NCBI RefSeq assembly: GCF_000091665.1
Contig: NC_000909.1
Location: 1,434,118 to 1,466,117, forward strand
Origin: Methanocaldococcus jannaschii DSM 2661
Lineage (GTDB): Archaea > AGJL01 > Methanococci > Methanococcales > Methanocaldococcaceae
Length of the DNA: 32,000 bases
Direction: 5' to 3'
In this document: positions 1-32,000 of the stretch, one piece after another
How the letters are laid out: each line of letters opens with the position of its first letter
Numbering within the stretch: the stretch's first letter is position 1
Notes under the pieces: model-generated
What the model saw: the letters and a program-made list of their open reading frames with translations, nothing else
Told to the model about the DNA's origin: nothing
Databases searched by the model: none
Made by a program: the position numbers and the translations under genes

Positions 1-78
1 TATAGATTTATGATTTCTATGGAGTTATTTTGAAGTTATTTTAGAGACATAAAAAATATAATAATAAAATATTATTGT

Positions 79-1296
79 TTATAACTCTTTCAAAATTCTT
101 TTTAAAACATTCATATCACATTCAATCTTTATCGGCTCTTCACTTGCCCTTATAGCTGCATCTGGGTCTTTCAACCCATGCCCTGTTGTTATACAAACAA
201 TTCTTTCATCTCTATCAATAATTCCTTCTTCTAATAACTTTTTAAGCCCAGCTATTGATGAAGCTGAAGCTGGTTCAACAAAAATTCCCTCTTTTCTTGC
301 CAATAGCTTTTGAGCTTCAACAATCTCTTCATCAGTAACTGCTTCAGCATAACCTCCAGAGGAGTATATGGCATCTAAAGCCTTTGGGGCATTTACTGGA
401 TTTCCAATCCTTATAGCTGTTGCAATTGTCTCTGGATTTTTATATGGGATGATGTCTTTAGCTCTCTTTCTAAATGCTTCAACAATTGGCTTAGCTCCAT
501 CTGCCTGAATTCCGGTCATTTTTGGGAGTTCATCTATAATGCCAGTAATTTCAAATTCTTTAAATCCTTTCCATATAGCTGAGATGTTTCCAGCATTTCC
601 AACTGGAACAATAACTCTATCTGGGACTTGCCAGTTTAATTGGTCACATATTTCAAATGCTATGGTTTTCTGTCCCTCTAATCTAAATGGATTTATTGAA
701 TTTAATAAATAAATCAACTTCTCTTTTGCTAATTGTTTAACCATATCTAATGCATCATCAAAGTTCCCTTTGACTTGAATAACCTTAGCTCCATAGAACA
801 TTGCTTGAGCTAACTTTCCTAAGGCAACTTTTCCTTCTGGTAATAGAACAATACATTTCTTTCCACTTCTTGCTGAGTAAGCGGCTAAAGAAGCGGATGT
901 ATTTCCTGTTGAAGCACAGCCAACAACCTCAACACCCAACTCATTTGCCCTTGTTACTCCAACAGTCATCCCCCTATCTTTAAAGCTTCCAGTTGGATTA
1001 GCCCCTTCATTTTTTACATAGAGTTCTTTAATTCCAAGCTCTTTTTCCAAGTTGTTACATCTATATAATGGAGTTCCTCCTTCACATAGACTTACAATTT
1101 TACTTTCGTCTTTTACTGGTAAGTATTCCAAATATCTCCAGACTCCAATTTCTCTCTTTCTTAGTTTTTCTTCTGAAACTTTATCTTTAATCTCTTCATA
1201 ATCATAAATAATCTCCAATAAGCCACCACATTCGCAGGTGTAGATTATCTCATCCACATCGTAAGTTTTTCCACATTTAATACATCTTTGTAACAT
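79..1296 (-). CDS. thrC: Threonine synthase (PLP-dependent, fold type II)
   Basis: 405-aa ORF. PLP-lysine motif GSFKDRG. N-terminal zinc-ribbon-like CxxC...CxC (CIKCGK...CECGG), typical of archaeal ThrC. Strong SD (GAGGTGG) just upstream on the minus strand. Confidence 0.93.
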   Translation of the reverse strand: MLQRCIKCGKTYDVDEIIYTCECGGLLEIIYDYEEIKDKVSEEKLRKREIGVWRYLEYLPVKDESKIVSLCEGGTPLYRCNNLEKELGIKELYVKNEGANPTGSFKDRGMTVGVTRANELGVEVVGCASTGNTSASLAAYSARSGKKCIVLLPEGKVALGKLAQAMFYGAKVIQVKGNFDDALDMVKQLAKEKLIYLLNSINPFRLEGQKTIAFEICDQLNWQVPDRVIVPVGNAGNISAIWKGFKEFEITGIIDELPKMTGIQADGAKPIVEAFRKRAKDIIPYKNPETIATAIRIGNPVNAPKALDAIYSSGGYAEAVTDEEIVEAQKLLARKEGIFVEPASASSIAGLKKLLEEGIIDRDERIVCITTGHGLKDPDAAIRASEEPIKIECDMNVLKRILKEL

Positions 1297-1316
1297 TATG
1301 CCACCTCATAACATTG

Positions 1317-1411
1317 AATAGGACTTTTGCAGTTTATAGATTTGTTAAGGTTACTTGATATCTAACGGTGTTATCATTCAATTAGAATTGTATTCTTGCG
1401 AAAGTCCTATT
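1317..1411 (-). promoter_or_regulatory. Candidate structured 5' leader of thrC, closed by a 15-bp long-range stem
   Basis: aataggacttttgca (1317-1331) is the reverse complement of tgcgaaagtcctatt (1397-1411) except at one position, which is a G-U pair in minus-strand RNA. It sits about 20 nt upstream of the thrC start. A TATA-like ttaatata (minus strand, 1427-1434) lies about 20-25 nt upstream of the outer arm. Confidence 0.3.
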
Positions 1412-1623
1412 AGGCACTTTTAGGCTTATATTAATTCTTTAAAATTTTATTAAGTTTTTGAAAAATGCTACATATTATTAAACATGCCACTATGTAACCA
1501 TGTATTATTAAATCTTTATGCATTAAATATTTATAGCAATACCTAATATTTAGCATTAAAAATTTAGAATCTATAAATAGAGTAAACACGAGATGTTATC
1601 TTAAAACCTTATTAGTTCCCATC

Positions 1624-2326
1624 GAGGTTGTCAAGTTAACGATTTCATCCAGTTGTAGAACATCATGAAGCTTTTTATCCAGCTAATAACCGTATCGAAT
1701 TTACTATTATTTGGAAATCTATTGTAGAATACTTTAGTTCTTCGTTTGAGCACTGAGAAGAAGCTTTCTACGCAATTTCTTAGTCCGAATTTGACTCTTT
1801 CGAATTCTAAGCCTAATTTTCGCAACGCCCACGGATACCACTTTCCACCGTCAACTAAAATCTTTGGCTTATTCGAGCAAAATTTTAATATACTCTTAAC
1901 GAATAATATAGTATCGAGGTAATTTCTTGTCTTCGATATATAAACTCCTAAGCATTCTTTCGTTTCTACATCGATGGCAGACCATGCATAAATATATTTG
2001 TCTCCAACCTTTAGTTTAGTCTCATCGATTGCAATTAAGTTTCTTTCCTTTCTTTCTGGCTCGTTTAAAACTTCTTTAATCTTGTGATAATAAATTCTAA
2101 CCGATTCGTGGCTTATGTCTTCGAATTGGGAAAGGAATAAACTTACCTTCCTTAACGATAATCCGAGGTAATACAAAAGCCCTGCTAAGATTTTAACCTC
2201 TATCGATTTCCTATTCCTTTTAAAAAGCTTCCTCTCTACGATTCTCTCCTTTATAACTTCTATCGTGAGCCTCATATTTTATTATTTTTTATCAATATTT
2301 TGATAAAAACTTAACTTGACAGTCTC
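1624..2326 (-). mobile_element. IS6-family-like insertion sequence (~703 bp, single transposase)
   Basis: Terminal inverted repeats: GAGGTTGTCAAGTTAA (1624-1639) versus the reverse complement of 2311-2326, GAGACTGTCAAGTTAA. That is 14/16 identical with an 11-bp perfect core. One DDE transposase ORF fills the element and its stop codon lies inside the left IR. Confidence 0.8.
1631..2275 (-). CDS. DDE transposase, IS6-like
   Basis: 214 aa. Candidate D-D-E triad: [28 protein letters not shown] (E followed by K/R, as in IS6/IS26-type enzymes). Bounded by terminal inverted repeats. Confidence 0.85.
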
Positions 2327-2439
2327 CAATTTTAGTGGAAAAATATAAATTAAGAAAGAATAATACTATATTATTATATGATTATAGTATTAATTTCAGC
2401 ATAAAAGATAATGTAAAATTAGAAAAAAAGAGGTTTAAT

Positions 2440-2889
2440 ATGAACAAAAACAAAATAAAAAAAAGGGGACAGTTATCTGTTGATTTTGTACTTGCAATAT
2501 TATTTTTAATGTTGGTTTCACTGTTTATTTATTACAATGCACTTACATTTACAAATAACACTACGGATGCTTTGATAGTGGATAGGATGTACAGTATAGC
2601 CGATACATTTGAGAACTATGCAATCCTTTCATATACAAAAAATGAAACAATAGTTTTGAAATTAAAACCTATTGGAGATTTGGGGTATGTAATACATGTC
2701 TCGAATAAAATTATTAATGTGAGTTATAAAACCCTTATCGTATTTACCCCAACAGATAACGGTGTCATAATTTCTGGAAGCAATATAGAAACTGCCCCAG
2801 TTGATATTGGAAAAAATATAAGCATAACTGTGACTATTGATAAAAATAATATAACAATATGTAAAGAATTGACAATAAATATAACTTAA
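2440..2889 (+). CDS. Class III signal peptide (type IV pilin-like) protein
   Basis: The ATG at 2440 is preceded by aaagagg. N-terminus [10 protein letters not shown]|[22 protein letters not shown]: basic n-region, Gly at -1, Gln at +1, acidic residue at +5, then a hydrophobic helix (DUF361/UPF0333-like). The upstream GTG start at 2335 would lie almost on the IS end and adds a low-complexity extension. Confidence 0.7.
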
Positions 2890-2906
2890 AATTTTGGTGG
2901 GTTATT

Positions 2907-5900
2907 ATGAAACTTTTAAAGATTTTAATGCCATTAATCATTCTTGGTATAATTTCAATAGTAAATGGATATGTTATTGTGATACATCCTAACACTATGA
3001 ACATAACTAACAGTTCTGGAGTTTATAACACAGACCCCAATATCATTGCATACAATGTAAATGACACGATAACATTTGAAGCTTTAGCCCCCGATTCTGT
3101 AGCTCAGGATATATTAGATAATGGAGTTGTTAAATGGGATTTTGGTGACTTAACTGAGACTGATTATGGGAATTATAGAACAACCACCCATACATATACA
3201 TTTCCATTTCCTTATCCAGTAGCATGGTGCGGTTATCTAAATAATACTGGCTATTCGAAAGCTTTAACTTACAACTGGCTTGTTGTTGGAGATGTAGCAA
3301 ATACTAAGTATGTATTTAATGGCAGTCCGTTGAATTCAAAGACAAGTTGGGAGGTCTATTATAATAGCACAAATAATACTGTTATAATAAAATATTACTC
3401 AGAAACCCCTGTTGATAGGGAGTTTAATGGTTTAAGTGTTGATACAACTTCAGTAACTGTAAATGTTAGCAGAGATGAAATTGTAGAAGGAGATACTGTT
3501 AAATTTAATTTTTCAGTTAGTAGAAATATAATATTCTGTGTATGGAGTTTTGGAGATGGAACTTTTTCCTTTGAAAAATTTCCAGAACATACATATACAA
3601 AGTCAGGGCTTTATTATCCAAGAGTTTTAGTTGTTGATGATTCTGGAAGGGTAATGGTTGGATATTTGGATGAAGGAATTGAAGTAAAAAGAGCAAGAGG
3701 GGGGTATATTTACTGGGTTACAGGACCAAGTCACTATGATGGAGAGGCATACACTTATGTATATAATAGCTCTGGAGATGACAATAATAATAATGGAAAT
3801 GCATACACTGACCCATATAAAATAACCTATAAAGTTAATGACACTATAAAATTTGAAATGAGTGGAGCTTGGGGAGAATATTGGAAGTGGGATTTTGGAG
3901 ATGGAACAGAAACTCCTTATACATATAAGTCTTACTTTACTCCATCATATCATCAATATAAGTTTCCATTTATGTGGCCGTTCTTCTGGATGAGTTATGG
4001 GTGGGGTAGTTGGTGGAAATCAGATACCCTCAACTTTATAGTAGTTGACGATGTAGAAAACACAAGATATAATTTTTACCCTTCATCTGCTCATGATAAA
4101 ACTTACTATGATTATGAATATAATAAAGAAAACCATACGGTTAATTTATACTACTATTCAGATGTAATTTCGACTCCAAAATTTAATGTAAAATTGAGAG
4201 ATGGATATTATATAGATATAACAGCAACTGCTGACAAAACTCAAGTTAGTGTAAATGAAAACGTTAGATTTGATTGTTCGCCTTATGGAAATCCAATATT
4301 TATAATGTGGTGTTTTGGAGATGGGACATGTTCATTTGAAAAAAGCCCTACTCATAGATATTCTTCAAGTGGACTATACTATCCTCATGTATTCGTTATA
4401 GATGATAATGGAAATATAGAGGTTGGAATTCCACCACCAATTGGAGTTGGAGGATACAGCAGTTATCCTCAAATTTATGCTTCTCCTACAATAGCCCCTA
4501 CTTACTATCCAATAAATATAACAATAGTAGAGCCGGCATCGTGGACTTGGTATTGGCATCATATATATTTCGGAGATGGTGGCAGTGTTTGGATAAAACC
4601 CAAAAAATCGCCATATACTTTCACACATACATACACTTCAGAAGGGGTTTATCCAATATATATGAAAGTTTATACTGCAGAAAATATGAAAACAGTATAT
4701 GTAATAGACAATAAAAACCCAATAGCCAAACTCTATATTTATCCAAATCCTGCAAGTTATAAAGATACAATTTCCTTTAGTCCAATAAATAGTTATGACC
4801 CAGATGCTAATAGAATGATTCCAGAGTATAATTACTACGGCACCTTAATAGGGTATTATCCTATATCTCCAAACTCACCCATGGCAAGAATATATGGATT
4901 TAACTTAACAGTTTATGATTCTAATGGAAATGTTGCATGGAATTACTCATCAAATGAATTAACTATTATATCCAAAAGTTTTCCTATAGGGAATTACACT
5001 GCTAAATTGGTAGTTTGGGATGGAATGGGAGGAGTTAATTCAACAACTGTTAAGTTTAGTGTGATAAATAGACCTCCTGTGGCTCAATTTATATACTATC
5101 CAGATAAACCTGAACCTAATGAGGATGTAGAATTCGTTTCCCAGTCTTATGACCCGGAGGGTGAAATTGCATATTACATTTGGAATTTTGGAGATGGGAC
5201 CGTTATCAATACAACAGATACGATAGTTCATCACAAATATGAAAGACCAGGCTACTATACAGTTACCTTAACAGTATTTGACAAATATAACGCAAGTAGT
5301 TCAATATCAAAACAAATAGTAGTTGGGGGTATATTAGCTAACTTTACATATGAAATAATAAATGAAAATACTGTAAGATTTGAAGATACATCAGTTGTGG
5401 CCCCTGGGAAAATAATTAGTTGGCACTGGGACTTTGGAGATGGCAGCACATCAACAGAACAAAATCCTATCCATACTTACAGCAAGGAGGGGGCATACTT
5501 TGTAACCTTAACTGTTAAAAGCGATACAAACTTAACGGATAGTGTAACAAAGATTGTTATAATTTCTCCACCTCCAAAATATCCTCCAGTTGCTGACTTT
5601 ACGTATAAAGTAATAAATGGAACTACTGTAGAGTTTAACGCTAATTTATCATACGATGAAGATGGATATATTAAATATTATATCTGGGACTTTGGAGATG
5701 GAACACCAGCAAATACAACAACAAATCCAATTATAATACACAAATATAAAAAAGAGGGGGTTTATCCAGTTACCTTGACAGTTATAGATAATGATAATCT
5801 TTCAGATTCAAGAACTAAGTTAATAAATATAGGAGAATCATTTATACATAGCGTTCCAATACCGCCATATATTGAGATATTGATAGTTATTTCAACAATA

Positions 5901-5936
5901 TTCTGTTTCTTCCAAATTATAAGGGGATTAAAATGA
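2907..5936 (+). CDS. Large secreted surface protein with >=8 PKD-like domains and a C-terminal sorting signal
   Basis: 1009 aa. N-terminal signal peptide [21 protein letters not shown]. Recurrent PKD signature W-x-FGDG-[ST] (WDFGDL, WSFGDGT, WDFGDGT, WCFGDGT, YFGDGG, WNFGDGT, WDFGDGS, WDFGDGT). C-terminus [27 protein letters not shown]: Pro-rich motif, TM helix, basic tail. Many N-x-S/T sequons. Confidence 0.9.
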
Positions 5937-6160
5937 AACCTAAAAAAATAATATCTAATAAAGCTCAAATATCATTAGAATTGGCATTATTGTTAGGTGC
6001 TCTTGTAGTTGCAGCATCTATAGTTGGATTCTATTATCTAAAATCAGTTACGAGAGGGACCTCTACAGCAGAAAGTATTTCAAAAAATATAACCTTAGCT
6101 GCAAAGAATAAAGCATTGGACAATATATACAAAGTGAAGAGGGCCTTAAATGGGCAATAA
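5933..6160 (+). CDS. Small type IV pilin-like protein (class III signal peptide, UPF0333/DUF361-type; resembles Methanococcus EppA-dependent pilins)
   Basis: 75 aa. [11 protein letters not shown]|[25 protein letters not shown]. Start overlaps the upstream stop (ATGA at 5933-5936), implying translational coupling. Confidence 0.85.
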
Positions 6161-6614
6161 AAATGCTATATACATACTTAGATTTTTAATATATTTTTTT
6201 ATATTTTATTACATTTTAAAAATGTTAGAAGGAAACATAATGGACTTATTAACAATAACCCTATCTAAACTTTTAAATTTGAAATTTTACAAGAATGAAA
6301 TTATAGTTGGCAAAAATATTATAGAGATTAGCTCACCATGCACATGTTCATTAGAAATGGCTTTATTTTTAGGTTATATCTTTGGGACTCCTGATGTTCC
6401 TATTAAATATAAAATCTCATATTCAGTATTTGGACTTTCAATTATTACTATCTCAAATATTTTGAGGATAATATTAATAATAAATTATTCAAATATGATA
6501 AATTATAATGTAGTTCATGATGTCATAAGTTTTATTATCTTCCCAATAGCTTTGTTCCTGAACTGGTTTTGGATATATTTATTAAAAATGAAAAAAATAA
6601 TTATGTTTAAATGA
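6150..6614 (+). CDS. Small polytopic membrane protein, exosortase/archaeosortase-family-like
   Basis: 154 aa with about 4 TM segments. Ordered Cys...Arg...His in hydrophobic context ([16 protein letters not shown]; [12 protein letters not shown]; [14 protein letters not shown]). Cys-to-Arg spacing is about 40 residues, as I recall for the family. Encoded next to a protein carrying a tripartite C-terminal sorting signal. Alternative starts exist at Met25 and Met31. Confidence 0.55.
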
Positions 6615-6624
6615 GGGATGGCAT

Positions 6625-8499
6625 ATGTTTAGAAAAATTGTTTCAAAAAGAGGGTATATATTTACTTATGAGGCAATAGTAATTGCCTTCATTTTCTTGA
6701 GTGTTTTTTATATAGGGTATATGGTTTATAGTCATAATATGCTCACAGCATTAGAGGAAAAGAAGGATACTGAAAAATTTCATAAAGCTTTGTTACTAAA
6801 AGATTATTTTTTAAGGAATAATAAATTTCCTGGAAAGTTTTATAACAAAACATATTTGGATAATTTTACAAATGAATTAGATATTAAAGAAAAAACTTTC
6901 GACTTATTTAATAATTTTAGTGAATATAAGGGATTGATTCGTTTTATAATTTATCCAAACATATATGATGAAGAACTTGACAACATTTCAGACGAAATTT
7001 GTGCAAATGATGGACTTCAGGCTATAACATATAATTTCAGTAGCAACACATTTAAAATTTATTCAAATGTAAATACTACATTTAACAACGCCAACCTAAG
7101 TATAAGTGGGATGGATTTAATTTACTTTAAAGAAAATGTATATATTCCAAAAATTACTGGAATGAAATATGGAGATTCTATAAATCTATATGGCTGTAAT
7201 GGAGACCACATTTACTTTAAAGTCAATAGCGAAATTATTTCAGCATCTGCGAGGGTTGTTACAAATAATGGTAATCCATTTATTACTTGGCAGAATTGGA
7301 GGTATGCTACTCCAATATTAATAATAAACAACCTAAATCAAAATTTAAATGATTATGATGTAAAAATTGTTTTTGATTCTCAAAGTTATATAAATTCTGG
7401 AGAGATGAGAACAGATTGTGGAGATGTAAGGTTTGTTGATGAAGATGGTAATCCATTAAGTTATTGGATAGAGCCAAATACAATAGATACTCCGCATACT
7501 GTCGCCTGGGTTAAGGTAAATTTAGCTCCAAATGAACATAAGCTAATATATATGCTTTATGGAAATCCAACAGCTACAACGACTGCAAATGGAGATAATA
7601 CCTTCCCCCTATTCTTTGATGATTTTTCTAAAGGTAATTTGGATAATACAAAATGGACTTACAACTTTAATAATCCATTATTTGTAAATGACACTTATCC
7701 AAATGGGATTAATTTTACTTATTTAAGTTTAGATTATACTTATTACAATAATCATAATTACATTATTTATGATATTAATAATACGCATATTTCCTCCATT
7801 AGTACATACTATCCAAATACTTCTGTAAGATTCCATGCAAATTTCCATAAGAAATATGAGGAGTGGGGCGGATTTTATATAAACATAAATGGAAATGACT
7901 ATAACAGAGAGGTTATAACTAACTATCACTGGGGAGGAGAGTGGCTAAGAGCTGAATCTTCTGTATTAAATCAAGATTACGATAGTTACATTATCTTACA
8001 AGACCCAGATTTATACGATAATTGGCACACTTATGAGATTCAAAGAGATGGAGGTAGTTCAGTGAATTTCATAATAGATGATGCCATATATAAAACCATA
8101 TATTCAAACATATATACTGGAGATTTACCAATTTCATTCTATGCAAGAAAATATGATTATTCAACAAAATATGGTTACTATCCTGTTCCTCAAGACGAAC
8201 AAAACGGAAATATTAGCATTGATTGGGTATTTGTTAGAAAGTATGTAGAACCAGAACCAACAGTAACGCTTCTATCTTCTGATGTCATTTTTACAGTAAA
8301 TGGATATATATACAAAAAACCATTAAAATCAGTATTTGACAATATAGATATAACTCCAAATTTAAATGTGGGGATTAATGAAATAAGGATTTTAAGCTCA
8401 CCTCTTCCAGTAGAGTTTTTAATTAAAACAAATGAAAACACTGATTTTTACTATTTAACACTATCACCTAACAATGTCACCATTGTGGTGAAACCATGA
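6625..8499 (+). CDS. Pilin-like-anchored DUF2341 + ConA-like lectin/glucanase-fold protein
   Basis: 624 aa. N-terminus [10 protein letters not shown]|[22 protein letters not shown] looks like a class III signal. The central segment [11 protein letters not shown]...[17 protein letters not shown]...VAWVKVNL...LYGNP matches my recollection of DUF2341. It is followed by [17 protein letters not shown] ... [11 protein letters not shown], typical of LamG/ConA-like beta-sandwich boundaries. Confidence 0.8.
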
Positions 8500-9032
8500 T
8501 TAATAGCGTTGATTTAGCAATTGGAACTGCCATTCTTCTCATAGGGATGGCATATTGGACAGTATCTATTGTCGAACATAACAACAATTATGTGGATATT
8601 GTAAAATCTGATTATATTTTTGATAAAGGAATAAGCACTATGGAACATCTATCAGAGGATGGAACTTTGCAAGATGCTGTTCTTTTATATTATTTTGATA
8701 GAGTTAATGATTCAAAAAAACTTTTAGAGGAAAGAATTCCACTTAAACATTATCTTCTTTATATAGATAATAACCTTCTAATAAATAAATCCAATGGGGT
8801 TAATAATAGTAATAGTGTATATATTTTAACAGTTTTAACTTTAAACAGAAGTGAAGGGTGGTATGTAATTTATGGAAATGAGGACTTTGTAAATATATCC
8901 AAGGAGAGGTTTCTTGACTATGATGACGCCTATAATTATCTAAAATATAGAAACTACGATATACATATGCCTGTGTATCTTTCAAAAAATGTATCCTCTT
9001 CAAGGGTTGAATTATATATATTAGGAAATTAA
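8496..9032 (+). CDS. Hypothetical membrane-anchored protein of the surface operon
   Basis: 178 aa. N-terminal hydrophobic helix [31 protein letters not shown] start/stop overlap with the upstream gene. No recognisable domain. Confidence 0.65.
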
Positions 9033-9042
9033 GGGGATTGCC

Positions 9043-10677
9043 ATGTATTTCTCTCAAAATGCGATAATTTTAGTTATGCTAATGTTTGTGATATCTGCAG
9101 TGTTTTATGCAACAATTGATTACAAAACAAAGGAAGTAGAGGATGAAATAAAAATAAAAGAAGTAAGTTTATATGAAAAAAATTTAATAAATACTATAGA
9201 TAGAAATATAGATAAAATTGTAGAAGATGCCTTTGTAAATGCAAGCTATAAAATAATGAAAGAACGAAAATTTTTTACAGCTTCAAGTGAGGCAGTTGCG
9301 TATATAACCAGCTATATAAAAAATGAAACGAAAGAATCACTAAATAATGTGAATTATGGCTACTCAAATATATCCTATAACATTAGTTCTGTTAAAATTT
9401 CACCTACATACGACCCATTAGTAGTACATTTATATTGTGAAATTGACATAAAATATTCAAAAAAATTAAATAATGGTGAGTTAATCGCATTAAAGCCAAT
9501 AGTCATCAACAGAGACATAAAATTATCAAGAATTCCTGACCCATATGTCTATTTAAATAAATTTTACTACACCTGGGGTTATGAAAAAAAGATAAATATA
9601 TATAATTTTCCAAATGATAACTACAACCGTACTTTCTGTATAATATTAAATAGTAGTAACTTTAACTATAGTGAAATGCATAACCCTCAATCTCCAACAG
9701 AGCTGAGAGTAATTGGCTGGGATTCAGTAAGTAACAAAATTATTCTTTTACCTTACTGGGTTCAAACCTGGAGAGAAGGAAATAACGATGTATCAGTAAT
9801 TTGGGTTAGAGCAAATAAAAATGAAATTTACAACTACAATAATGGGCAGGGGTATATATACATACTCTACAATTCAACTACTCCGGTAGATAGACAAGAC
9901 CCAGAACACACATTTATATTCTTTGATGATTTCAATTACTTTAACCCAGATAAATGGGATTCTGTTGGATACTTTATCATAAATAATAGTAAAATAACGG
10001 TAATTGCAGGAGCAGGTTCAAGCGTATATACAAAACAAACTTATGGAACTAGATATGAATTAATATTTAGAGCAAACTTTACTCCATCCCATGCCCAAAC
10101 TATAGGATTCTTTACACAATTAAGCGATAACGATGGAGTGGGTTGGGATATGTATGATTGGACTGGAAATAATCCAGAACTTTATATGAGAGTTGGATAC
10201 AGTGGAAGTGATATTGGGGATTATGTTCCTAATTCAAATAAATACTTAAATAAATTTTATATTTATGATTTAAAAAGAATTTCAACCACTGACTTAAACT
10301 TTACAATATTTAATGACACTTTGGATATTGAATATAGCAACTCATTTACTAATGGAAATAAGGGAAATAACTATCCAATTTCAATAACTGCTCTTATAAA
10401 TTTAAATACTAATGTTACAGTGGATTGGATATTTTTAAAAGATATAAATGATATTACAACTACCGTCCCTCCAATAGGTGTTGATGAATATCCAAATCTC
10501 GACTATAAAGAAGAAAAACCAAAAACATTTACTGGGACTATATACTATGGAGAACCAGGGAAATATATATTGGTCTATAATAGTACGTATTCTATCATTG
10601 GATTATATACTAACAAAACTGACTACTGGCTTTATCCAAATATGCCAGGATATAAACCACTTATAGAGGAAAATTAA
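9043..10677 (+). CDS. Membrane-anchored DUF2341 + ConA-like lectin-fold protein (paralog of 6625-8499)
   Basis: 544 aa. N-terminal TM helix NAIILVMLMFVISAVFYATI. Segment WGYEKKINIYN...LRVIGWDS...LPYWVQTW...VIWVRAN...ILYNST is parallel to the DUF2341-like core of the 624-aa protein. Then IFFDDFNYFNPDKWDSVGY ... VTVDWIFLKDI. Confidence 0.8.
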   Translation: MYFSQNAIILVMLMFVISAVFYATIDYKTKEVEDEIKIKEVSLYEKNLINTIDRNIDKIVEDAFVNASYKIMKERKFFTASSEAVAYITSYIKNETKESLNNVNYGYSNISYNISSVKISPTYDPLVVHLYCEIDIKYSKKLNNGELIALKPIVINRDIKLSRIPDPYVYLNKFYYTWGYEKKINIYNFPNDNYNRTFCIILNSSNFNYSEMHNPQSPTELRVIGWDSVSNKIILLPYWVQTWREGNNDVSVIWVRANKNEIYNYNNGQGYIYILYNSTTPVDRQDPEHTFIFFDDFNYFNPDKWDSVGYFIINNSKITVIAGAGSSVYTKQTYGTRYELIFRANFTPSHAQTIGFFTQLSDNDGVGWDMYDWTGNNPELYMRVGYSGSDIGDYVPNSNKYLNKFYIYDLKRISTTDLNFTIFNDTLDIEYSNSFTNGNKGNNYPISITALINLNTNVTVDWIFLKDINDITTTVPPIGVDEYPNLDYKEEKPKTFTGTIYYGEPGKYILVYNSTYSIIGLYTNKTDYWLYPNMPGYKPLIEEN

Positions 10678-11613
10678 TTATATTTTTATTAATTTAGTTG
10701 CTTCAACCATATTCTTTAACTTATTAAAAGCGACGTCTATTGGCAATAACCTCATTCCACAATCGGGGTCTATTAAAATATTATCAGACAAATTTTTATT
10801 CAATTTTTCATTGTTTTTTAATATTTCAATTCCCTCTTCTATCAAGCTTTTTATCTCTTCAACACTTTCAACTTTCTTAACTTTTGTATTTACACAACCA
10901 AAGCCAACTTTCTTTTCCATACTTTCTAAAATCACCAAATTTTTTTTATTTGAAGCAAATTCATGGTCTAAAATATCCACATTAAACTTATTTAACTCAT
11001 CAATAATATTATAAACATTCCCACAAACATGCATGGCAAATTTAATATTTAATCCATCAACTATTATATCAATAGCCTTCCTTGCAACATCAAAATCATA
11101 CATACCAGTTGATAGTATCGGCTCATCAATCTGTATTATTGGGACATGCTTTTTTAATGCTTCAACTTCCTTTCTAAGGGCTTTAGCAATATCATAAATT
11201 AGATTCTCATCTCTATTGTCTGAATAACAACTCTCAACTCTAACAGATGAAGCTATAGTGCAAGGCCCTGTAATAATTCCTTTAATTTCAACATTAGGAT
11301 TGAGTTTTTTGGCTATACTTTTAGCGTATAAAATATCTTTTAGTGTTATTGGTTTTATAAACTCCACTCTACCAACAACTCTCTTCCCATCAAAGCCATA
11401 CATGTTGTTTGTGAAAATCTCAACCATATCTCCTCTAACCTGTCCATCACTTATAATATTAACTCCAGCTTTAACCTGGTCTTTAACAGCCCTCTCTATG
11501 GCATATTTATATTCATCATACAAGCCAAATACCTTTTTTACCTTATCTAAGAATGTTTCTTCCTTTTTAACTACTGGATAACTACCAACTACAGTTGTTA
11601 TCATTGCCACCAC
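10678..11613 (-). CDS. MetE-like (cobalamin-independent methionine synthase catalytic-domain family) methyltransferase, short archaeal form
   Basis: 311 aa. N-terminus TTVVGSYP and the later HVCG / DPDCG zinc-ligand-like motifs are typical of the MetE C-terminal-domain family. The start could be Met1 or Met4. Confidence 0.8.
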   Translation of the reverse strand: MVAMITTVVGSYPVVKKEETFLDKVKKVFGLYDEYKYAIERAVKDQVKAGVNIISDGQVRGDMVEIFTNNMYGFDGKRVVGRVEFIKPITLKDILYAKSIAKKLNPNVEIKGIITGPCTIASSVRVESCYSDNRDENLIYDIAKALRKEVEALKKHVPIIQIDEPILSTGMYDFDVARKAIDIIVDGLNIKFAMHVCGNVYNIIDELNKFNVDILDHEFASNKKNLVILESMEKKVGFGCVNTKVKKVESVEEIKSLIEEGIEILKNNEKLNKNLSDNILIDPDCGMRLLPIDVAFNKLKNMVEATKLIKI

Positions 11614-11684
11614 CAGAATTTTATAAATTATGGATTATTAATAAATCTCCTTATCAGTTATTTAACATTTATAGGAGTGGAATC

Positions 11685-12188
11685 ATGAAGGTTAAGGTGT
11701 TGGATGCTTCAGCTATTATTCATGGATACAACCCAATTATAGAGGAGGGGGAACATTACACAACCCCAGAAGTTTTGGAAGAGATAGAATCAAAAAAAAT
11801 TATTGTTGAACAAGCATTAGATTTTGGAAAATTAAAAATAATGAGTCCTAATAGGGAGTATATAAAAAAGGTTGAAGAAGTTGTTAAAAAAACTGGAGAT
11901 AATTTGTCTCAACAAGATATTGGTGTCTTAGCTTTAGCTCTAAATTTAAACGCCATATTATATACTGACGATTATGGCATTCAAAATGTAGCTAAAAAAT
12001 TAAATATTGAAGTTAGGGGAATAGCTTTTGAACCAACAAATAAAGATTTTATTTGGAGAAAGATTTGTGAAGGTTGTAAAAAACTTTATCCAGTAGATTA
12101 TGAAGAAGATATATGTGAGATTTGTGGTAGCCCTTTAAAGAGGAAGATGGTTAAATCGAGATTAAAGAAGAAAAGGAAGAAAAAATAA
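11685..12188 (+). CDS. PIN-domain + C-terminal zinc-ribbon endonuclease, Nob1-like
   Basis: Start moved to the ATG at 11685 (RBS taggagtgg upstream). The longer ORF from 11595 overlaps the divergent gene. PIN-like N-terminus MKVKVLDASAII...TDD. Zn ribbon CEGCKK...CEICGS. Lys/Arg-rich tail. Confidence 0.75.
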   Translation: MKVKVLDASAIIHGYNPIIEEGEHYTTPEVLEEIESKKIIVEQALDFGKLKIMSPNREYIKKVEEVVKKTGDNLSQQDIGVLALALNLNAILYTDDYGIQNVAKKLNIEVRGIAFEPTNKDFIWRKICEGCKKLYPVDYEEDICEICGSPLKRKMVKSRLKKKRKKK

Positions 12189-12309
12189 CTTATAAGAGGC
12201 ACTGCCGAGTGAAACGAGGCAGTGCATCCCGGGTATACCAATAGGGCGAAGCCCTATGGAGAGAAAGATGGTTAAATCGAGGTTAAAGAAGAAAAGGAAG
12301 AAAAAATAA
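12129..12309. repeat. Direct duplication of the Nob1-like gene 3' end (about 60 bp, period 121 bp) flanking a GC-rich hairpin island
   Basis: 12144-12188 and 12265-12309 are 45-bp copies with 1 mismatch, and weaker similarity extends back to 12129 and 12250. The intervening 12189-12249 is locally GC-rich. It has an 8-bp stem (12199-12206 with 12218-12225) and a 7-bp stem (12241-12247 with 12251-12257, GAA loop). Confidence 0.85.
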
Positions 12310-12324
12310 GTAAGTGATTGTATT

Positions 12325-12702
12325 ATGAAAAAATTAATAGCAAAAACAAAGGAAGAATTGATTGAAAAAATTAAAGAATGTGAAAATGAAGAAGAGATTT
12401 ATATAAACTTAGAGTTAGATAGGGATGTAGCTATTGCTTTATTGGAAAGTTGTGAGCCAAAGAAGATATATTTACCAAAATCAAAATATAAAAGAAGCTC
12501 AAAAAAGATTATAAAGGCTTTGGAAGGAGTTGATGTCGAAGTTATTCCAATAAAGGCAAAGACTGGAAGACCTACGAATGTAGATAAGATTATTAAAAAG
12601 TATTTAGATAAAAAACCTAAAGAAATAGCTGAAATTACTGGGATTAATATAAAAACCGTTGAGTACCATTATTATAAGCTGAAAAAGAAGGAAAAACAGT
12701 GA
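12325..12702 (+). CDS. Hypothetical protein with C-terminal helix-turn-helix-like segment
   Basis: 125 aa, highly charged. PKEIAEITGINIKTVEYHYYKL resembles a small HTH. The stop overlaps the next gene. Confidence 0.65.
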   Translation: MKKLIAKTKEELIEKIKECENEEEIYINLELDRDVAIALLESCEPKKIYLPKSKYKRSSKKIIKALEGVDVEVIPIKAKTGRPTNVDKIIKKYLDKKPKEIAEITGINIKTVEYHYYKLKKKEKQ

Positions 12703-12707
12703 TAATA

Positions 12708-13391
12708 ATGATTTCTGTCATCTTAGTTAATCCAAAATACAGTGGAAATGTTGGTAGTATAGCAAGGGTTATGATGAATTTTGGATTTGAAGAGCTTAGA
12801 ATAGTTGGAGATAAAAGCATAATAAATAATGAAGCCTATATGATGGCAGTCCATGCAAGAGAGATTTTAGACAATGCCAAATTCTACAACACCTTTGATG
12901 AAGCTATAGGGGATTTAGATTTTGTTATTGCCACTTCAGGAGCAAGAGGAGGAGATAGAAATTTAAAGAGAGTTCCAATAACACCAAAAGAGTTGGCAGA
13001 TAAAATCTTAGAGGTTAAGGGAAACATTGGGATTGTCTTTGGTAGGGAAGATGATGGATTGAGAAATGAAGAGATAGATAAATGTGATTTGTTAGTTTCA
13101 ATACCAACATCTGAAAAGTATCCAATTATGAACCTATCTCATGCTGTTGCAGTTATTTTATATGAGATTTATACAAAAAAAGTTAGAAATAAATTTTTAG
13201 ATATAAATATGAGAGAGGCATCAAAAGAGGACAAAGAGCTATTGATAAGGAAATTTAATGAGTTTATTGACAAGAATGAAAAAATCCCAGAGCATAAAAA
13301 AGAACTCTGCAAAATAATCTTTAAGAGATTGGTTAATAGGGCTTTTATAAGTGGAAAGGAGGCATGGACGTTAATGAGTGCATTTAAATAA
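12708..13391 (+). CDS. trmJ: SpoU (TrmH/TrmJ) family RNA 2'-O-methyltransferase
   Basis: SPOUT motifs NVGSIARVMMNFG, IVFGREDDGL and IPT...YPIMNLSHAVAVILYE. An alternative GTG start at 12699 overlaps the upstream stop. Confidence 0.85.
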   Translation: MISVILVNPKYSGNVGSIARVMMNFGFEELRIVGDKSIINNEAYMMAVHAREILDNAKFYNTFDEAIGDLDFVIATSGARGGDRNLKRVPITPKELADKILEVKGNIGIVFGREDDGLRNEEIDKCDLLVSIPTSEKYPIMNLSHAVAVILYEIYTKKVRNKFLDINMREASKEDKELLIRKFNEFIDKNEKIPEHKKELCKIIFKRLVNRAFISGKEAWTLMSAFK

Positions 13392-13407
13392 AATTAGGGG
13401 AAAGAAC

Positions 13408-15338
<1,931 letters not shown>

Positions 15339-15510
15339 TTATCGTTTATCGTGCTTTTCAAAATTAACTGCAATTTTTAAGGTAAGAATATAAAAGTCTT
15401 TGGTTTTATAAGTGCCTTTTCTATAGTAAGTTTTTTGTAACGCACTATAAGTATTCGATATATAACACTTCAAACATATAAAAAAATAGAACTCTATTTT
15501 AAGAGTAAAG

Positions 15511-15518
15511 TTTATATA
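15511..15518 (+). promoter_or_regulatory. Archaeal TATA box (TTTATATA) for the aminotransferase gene
   Basis: Exact match to the methanogen TATA consensus, preceded by a purine-rich BRE-like agtaaag. It lies 68 nt upstream of the ATG at 15586. Confidence 0.45.
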
Positions 15519-15585
15519 CTACTGGGATAATGGTAAATTACACAAAAGTGTCATACAAAATAGAGTTCCATTTTGAGATGAAAAC

Positions 15586-16884
15586 ATGAGGAATCCTATA
15601 ATAGATGTAGGGGCTAAAGAATTGAGTTATGAAATTAGGGAGATTGTAGATGTAGCTAAAAAAATAGAAGAGTTTGGAATAAACATAACATGGGAAAACA
15701 TAGGAGACCCAGTGGCTAAAGGGGAAAAAATTCCAGATTGGATTAAAGATATTATAGCAGAGATTGTTAAAAACGACTGTTCTTATGCCTACTGTCCTAC
15801 TAAAGGTTTATTAGAAACACGAGAATTTTTAGCCGAACAAGTAAATAAAAGAGGAGGAGTTCAGATAACTGCTGAAGACATCATATTCTTTAACGGCTTA
15901 GGAGATGCCATTGCAAAGATTTATGGTTTATTGAAGAGGCAGGTTAGAGTTATAAACCCATCCCCATCATACTCAACCCATTCTTCTGCAGAGGCATCCC
16001 ATGCTGGCTCTCCTCCAGTAACTTACTTCTTAGACCCTTACAACTACTGGTATCCAGACATTGATGATTTGGAGAAGAGGATTAAATACAACCCAGCAGT
16101 TAGTGGAATTTTGGTTATAAATCCTGACAACCCAACTGGAGCAGTATATCCAAAAAAAATCTTAAATGAGATTGTTGATTTAGCCAATGAATATGATTTA
16201 TTTATTATTTGTGATGAAATATACTGTAACTTAGTATATAATGGGAAAAAACAGCATTTACTATGTGAGGTTATAGATGATGTCTGCGGTTTATCTTTAA
16301 AGGGTATATCAAAAGAACTTCCATGGCCAGGGGCAAGATGTGGATGGATTGAAATTTACAATGCCGATAAGGATGAAGAATTTAAAAAATACGTTGAGAG
16401 TATTTATAAAGCCAAATTGATAGAGGTTTGCTCCACTACATTGCCACAAATGGCTATTCCAAGAATTATGGGGCATAGAAATTACAAAAAATACTTAGAG
16501 GAGAGGAATAGGTTCTTTGAAAAAAGGTCAAACACAGCCTACAAAAAACTAAAAGATTTAGATGGTGTTATAGCAAATAAAGCCAATGGAGCTTTCTATA
16601 TGTCTGTTGTATTTGAAGATAACTATTTAAATGGAAACAATTCAATAAAAATAGAGAATGAGAAATTGAAGGAATTTATAGAACACCAAATAAAAGATGC
16701 ATCTATAGATAAGAAATTTGTTTATTATCTCTTAGCATCTACTGGAATCTGTGTAGTTCCTCTAACCTCATTCTGCTCTCAACTTAACGGATTTAGAGTT
16801 ACATTGTTAGAGAGAGATGACGAAAAGTTTGAATGGATATTTGACACATTAGCTGAAAAAATAGATGAATTTTTAAAGACCTAA
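15586..16884 (+). CDS. Class I/II PLP-dependent aminotransferase (alanine/aspartate aminotransferase family)
   Basis: 432 aa. PLP-lysine region LKGISKELPWPGARCGW (S-x-S-K...G-x-R-x-G pattern). NPDNPTG motif. Confidence 0.9.
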   Translation: MRNPIIDVGAKELSYEIREIVDVAKKIEEFGINITWENIGDPVAKGEKIPDWIKDIIAEIVKNDCSYAYCPTKGLLETREFLAEQVNKRGGVQITAEDIIFFNGLGDAIAKIYGLLKRQVRVINPSPSYSTHSSAEASHAGSPPVTYFLDPYNYWYPDIDDLEKRIKYNPAVSGILVINPDNPTGAVYPKKILNEIVDLANEYDLFIICDEIYCNLVYNGKKQHLLCEVIDDVCGLSLKGISKELPWPGARCGWIEIYNADKDEEFKKYVESIYKAKLIEVCSTTLPQMAIPRIMGHRNYKKYLEERNRFFEKRSNTAYKKLKDLDGVIANKANGAFYMSVVFEDNYLNGNNSIKIENEKLKEFIEHQIKDASIDKKFVYYLLASTGICVVPLTSFCSQLNGFRVTLLERDDEKFEWIFDTLAEKIDEFLKT

Positions 16885-17270
16885 TCTCTCAAATGCCTAT
16901 AAAACCATGGCTCTTCATAATTTTTTAAATTTTTAACATAGGGGCAGTCTTTTGGAAAAACACCAGCTAAGATTCCTTCCATTACAGTTAAGCATCTATG
17001 TTTAAACCTATCTTTATAAACTTTACATAATTTTGTTTCTGGGTCTAAATGCTCACAATATATTGTTTTAATTCCATCTTCAGTTTTGTAAGCGTGTAAA
17101 ATGCAACATCTTCCACATCTCTCACATAACTCATCAGGAAATAGCTCTTCACTTATTTTTATCGCTCTATCTTTTTTAAATCTTAATGTATGCAAATTAT
17201 CCCTCTTTGTAAAGTAGATAAAAATTGGATTAAAAACTGTCAAAATAGTATATAAAGGTTTTGATGACAA
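16881..17270 (-). CDS. YkgJ/UPF0153-type cysteine-cluster protein
   Basis: CERCGRCC plus downstream Cys residues (CEHL, CKVY, CLT, CPY). The ORF has no N-terminal ATG, so the predicted start is TTG (17268-17270) and the true start is uncertain. Confidence 0.6.
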   Translation of the reverse strand: MSSKPLYTILTVFNPIFIYFTKRDNLHTLRFKKDRAIKISEELFPDELCERCGRCCILHAYKTEDGIKTIYCEHLDPETKLCKVYKDRFKHRCLTVMEGILAGVFPKDCPYVKNLKNYEEPWFYRHLRD

Positions 17271-17329
17271 TTGTTAAATACTTCATCATCGTTAATTAAT
17301 CCTAAGATAACATTTATTGGGGGATTTTT

Positions 17330-18601
17330 ATGTTCATGAGAGAAATTGAATTGAGAGGGCATATTATTGACAGCTTAATCCTGCCTAAGGTTTTTGATAA
17401 AATCTTAGATATGGGCGGAGATTATAAAGTTTTAGAGTTTGAGATTGGGAAGAGAAAAACAGACCCAAGTTATGCAAAGATATTGGTTATTGGTAGAGAT
17501 GAAAGGCATGTAGATGAAATATTGAATGAGTTGAGGGATTTAGGAGCTGAGATTCCAGAGATTGAAGAGGTTGAGTTACAGCCAGCTGAGAAGGATATGG
17601 TCTTACCAGAGGGCTTTTATTCAACAACCAATCATAAAACATTTATTAGGTTCAAAGGCAAATGGATAGAGGTTGAAAACCAAAAAATGGACGGAGCTAT
17701 CGTTGTTTATCCAGATGAAATGAGGGCTGAAGTAAAGACAATAAGAAATATCAAAAAAGGAGATTTAGTTGTTGTTGGGCATAAAGGGGTTAGAGTCATC
17801 CCTCCAGAAAAACCAAGAGAAGGAGGGGGGTTATTTGAGTTTATGAAATCAGATGCCTCCTCAGAAAAGCCTAAAGAAACAATTATTAGAAGAATAGCTA
17901 AGGAGATGTATGAGATTAGAGAAAAATATAGAAAGACAGGTAAAGGAGGAATTGTAGTTGTTGGAGGTCCGGCTATAATTCACACTGGAGCTGGATGGGC
18001 TTTAGCTAAGCTTATTAGGATGGGGTATGTTCAAGCACTATTTGCTGGAAATGCCTTAGCTACTCATGACATAGAGAGCGTTTTATATGGGACATCTTTA
18101 GGAGTTGATTTAAAGACTGGAAAGAGCGTTCCAGGAGGGCATAGTCATCATTTAAGGGCTATAAATACAATAATGAGGGCTGGAAGCATAAAAGATGCTG
18201 TAGAGCAGGGAATTTTAAAGGAAGGAGTTATGTATGAGTGTATAAAAAACAACATTCCTTATGTTTTAGCTGGAAGTATCAGGGATGATGGCCCATTACC
18301 AGATGTTATTACAGATGTTGTTAAAGCTCAGGAAAAAATGAGAGAGCTTTTAAAAGGAAAGGATATGGTTCTAATGCTTTCTACTATGCTACACTCAATA
18401 GCTACAGGTAATTTATTACCTTCATGGGTTAAAACCATCTGCGTTGATATAAATCCAGCGGTTGTAACAAAGTTAATGGATAGAGGGACATCACAAGCTT
18501 TGGGGATAGTTACTGATGTTGGTGTCTTTTTACCAATGCTTGTTGAGGAGTTGGAAAAATTAGAGAAAGAAAAGGAAAAATCTGAAAAGAGAGAAGAATA
18601 G
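17330..18601 (+). CDS. LOR/SDH bifunctional-enzyme conserved-domain family protein (archaeal ornithine cyclodeaminase-like)
   Basis: 423 aa. Family assignment comes from overall sequence recollection ([22 protein letters not shown], Glu/Lys-rich tail). An alternative start exists at Met3. Confidence 0.7.
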
Positions 18602-18612
18602 AGGAGGAGAAG

Positions 18613-19254
18613 ATGAGAGTTGAATATTCAAAGGATTTGATAAGAAAGGGAATTTCAACTATTTCCCAACTAAAAAAAGCTAAAATAAGAGTAGAAAAGG
18701 ATGATAAAAAAATATCCTACAAAGATGCAAAGCCAGGGAAGATAGATGTCAATGAATTTAAAAAAGCTATTTATTTGTTGATTGAGGCAGATGACTTCTT
18801 ATATAAAAAAGCCCCAAAGCATGAGTTGAATGAAGAGGAAGCTAAAGAGTTCTGTAAATTGATTATAAAATGCCAAGAACATTTAAATAAAATCTTAGCT
18901 AACTTTGGGTTTGAATTTGAAGAAAAAGAAATAGATGAAGGTGCATTATACATTGTCTCAAATAAAAAGTTATTTAAAAAGCTTAAAAACAAAAATCCTA
19001 ATTTAAAAGTTGTATGCACTGAGGGAATGTTAGATATTGAAGATATGAGAGCTATAGGCGTTCCAGAAAAAGCATTAGAAGGATTAAAGAAAAAGGTTGA
19101 GATAGCACGAAAGAATGTTGAGAGATTTATAGAAAAATACAAACCAGAAAAAATTTTTGTTGTGGTTGAGGATGATAAAGATGAACTTCTCTATTTGAGG
19201 GCTAAAAATCTTTATAATGCTGAAAAATTGGATGCTGATGAAATTTTAGATTAA
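18613..19254 (+). CDS. Conserved hypothetical protein, methanogen-type
   Basis: 213 aa, charged and soluble. An 11-nt gap upstream and a 14-nt gap downstream suggest co-transcription. No motif recognised. Confidence 0.7.
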
Positions 19255-19268
19255 ATTTCGGTGGAATA

Positions 19269-20198
19269 ATGGATTTGCAGAATGATATTATTGTGAGGGG
19301 AAAATCCTATGAGATGCCATTTTCAAAGGGTATTTTGGCAAGGTCTTTAACAGCCGCTGGATTAAAACCAAGTATTGCCTATAGAATAGCCTGGGATATA
19401 TACGAGATGTTAAAAAAGGAAAATATCAGAGTTATAGATAAGGCTGATTTGAGGAGGAGAGTTTATTATTACTTAATTTCAAAAAATTACGATGAAGTTG
19501 CTAAAAAATATCTACTATGGAGAATGGTTTTAGGAAGAAGACCGATAGTTATCTTAATTGGTGGAGCGAGTGGTGTTGGAACTTCAACTATTGCCTTTGA
19601 GATAGCTTCAAGATTGGGTATTCCAAGCGTTATTGGAACTGATTCTATAAGGGAAGTTATGAGAAAGGTTATATCAAGAGATTTAATCCCTACACTTTAC
19701 GAATCAAGTTATACAGCTTGGAAGGTTTTGAGAGATGATGAGGGCAATAAATACATTAAAGGGTTTGAGAGGCATTCTGAGGCAGTATTAACTGGAGTGG
19801 AAGGAGTTATAGATAGATGCTTAGTTGAGGGGCAGAGTGTAATTATCGAAGGAACTCACTTAGTCCCAACACTTTTAAAAGATAAATATTTAGAAAATTC
19901 CCATGTAGTTTTTATTATGCTAACAATCTACAATGAAGAGTTGCATAAAATGAGATTCTACGCAAGGGGAAGAGTTTCAAGCAGACCTACTGAGAGGTAT
20001 TTAAAATACTTTAAAATCATTAGAATGATAAACGATTACATGGTTGAAACTGCAAAAAAGAAGGGAATTCCAGTGGTTGAGAATATAAAGATTAGTGAGA
20101 CTGTTGATAAATGTTTGAATATAATTACCGAAAGATTGAAAACGATGATTGAGTTAGAAGGGCTGAGTGAGGAAGATATGTTAGAAGAGGGATTATAG
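19269..20198 (+). CDS. 2-phosphoglycerate kinase
   Basis: 309 aa. P-loop [10 protein letters not shown]. Overall similarity to the archaeal 2PGK family as I recall it. Confidence 0.8.
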
Positions 20199-20214
20199 GC
20201 TGGAGTTGATTAAT

Positions 20215-20664
20215 ATGGACAAAACTCTTTCGGTTATTGTTTTTTTGATTTCTTTAATTATAATTTTTGGAATCTACTTTAGCTCATCAAATTTTAGTTT
20301 TAAAAAGGTAGAGATAAACAAAAGCACAATAAATGACTTTGGAGATGAAAATATATTAACTTTTGTTCCAGAAGTTTGTGATAGATTCTATTATGAAAAA
20401 GACGGATTTGATTGGGAACGGAACATCAACAATATAGAAACTGTTATAATAGGTAGTGATGCAGTAGTAATAGAAAAAGGAGATTTCAATGAAACAGAAA
20501 TCTTAAAAGAACTTATAGAAAATGGCTACTCTGTTGAAAGTTGTAGGGGCGTTTATTATTACAAAAATGAAAAAGCACTCTCTGACAGATATATTATTGT
20601 TGGAAATAACTTAATAATTAAAGCGAATGATATTTCTGGGATTAGATGGAGATATTTACAATAA
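20215..20664 (+). CDS. Hypothetical membrane-anchored protein
   Basis: ATG at 20215; the ORF track starts at a TTG at 20206. N-terminal TM helix LSVIVFLISLIIIFGIYF. No recognisable domain. Confidence 0.6.
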   Translation: MDKTLSVIVFLISLIIIFGIYFSSSNFSFKKVEINKSTINDFGDENILTFVPEVCDRFYYEKDGFDWERNINNIETVIIGSDAVVIEKGDFNETEILKELIENGYSVESCRGVYYYKNEKALSDRYIIVGNNLIIKANDISGIRWRYLQ

Positions 20665-21098
20665 AATATAATGCATCCTTATTTTCCAATAAAACCTTGA
20701 GAGATAAGGTTTATAAAATACTTAAGGAGAATACAAAGAGTTATTATGAGTCCAATAGCAACGGATTTTTTAGAATAGGGGGAATTTCACGTGTTGATTA
20801 TATTAATAACAACAGCATATATTTTAAAGGAGAGTGCAAAAAATATTTTGGTAAAAATGAAGTAATTATAACCAATTTTTGGATATTTAAAAATGAAAGT
20901 TTAGCAGATAAGTTTTATAACAAAATGCTCAAAGAATATGGAAACAAATCTTACATTGATAAAAATCCAAAGCTTAAATATTATAATATGTCTGAGATAA
21001 TAAACTATTCGGTAGAAATGTATGATAAGGATGTTGTTTTAATTAAGGAGCATACAAAAGATATTAAACTTTTCGAGGTAAATGTTTCTATGGGTTAG
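20646..21098 (+). CDS. Hypothetical protein
   Basis: 150-aa ORF overlapping the upstream gene by 19 nt in another frame. No signal peptide or domain recognised. Confidence 0.55.
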   Translation: MEIFTIKYNASLFSNKTLRDKVYKILKENTKSYYESNSNGFFRIGGISRVDYINNNSIYFKGECKKYFGKNEVIITNFWIFKNESLADKFYNKMLKEYGNKSYIDKNPKLKYYNMSEIINYSVEMYDKDVVLIKEHTKDIKLFEVNVSMG

Positions 21099-21104
21099 AG
21101 AATT

Positions 21105-22529
21105 ATGGGAATCTGTAGATTAACAAAAAAAGACATTGAAGGAATTTTACATATTTTAGGGGGGATTATACAAATTATTGGAATATTTACATTAGTTCCA
21201 TGTATAGTGTCAGTTTATTACAATGAAAACACCTTTTTAAATTTTTTAATTCCAGGTTTATTTTTTTCTATTTTTGGATTTGTTTTAAAGAGAGCTACTA
21301 AACCAAAAAATTTAAAACTACATCATACCATGGTTGCCTCTGCATTGGCTTGGCTTATAGCTTCATTTATAGGGGCCATTCCTTTATATTTATCTATAGA
21401 TTATTTTTCTTATGTTGATGCAGTTTATGAAAGCATGTCTGCCTGGACAACAACTGGAATGACTCTTATTCCTAATGTTGAGGTTTTACCAAAATCTATT
21501 TTATTTTGGAGGAGTTTTCAGCAGTGGATTGGTGGAGTTGGAATATTGGTTTTATCAGCTCTTGTCTTAGCAAGGTCTGGAACTGTTGCTTATCTTTTAT
21601 ATACATCTGAGGCGAGACAAGAGAGGATAATGCCAAGTGCTATAGGAACAATAAAAACTATTATCTGGATTTATATTTTATACACTATTTTAGGGGTTCT
21701 TTTGTTATATTTATCTGGATTAAGTTTTTGGGATGCTTTAAATTTAACCATGACTGGAATATCTACTGGAGGAATGAGTATAAGCAATTATAGCTTTCCA
21801 TACAACGATTTTGCAAAAATTGTTATGATTGGCATAATGATGGTTGGAGGAGTTATGTCATTTTCAATACATCACAAATTACTAACGGGCAAGTATTTTA
21901 ATGACATTCAAACAAAGTATGCATTAATTGTTACTGCCTTTATTTCAATTATCATCTCAATAAAGGATAAAGTTCCAATAATAGATTCTCTCTTTACAGT
22001 AGTTTCAGCAATGACATCAACTGGATTCACAACTATAAATGTAGGTAATCTCTCATCCTTATCCCTATTTTTGATAATTTTTTTAATGCTAATTGGTGGA
22101 GGGGCAGGGACAACAACTGGAGGGGTTAAGATAATTAGATTTTTAGTTATACTGAAGGCACTTTTATATGAAATAAAAGAAATTATTTATCCAAAATCAG
22201 CAGTGATTCATGAACATCTTGATGATATGGACTTAAATTATAGAATAATTAGGGAAGCATTTGTTGTATTCTTTTTATACTGTTTATCTTCGTTCTTAAC
22301 AGCTTTAATATTTATAGCTTTAGGTTATAACCCTTACGATTCAATATTTGATGCTGTTTCTTTTACCTCAAATATAGGCATATCTTTAGGGGTAGTTACT
22401 TTAAAAACTCCAGTAATTGGAAAAATAGCTGGAATTATAGCAATGTGGATTGGTAGATTGGAAATTATCCCAGTGCTTGTTTTATTTGCTACTTTGTATT
22501 TTAAAACTCTGAGACTTTTAAAAAAATAA
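21105..22529 (+). CDS. trkH: TrkH/KtrB-family potassium uptake membrane protein
   Basis: 474 aa, polytopic. Repeated pore-loop signatures: WTTTGMT, GISTGGMS, MTSTGFTT and GGGAGTTTGGVK. Confidence 0.9.
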   Translation: MGICRLTKKDIEGILHILGGIIQIIGIFTLVPCIVSVYYNENTFLNFLIPGLFFSIFGFVLKRATKPKNLKLHHTMVASALAWLIASFIGAIPLYLSIDYFSYVDAVYESMSAWTTTGMTLIPNVEVLPKSILFWRSFQQWIGGVGILVLSALVLARSGTVAYLLYTSEARQERIMPSAIGTIKTIIWIYILYTILGVLLLYLSGLSFWDALNLTMTGISTGGMSISNYSFPYNDFAKIVMIGIMMVGGVMSFSIHHKLLTGKYFNDIQTKYALIVTAFISIIISIKDKVPIIDSLFTVVSAMTSTGFTTINVGNLSSLSLFLIIFLMLIGGGAGTTTGGVKIIRFLVILKALLYEIKEIIYPKSAVIHEHLDDMDLNYRIIREAFVVFFLYCLSSFLTALIFIALGYNPYDSIFDAVSFTSNIGISLGVVTLKTPVIGKIAGIIAMWIGRLEIIPVLVLFATLYFKTLRLLKK

Positions 22530-22597
22530 ACTAAATGTTTAAGTCTAAATCTTCAAAAGATTTTTATTTTATATATGAATAGCTGACAAAACTGCTA

Positions 22598-23218
22598 ATC
22601 TCCATTCCGAAACGGTCTTATTTTAATAATAAATGACGTTGCAGTTGCATACAAGTTTTTAGTTAAATTATATTTCCATTCCGAAACGGTCTTATTTTAA
22701 TTATTTTAATTTTAATAAAATTTTTACAGATAAAAATGGAGGAGATAAGTTTCCATCCTCCAAGAGGTCTGATTTTAACTAAAGATGCACAAGGTTATCA
22801 ATTAGTAATAGTAAATGAAGATACTTCGTTTCCATCCTCCAAGAGGTCTGATTTTAACAAATGAATTTAGTTATGATTATCATAGCAGATTGTTTAACGT
22901 TTCCATCCTCCAAGAGGTCTGATTTTAACCGTTTAATGCTTATATTGCCGTGAAAGGTAAGAGCGGGCAGATTTCCATCCTCCAAGAGGTCTGATTTTAA
23001 CATTATTCATAATAACACCAGATGAAGCTGAAAAATTGATAAAACAGATTTCCATCCTCCAAGAGGTCTGATTTTAACAAAAATTTATATACTACCAATA
23101 CACTTATAATATACTTGTATTTCCATCCTCCAAGAGGTCTGATTTTAACACGAATTATTTAACAAAATATTTAGTAAAAGCATTTAAATTTCCATCCTCC
23201 AAGAGGTCTGATTTTAAC
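22598..23218 (-). CRISPR. CRISPR array, 9 repeats of two families; no cas genes in the window
   Basis: Two 30-bp repeats begin at 22598 (atctccat...) and 22672 (atttccat...) and share the remainder tccgaaacggtcttattttaat. Seven 31-bp repeats ([ag]tttccatcctccaagaggtctgattttaac) begin at 22749, 22828, 22899, 22971, 23048, 23119 and 23188. Spacers are 38-48 bp and all different. Minus-strand orientation is inferred from the ...GGATGGAAA[C/T] 3' end and the leader position. Confidence 0.93.
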
Positions 23219-23602
23219 AGGGCAATCATTCACAACATAATATATTTCATCACTCTTAATATTTAAGCTTTTCTATACCATATTTTTCTAAGGATAAATA
23301 ACCATCTTACAATATAAACCTTTTAGTATTTAAAATTTTATCTCTTTACTAAAACTAAGCATTTTTATCTCCTTAAATTCAAAAATTTAACTTATTAGTT
23401 AGAGAAATCTTATTTACTTACCTAATTAATCTCAATTTTTAAAAATCTAAATAATTTAATAAACTCAAATATTCTAAATAATCAAACCAGCAAACCCTTA
23501 GAAATTAAATAAAAAATTCTCAAATGAAGAAATAGATTTTATAAGCTAATTAAACATAGATTTAAATTTTTTCAACAAGACAAATATTATCTAAATATCC
23601 AA
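23219..23602 (-). promoter_or_regulatory. Putative CRISPR leader (AT-rich non-coding)
   Basis: About 384 bp without an ORF, abutting the homogeneous end of the array. The divergent repeats lie at the opposite end. This fits the long-repeat/short-repeat organisation described for M. jannaschii. Confidence 0.5.
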
Positions 23603-24784
23603 TCATTCAATTCTAACTGCATGAGCACATTTTTCAGCCAATTCCCTTGCCTTCTCTACAGAATCGGCATAAGCTAAAGCAACTCCCATTCTTCTACCAA
23701 CCTTTGCATTTGGCTTTCCAAACAATCTCAACTTAGTATTTGGAACTTTTAAAGCATCCTCTATATGATACTTTGGAGCATATTTATTTATCTCTGCCTT
23801 TATTACATGGCTTGCCCCTGGGTGAATAAGTTTTGTTGATACTGGCAAACCTAAAATAGCCCTAACATGAATTTCAAACTCACTCATTTCTTGAGTTATC
23901 ATTGTAACCATTCCTGTATCATGAGGTCTTGGTGAAACTTCACTAAATATAACCTCATCCCCTTTAACAAACAACTCAACACCAAAGATTCCATAACCAC
24001 CTAAAGCATCGGTAACCTTCTTAGCTATATCTTGAGCTTGTTCTTTTAATTCAGCAGACATATTATGAGGTTGCCAGCTTTCATGATAATCTCCATCTAT
24101 TTGGACATGACCTATTGGCTCACAAAACTTAGTTCCTTCAGCAGTTCTTGCGGTTAATAAGGTTATCTCATAATCAAAGTTTATAAATTCTTCAACAATA
24201 ACCCTATTTCCTATTCCTCTTGCTCCTTCTTTAGCTATCTTCCAAGCTTTCTCTATATCCTCTTCACTTCTAACTACACTCTGCCCCTTTCCAGATGAAG
24301 ACATAATTGGCTTAACTACACAAGGCAAGCCAAGTTTTTCTACGGCATCTCTCAACTCTTCTAAAGAATCTGCAAATTCATACTTAGCAGTTTTTAATCC
24401 TAATTTTTCAGCTGCCAATCTTCTTATTAACTCCCTATTCATAGTTATCTTTGTAGCTTCAGCTGTAGGAATAACAGTATAACCCATTTTTTCAGCATCT
24501 ATTAATGCATCTGTATTTATTGCTTCAATTTCAGGAACAATATAATCTGGCTCTTCCCTCTCAATAATTGCCATCAATGCATCGTAATCTTTCATATCAA
24601 TAACATAGCTCTTGTGAGCAACCTGCATAGCTGGGGCGTTTTGATACCTATCAACAGCTATACACTCAATTCCCAATCTCTGAGCTTCAATAACAACTTC
24701 TTTCCCTAACTCTCCACTTCCTAACAACAAAAATTTTATACTTCCTTTCAAAAGAGGTGTCCCAATTGCCATAAATTTCACCAA
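23603..24784 (-). CDS. purT: Formate-dependent phosphoribosylglycinamide formyltransferase (GAR transformylase 2, ATP-grasp)
   Basis: 393 aa. N-terminus [15 protein letters not shown]-grasp core [16 protein letters not shown] and EEFI.FD.E. An alternative start exists at Met5. Confidence 0.92.
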
Positions 24785-24893
24785 AAAATTTTTAGCATTA
24801 AAATTTTATTCTATACTTTAGCTTTTAAAGGAATCATTAATATAGTTTTTTGTTAATTATCTCATTTGAGATAAATATTGTTTAGGGAGCAAT

Positions 24894-26174
24894 ATGGAAG
24901 AAAACACCGCTTTGGTAGTTTATTATACAAAACTACATAAAAACAGTTTCAATGCATTGATTGGAGCTTTAGAGATTGATGAATATTTTGATAACCTCCC
25001 AATATATTTTGCCAATAAAAAAGATATTTTTAATTTAAAGGAAGTTTTAAAAAAATATGACAAGGTTGTTATTGCCATATCTTTCTTTACAACTGAACTC
25101 TGGAAAACTTATGAATTAATTAATGAATTAAAAGCTAAATATCAAAGTTATAGGAATAAAATTATTTATTTAGCTGGAGGACCTCATCCAACAGGTGACC
25201 CAAAAGGAACGTTAAAATTGGGATTTGATGTTGTTTGCATTGGAGAGGGAGAAGAGACGTTTCCAGAATTTATAAAGGCGGTTAATGAAGATGAGGATTA
25301 TAAAAAAGTTAAAGGTATTGCCTATTTAAATGATAATGAATTTATTTACACTGGAAGAAGAAAACCTGTTGATTTAAATAAGTATCCACCATTTCCTGTA
25401 AAGCATAATAAATTTGGACATATAGAGATAACGAGAGGTTGTCCTTACAAATGCTATTTCTGTCAAACACCAAGAATCTTTGGAAAAAAGATAAGGCATA
25501 GGGATGTTGAAAATATATATAAATATGTTGAAATAATGGCTGAAAGGAATTTGAAAGATATAAGGTTTATAACTCCAAATGCCTTTGGCTATGGTTCTAA
25601 AGACGGAAAAACATTAAATATTGATAAAATTGAAAAACTATTAGAAAGTATTAGAGAAATTTTAGGTAATAATGGAAGGATATTTTTTGGAACATTTCCC
25701 TCTGAAGTTAGACCAGAGCATGTGAATATTGAGACGGTAGATTTAATTTTAAGATATGCTGATAATAAGAATTTAGTTATTGGTGCTCAATCTGGTAGTG
25801 AAAAAGTATTAGAACTATGCCATAGGGGACATACGGTTGAAGATGTCTATAACGCTGTAAGAGTAGCGAGAAAAGCTGGACTTGGAGTAGATGTAGATTT
25901 TATTTTTGGTTTGCCTGGAGAAACTGAGGAAGATGTAGAAAAGACAATAAAGGTTATGAAGGATTTAATAAAAATGGGTGCTAAAATACATGCTCATACT
26001 TTTATGCCTTTACCACAAACACCCTTTGCTAAGGCAAATCCTGGGAAAGTTGATAAAAAGATAATAAGAGCTATGAGGTATGAGATTCCTAAGGGTATAT
26101 TTCACGGAACATGGCATAATCAGGAAATAATTGCTCAAAAGATATCAAAATATTTAAAAACTGGGAAATTATAA
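24894..26174 (+). CDS. Radical SAM protein with N-terminal B12-binding-like domain
   Basis: 426 aa. CxxxCxxC motif in [17 protein letters not shown]-terminal Rossmann-like GGPHPTGDP region. Confidence 0.88.
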
Positions 26175-26192
26175 ACAAATAAGGGAGATATT

Positions 26193-27374
26193 ATGAGAAT
26201 TGGTATTGTTGGAGCCGGATTAGGTGGATTATTAGCTGGAGCATTGTTATCTAAGAATCATGAAGTTGTTGTATTTGAAAAACTTCCATTCTTAGGAGGG
26301 AGATTTACAAACTTGAAGTATGAGGGCTTTCAACTAACAACAGGAGCTTTACACATGATACCACACGGAAATGATGGCTATTTAGCCCAAGCTTTAAGAA
26401 AGGCTGGAGCTAATGTAAAAATAATAAACTCAAAACCAGATGGAACATTTTTAATTAATGGGAAGGAGTATTTATATAAAGAGCTGTTTTCACTCTTAGG
26501 TTTTAAAGAAAAGGCAAAAGCATTTAAATTAGCTACAAAATTAAAGTTGGGAAAAGTTGATAAAAATATCTCATTTGGAGAGTTTTTAGAAGAGATTGAT
26601 TTAGCTTTAAAGGTTGGAAATGCATTTACTGGATGGGCTTTGAGTTTAACAGCTTATGAAACACCTATGAGTGAAATTATAGAGATAGCTAAAAACTACC
26701 ACAAATTTGGAGGACCTGGAATACCAATAGGTGGATGTAAGGCAGTTACTGATGAACTTTCGAGGATTATTAAAAAGAACAATGGAAAAATTATTAAGGA
26801 ATATGAAGTTAAAAGGATTGAGATTGATGAAAAAGCTTATATTGATGACTATGAATTCGATGTTGTTATAAGCAACATCTCTCCAATTGAAACCCAGAAA
26901 ATATGCAATATAAAATTTTTGAAATCAAAGCCAAAGCCATCTAAAGGAATAAAGATAAGCATAGCCACAAAAGAAGGAATTATAAAACATGGTGGTGTTC
27001 TCTTTACCCCAGAATGTGAGAGGATAAACGGCTTAAACCAAGTAACTAATGTAGATAAATCCTTAGCTCCTGAAGGATGGCATTTAGTTATGACTCATCA
27101 AACACAGCTAACCAACAATGTAAAAAAGGAAATTGATTTGGGATTAGAGGATATTGAAAACCTCTTTAAAGGAAAAGACTACAAAATATTGCATATTCAG
27201 TCATATAGGGATGATTGGCCTGTAAATCATGCATCTAATGGAACTGATATTGACAATATTGTTAATGATAGATTTTATTTAGTTGGAGATGGAGCTAAAG
27301 GAAGGGGTGGAATTGAGGTTGAAGGAATAGCCATGGGAGTTTTAAAGGTTGTTAATTATATAAATAGTTTATAA
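26193..27374 (+). CDS. FAD/NAD(P)-dependent oxidoreductase, phytoene-desaturase-like
   Basis: 393 aa. N-terminal dinucleotide fold IGIVGAGLGGLLAG...VVVFEK...GGR. C-terminal YLVGDGA motif. Confidence 0.85.
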   Translation: MRIGIVGAGLGGLLAGALLSKNHEVVVFEKLPFLGGRFTNLKYEGFQLTTGALHMIPHGNDGYLAQALRKAGANVKIINSKPDGTFLINGKEYLYKELFSLLGFKEKAKAFKLATKLKLGKVDKNISFGEFLEEIDLALKVGNAFTGWALSLTAYETPMSEIIEIAKNYHKFGGPGIPIGGCKAVTDELSRIIKKNNGKIIKEYEVKRIEIDEKAYIDDYEFDVVISNISPIETQKICNIKFLKSKPKPSKGIKISIATKEGIIKHGGVLFTPECERINGLNQVTNVDKSLAPEGWHLVMTHQTQLTNNVKKEIDLGLEDIENLFKGKDYKILHIQSYRDDWPVNHASNGTDIDNIVNDRFYLVGDGAKGRGGIEVEGIAMGVLKVVNYINSL

Positions 27375-27499
27375 TAAATGACAGAATAGATAAATAGAAC
27401 AACTACTAAATAATATAATTAAGATTAAAAGCAAAATTTCAACTATTTTTCGTTTTAAAATTTCTCTAAAATTTGATTTCTTCGTATGGGGATGTAGAT

Positions 27500-29521
27500 A
27501 TGGAATTGAGAGATGAAGACTTAATTTTAGAGGAAGTTAGGGATTATTTAACTGCCTATTTAAGAAATATTCATCAGGAAGATATTATCTTAGACAATGA
27601 AAGAGTTGTAGTTGATTTAAATCAACTCTACAATTACGGATTAATGGAATTTGTAGAATTTTTAATAAATAATCCACAAAAAGGGATTGATTTTATAAAA
27701 GAGTGCTACAACGATGCTTATTACACCTTAAGAAATGAATATCCAACAAACGTAATAATTGCTGTAAAAAATCTCCCAAAAATTTTTAAAACTACAAGAA
27801 AAGGGAAAATTTTCACAATAGAGGATATTAGGAGCAAAACTTTAGGAAAATTAGTTGAATTTGAAGGAATCATTGTTATGGCATCAAAAATAAGACCAAT
27901 GCTTAAAAAAGCTTATTATATATGTCCAAAATGTGGAAGAGAAGTTGTTAGAGAAATAGATATCTTAAACACTGACTCTGAAAAAGCTGTTTGTGAATGT
28001 GGAGCTGAGTTAAACCTAATTGAGCATAAATCAATATATACTGACTTCCAAGAGATTAAAGTTCAACAGCCATTGGATTTAATGGAAAATCCTGAAGAGC
28101 CGCCAAAATACATAACTGTGTTCTTAGAAAACAGTCCTGGAATATATGCTGGAAGGGTGAAGATAACTGGCATCCCAATAAAAGTTAAGAAGAGTAAAAA
28201 GCTACCAATCTATGACATACATGTTAAAGCCCTACACTGTGAGGTTTTGGATGGGGAAGTAAAAATTAAATTAACAAATTCAGATATTGAAAATATTAAA
28301 AAAATAGCTAAAAGAAAAGATGTTGTTAATATACTTGCAGATAGATTAATTCCAGAGATTAAGGGGCATTCTGCAATAAAGAAGGCTGTCTTACTACAAC
28401 AGATAAAGGGAGTTAAAAAACCTGGAAAGAGGGCTGATATTCATATATTATTAATCACAGACCCAGGAATTGGAAAAACAGTCATACTAAGAAAGATTGC
28501 TGAAATCCCAGGAAATTTATACGGTTCTGTTACTACCGCCACTGGTGTTGGGCTAACTGCCGCTGTTGTTAGGGAGAAGACAGAGATTGGTGAAGATACA
28601 TGGGTTATTAAGCCAGGTTTGTTAGTTAAAGCCCACAAAGGAACTGCATGTATAGATGAGCTAACTGTTAATAAAGAACTGCAGAGCTATGTTTTGGAGG
28701 CTATGGAGAGTCAGACAATCCATATTAGTAAAGGAGGAATAAATGCAAAACTTCCAGCTGAATGTGCAATTTTAGCCGCTTGCAATCCAAGATGGGGAAG
28801 ATTCAACCCAGAGGTTTCTGTAGCTGAGCAGATAAATATTCCAGCCCCATTATTGAGTAGATTTGACCTAATATTTCCAATTAGAGATGTTTCTGATAAG
28901 GATAAGGATAAAGATATCGCTGAATACATTGTAGATTTGCATAGAGCATATTTAGATGAGAAAATAAACAGGGAGATGGGTTTAGATTACCTTGAGGTTG
29001 ATGGAGTTAAAATAGACAAGGAATTTATAATAAAATATATCTACTACGCAAGACAGAAAAAGCCGATAATTAGTGAAAAGGCTAAGGAATTATTTGTTAA
29101 TTATTATGTAGAGATGAGAAAAAAACATCAGATAACTGCAAGGCAGTTAGAGGCTGCTATAAGGATTGCTGAAGCTCATGCAAAGGCAAAGTTAAAGGAT
29201 GTTGTTGATGAGGAAGATGCAAAGGAGGCAATAAATATAATAACTGAATGCTTAAAAGAAATTGCCTATGACCCAGAGACTGGAATATTTGATGTTGATA
29301 AAATTTTAGGGGTGTCTAAGAAAGAGAGAGACAAATTAACAACCGTCTATGAGATAATTAAGGAGTTATCTGAAAAATCAGAACTTGTTGAACATGAAGA
29401 TATAGCTGAAGAAGCAAAAAAGAAAGGTATTAAAGAGGATGAGTTGGAAAATATTATTAAAAAATTAATTAAATATGGAGATATAGATGAACCAAAACCA
29501 GGGAGGTATAGATTGTTATAA
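27500..29521 (+). CDS. mcm: MCM replicative helicase homolog
   Basis: The ATG at 27500 has ggggat upstream; the ORF track starts at a TTG at 27473. Zn motif CPKCGR...CECGA. Walker A TDPGIGKT. Walker B CIDELT. AACNP sensor 1. SRFDL arginine finger. ARQLEAAIRIAEAHAK sensor 2. C-terminal winged-helix-like tail. Confidence 0.92.
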   Translation: MELRDEDLILEEVRDYLTAYLRNIHQEDIILDNERVVVDLNQLYNYGLMEFVEFLINNPQKGIDFIKECYNDAYYTLRNEYPTNVIIAVKNLPKIFKTTRKGKIFTIEDIRSKTLGKLVEFEGIIVMASKIRPMLKKAYYICPKCGREVVREIDILNTDSEKAVCECGAELNLIEHKSIYTDFQEIKVQQPLDLMENPEEPPKYITVFLENSPGIYAGRVKITGIPIKVKKSKKLPIYDIHVKALHCEVLDGEVKIKLTNSDIENIKKIAKRKDVVNILADRLIPEIKGHSAIKKAVLLQQIKGVKKPGKRADIHILLITDPGIGKTVILRKIAEIPGNLYGSVTTATGVGLTAAVVREKTEIGEDTWVIKPGLLVKAHKGTACIDELTVNKELQSYVLEAMESQTIHISKGGINAKLPAECAILAACNPRWGRFNPEVSVAEQINIPAPLLSRFDLIFPIRDVSDKDKDKDIAEYIVDLHRAYLDEKINREMGLDYLEVDGVKIDKEFIIKYIYYARQKKPIISEKAKELFVNYYVEMRKKHQITARQLEAAIRIAEAHAKAKLKDVVDEEDAKEAINIITECLKEIAYDPETGIFDVDKILGVSKKERDKLTTVYEIIKELSEKSELVEHEDIAEEAKKKGIKEDELENIIKKLIKYGDIDEPKPGRYRLL

Positions 29522-29654
29522 ATTTAATTCTAGTCAAAAAACCAATTGTGATGCTCATGAACGATAAAATAATATATTACATAGATAATGCAGTATCAAT
29601 AATAAAGCTAACTTTAATAACTTAATAACTTATTTGCTTATAGCTATTGGTATA

Positions 29655-30053
29655 ATGTTTCAGCCTCTGCAGTATCCTACTATTCCATGCATTATATTTA
29701 TGGTTATTGTTGGATTAGGTTTGTTGTTTGCTTTTCAATTCATATTGGGTTATGGTTTTGAAATGCATAGGCAAATAACAATAAAGGATAGAATAGCATT
29801 TCGTAACTATGTAGTTGGAAAAATATTTAATGTGTTAGTTGAACATAGCTATTATGGTCTATTACTAAGCACATTTAACTTATTTGTGTATAAAAAAGCC
29901 ATTACTATTAGATTATGCTTTATATTTGCCATTAGCATAGTTATATTTTGGATTTTAGGAGGTAAGCTAATTAAAAAAAGTTTGAAGTTATGTTTTAGCT
30001 GGTTTTACTTCTTTATTAACCCATCTATAAGTCATAAATGCAATAGCAAATAA
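29655..30053 (+). CDS. Hypothetical membrane protein
   Basis: Four hydrophobic segments. The start is uncertain (TTG at 29634 or ATG at 29655). No clear RBS. The 3' end overlaps a small minus-strand ORF. Confidence 0.4.
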   Translation: MFQPLQYPTIPCIIFMVIVGLGLLFAFQFILGYGFEMHRQITIKDRIAFRNYVVGKIFNVLVEHSYYGLLLSTFNLFVYKKAITIRLCFIFAISIVIFWILGGKLIKKSLKLCFSWFYFFINPSISHKCNSK

Positions 30054-30110
30054 TAAAAATAGATAAATTCCCATAGCTATATAAAATACTTCTGCATTTC
30101 CCAATTGCAT
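29988..30110 (-). CDS. Candidate small membrane protein (40 aa)
   Basis: Hand-translated from the minus strand: MQLGNAEVFYIAMGIYLFLLFAIAFMTYRWVNKEVKPAKT, one TM helix. ATG at 30110-30108 with agagg about 10 nt upstream. Below the ORF-track length cut-off. Confidence 0.3.
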   Translation of the reverse strand: MQLGNAEVFYIAMGIYLFLLFAIAFMTYRWVNKEVKPAKT

Positions 30111-30176
30111 AACTACCAGCCTCTAAACTCTTAAAGATGGTTAATATTTTTATTTAATACTTTTTATTTTTATTAG

Positions 30177-31478
<1,302 letters not shown>

Positions 31479-31561
31479 TAATATAAAAATAGAAAAATAT
31501 ATAAAATCAAAAAATAAAAATTTTAATGTAATTATAATTAAAAATAAACTCGGTGAAATAT

Positions 31562-31936
31562 ATGGTAAGTTTTGACCAGGAAAGAATGTTAAAACCAGCG
31601 GTAATTGGAGGAATTATAAACGGTATATTGGGGGCTATTTGTTGTTTGTGTTATGTTATTGGTGGTGCTGTTGCCGCTCATCTCTATGTTAATGCTGGAG
31701 GTATTTGCGATTATGAAAACTGTGGATTAGTTGGAGCAATATCCGGAGTTATAGGGGGAGTTATCGCTTCAATTCTAAGCTTTTTATTTATGTCTGCATA
31801 CCTATCAGCGCTTGGATTAAAAGCGGCGATGTTTACTGGGGCCTCATTCATTATTGGATTTATTACAGCAATCATCTTTGGAGCAATACTCGGGGCTGTT
31901 GGTGGAGTTATATATGTTGTTATAAAGAATAGATAA
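31562..31936 (+). CDS. Gly/Ala-rich small polytopic membrane protein
   Basis: ATG at 31562 preceded by cggtga; the ORF track starts at a GTG at 31553. Three or four Gly-rich TM helices (GGIINGILGAICCL, GVIGGVIASILSF, GAILGAVGGVIYVVI). Confidence 0.65.
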   Translation: MVSFDQERMLKPAVIGGIINGILGAICCLCYVIGGAVAAHLYVNAGGICDYENCGLVGAISGVIGGVIASILSFLFMSAYLSALGLKAAMFTGASFIIGFITAIIFGAILGAVGGVIYVVIKNR

Positions 31937-31944
31937 GTGGGGTT

Positions 31945-32000
31945 ATGAAAAAATATTATTTAATAGTCCTTATTTCTTTTCTTATTTTTTATTTGAGTAT
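31945..32000 (+). CDS. 5' end of a CDS running off the window (signal or TM N-terminus)
   Basis: ATG at 31945 preceded by gtgggg. MKKYYLIVLISFLIFYLS... is truncated by the window edge. Confidence 0.4.
   Translation, partial: MKKYYLIVLISFLIFYLS

Follow-up and report, generated by a model that had tools for sequence, protein, structure and literature searches.

In the 32-kb window of the Methanocaldococcus jannaschii genome analyzed here, the plus strand contains seven tightly packed open reading frames between positions 2440 and 10677, all of them present at the coordinates given in an earlier note on this DNA. The genes, denoted g1 to g7, and the other features relevant to the analysis are the following:

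1624..2326, minus strand: IS6-family element (NF033587, 150.8 bits, cut-off 125), not part of the system
1631-2275, minus strand: IS6 transposase, within the IS6 element
2430..2434, plus strand: GAGGT resembling a Shine-Dalgarno sequence, 5 nt ahead of the g1 ATG
2440-2889, plus strand: g1, 149 aa
2907-5936, plus strand: g2, 1009 aa
5853..5933, plus strand: predicted PIP-CTERM sorting signal of g2 (aa 983-1009: SVPIP, transmembrane helix, C-terminal RGLK)
5933-6160, plus strand: g3, 75 aa
6150-6614, plus strand: g4, 154 aa
6339-6341, 6465-6467 and 6516-6518, plus strand: candidate catalytic residues C64, R106 and H123 of g4
6625-8499, plus strand: g5, 624 aa
7414-7662, plus strand: DUF2341 domain of g5 (aa 264-346, 98 bits)
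about aa 327-545 of g5, plus strand: ConA/GH16-like jelly roll following DUF2341 (AlphaFold and Foldseek)
8496-9032, plus strand: g6, 178 aa
9043-10677, plus strand: g7, 544 aa
9727-9963, plus strand: DUF2341 domain of g7 (aa 229-307, 60 bits)

The successive junctions between g1 and g7 are a 17-nt gap, an ATGA overlap, an 11-nt overlap, a 10-nt gap, a second ATGA overlap and another 10-nt gap, exactly as previously described. The g1 start was placed at 2440, not at the GTG at 2335, because the GAGGT sequence precedes this ATG; the short leaders at the N-termini of the g1 orthologues are consistent with this choice. The expected co-occurrence of these genes in other genomes is borne out: synteny is retained in nine further loci from Methanococcales whose flanking genes differ, and the seven-gene arrangement is far beyond chance. 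The reported lack of assembly machinery extends to the whole 32-kb window, in which neither a pilus ATPase nor a platform protein nor a prepilin peptidase is encoded.

Comparison of g2, g3 and g4 with profiles identifies this trio as the predicted PIP-CTERM cargo, class III partner and archaeosortase D (ArtD) of a curated system. The scores exceed the NCBIfam curated cut-offs (30 bits for TIGR04173, 65 for TIGR04205 and 125 for TIGR04175), in full agreement with the initial description of a minimal archaeosortase, a PKD protein with a C-terminal sorting signal and a class III pilin. The g2 product, with a PKD_4 match (E=9e-83, 6 matched stretches), seven WxFGDG motifs, an N-terminal signal peptide and a single C-terminal transmembrane helix, is most likely a Sec-exported PKD-repeat adhesin and the cargo of the archaeosortase D system (TIGR04173, 49.8 bits). 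The passenger domains of the cargo proteins differ between species; the C-terminal tail is conserved, with the S-[VI]-P-[VI]-P motif, the transmembrane segment and the basic end found in 10 loci. The g3 protein matches both Pfam Class_IIIsignal (36.3 bits, cut-off 23.7) and TIGR04205 (122.8 bits), a class III family named "archaeosortase D/PIP-CTERM system-associated", and its leader is predicted to be cleaved directly before QISLEL. In 10 of 10 loci, g3 lies between the cargo gene and artD with translational overlap, and Q+1, S+3, E+5 and GFYY[LIV]K are invariant; it appears to be a small class III pilin-like protein and the dedicated partner of the ArtD system. The g4 protein, with three to four hydrophobic segments in a Kyte-Doolittle scan, scores 235 bits against TIGR04175 and is 100% identical to an M. 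jannaschii protein designated archaeosortase D by both NCBI and UniRef; C64, R106 and H123 are invariant in all 28 ArtD sequences compared. A profile search yielded ArtD matches in Methanococcales only. A review (PMC6098224) includes ArtD when listing the subfamilies of archaeosortases from Haft et al. 2012. In the open full-text literature, we found no mention of PIP-CTERM, a single passing mention of archaeosortase D in each of three papers and no description of an ArtD cassette inside a pilus locus. Nevertheless, the view that no such system had been described has to be abandoned, given that the trio is curated as TIGR04173, TIGR04205 and TIGR04175, and g4 already bears the name archaeosortase D.

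The remaining four genes resemble those of the Epd type IV pilus of M. maripaludis. The M. maripaludis locus found here has exactly the published 11-gene Epd layout (PMC4187195), and its gene order and sizes agree with a transposon map (PMC10133366). The best matches of g1, g5, g6 and g7 are the M. maripaludis genes at the epdC, mmp0239, epdH and epdI positions, in the same order. The g1 product is 44% identical (E=1e-25) to the protein at the epdC position and appears to be the EpdC counterpart, a minor pilin. The class III signal previously ascribed to g1, with predicted cleavage directly before QLSVDF, yielded no class III match in a Pfam search but is upheld by comparison of the N-terminus with the g3 class III profile (hhalign 93%, as good as for EpdB) and by retention of the [KR][GA]|Q-x-[ST]-x-D motif in 10 orthologues.

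The g5 and g7 products are distantly paralogous, sharing 23% identity across 351 aa (E=7e-7). In g5, a class III-like leader with predicted cleavage directly before YIFTYEA is followed by an N-terminal helix, and the [KR]G|Y site is conserved in all species compared, including M. maripaludis. The jelly-roll domain of g5 is modeled by AlphaFold with a pLDDT of 78 and has GH16 matches in Foldseek (E about 1e-6, probability 1.0); the GH16 catalytic motif, ExDxxE, was searched for in this domain and is absent. At its N-terminus, g5 shares 45% identity with the DUF2341 protein encoded at the mmp0239 position of M. maripaludis, and similarity outside this region is low. The DUF2341/jelly-roll insert of g5 is precisely missing in M. 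fervens and M. igneus, so the lectin-like inserts do not seem to be essential to the scaffold. The g7 protein contains an N-terminal membrane helix (MYFSQNAI), with the MY[FL]SQ N-terminus conserved in 11 species, and a region paralogous to the g5 jelly roll; it matches the 596-aa M. maripaludis protein at the epdI position with 26% identity over 318 aa (E=2e-7). The orthology of g7 with EpdI and of g5 with MMP0239 rests mainly on synteny, the sequence similarity being low. The proposal that both paralogs combine a pilin-like N-terminal helix with DUF2341 and a ConA-like domain is supported as regards the paralogy, DUF2341 and the lectin fold. Neither g6 nor g7 shows a class III leader, a cleavage motif or profile similarity to pilins at the N-terminus, and these proteins could be membrane-anchored assembly factors instead of fibre subunits. 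The g6 protein starts directly with a membrane helix (MINSVDL, no leader), followed by helices and a beta domain; its AlphaFold model (pLDDT 74) matched no PDB fold. Along its entire length, it is 32% identical (E=7e-25) to the 174-aa M. maripaludis protein encoded between the two DUF2341 genes. The g6 family comprises 5 clusters in a library of 1.84 billion proteins, the three organism-named clusters all being from Methanococcales.

The comparative loci point to two modules, the pilus block g1-g5-g6-g7 and the ArtD cassette. In Methanotorris igneus, the order is eppA-epdA-DUF515-...-epdB-g1-[cargo-g3-ArtD]-g5-g6-g7, which matches the M. maripaludis locus gene for gene, with flanks common to both; the cassette, between epdC and mmp0239, occupies the slot of mmp0238, which encodes a small secreted protein in M. 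maripaludis. The M. aeolicus locus, which has its flanks in common with that of M. okinawensis, contains g1-g5-g6-g7 but no cassette; in M. indicus, the cassette stands alone, away from the pilus genes; and in M. villosus, the two blocks are permuted and still adjacent. Altogether, the cassette lies among pilus subunit genes in 9 of the 10 loci. Makarova et al. 2016 had already placed the DUF2341 proteins of this arCOG in a Methanococcales pilus system and proposed that they are PilY1-like tip adhesins of this pilus clade. Judging from homology and gene order, the operon is not a new kind of system, and four of its genes are counterparts of studied M. maripaludis type IV pilus genes. What is added here is that, in most cases, the ArtD cassette lies within a set of Epd pilus subunit genes, and that it behaves as a separable unit.

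The proteins of the operon are enriched in Asn (9.5% vs 5.0%) and Tyr (8.9% vs 4.1%), as the earlier note had it, but not in Ile (10.4% vs 10.6%). The claimed abundance of N-x-S/T sequons is real, with 68 observed vs 37 expected from composition (~1.9-fold) and a density of 24.9 vs 3.7 per 1000 aa. The operon is bordered by an insertion sequence on one side only, not on both: the IS6 element, whose 16-nt terminal inverted repeats occupy 1624-1639 and 2311-2326, lies 113 nt upstream of g1.

We consider it probable that the operon represents the distal half of the Epd type IV pilus locus of Methanococcales, the half that encodes subunits, and that a three-gene ArtD cassette is inserted in it. 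For ArtD and the pilus subunits, we infer the following mechanism. An EppA-type prepilin peptidase encoded elsewhere in the genome would remove the class III leader from g1 and g3, and probably from g5, and EpdJ/K/L-type ATPase and platform proteins, also encoded elsewhere, would assemble the filament, in line with the initial idea of assembly by distant machinery. The g1, g5, g6 and g7 proteins may form a priming or tip complex, with heavily glycosylated, non-catalytic DUF2341 and jelly-roll (lectin-like) modules of g5 and g7 as putative binding surfaces. The PKD adhesin g2 would be exported by Sec and held by its C-terminal transmembrane helix; ArtD, with its invariant Cys, Arg and His predicted near the outer membrane face, would cut g2 at SVPIP and transfer the adhesin to a new anchor. 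By analogy with ArtA, for which archaeosortase-dependent C-terminal processing and lipid anchoring are described (PMC7157517; PMC6098224), this anchor would be a membrane lipid, so that the adhesin is displayed on the cell surface alongside the pilus. Lipid anchoring leaves the obligatory membership of g3 in every ArtD cassette unexplained.

This constant presence of g3, overlapped between cargo and artD even in the stand-alone cassette, together with its dedicated family, TIGR04205, and the location of the cassette among pilus subunit genes, is what speaks for an alternative in which ArtD is a pilin-directed transpeptidase that cuts the PIP motif and joins the C-terminus of g2 covalently to g3, for instance through the GFYY[LIV]K lysine, which is invariant and would lie at the outer face of the membrane. 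By positive-inside reasoning, this Lys, the PIP motif and the ArtD Cys/Arg/His would all lie at the outer membrane boundary, and ArtA systems lack such a pilin partner. If this were the case, g3 would be incorporated into the Epd pilus, and the adhesin would be displayed on it through a covalent bond, in functional analogy to sortase-built Gram-positive pili. We regard this as unlikely: the only archaeosortase studied anchors its substrates to lipid (PMC6098224, PMC7157517), membrane helices are often followed by a Lys and the one in g3 may be unrelated, and the M. indicus cassette lies apart from pilus genes. An alternative with a still smaller chance is a cell-envelope module linked to the pilus only genomically, in which g5 and g7 would act as lectins, either on the surface or associated with the S-layer, that are anchored by N-terminal helices, g6 would serve as a membrane organiser and g2 would be an envelope protein with a lipid anchor. 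Such a module would fit the lack of class III motifs in g6 and g7 and the ArtA substrates, which are S-layer and envelope proteins (PMC6098224, PMC7157517). It is at odds with the conserved class III-like site of g5 and with the report that mmp0239-0241, like epdA-C, are essential for piliation in M. maripaludis and are co-transcribed with eppA and the pilin genes (PMC4187195); mmp0239-0241 and epdA-C were also recovered in screens for natural-transformation defects (PMC10133366).

The earlier note envisaged a hitherto undescribed adhesion-fibre system standing on its own, as an accessory surface module associated with the IS. This view draws on the adjacent IS6 element, the variable flanking genes and the absence of assembly genes from the window. 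It is largely refuted, and we give it hardly any credence: the components either belong to curated families or have known Epd pilus genes as syntenic homologues, and the M. igneus operon lies physically within the eppA locus. The accessory status deduced from the IS is contradicted by the absence of this element, specific to M. jannaschii, from the orthologous Methanococcales loci compared, and by the situation in M. villosus and M. fervens, where the Meth_synt_2 and PIN genes likewise flank the operon on the right but the IS is missing. Because g6 is single-copy across Methanococcales, the operon appears to be core pilus equipment rather than an accessory island carried by the IS.

Among known systems, the archaeosortase D/PIP-CTERM system (TIGR04175, TIGR04173, TIGR04205) includes the M. 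jannaschii locus as a member, with no difference. The likeness to sortase-assembled Gram-positive pili is one of concept only, the presence of a gene for a membrane Cys transpeptidase among those for fibre subunits and adhesins; there is no homology, and covalent coupling in M. jannaschii is purely hypothetical. Type IV filaments are non-covalent. The Pseudomonas aeruginosa minor-pilin/PilY1 tip complex similarly consists of low-abundance pilin-like and large adhesin proteins that are co-encoded and required for piliation, an analogy drawn by Makarova et al. 2016, who reported DUF2341 in PilY adhesins; the homology considered is limited to the common DUF2341, the large archaeal proteins have their own pilin-like N-terminus and the bacterial system has no archaeosortase. 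With ArtA/PGF-CTERM of Haloferax volcanii, ArtD shares the conserved Cys, Arg and His, a tripartite C-terminal signal (motif, transmembrane helix, basic end) and, as predicted, C-terminal processing of Sec-exported surface glycoproteins. ArtD differs in its small size (about 150 aa), in the motif (PIP instead of PGF), in its obligatory class III pilin-like partner and in having one adjacent, dedicated cargo, whereas ArtA genomes encode one to 52 predicted substrates (PMC6098224). The M. maripaludis Epd locus (mmp0231-mmp0241: eppA, epdA-C, mmp0234, mmp0239, epdH, epdI) has the same order and N-terminal signatures for g1, g5, g6 and g7, likewise encodes two large DUF2341 proteins, and also has its ATPase and platform genes elsewhere (PMC4187195). 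In contrast to that locus, which has no ArtD cassette, the M. jannaschii half is separated from eppA, epdA, DUF515 and epdB, none of which is in the window, and carries the three-gene cassette in the slot of mmp0238.

Seven closely spaced genes, g1 to g7, were proposed in an earlier note to encode an undescribed system of adhesion fibers. The coordinates and spacing given for them all match the ORF list, and the observation as a whole stands, whereas its interpretation is supported only in part. Because all the components of the operon are already filed in databases, it does not represent a new kind of system.

Genes of the operon and the adjacent insertion element in the M. jannaschii window
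1624-2326, minus strand: IS6-family element (transposase 1631-2275), with 16-nt terminal inverted repeats at 1624-1639 and 2311-2326
2440-2889, plus strand: g1, 149 aa, counterpart of M. maripaludis epdC; 17-nt gap to g2
2907-5936, plus strand: g2, 1009 aa, PKD adhesin; 4-nt ATGA overlap with g3
5933-6160, plus strand: g3, 75 aa, small class III protein; 11-nt overlap with g4
6150-6614, plus strand: g4, 154 aa, archaeosortase D; 10-nt gap to g5
6625-8499, plus strand: g5, 624 aa, counterpart of mmp0239; 4-nt ATGA overlap with g6
8496-9032, plus strand: g6, 178 aa, counterpart of epdH; 10-nt gap to g7
9043-10677, plus strand: g7, 544 aa, counterpart of epdI; last gene of the seven

The start of g1 at GTG 2335 called by the ORF finder was rejected because ATG 2440 is preceded by a Shine-Dalgarno-like GAGGT motif and agrees with the N-termini of the orthologs. 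The absence of assembly machinery reported for the locus extends across the whole 32-kb window, in which no pilus ATPase, platform protein or prepilin peptidase is encoded; eppA, epdA, the DUF515 gene and epdB are likewise missing from the window and so do not belong to the g1-g7 transcription unit. Besides housekeeping genes, the remainder of the window contains a CRISPR array and a gene for a GH114-family protein. This glycoside hydrolase homolog (13378-14418, Pfam 101 bits) is membrane-anchored and encoded on the same strand as the operon, about 2.7 kb further downstream; a relation to the cell surface or to exopolysaccharide is conceivable. The CRISPR array (22598-23218) consists of at least nine repeats that match Rfam CRISPR-DR39 and CRISPR-DR13 at the gathering score, and the ORF list of the window includes no cas genes. 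In the non-coding region between thrC and the IS element lies an inverted repeat (1317-1411) whose 15-nt arms flank a spacer of 65 nt.

The earlier note knew of no described system combining the parts found here; however, NCBIfam curates g2, g3 and g4 as a three-component system and the g4 protein carries the archaeosortase D (ArtD) name, so this combination is not undescribed. The pilin-like, PKD and archaeosortase assignments were borne out by HMM searches, in which g2, g3 and g4 all scored above the curated cut-offs. The g4 protein, 100% identical to the M. jannaschii protein named archaeosortase D by NCBI and UniRef, matches TIGR04175 with 235 bits against a cut-off of 125, and the second-best model, ArtE, gave 49 bits, under its cut-off of 95. 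Three residues of g4, C64, R106 and H123, corresponding to the Cys, Arg and His of the exosortases and archaeosortases, are invariant in 28 sequences of the ArtD family and are candidate catalytic residues. A search with the ArtD profile retrieved 31 clusters, and all of those with an organism name belong to Methanococcales (Methanocaldococcus species, Methanotorris igneus and Methanothermococcus okinawensis); searches of PDB sequences with the ArtD and g5 profiles yielded no match. The presumptive cargo, g2, is encoded directly upstream of artD and g3, a cargo-artD neighborhood seen in 10 loci. It contains six PKD stretches (Pfam, E=9e-83) and a PIP-CTERM signal (TIGR04173, 49.8 bits against a cut-off of 30) that occupies its last 27 residues (aa 983-1009), with SVPIP followed by a transmembrane helix and RGLK at the extreme C-terminus. 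Across the loci, the passenger domains of the cargo differ, being mostly PKD, with a beta-helix/CARDB/PKD combination in M. igneus and DUF2341/CARDB/PKD in one metagenome-assembled genome (MAG), and the tail is constant, with S-[VI]-P-[VI]-P, a transmembrane helix and a basic end. The small protein g3, whose gene overlaps both neighbors and adjoins artD, matches TIGR04205 (122.8 bits against a cut-off of 65) and the Pfam Class_IIIsignal family (36.3 bits against 23.7); its mature form is predicted to have about 64 residues, in which a pilin-type helix terminating in the invariant GFYY[LIV]K is followed by a stretch rich in Ser and Thr and by a short helix. The cargo-g3-artD junctions overlap at all loci.

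The other four genes are homologs of Epd pilus genes. In BLASTP searches, the best matches of g1, g5, g6 and g7 at the M. maripaludis locus (L014) are collinear with them, and this locus is mmp0231-mmp0241, the Epd pilus locus of 11 genes described in the literature.

Gene order at the M. maripaludis locus L014
1: zf-like gene
2: EppA-type peptidase
3: class III protein, 129 aa
4: DUF515 protein
5: 297-aa protein
6: class III protein, 138 aa
7: 149-aa protein
8: 172-aa protein
9: DUF2341 protein, 623 aa
10: g6 homolog, 174 aa
11: DUF2341 protein, 596 aa

The similarity is 44% identity for g1 and the epdC-position protein (E=1e-25), 45% in the N-terminus and 31% in the DUF2341 region for g5 and the mmp0239-position protein (E=1e-17), 32% over the full length for g6 and the epdH-position protein (E=7e-25), and 26% over 318 aa for g7 and the epdI-position protein (E=2e-7). 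Each of the four families has an N-terminal signature common across Methanococcales: [KR][GA]|Q-x-S-x-D in g1/EpdC, seen in 10 orthologs; [KR]G|Y[IV]FTYEA in g5/MMP0239, M. maripaludis included; MI(F/N)(D/S)xDL in g6/EpdH; and MY[FL]SQ in g7/EpdI. The Epd locus has been described as a single transcript, with eppA, epdA-C, mmp0234 and mmp0239-0241 reported to be essential for piliation, and with mmp0235 and mmp0238 encoding dispensable secreted proteins proposed as possible tip adhesins (PMC4187195). The order of the DUF2341 gene, epdH and epdI on a published transposon map, as well as the gene sizes, agree with L014 (PMC10133366). Transposon insertions in the homologous M. maripaludis genes have been recovered in screens for natural transformation defects. 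The M. jannaschii genes can be assigned to the Epd pilus, for which the M. maripaludis homologs are reported to be necessary.

The textbook class III signals claimed for two of the products are confirmed by Pfam for g3; for g1, they are upheld by the motif and by hhalign but not by Pfam, and neither g1 nor g6 matches any Pfam or NCBIfam family. Comparison with the g3 class III profile using hhalign gave 93% for g1, the same as for EpdB, 96.5% for EpdA and 29% for g5; the conserved motif, coupled with this weak profile match, hints at a class III N-terminus in g5. In g6 and g7, neither a basic leader nor a G/A cleavage site was detected, and the hydrophobic helix begins at residues 1-5; hhalign values for these two proteins were below 1% against the g3 profile, and 2.9% (g6) and 41% (g7) against the g1 profile, none of them significant. 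The g5 and g7 proteins are distant paralogs, and the DUF2341 domain (PF10102) attributed to both is indeed present in each (98.1 and 60.1 bits, respectively, against a cut-off of 23.4), whereas a class III-like site is present, by motif, in g5 and is lacking in g7.

In the AlphaFold model of g5 (pLDDT 78), a long helix at the N-terminus leads into a beta-rich N-domain, followed by DUF2341 and a jelly roll (pLDDT >85 over most of the domain) that resembles GH16/ConA-type structures (Foldseek E~1e-6, probability 1.0, target TM-score <=0.62); a jelly roll in g7 can be predicted from its paralogy to g5. The GH16 motif ExDx(x)E is absent from the jelly roll of g5 and from all of g7, which argues for a lectin-like rather than a glycosidase domain; an active glycosidase was ruled out for g5 on the strength of the missing ExDxxE. 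The DUF2341/jelly-roll unit is precisely missing from the M. fervens orthologs of g5 and g7 (294 and 350 aa; L015 10531-13008) and from the M. igneus ortholog of g5 (272 aa; L010 10456-11274), and it follows that gain or loss of the lectin-like modules has occurred in whole units, on a scaffold that is conserved. The g6 model (pLDDT 74) comprises a beta domain and three helices in addition to a membrane helix. Foldseek retrieved no significant match to it from the PDB (best E=0.19), and, as modeled, g6 could be either a pilin-like protein or a PilN/PilO-type platform protein. An exhaustive phmmer search with g6 among 1.84 billion representative proteins retrieved only five clusters, the three organism-named ones coming from Methanothermococcus, Methanococcus maripaludis and M. 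voltae. The proteins of the operon contain 68 sequons against 37 expected from composition, compared with 23 against 26 in the other proteins of the window; the proposed enrichment in Asn, Tyr and sequons holds, and that in Ile is ruled out by the composition count.

The genes of the operon co-occur across Methanococcales loci. The seven-gene order is repeated, with other flanks, in two Methanocaldococcus MAGs, one further MAG, M. okinawensis and M. fervens; in M. villosus, the blocks are permuted (g5-g6-g7-g1-g2-g3-g4) and the right-hand flank is the same as in M. jannaschii. In one of the Methanocaldococcus MAGs, two divergently oriented genes on the minus strand just upstream of the operon (L002 3470-5965) encode proteins of 513 and 282 aa that match the class III signal weakly and may be additional pilin-like proteins. 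The M. igneus locus, which is headed by an EppA-type gene (Peptidase_A24 and Arc_PepC), has the same flanks as the M. maripaludis locus and corresponds to it in every gene, with the cargo-g3-ArtD genes inserted exactly between the epdC and mmp0239 orthologs, that is, in the position of mmp0238; judged by gene order, it is a bridge between the M. jannaschii and M. maripaludis layouts. M. aeolicus, with the same flanks as M. okinawensis, has g1-g5-g6-g7 and a 157-nt gap in the position of the cassette. M. indicus has the cargo-g3-ArtD trio alone (L016 6788-10459), with no g1, g5, g6 or g7 within 10 kb, and the cassette thus is an autonomous unit. Taken together, the layouts in M. igneus, M. aeolicus and M. 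indicus resolve the operon into a four-gene module of Epd subunits and an ArtD module of three genes that is separable from it. Between epdC and mmp0239 lies a variable slot for adhesins, filled by MMP0238 in M. maripaludis, by nothing in M. aeolicus, and by a PKD, beta-helix or DUF2341 cargo together with ArtD in the thermophilic genera. The tail of MMP0238 (L014 7599-8117) comprises KLPISSDV, a transmembrane helix and RRKG, a tripartite arrangement reminiscent of a sorting signal. MMP0238 has no match to TIGR04173, so the HMM lends no support to its being a degenerate PIP-CTERM protein, and L014 contains no ArtD gene.

These comparisons run counter to the view of the operon as an accessory, IS-associated module. 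The IS6 element, which is complete and ends 113 nt upstream of g1, is the only one and lies on one side only; it is missing from the orthologous loci, and on the right the operon has the same flank in M. villosus and M. fervens as in M. jannaschii. Given that g6 is single-copy across the order, the M. jannaschii operon is this organism's own EpdH set rather than a duplicate of accessory character. The IS is local to M. jannaschii; it may have taken the place of the native upstream region of the operon.

Family membership, orthology, modularity and the conservation of candidate catalytic and motif residues are established here by comparison of sequences, and the family assignments point to the following mechanism. 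An EppA-type peptidase would cleave g1, g3 and probably g5, and an ATPase and a platform protein encoded elsewhere would assemble the subunits; g1, g5, g6 and g7 would form a priming or tip complex with glycosylated, lectin-like surfaces. The adhesin g2 would be exported by Sec, and ArtD, acting at the outer membrane face, would cut at the PIP motif and re-anchor the protein. The analogy with ArtA suggests a lipid as the acceptor. A lipid acceptor, however, leaves the obligatory pilin-like g3 unexplained, hence the minority hypothesis that ArtD is a pilin-directed transpeptidase that covalently joins the processed C-terminus of the PKD adhesin to g3, yielding an Epd pilus with an exchangeable covalent adhesin. 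With the ArtA analogy pointing the other way, we consider this coupling improbable and favor attachment to a lipid; were it nevertheless to occur, it would provide the first example of a type IV filament with sortase-like covalent decoration, and ArtD would be the first archaeosortase besides ArtA to have a function assigned. The ArtD/PIP-CTERM system gains a concrete biological context and a testable question, namely, the identity of the acceptor and the role of the pilin-like partner. The operon is experimentally tractable given that a genetic system for M. jannaschii has been published (PMC6616113).

The ArtD/PIP-CTERM system is known through annotation only: in the open literature, archaeosortase D is mentioned only in passing, once in each of three papers, and no mention of PIP-CTERM was found in open full texts. 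In a review, ArtD is listed among the archaeosortase subfamilies of Haft et al. 2012 (PMC6098224). The names MJ1468, MJ1469, MJ1471 and MJ1472 gave no match in the open literature searched, and MJ1470 occurs there solely in one paper and its preprint, where it names the DUF2341 domain family; nor was the ArtD cassette found to be recognized there as a unit plugged into the Epd locus at its adhesin slot. Makarova et al. 2016 described DUF2341 proteins (arCOG03508) as PilY1-like tip adhesins of the methanococcal clade 1 pilus and did not mention an archaeosortase; judging by the spacing of GI numbers, 15669659 and 15669662 in their Table S5 are probably g2 and g5. In M. fervens, the Epd/ArtD operon is followed, about 2 kb further downstream, by the archaellum operon (archaellins, FlaC, FlaD/E and others; L015 15087-20480), an arrangement that is not seen in the M. 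jannaschii window. In contrast to M. jannaschii, where this set is not part of the window, M. maripaludis and M. igneus encode eppA, epdA, the DUF515 gene and epdB upstream in the same locus.

Follow-up and report, generated by a model that had tools for sequence, protein, structure and literature searches.

Gene content and annotation of the locus

The DNA analysed here (a stretch of 32,000 nucleotides from the chromosome of Methanocaldococcus jannaschii DSM 2661, in the following the window) contains a seven-gene operon, MJ1467-MJ1472, that encodes proteins of the pilin-like and DUF2341 kinds. Embedded in this operon is a trio of genes for a PKD-repeat surface protein, a small pilin and a membrane protein:

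2440..2889, + strand: MJ1467, 149-aa pilin-like protein, first gene of the operon (RefSeq WP_064496837, likewise 149 aa)
2907..5936, + strand: MJ1468, 1009-aa secreted PKD-repeat surface protein (PKD_4, RefSeq name), predicted substrate of archaeosortase D
5853..5933, + strand: PIP-CTERM sorting signal, residues 983-1009 of MJ1468 (TIGR04173 match)
5933..6160, + strand: MJ1469, 75-aa type IV pilin-like protein (TIGR04205, PF04021; UniProt Q58864, ‘Probable pilin MJ1469’)
6150..6614, + strand: archaeosortase D (UniProt P81329), predicted 154-aa four-helix membrane cysteine protease/transpeptidase (TIGR04175, TIGR04178)
6625..8499, + strand: MJ1470, 624-aa DUF2341 protein (PF10102, 4e-28) with the pilin-like N-terminus SKRG|YIFTYEAI
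8496..9032, + strand: MJ1471, 178-aa protein with an N-terminal hydrophobic helix, conserved in position
9043..10677, + strand: MJ1472, 544-aa DUF2341 protein (PF10102, 3e-16), last gene of the operon

RefSeq names the members of the trio ‘PIP-CTERM sorting domain-containing protein’ (MJ1468, WP_010870988), ‘class III signal peptide domain-containing protein, archaeosortase D/PIP-CTERM system-associated’ and ‘archaeosortase D’ (ArtD), and the UniProt names agree. The sequence-only reading had deduced a dedicated pair of archaeosortase and substrate correctly, yet the pair is not new, because the ArtD/PIP-CTERM system, which reportedly goes back to Haft, Payne and Selengut in 2012, already has its name in public annotation as well as in curated models. 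The trio is identical to this system as defined by TIGR04175, TIGR04173 and TIGR04205, all three of which were matched full-length and above their cutoffs; its definition rests entirely on in silico work, and we found no difference to it at the sequence level. A literature search for PIP-CTERM, MJ1468, MJ1469 and MJ1469.1 returned no match, and no experiment on ArtD or MJ1468 was found. MJ1470 is named once in an unrelated paper on Patescibacteria.

Since enzyme, signal and pilin all have NCBIfam models and RefSeq/UniProt names in this genome, the locus adds little as a discovery. Its remaining value is that of a clean experimental entry point, combining an archaeosortase core smaller than any other (four helices in 154 aa) with a single adjacent substrate and with a strictly conserved, unexplained pilin partner. 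A genetic system now exists for M. jannaschii, and ArtD could settle whether exosortase-family enzymes are one-step transpeptidases, which acceptor they use, and whether they are linked to the biogenesis of type IV pili.

The sorting signal and the enzyme

MJ1468 begins, by inspection, with a Sec-type signal peptide, cut before a tyrosine, and its orthologues have similar N-termini. The body of the protein matches Pfam PKD_4 in seven stretches (9.3e-83), the last of which stops about 15 residues before the sorting motif, with no Ser/Thr-rich linker between them. The VPIPP-TM-RGLK tail that had been noticed from the sequence is indeed present, encoded by 5853-5933: the extreme C-terminal 27 residues (983-1009) consist of an SVPIPP motif, a transmembrane helix and the basic RGLK, which is the tripartite architecture of such signals, and they cover positions 1-27 of 27 of the TIGR04173 PIP-CTERM profile (49.8 bits, cutoff 30, E 2.4e-13). 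Further, the motif adjoins the helix without a spacer, a trait of signals cut by membrane-embedded enzymes (bioRxiv 10.1101/2023.06.07.544157).

Neighbourhoods of ArtD were taken from exact-protein look-ups, and the resulting eight loci (L001-L008) represent five distinct gene sets. MJ1468 orthologues of 991-1128 residues occupy the same slot in the other loci. In five orthologous PIP-CTERM tails, P16, P18, Y20 and RGLK are invariant, and the S[VI]P[IV]PxY...RGLK tail is kept despite a differing passenger, as in L007, where it follows a CARDB+PKD+DUF2341 protein of 1128 residues. A profile built on five such tails gave no match in a set of 5.8 billion proteins, as no candidate had three 5-residue words in common with it. 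The 32-kb window and each of the eight loci contain exactly one PIP-CTERM tail, always directly upstream of the pilin and ArtD genes, which on this local scale bears out the single-target system proposed earlier.

The 154-residue Cys/Arg/His protein encoded at 6150-6614, one gene away from the tail as had been stated, contains all three of the motifs singled out, SPCTCS (Cys64 at 6339-6341, plus Cys66), NILRI (Arg106 at 6465-6467) and VVHDV (His123 at 6516-6518). The archaeosortase models that had been suggested as a check recognize it clearly: TIGR04175 (archaeosortase D) matches with 235 bits (cutoff 125, E 3.1e-70) over positions 1-149 of 150, and residues 58-145 correspond to positions 1-95 of 97 of the exosortase/archaeosortase signature TIGR04178 (40.1 bits, cutoff 23). 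None of 10 orthologues departs from C64, R106 and H123, and these three form the sole invariant columns among 45 relatives with 17-51% identity to ArtD, every one of which matches TIGR04178; the check on their conservation speaks for the sequence-only reading. They are the suspected catalytic triad according to the author of the family (bioRxiv 10.1101/2023.06.07.544157). ArtD has no arginine beyond R106.

An AlphaFold2 model of ArtD (pLDDT 84.5, pTM 0.79) shows long helices at residues 3-42, 62-79, 85-112 and 119-147 and a small three-stranded sheet at 45-59; with four long helices, the earlier estimate of roughly four transmembrane segments stands. No solved structure for comparison was found. 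The basic residues of ArtD concentrate in the loop 80-89 and at the C-terminus. Following the positive-inside rule, these parts would be cytoplasmic and the triad would therefore lie on the extracytoplasmic side, a topology we infer from this rule together with the modelled helices.

The ArtD family is very narrow. Only four clusters out of 1.84 billion representatives reach E≤1e-30, and true ArtD, with 165 bits or more, is set apart by a gap from all other matches, which do not exceed 63 bits; a profile search of genome contigs with the ArtD alignment yielded only two MAG loci. The best of the weaker matches were to small exosortase families with models of 153-187 positions, namely ArtE (TIGR04124), pacearchaeosortase (NF033505), XrtX (NF046081) and XrtG (TIGR03110), which resemble ArtD in size and share its C/R/H core. 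The sequence-only reading had regarded the enzyme as a minimal-core variant; the core is small, but this is a family trait, as the ArtD model has 150 positions and the models of ArtE, XrtX and pacearchaeosortase have 153-168. ArtD nonetheless stays far below the cutoffs of the other small families (for ArtE, 49.4 against 95). The logic of one enzyme with one adjacent target is that of Haft's ‘dedicated’ systems (bioRxiv 10.1101/2023.06.07.544157). A composite transposon was also considered as the context of the locus and rejected, because no second IS copy was found in the window. A tblastn search of 72,556 plasmids with ArtD gave no match.

One feature of the tail has a second possible cause. 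The codons of RGLK also serve the pilin gene, as its ribosome-binding site and as its start, so that the conservation of RGLK is confounded and can partly be accounted for without any processing. The C-terminal helix would then be a permanent transmembrane anchor and the 154-residue protein would do something else, for example act on the pilin or serve as a scaffold. A plain anchor has no need of the invariant P-x-P-x-Y, however, nor does this reading agree with the strong HMM membership of both partners and with the invariant catalytic triad. Class III signal peptides are cleaved on the cytoplasmic face of the membrane by an aspartyl prepilin peptidase, so that neither the side nor the chemistry fits ArtD. 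We consider a locus without processing very improbable. ArtD as a prepilin peptidase was likewise rejected, the class III leader being cut at the cytoplasmic face by aspartyl enzymes and the ArtD triad being predicted to face outward.

Comparison with ArtA and proposed processing

Archaeosortase A of Haloferax volcanii (ArtA, HVO_0915), which forms a system with PGF-CTERM signals, is about twice as long as ArtD and has about eight transmembrane helices. The two systems share the TIGR04178 superfamily, the tripartite signal with its motif adjoining the helix, and a catalytic cysteine followed by an arginine about 41-42 residues downstream. The Cys-Arg spacing of about 40 residues, given in the sequence-only reading for ArtA-type enzymes, proved accurate, with 42 residues between Cys64 and Arg106 in ArtD and 41 between Cys173 and Arg214 in ArtA (PMC9263693). 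Processing by ArtA requires Cys173, Arg214 and Arg253 (PMC9263693); ArtD has no obvious counterpart of the essential Arg253 and has the invariant His123 as its third residue. The systems further differ in motif (PGF in ArtA, PIP in ArtD), in the number of targets (nine to more than fifty for ArtA, one for ArtD in the loci examined) and in gene order, as enzyme and substrate of the ArtD system are co-operonic and always have a pilin gene interposed.

On the strength of the family matches, the triad and the tail, we estimate the probability at roughly 85% that the stretch encodes the dedicated ArtD/PIP-CTERM sorting system of M. jannaschii (MJ1468, MJ1469, P81329) and that this system acts by Cys-dependent tail removal and re-anchoring, the most likely fate of MJ1468 in our analysis. 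MJ1468 would be exported via Sec and would for a short time be held by its C-terminal helix, RGLK lying in the cytoplasm and S-V-P-I-P level with the outer surface of the membrane. ArtD would be a four-helix intramembrane enzyme whose helices 2, 3 and 4 bear Cys64, Arg106 and His123 at their extracytoplasmic ends, and would recognize the PIP motif together with the helix. Attack of Cys64 on the motif would yield a thioacyl intermediate and release the helix-RGLK peptide. An amine nucleophile would then resolve the intermediate, whereby the PKD protein would stay attached to the surface. This nucleophile is most likely an amino-lipid, by analogy to ArtA, for which a thioacyl mechanism with an amine-lipid acceptor, archaetidylethanolamine, has been proposed.

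If water were the acceptor, ArtD would be a protease that hydrolyses the tail, and MJ1468 would be shed, either secreted or held non-covalently by the S-layer or a pilus. The endopeptidase role is the only superfamily activity that is firmly established (bioRxiv 10.1101/2023.06.07.544157), and the short passage from the last PKD domain to the motif, free of a Ser/Thr-rich linker, is compatible with release. Against this, ArtA-dependent cleavage and lipidation of ArtA substrates have been demonstrated by experiment (PMC6098224; PMC7157517), and the Cys/Arg/His triad mirrors that of the sortase transpeptidases (bioRxiv 10.1101/2023.06.07.544157). Release therefore seems unlikely to us, and re-anchoring remains our preferred reading of the processing step.

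The interposed pilin and its operon

MJ1469, the pilin encoded between substrate and enzyme, matches TIGR04205 (ArtD/PIP-CTERM-associated) with 122.8 bits (cutoff 65, E 4.1e-36) and PF04021 with 36.3 bits (cutoff 23.7). Its class III signal peptide (NKA|QISLE) has Gln+1 and Glu+5, and Q12, S14, E16, GFYY32-35, K37, N59, K60, I65 and K69 are invariant. Lys37 is placed at the outer end of the pilin membrane helix.

The three genes are tightly interlocked: the ATG of the pilin gene shares ATGA with the stop codon of MJ1468, and the last 11 nt of the pilin gene also belong to the ArtD frame. The translational coupling of a pilin between substrate and enzyme had been called unusual, a judgement that does not survive comparison, as the order substrate-pilin-ArtD with overlapping start and stop codons recurs in 5/5 distinct loci examined and is retained even in L007, where the remaining cassette is permuted. 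By contrast, P0043, a distant small relative of ArtD (63 bits), has housekeeping genes as neighbours and no pilin; since this one distant relative lacks the pilin, the link appears specific to ArtD. Simple lipid anchoring leaves the invariant pilin gene between substrate and enzyme unexplained.

MJ1467 has by inspection a class III N-terminus, with the cut site |QLSVDF followed by a hydrophobic helix, and no match in a Pfam search; its orthologues begin MYLIKRKKGQISVDF and MLKRKLHTNKGQITIDA, and the 184-aa frame that starts with GTG at 2335 is probably over-extended. The N-terminus of MJ1470 is conserved in its orthologues. MJ1471, whose ATGA start overlaps the stop codon of MJ1470, matched no family among the NCBIfam models and Pfam, and its position and N-terminus are kept in L003, L005 and L007. 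MJ1472, with the N-terminal hydrophobic anchor MYFSQNAIILVML, is conserved in the same three loci.

Archaeal type IV pilus loci of clade 1 (Epd-type) are characterized by a pair of DUF2341 proteins, which have been proposed as tip adhesins (PMC4858521). The gene set of the operon is typical of the Epd-type pilus of Methanococci: as in the M. maripaludis system (EpdA-L, EppA), a DUF361 pilin of about 70 residues is accompanied by several minor pilins that are class III-like and by two large DUF2341 proteins. In contrast to this system, the window encodes neither an ATPase nor a TadC-like platform nor an EppA peptidase. The main text of Makarova, Koonin and Albers 2016 mentions neither archaeosortase nor exosortase, and its supplements do not contain these locus tags.

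This setting raises the alternative that the acyl-enzyme is resolved by an amine of MJ1469 (Lys37, Lys60 or Lys69), which would graft the PKD adhesin onto the pilin and thereby into an Epd-type pilus. The overlapping gene order of every locus including L007, the curation of the pilin family as ‘system-associated’ (TIGR04205), the apparent specificity of the pilin link for ArtD and the pilin-like and DUF2341 neighbours all favour grafting, as do the three invariant lysines of MJ1469 and its canonical Gln+1/Glu+5 assembly signature. Coupled translation further suggests that the pilin is made in about equal amount to the adhesin, not at the abundance of a major subunit. A shared operon may, however, only reflect common membership in a pilus/adhesin operon, and ArtA, the sole studied homologue, yields attachment to lipid. 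On balance we judge grafting improbable. In its full form, in which ArtD would be a pilin-directed and not a lipid-anchoring transpeptidase that covalently couples MJ1468 to the co-translated MJ1469 for loading onto an Epd-type pilus, the idea is hypothetical and quite improbable.

In outline, the ArtD system resembles the class C sortase pili of Gram-positive bacteria, which likewise combine a Cys/His/Arg enzyme, a motif-TM-basic signal and linkage with pilin and adhesin genes. These sortases are analogues only and not homologous to ArtD, whose fold is entirely membrane-embedded; a Pfam search with the 154-residue protein gave no match of any kind and no sortase domain. Moreover, MJ1469 is a type IV pilin with a class III signal peptide, and its covalent joining is, in contrast to sortase pili, purely hypothetical. 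If true, it would be the first covalent linkage between an adhesin and a type IV pilin, and sortase-built pili would have a convergent counterpart in archaea.

The archaeosortase D operon

Seven tightly packed genes occupy the + strand from MJ1467 to MJ1472, including that of the archaeosortase ArtD, with intergenic gaps of 10–17 nt or overlaps of 4–11 nt:

2440-2889, +, MJ1467, pilin-like, 149 aa
2907-5936, +, MJ1468, PKD protein, 1009 aa
5933-6160, +, MJ1469, pilin, 75 aa
6150-6614, +, ArtD, 154 aa
6625-8499, +, MJ1470, DUF2341 protein, 624 aa
8496-9032, +, MJ1471, 178 aa
9043-10677, +, MJ1472, DUF2341 protein, 544 aa

The pilin ATG shares bases with the MJ1468 TGA (ATGA), and the ArtD ATG lies 11 nt inside MJ1469. 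The 27-residue tail of MJ1468 is encoded by 5853-5933. The tail and the ArtD motifs read as described in an earlier sequence-only reading, whose stated start, 5853, is exactly that of the tail; its observations are thereby confirmed in every detail.

That reading had taken ArtD and MJ1468 for a possible dedicated archaeosortase/substrate pair, and curated models bear this out. The 154-residue protein, 100% identical to UniProt P81329 (WP_010870990), matches NCBIfam archaeosortase D (TIGR04175; 235 bits, cutoff 125, E 3.1e-70) and the general exosortase/archaeosortase signature (TIGR04178; 40.1 bits, cutoff 23), with weaker matches, below cutoff, to the ArtE, XrtX, pacearchaeosortase and XrtG models. 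MJ1468 residues 983–1009 match the sorting-domain model PIP-CTERM (TIGR04173; 49.8 bits, cutoff 30, E 2.4e-13) over profile positions 1–27 of 27, and MJ1469 matches the class III signal peptide protein associated with the ArtD/PIP-CTERM system (TIGR04205; 122.8 bits, cutoff 65, E 4.1e-36). In Pfam, MJ1469 contains PF04021, MJ1468 seven PKD stretches, and MJ1470 and MJ1472 DUF2341. Since enzyme, tail and pilin all exceed curated cutoffs and RefSeq and UniProt already give these same proteins ArtD/PIP-CTERM names, the interpretation as archaeosortase and substrate is supported. The system is thus already known, curated and annotated in this genome, and its detection here is a rediscovery, of low value as a discovery and of moderate value as an experimental model. 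Haft, Payne and Selengut reportedly defined it in 2012. The ArtA–E subfamilies are summarised in PMC6098224.

Predicted catalytic residues, gene order and sorting tail

The ordered Cys, Arg and His of ArtD (SPC64TC66S, NILR106I, VVH123DV), whose conservation had been proposed as a check, are invariant in 10 orthologues (48–89% identity), where Cys66 is nearly so; in the view of the family's author, Cys, Arg and His are the suspected catalytic triad (bioRxiv 10.1101/2023.06.07.544157). Searching 1.84 billion representative proteins with a profile gave only 4 clusters at E≤1e-30, followed by a score gap from 165 to 63 bits and then by about 110 relatives, mostly of 140–200 aa. When ArtD is aligned with 44 of these (17–51% identity), Cys64, Arg106 and His123 are the sole invariant columns, Asn103 is ≥90% conserved, and all 45 sequences match TIGR04178. 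The earlier view of ArtD as a half-size minimal core holds, but small size runs in the family: the ArtD model has 150 positions, and several curated small families exist. No plasmid copies of the family were found among 72,556 plasmids. Experiments show that ArtA of Haloferax volcanii requires Cys173, Arg214 and Arg253 (PMC9263693). The Cys-to-Arg spacing, put at about 40 in the earlier reading, is 42 in ArtD and 41 in ArtA (Cys173 to Arg214). ArtA Arg253 has no evident counterpart, as ArtD lacks any arginine after Arg106.

Loci for comparison came from exact-protein look-ups in Methanocaldococcus and Methanococci genomes and MAGs. In two of them (L003, L005) the seven-gene cassette recurs, set in differing chromosomal surroundings; in a third (L007) it is permuted and the passenger, 1128 aa long, is of another kind (CARDB+PKD+DUF2341). 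All loci examined retain the order PIP-CTERM protein, pilin, ArtD and the overlap of stop codons with start codons. P0043, a small and more distant archaeosortase relative, has no pilin neighbour. In L005 (9956-10420), a MAG locus, gene calling seems to have cut the N-terminus off ArtD, called at 139 aa; starting from the in-frame ATG at 9956 (MDDKIKYLLNF...) recovers the first helix and makes the gene overlap the pilin gene by 8 nt.

P-x-P-x-Y and RGLK are invariant in 5/5 tails. Because an HMM built from the tails matches exactly once per locus, with no further tail in the 32-kb window, the window and fetched loci are consistent with a dedicated one-to-one system. The RGLK codons read AGG-GGR-TTR-AAA, followed by TGA, in 4/4 loci examined at the DNA level (window 5919-5936; L003, L005 and L007 junctions), and the stretch doubles as a Shine-Dalgarno-like AGGGGAT and ATGA start of the pilin gene. 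As the same bases supply these signals and differ among loci only synonymously, conservation of RGLK reflects two overlapping constraints, coding and translational, and not purely a protein signal.

Predicted topology and mechanism

An AlphaFold2 model of ArtD, computed from a 10-sequence alignment (pLDDT 84.5, pTM 0.79), has helices at 3–42, 62–79, 85–112 and 119–147 and a three-stranded sheet at 45–59; no solved structures resembling it were found. Because lysines cluster in loop 80–89 (K86, K88) and at the C-terminus (KMKKIIMFK), we infer an N-in, C-in topology. Helices 2 and 4 would then start on the outer side, Cys64 and His123 respectively sitting at these starts, and Arg106 would be close to where helix 3 ends on that side. 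The PIP motif adjoins its helix without a spacer, so that, with RGLK cytoplasmic, it would lie at the membrane level of the triad.

By analogy with ArtA, the best-supported mechanism is that MJ1468 would be exported via Sec and held transiently by its tail; ArtD would recognise the tail, Cys64 forming a thioacyl intermediate and freeing the helix-RGLK peptide, and an amine would resolve the intermediate. In the case of ArtA, archaetidylethanolamine has been put forward as the acceptor (PMC7157517). Such a lipid acceptor leaves one feature unexplained, the strict interposition and coupled translation of the pilin, which raises the low-probability alternative that ArtD transfers MJ1468 to MJ1469. 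Rivals to amine resolution are hydrolytic release of MJ1468 and, at the level of tail cleavage, no processing at all.

Pilus setting and other features of the window

Clade 1 (Epd-type) type IV pilus loci of Methanococci are marked by two large DUF2341 proteins, proposed as tip adhesins, several minor pilins and a ~70-aa pilin (PMC4858521). The operon has the same hallmark gene set; genes for an ATPase, a platform protein or a prepilin peptidase are absent from the window. In MJ1469 the class III signal (NKA|QISLE) is canonical, its Gln+1 and Glu+5 being invariant; the hydrophobic helix closes with an invariant GFYY-x-K, and three lysines are likewise invariant. By inspection, MJ1467 (KKRG|QLSVD) and MJ1470 (SKRG|YIFTYEA) have conserved pilin-like N-termini, and the N-terminal hydrophobic helices of MJ1471 and MJ1472 are conserved. 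Judged from gene content, the surroundings of the ArtD trio are a predicted type IV pilus adhesin operon. The main text of the pilus survey does not mention archaeosortases (PMC4858521); in M. maripaludis, a transformation screen hit a DUF2341 gene that belongs to the epd locus (PMC10133366).

The 184-aa GTG-start ORF of MJ1467 (stretch 2335-2440) is probably over-extended; the RefSeq model and orthologues begin at ATG 2440, which leaves a short, basic leader ahead of G|QLSVD, in line with a class III signal peptide. Directly upstream of this first cassette gene lies an IS6/IS240-type DDE transposase (1631-2275, - strand; PF13610, 7.7e-12), with no second IS copy found within the window. The N-terminal half of MJ1468 (2907-4600, residues ~1–560) looks like two copies of a ~255-aa module, and a DNA repeat encoding W-x-FGDG (family D3) recurs at 3523 and 4288, 765 nt apart. 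Full-length MJ1468 is rich in N-x-S/T sequons; only ~15 residues separate its last PKD domain from the PIP motif, and these form no Ser/Thr-rich linker. The protein encoded at 13378-14418, 2.7 kb from the operon, combines a hydrophobic N-terminal helix with a GH114 domain (PF03537, 6.2e-29) and may be a polysaccharide hydrolase, either secreted or anchored.

A CRISPR-like array at 22598-23222 comprises seven ~30-nt repeats (ATTTCCATCCTCCAAGAGGTCTGATTTTAAC) spaced 69–79 nt apart, preceded by two degenerate ones at 22598 and 22672. It sits between a TrkH-like gene (21105-22529) and purT (23603-24784), with no ORF of ≥90 aa listed between it and either gene. A 60-nt direct duplication, 92% identical (12129-12188 and 12250-12309), repeats the 3' end of a PIN plus zinc-ribbon gene, encoding the lysine-rich C-terminus and stop, in the downstream intergenic region.

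Follow-up and report, generated by a model that had tools for sequence, protein, structure and literature searches.

A CRISPR array of Methanocaldococcus jannaschii with two repeat families and with flanks that belong to two array-bearing loci in related genomes

How does one CRISPR array come to hold repeats of two kinds? On the minus strand of the 32,000-nucleotide stretch of Methanocaldococcus jannaschii DSM 2661 DNA that was analysed (the window), positions 22598-23218 hold an array of nine repeats, seven of which, adjoining the leader, are of one kind (T2), and two of which, at the trailer end, are of another (T1). A preliminary description of this DNA had seen in it two repeat lineages joined by recombination or by a switch of repeat type. 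We compared the array with the other arrays of the genome and of the genus, and weighed exchange between arrays against replacement of repeats in place, foreign seeding and decay.

Anatomy of the array and its spacers

The array and its surroundings comprise the following features (coordinates without prefix are those of the window):

21105-22529, plus strand: trkH-like gene, trailer-side flank
22598-22627, minus strand: terminal (oldest) repeat, T1, 30 nt, with one mismatch against the T1 consensus (GGAGAT)
22672-22701, minus strand: second T1 repeat, 30 nt, of the same sequence as the repeats of arrays C1:1049519 and C1:1575519
22702-22748, minus strand: junction spacer between the T2 and T1 blocks, 47 nt
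22749-23218, minus strand: T2 block, seven 31-nt repeats and six spacers
23219-23602, minus strand: leader, with a conserved core at 23219-23515
23603-24784, minus strand: purT-like ATP-grasp gene, leader-side flank

The seven T2 repeats (31 nt, core CCTCTTGGAGG) start on the plus strand at 22749, 22828, 22899, 22971, 23048, 23119 and 23188. Read in the sense of the crRNA, which is the minus strand, they are GTTAAAATCAGACCTCTTGGAGGATGGAAA[C/T] and are identical apart from this last base, which from the leader outward is T in four repeats and then C in three. The two T1 repeats (30 nt, core CCGTTTCGG) have the plus-strand core tccgaaacgg in common and read ATTAAAATAAGACCGTTTCGGAATGGA[A/G]AT in crRNA sense, one unit being ATTAAAATAAGACCGTTTCGGAATGGAAAT and the other carrying GGAGAT. 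The locus thus combines repeats of constant length (30-31 nt) with eight unique spacers of 38-48 nt, and it has a conserved A/T-rich leader on one side and variant repeats at the far end.

The sequence bore out the nine repeats of the preliminary description at their positions, and likewise the ordered series of first plus-strand bases, g,g,g,a,a,a,a, that it had noted across the seven T2 repeats. Its proposal of a leader on the right with serial copying from the leader end fits the ordered polymorphism of the last repeat base. It had also placed no cas genes close to the array, and none was found among the 14 larger reading frames between window positions 13378 and 31936. From the position of the leader we propose that the array is transcribed on the minus strand from the right-hand side, where a putative A/T-rich, TATA-like motif lies ~20-29 nt upstream of repeat 1.

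The spacer at the boundary between the two blocks is unusual. Two incomplete copies of the 5' end of the repeat (ATTAAAAT and TAAAATA) make up its repeat-proximal 15 nt, and TRF lists a tandem repeat at 22692-22711. Partial repeat ends are found at the type junction of the window array and at two other type junctions. The copies in the junction spacer may be the scar of a joint.

None of the eight spacers matched the phage and plasmid collections, in which the sole match was the similarity of the repeats to those of a plasmid array of strain FS406-22. Matches of the spacers elsewhere in their own genome reached at most 18 nt. Across the genome, spacer duplicates were confined to single arrays; no two arrays have a spacer in common. 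Runs of identical spacers were seen within arrays C1:236564-238184 and C1:378-2201 (seven copies in one, three in another), and in C1:378-2201 spacer 14 recurs as spacer 18; the sevenfold run has been noted before (PMC4869251). The first spacer of array 507264 (C1:507294-507341) starts with the repeat 5' end in reverse complement (TCTGATTTTAAC), suggesting capture from a CRISPR array, either the genome's own or a plasmid's.

Repeat families, hairpin cores and crRNA processing

The genome of M. jannaschii DSM 2661 (31% G+C) consists of contigs of 1,664,970, 58,407 and 16,550 bases, of which we take the two smaller ones to be the two extrachromosomal elements of the strain. A stringent repeat scan of the chromosome yielded ~20 CRISPR loci. 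The family counts given here are exact cores from that scan; a laxer one, which returned hundreds of false arrays, was discarded. The T1 core was found in 101 exact copies, the T2 core in 54 and CCGATTCGG, the core of a close T1 variant (T1'), in 23. Since each of these forms pure arrays, which reach up to 25 units, we regard T1, T1' and T2 as living repeat families. A fourth kind, T3 (core TCCCTCGGGGA), is restricted to the array beside the cas genes (C1:351600-352800), which also has a divergent leader; the remote arrays are all T1, T1' or T2 and have the common leader.

Ordinary decay at the trailer end would make the two outer repeats mutated copies of T2. Terminal CRISPR repeats are commonly degenerate, and the last repeat of the window array does have one private mismatch. 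However, T1 and T2 have near-identical flanks and differ in their cores by about five substitutions and one indel, so that decay would need all of these, and the same ones in both units. Moreover, the two units reproduce the consensus of the 101 T1 repeats in 30 of 30 and 29 of 30 positions. This match to the T1 family, seen when repeats were compared across the genome, refutes decay, to which we give practically no credence; the preliminary description was right to set it aside.

All repeat kinds have the same ends, of 13-14 nt and 7 nt. Position 1 (A/G) and position 9 (C/A) define three end haplotypes, and all nine combinations of haplotype and core kind are present. Because of these nine combinations, and because the leader tree does not match repeat kind (see below), we view the repeat family as reticulate rather than as a set of clean lineages.

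In all four kinds the core folds into a short stem and a loop of 3 nt, always at the same position: CCG-UUU-CGG in T1, CCG-AUU-CGG in T1', CCUC-UUG-GAGG in T2 and UCCC-UCG-GGGA in T3. T2 and T3 stems differ in two pairs, each altered on both sides. These paired changes were read directly, as MAFFT misregisters 3-bp against 4-bp stems. The self-complementarity that the preliminary description had ascribed to the T1 and T2 cores is present in both palindromes. It had also called the hairpin core completely swapped, and this holds for the inner stem and the loop; the two outer C-G pairs are common to T1 and T2. Compensatory changes in the stems of CRISPR repeats are known (Kunin, Sorek and Hugenholtz 2007, PMC1896005). 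As in the repeat clusters of that study, the stem-loop in M. jannaschii is kept through paired changes while the ends are constant. Unlike in those clusters, the stems have 3-4 bp and do not exceed shuffled sequence in stability (-2.7 to -4.6 kcal/mol at 37 C, z about 0), and several variants occur together in the genome and even in a single array. Any role of such weak stems probably depends on a bound protein.

The genome encodes one Cas1 and two Cas6 proteins (TIGR01877). A cluster at C1:339.9-351.3 kb carries genes for Cas1, Cas6, Cas3, Cas4, Csa3, Cas7/Csa2, Cas5a, Cas3', Cas3'' and Cas8a2 and is a type I-A module with adaptation genes. A Csm1/Cas10 gene lies at C1:1653.9-1656.2 kb, and the effector modules of M. 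jannaschii are of types I-A and III-A. The first Cas6 gene is at C1:339917-340681; the second is solitary and adjoins RuBisCO (C1:1177941-1178666). The two paralogues are 32% identical. The preliminary description had set one Cas6 that tolerates both stems against two processing enzymes, which is a fair question for this genome.

Repeats of systems whose Cas6 leaves an 8-nt tag have an ATTGAAA-type ending, to which the ATGGAAA of M. jannaschii is close. In all repeat kinds of M. jannaschii the last eight bases of the transcript are AUGGAAA and one variable base. Cas6 enzymes leave 8 nt of the repeat as the 5' tag of the crRNA, as was described for Cas6b of M. maripaludis (Richter et al. 2012, PMC3479195); that system is of type I-B, unlike the effector modules of M. 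jannaschii. To judge from the repeat ends, crRNAs from the T1 and T2 blocks would carry the same 5' tag, and the tag predicted for crRNAs from the T1 trailer units (spacers 7 and 8) is AUGGAAAN. As both the AUGGAAA end and the short stem with its 3-nt loop are kept, processing of both repeat kinds is expected.

Across all arrays, the last base is the most variable position of the repeat, with 28 changes in 151 adjacent pairs of repeats of the same kind; any other position changed at most three times in these pairs. The base is copied in runs, 123 of the 151 pairs being identical compared with 63 expected if neighbours were independent. This variability suggests that the border between repeat and spacer is defined in an error-prone manner during spacer integration. 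At C1:1049379-1049470, two leader-proximal repeats are without their first six bases and the leader continues directly into ATAAGACCGTTTCGG. The truncated repeat was duplicated once, and spacer integration seems to have worked on the shortened form.

Mixed arrays, re-paired flanks and synteny breakpoints

Repeats of more than one kind occur in 7 of the ~17 leader-bearing arrays of M. jannaschii. From leader to trailer these arrays read as follows, where off-consensus denotes a repeat that is one or two bases off the consensus core of its own type:

C1:48796: two T1, one T2, one off-consensus T2, one T1
C1:92299: two T2, one off-consensus T2, one T1
C1:507264: eleven T1, one off-consensus T1', one off-consensus T2
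C1:1034820: twelve T2, one T1, one T1'
C1:1049519: nine T1, one off-consensus T2, one off-consensus T1'
Window array: seven T2, two T1
C1:1570374: six T2, two T1'

Repeats of the minority kind, one to three in number, are in every case those at the trailer end. Mixing occurs in both directions: T2 is followed by T1 or T1' in C1:92299, C1:1034820, C1:1570374 and the window array, and T1 by T2-like repeats in C1:507264 and C1:1049519; T1, T2 and T1 succeed one another in C1:48796. Mixed arrays are also present in two congeners, Methanocaldococcus sp. FS406-22 (G006), where 15 T1' repeats are followed by two T2 repeats in the array designated Y below, and G001, where an array of six T1' repeats has a T2-like final repeat. 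Among 17 genomes of the genus, the exact T2 core was found in 5 and T1 or T1' in 8, with both in G000, G001, G006 and G012.

We searched 16 other genomes of the genus with a 5-kb query across the window array and assessed the adjacency of its flanks in the 10 congeners with assemblies of one to three contigs, the other six being too fragmented. The trkH-like and purT-like genes were adjacent in none of the 10, the distance between them being 100 kb or more. Both flanks adjoin arrays in G001 and G006, but not the same one: trkH is beside the trailer end of one (array X) and purT beside the leader of another (array Y). The match to the Y locus of these two congeners (86-87%) runs contiguously from purT across the entire leader and takes in the first one or two repeats. 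In G001 the leader of X matches the window leader at only 67%. Since the Y match spans the leader and the X leader matches so poorly, the point of exchange is not in the leader. The joint falls within window positions 22504-23119, between the end of trkH and the second repeat, an interval that includes the T1/T2 boundary. In G001 as in M. jannaschii, T1 repeats adjoin trkH, and their distance from its stop codon is similar in the two.

We consider it probable that the window array is the product of an exchange between two arrays, X and Y. The trkH flank and the two T1 repeats would be a remnant of X; Y would have supplied the T2 repeats together with the leader and the purT flank. The crossover would have occurred within the arrays, most probably at a repeat or directly beside one, by way of the common ends of 13-14 nt and 7 nt. 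Spacers would later have been added at the leader, each addition copying the leader-proximal repeat, and hence the growing part would be uniformly T2 while the T1 units persist as a trailer fossil. As no spacers are common between arrays and the trailer spacers have turned over (beside trkH, only the repeats align across M. jannaschii, G001 and G006), the crossover cannot be placed precisely; its exact point and the enzymology of the exchange are inferred. The flank exchange and the type switch may also have been separate events, Y possibly having been mixed already and the exchange having occurred in its terminal T1 repeats.

Comparison of whole chromosomes places the window array among many similar loci. 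Between M. jannaschii and G001 (1.6 of 1.6076 Mb) we identified 70 collinear blocks. Sixteen of the 23 M. jannaschii CRISPR loci lie wholly within gaps between blocks, and the window array, inside which synteny breaks at 22504-23119, brings the loci at breakpoints to 17 of 23. When intervals of the same sizes were placed at random in 5000 trials, the number at breakpoints averaged 2.4 and did not exceed 9, so the association of CRISPR loci with breakpoints in this comparison is above chance. Six arrays lie inside collinear blocks, which indicates that the chaining passes through arrays where gene order was kept.

The flanks of other arrays have been re-paired as well. In G001, array X has its leader flank in common with M. 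jannaschii array C1:378 and its trailer flank in common with the window array. In G001 array 1522078, the leader flank corresponds to that of a236564 and the trailer flank to that of a48796, and G001 arrays 432544 and 160575 carry the leader flanks of a48796 and a501491. When all array flanks were mapped onto G001, no leader flank mapped to a trailer end. The flanks of the window array, too, lie on two different arrays of the relative with their polarity kept. Re-pairing that respects polarity is the pattern expected from crossovers inside the repeat-spacer part. The preliminary description's reading of two lineages joined by recombination or a type switch thus gains support from the recurrence of mixing and from the differing origins of the two flanks.

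Several points speak against an exchange. The shared ends of 13-14 nt and 7 nt are short for classical homologous recombination, arrays have no spacers in common, repeat type has changed elsewhere with no exchange of flanks, and leaders do not track core type. A reciprocal product, in which the leader part of X would be joined to the trailer part of Y, was looked for and is absent. The leader flank of X now adjoins array C1:378, whose own trailer flank is not paired with any array in G001; the trailer flank of Y, for its part, adjoins a solo T1' repeat fused to a 46-nt piece of leader (C1:1371507-1371578). Because the simple reciprocal product is missing, the history of the window array must include several events.

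Solo or degenerate repeats, some with pieces of leader, were found at C1:1371507-1371578, 1180157-1180186, 108252-108550, 902812-903001 and 1335513-1335660. Apart from the one at 108 kb, all coincide with breaks of synteny to G001, and they resemble stumps left by array exchanges or deletions.

The leaders provide some of the evidence for the main rival of the exchange model. The core of the window leader (23219-23515, ~300 nt) is 82-96% identical to the leaders of 15 other arrays, and the two outliers, at the cas-adjacent locus and at C1:1220 kb, are 73% identical to it. Among 16 of these leaders, pairwise identity ranges from 83 to 100%. The leader tree shows no correspondence with repeat kind, and the leaders of arrays 507264 (T1) and 858344 (T2) are 100% identical over 300 nt. 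Furthermore, repeat kinds differ between syntenic, unrearranged arrays, as between C1:1267046 (ten T2 repeats) and array 287174 of G001 (20 T1-like repeats). At another syntenic site, C1:428572 has 15 T1' repeats and G001 a solo T2 repeat. These differences at syntenic sites and the identical leaders on different cores imply that repeat kind can be replaced with no exchange of flanks, for which short-tract conversion of leader-proximal repeats is a likely route.

Applied to the window array, such a switch in situ would mean that gene conversion, with another array or a plasmid-borne one as donor, replaced the leader-proximal repeat, with or without the leader, that later acquisitions copied the new T2 repeat, and that the change of flanks was an unrelated event. 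The reticulate combinations of haplotype and core, the confinement of the minority kind to one to three trailer units and the presence of a leader with a T2 array on a plasmid of FS406-22 would all agree with this. However, the flanks of the window array come from two array-bearing loci and synteny breaks within the array, and a single exchange explains both. No donor spacers are common with other arrays, although these may have been lost since. We therefore regard a switch in situ as possible but rather unlikely for this array.

The FS406-22 plasmid itself (NC_013888.1, 12,197 bases) carries a leader with nine T2 repeats, from which we conclude that leader-array units can travel on plasmids in the genus. 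The existence of such a mobile source also speaks for the exchange model. A foreign leader with T2 repeats from a plasmid of this kind could have integrated or recombined beside a short resident T1 remnant, and the solo or degenerate repeats scattered in the genome, also at breakpoints, could be taken as further signs of such seeding. Against it, the window leader continues without a break into chromosomal sequence on the purT side, which has orthologues in G001 and G006, no plasmid-derived sequence was found beside the window array, and the plasmid leader is only ~72% identical to the window leader. An origin by foreign seeding is thus very improbable.

A separate observation concerns a 677-bp insert at window positions 29522-30198, with a hydrophobic reading frame of 139 amino acids (29634-30053) that has no Pfam match. 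The insert is missing at the orthologous site of G001, where positions 327627 and 327628 are contiguous. Copies that are ~77% identical lie inside array X of G001 (1465813-1466381) and beside the array of the FS406-22 plasmid (302-870). Possibly the insert is a small mobile element that associates with CRISPR arrays.

Relation to known systems and implications

The repeat clusters of M. jannaschii were reportedly first described with the genome sequence by Bult et al. in 1996. The arrays studied here, as these clusters were later catalogued, are the same loci, with a long leader-like segment and more than one kind of short repeat. One M. jannaschii array is discussed in the CRISPRDetect paper (PMC4869251). 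In a literature search that left most subscription journals outside its range, we found nothing on mixed arrays, on a link to flank exchange or on breakpoint enrichment in Methanocaldococcus, and the papers covered yielded no small-RNA data for M. jannaschii.

In Thermotoga, large-scale chromosomal recombination has been attributed to CRISPR loci (DeBoy et al. 2006, Mongodin et al. 2005, in the passage of PMC5637354 that cites them), and a role of CRISPR in rearrangement was proposed by DeBoy et al. (2006, J Bacteriol 188:2364), as cited in PMC1896005. To the extent that these citing passages describe it, the situation is alike in that dispersed arrays of one family border rearranged segments between related hyperthermophiles. 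It differs in that the exchanging arrays of M. jannaschii have distinguishable cores, so that the joint is visible as the T2/T1 boundary, and in that M. jannaschii is an archaeon with ~20 arrays that have a ~300-nt leader in common. Since CRISPR-associated rearrangement has already been reported for Thermotoga, the novelty is modest. The window array is a clear, well-documented example and no surprise to specialists.

A bolder reading would make arrays the main substrate of rearrangement in Methanocaldococcus, with Cas1-Cas2, the machinery of spacer integration, joining two arrays exactly at repeat borders by transesterification or disintegration, in place of general homologous recombination. 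We think this improbable. If it were true, the partial repeat ends at type junctions, the truncated repeats at C1:1049379 and the hypervariable last base would be footprints of that chemistry.

Arrays with mixed repeats are usually dismissed as decay or as a nuisance of annotation. In M. jannaschii they act as dated scars of exchanges, and its ~20 arrays behave like a family of dispersed repeats by which the chromosome is reshuffled. It follows that the flanks of an array are unreliable for tracing its orthology, that the order of spacers in a mixed array is not always the record of one continuous history, and that repeat-based typing of one array can yield two answers. M. jannaschii, in which three or four variants of the hairpin are combined with a single 5' tag and two Cas6 paralogues, also offers a natural test set, which could be used to ask how much of the stem sequence is read by Cas6 and by the integrase.
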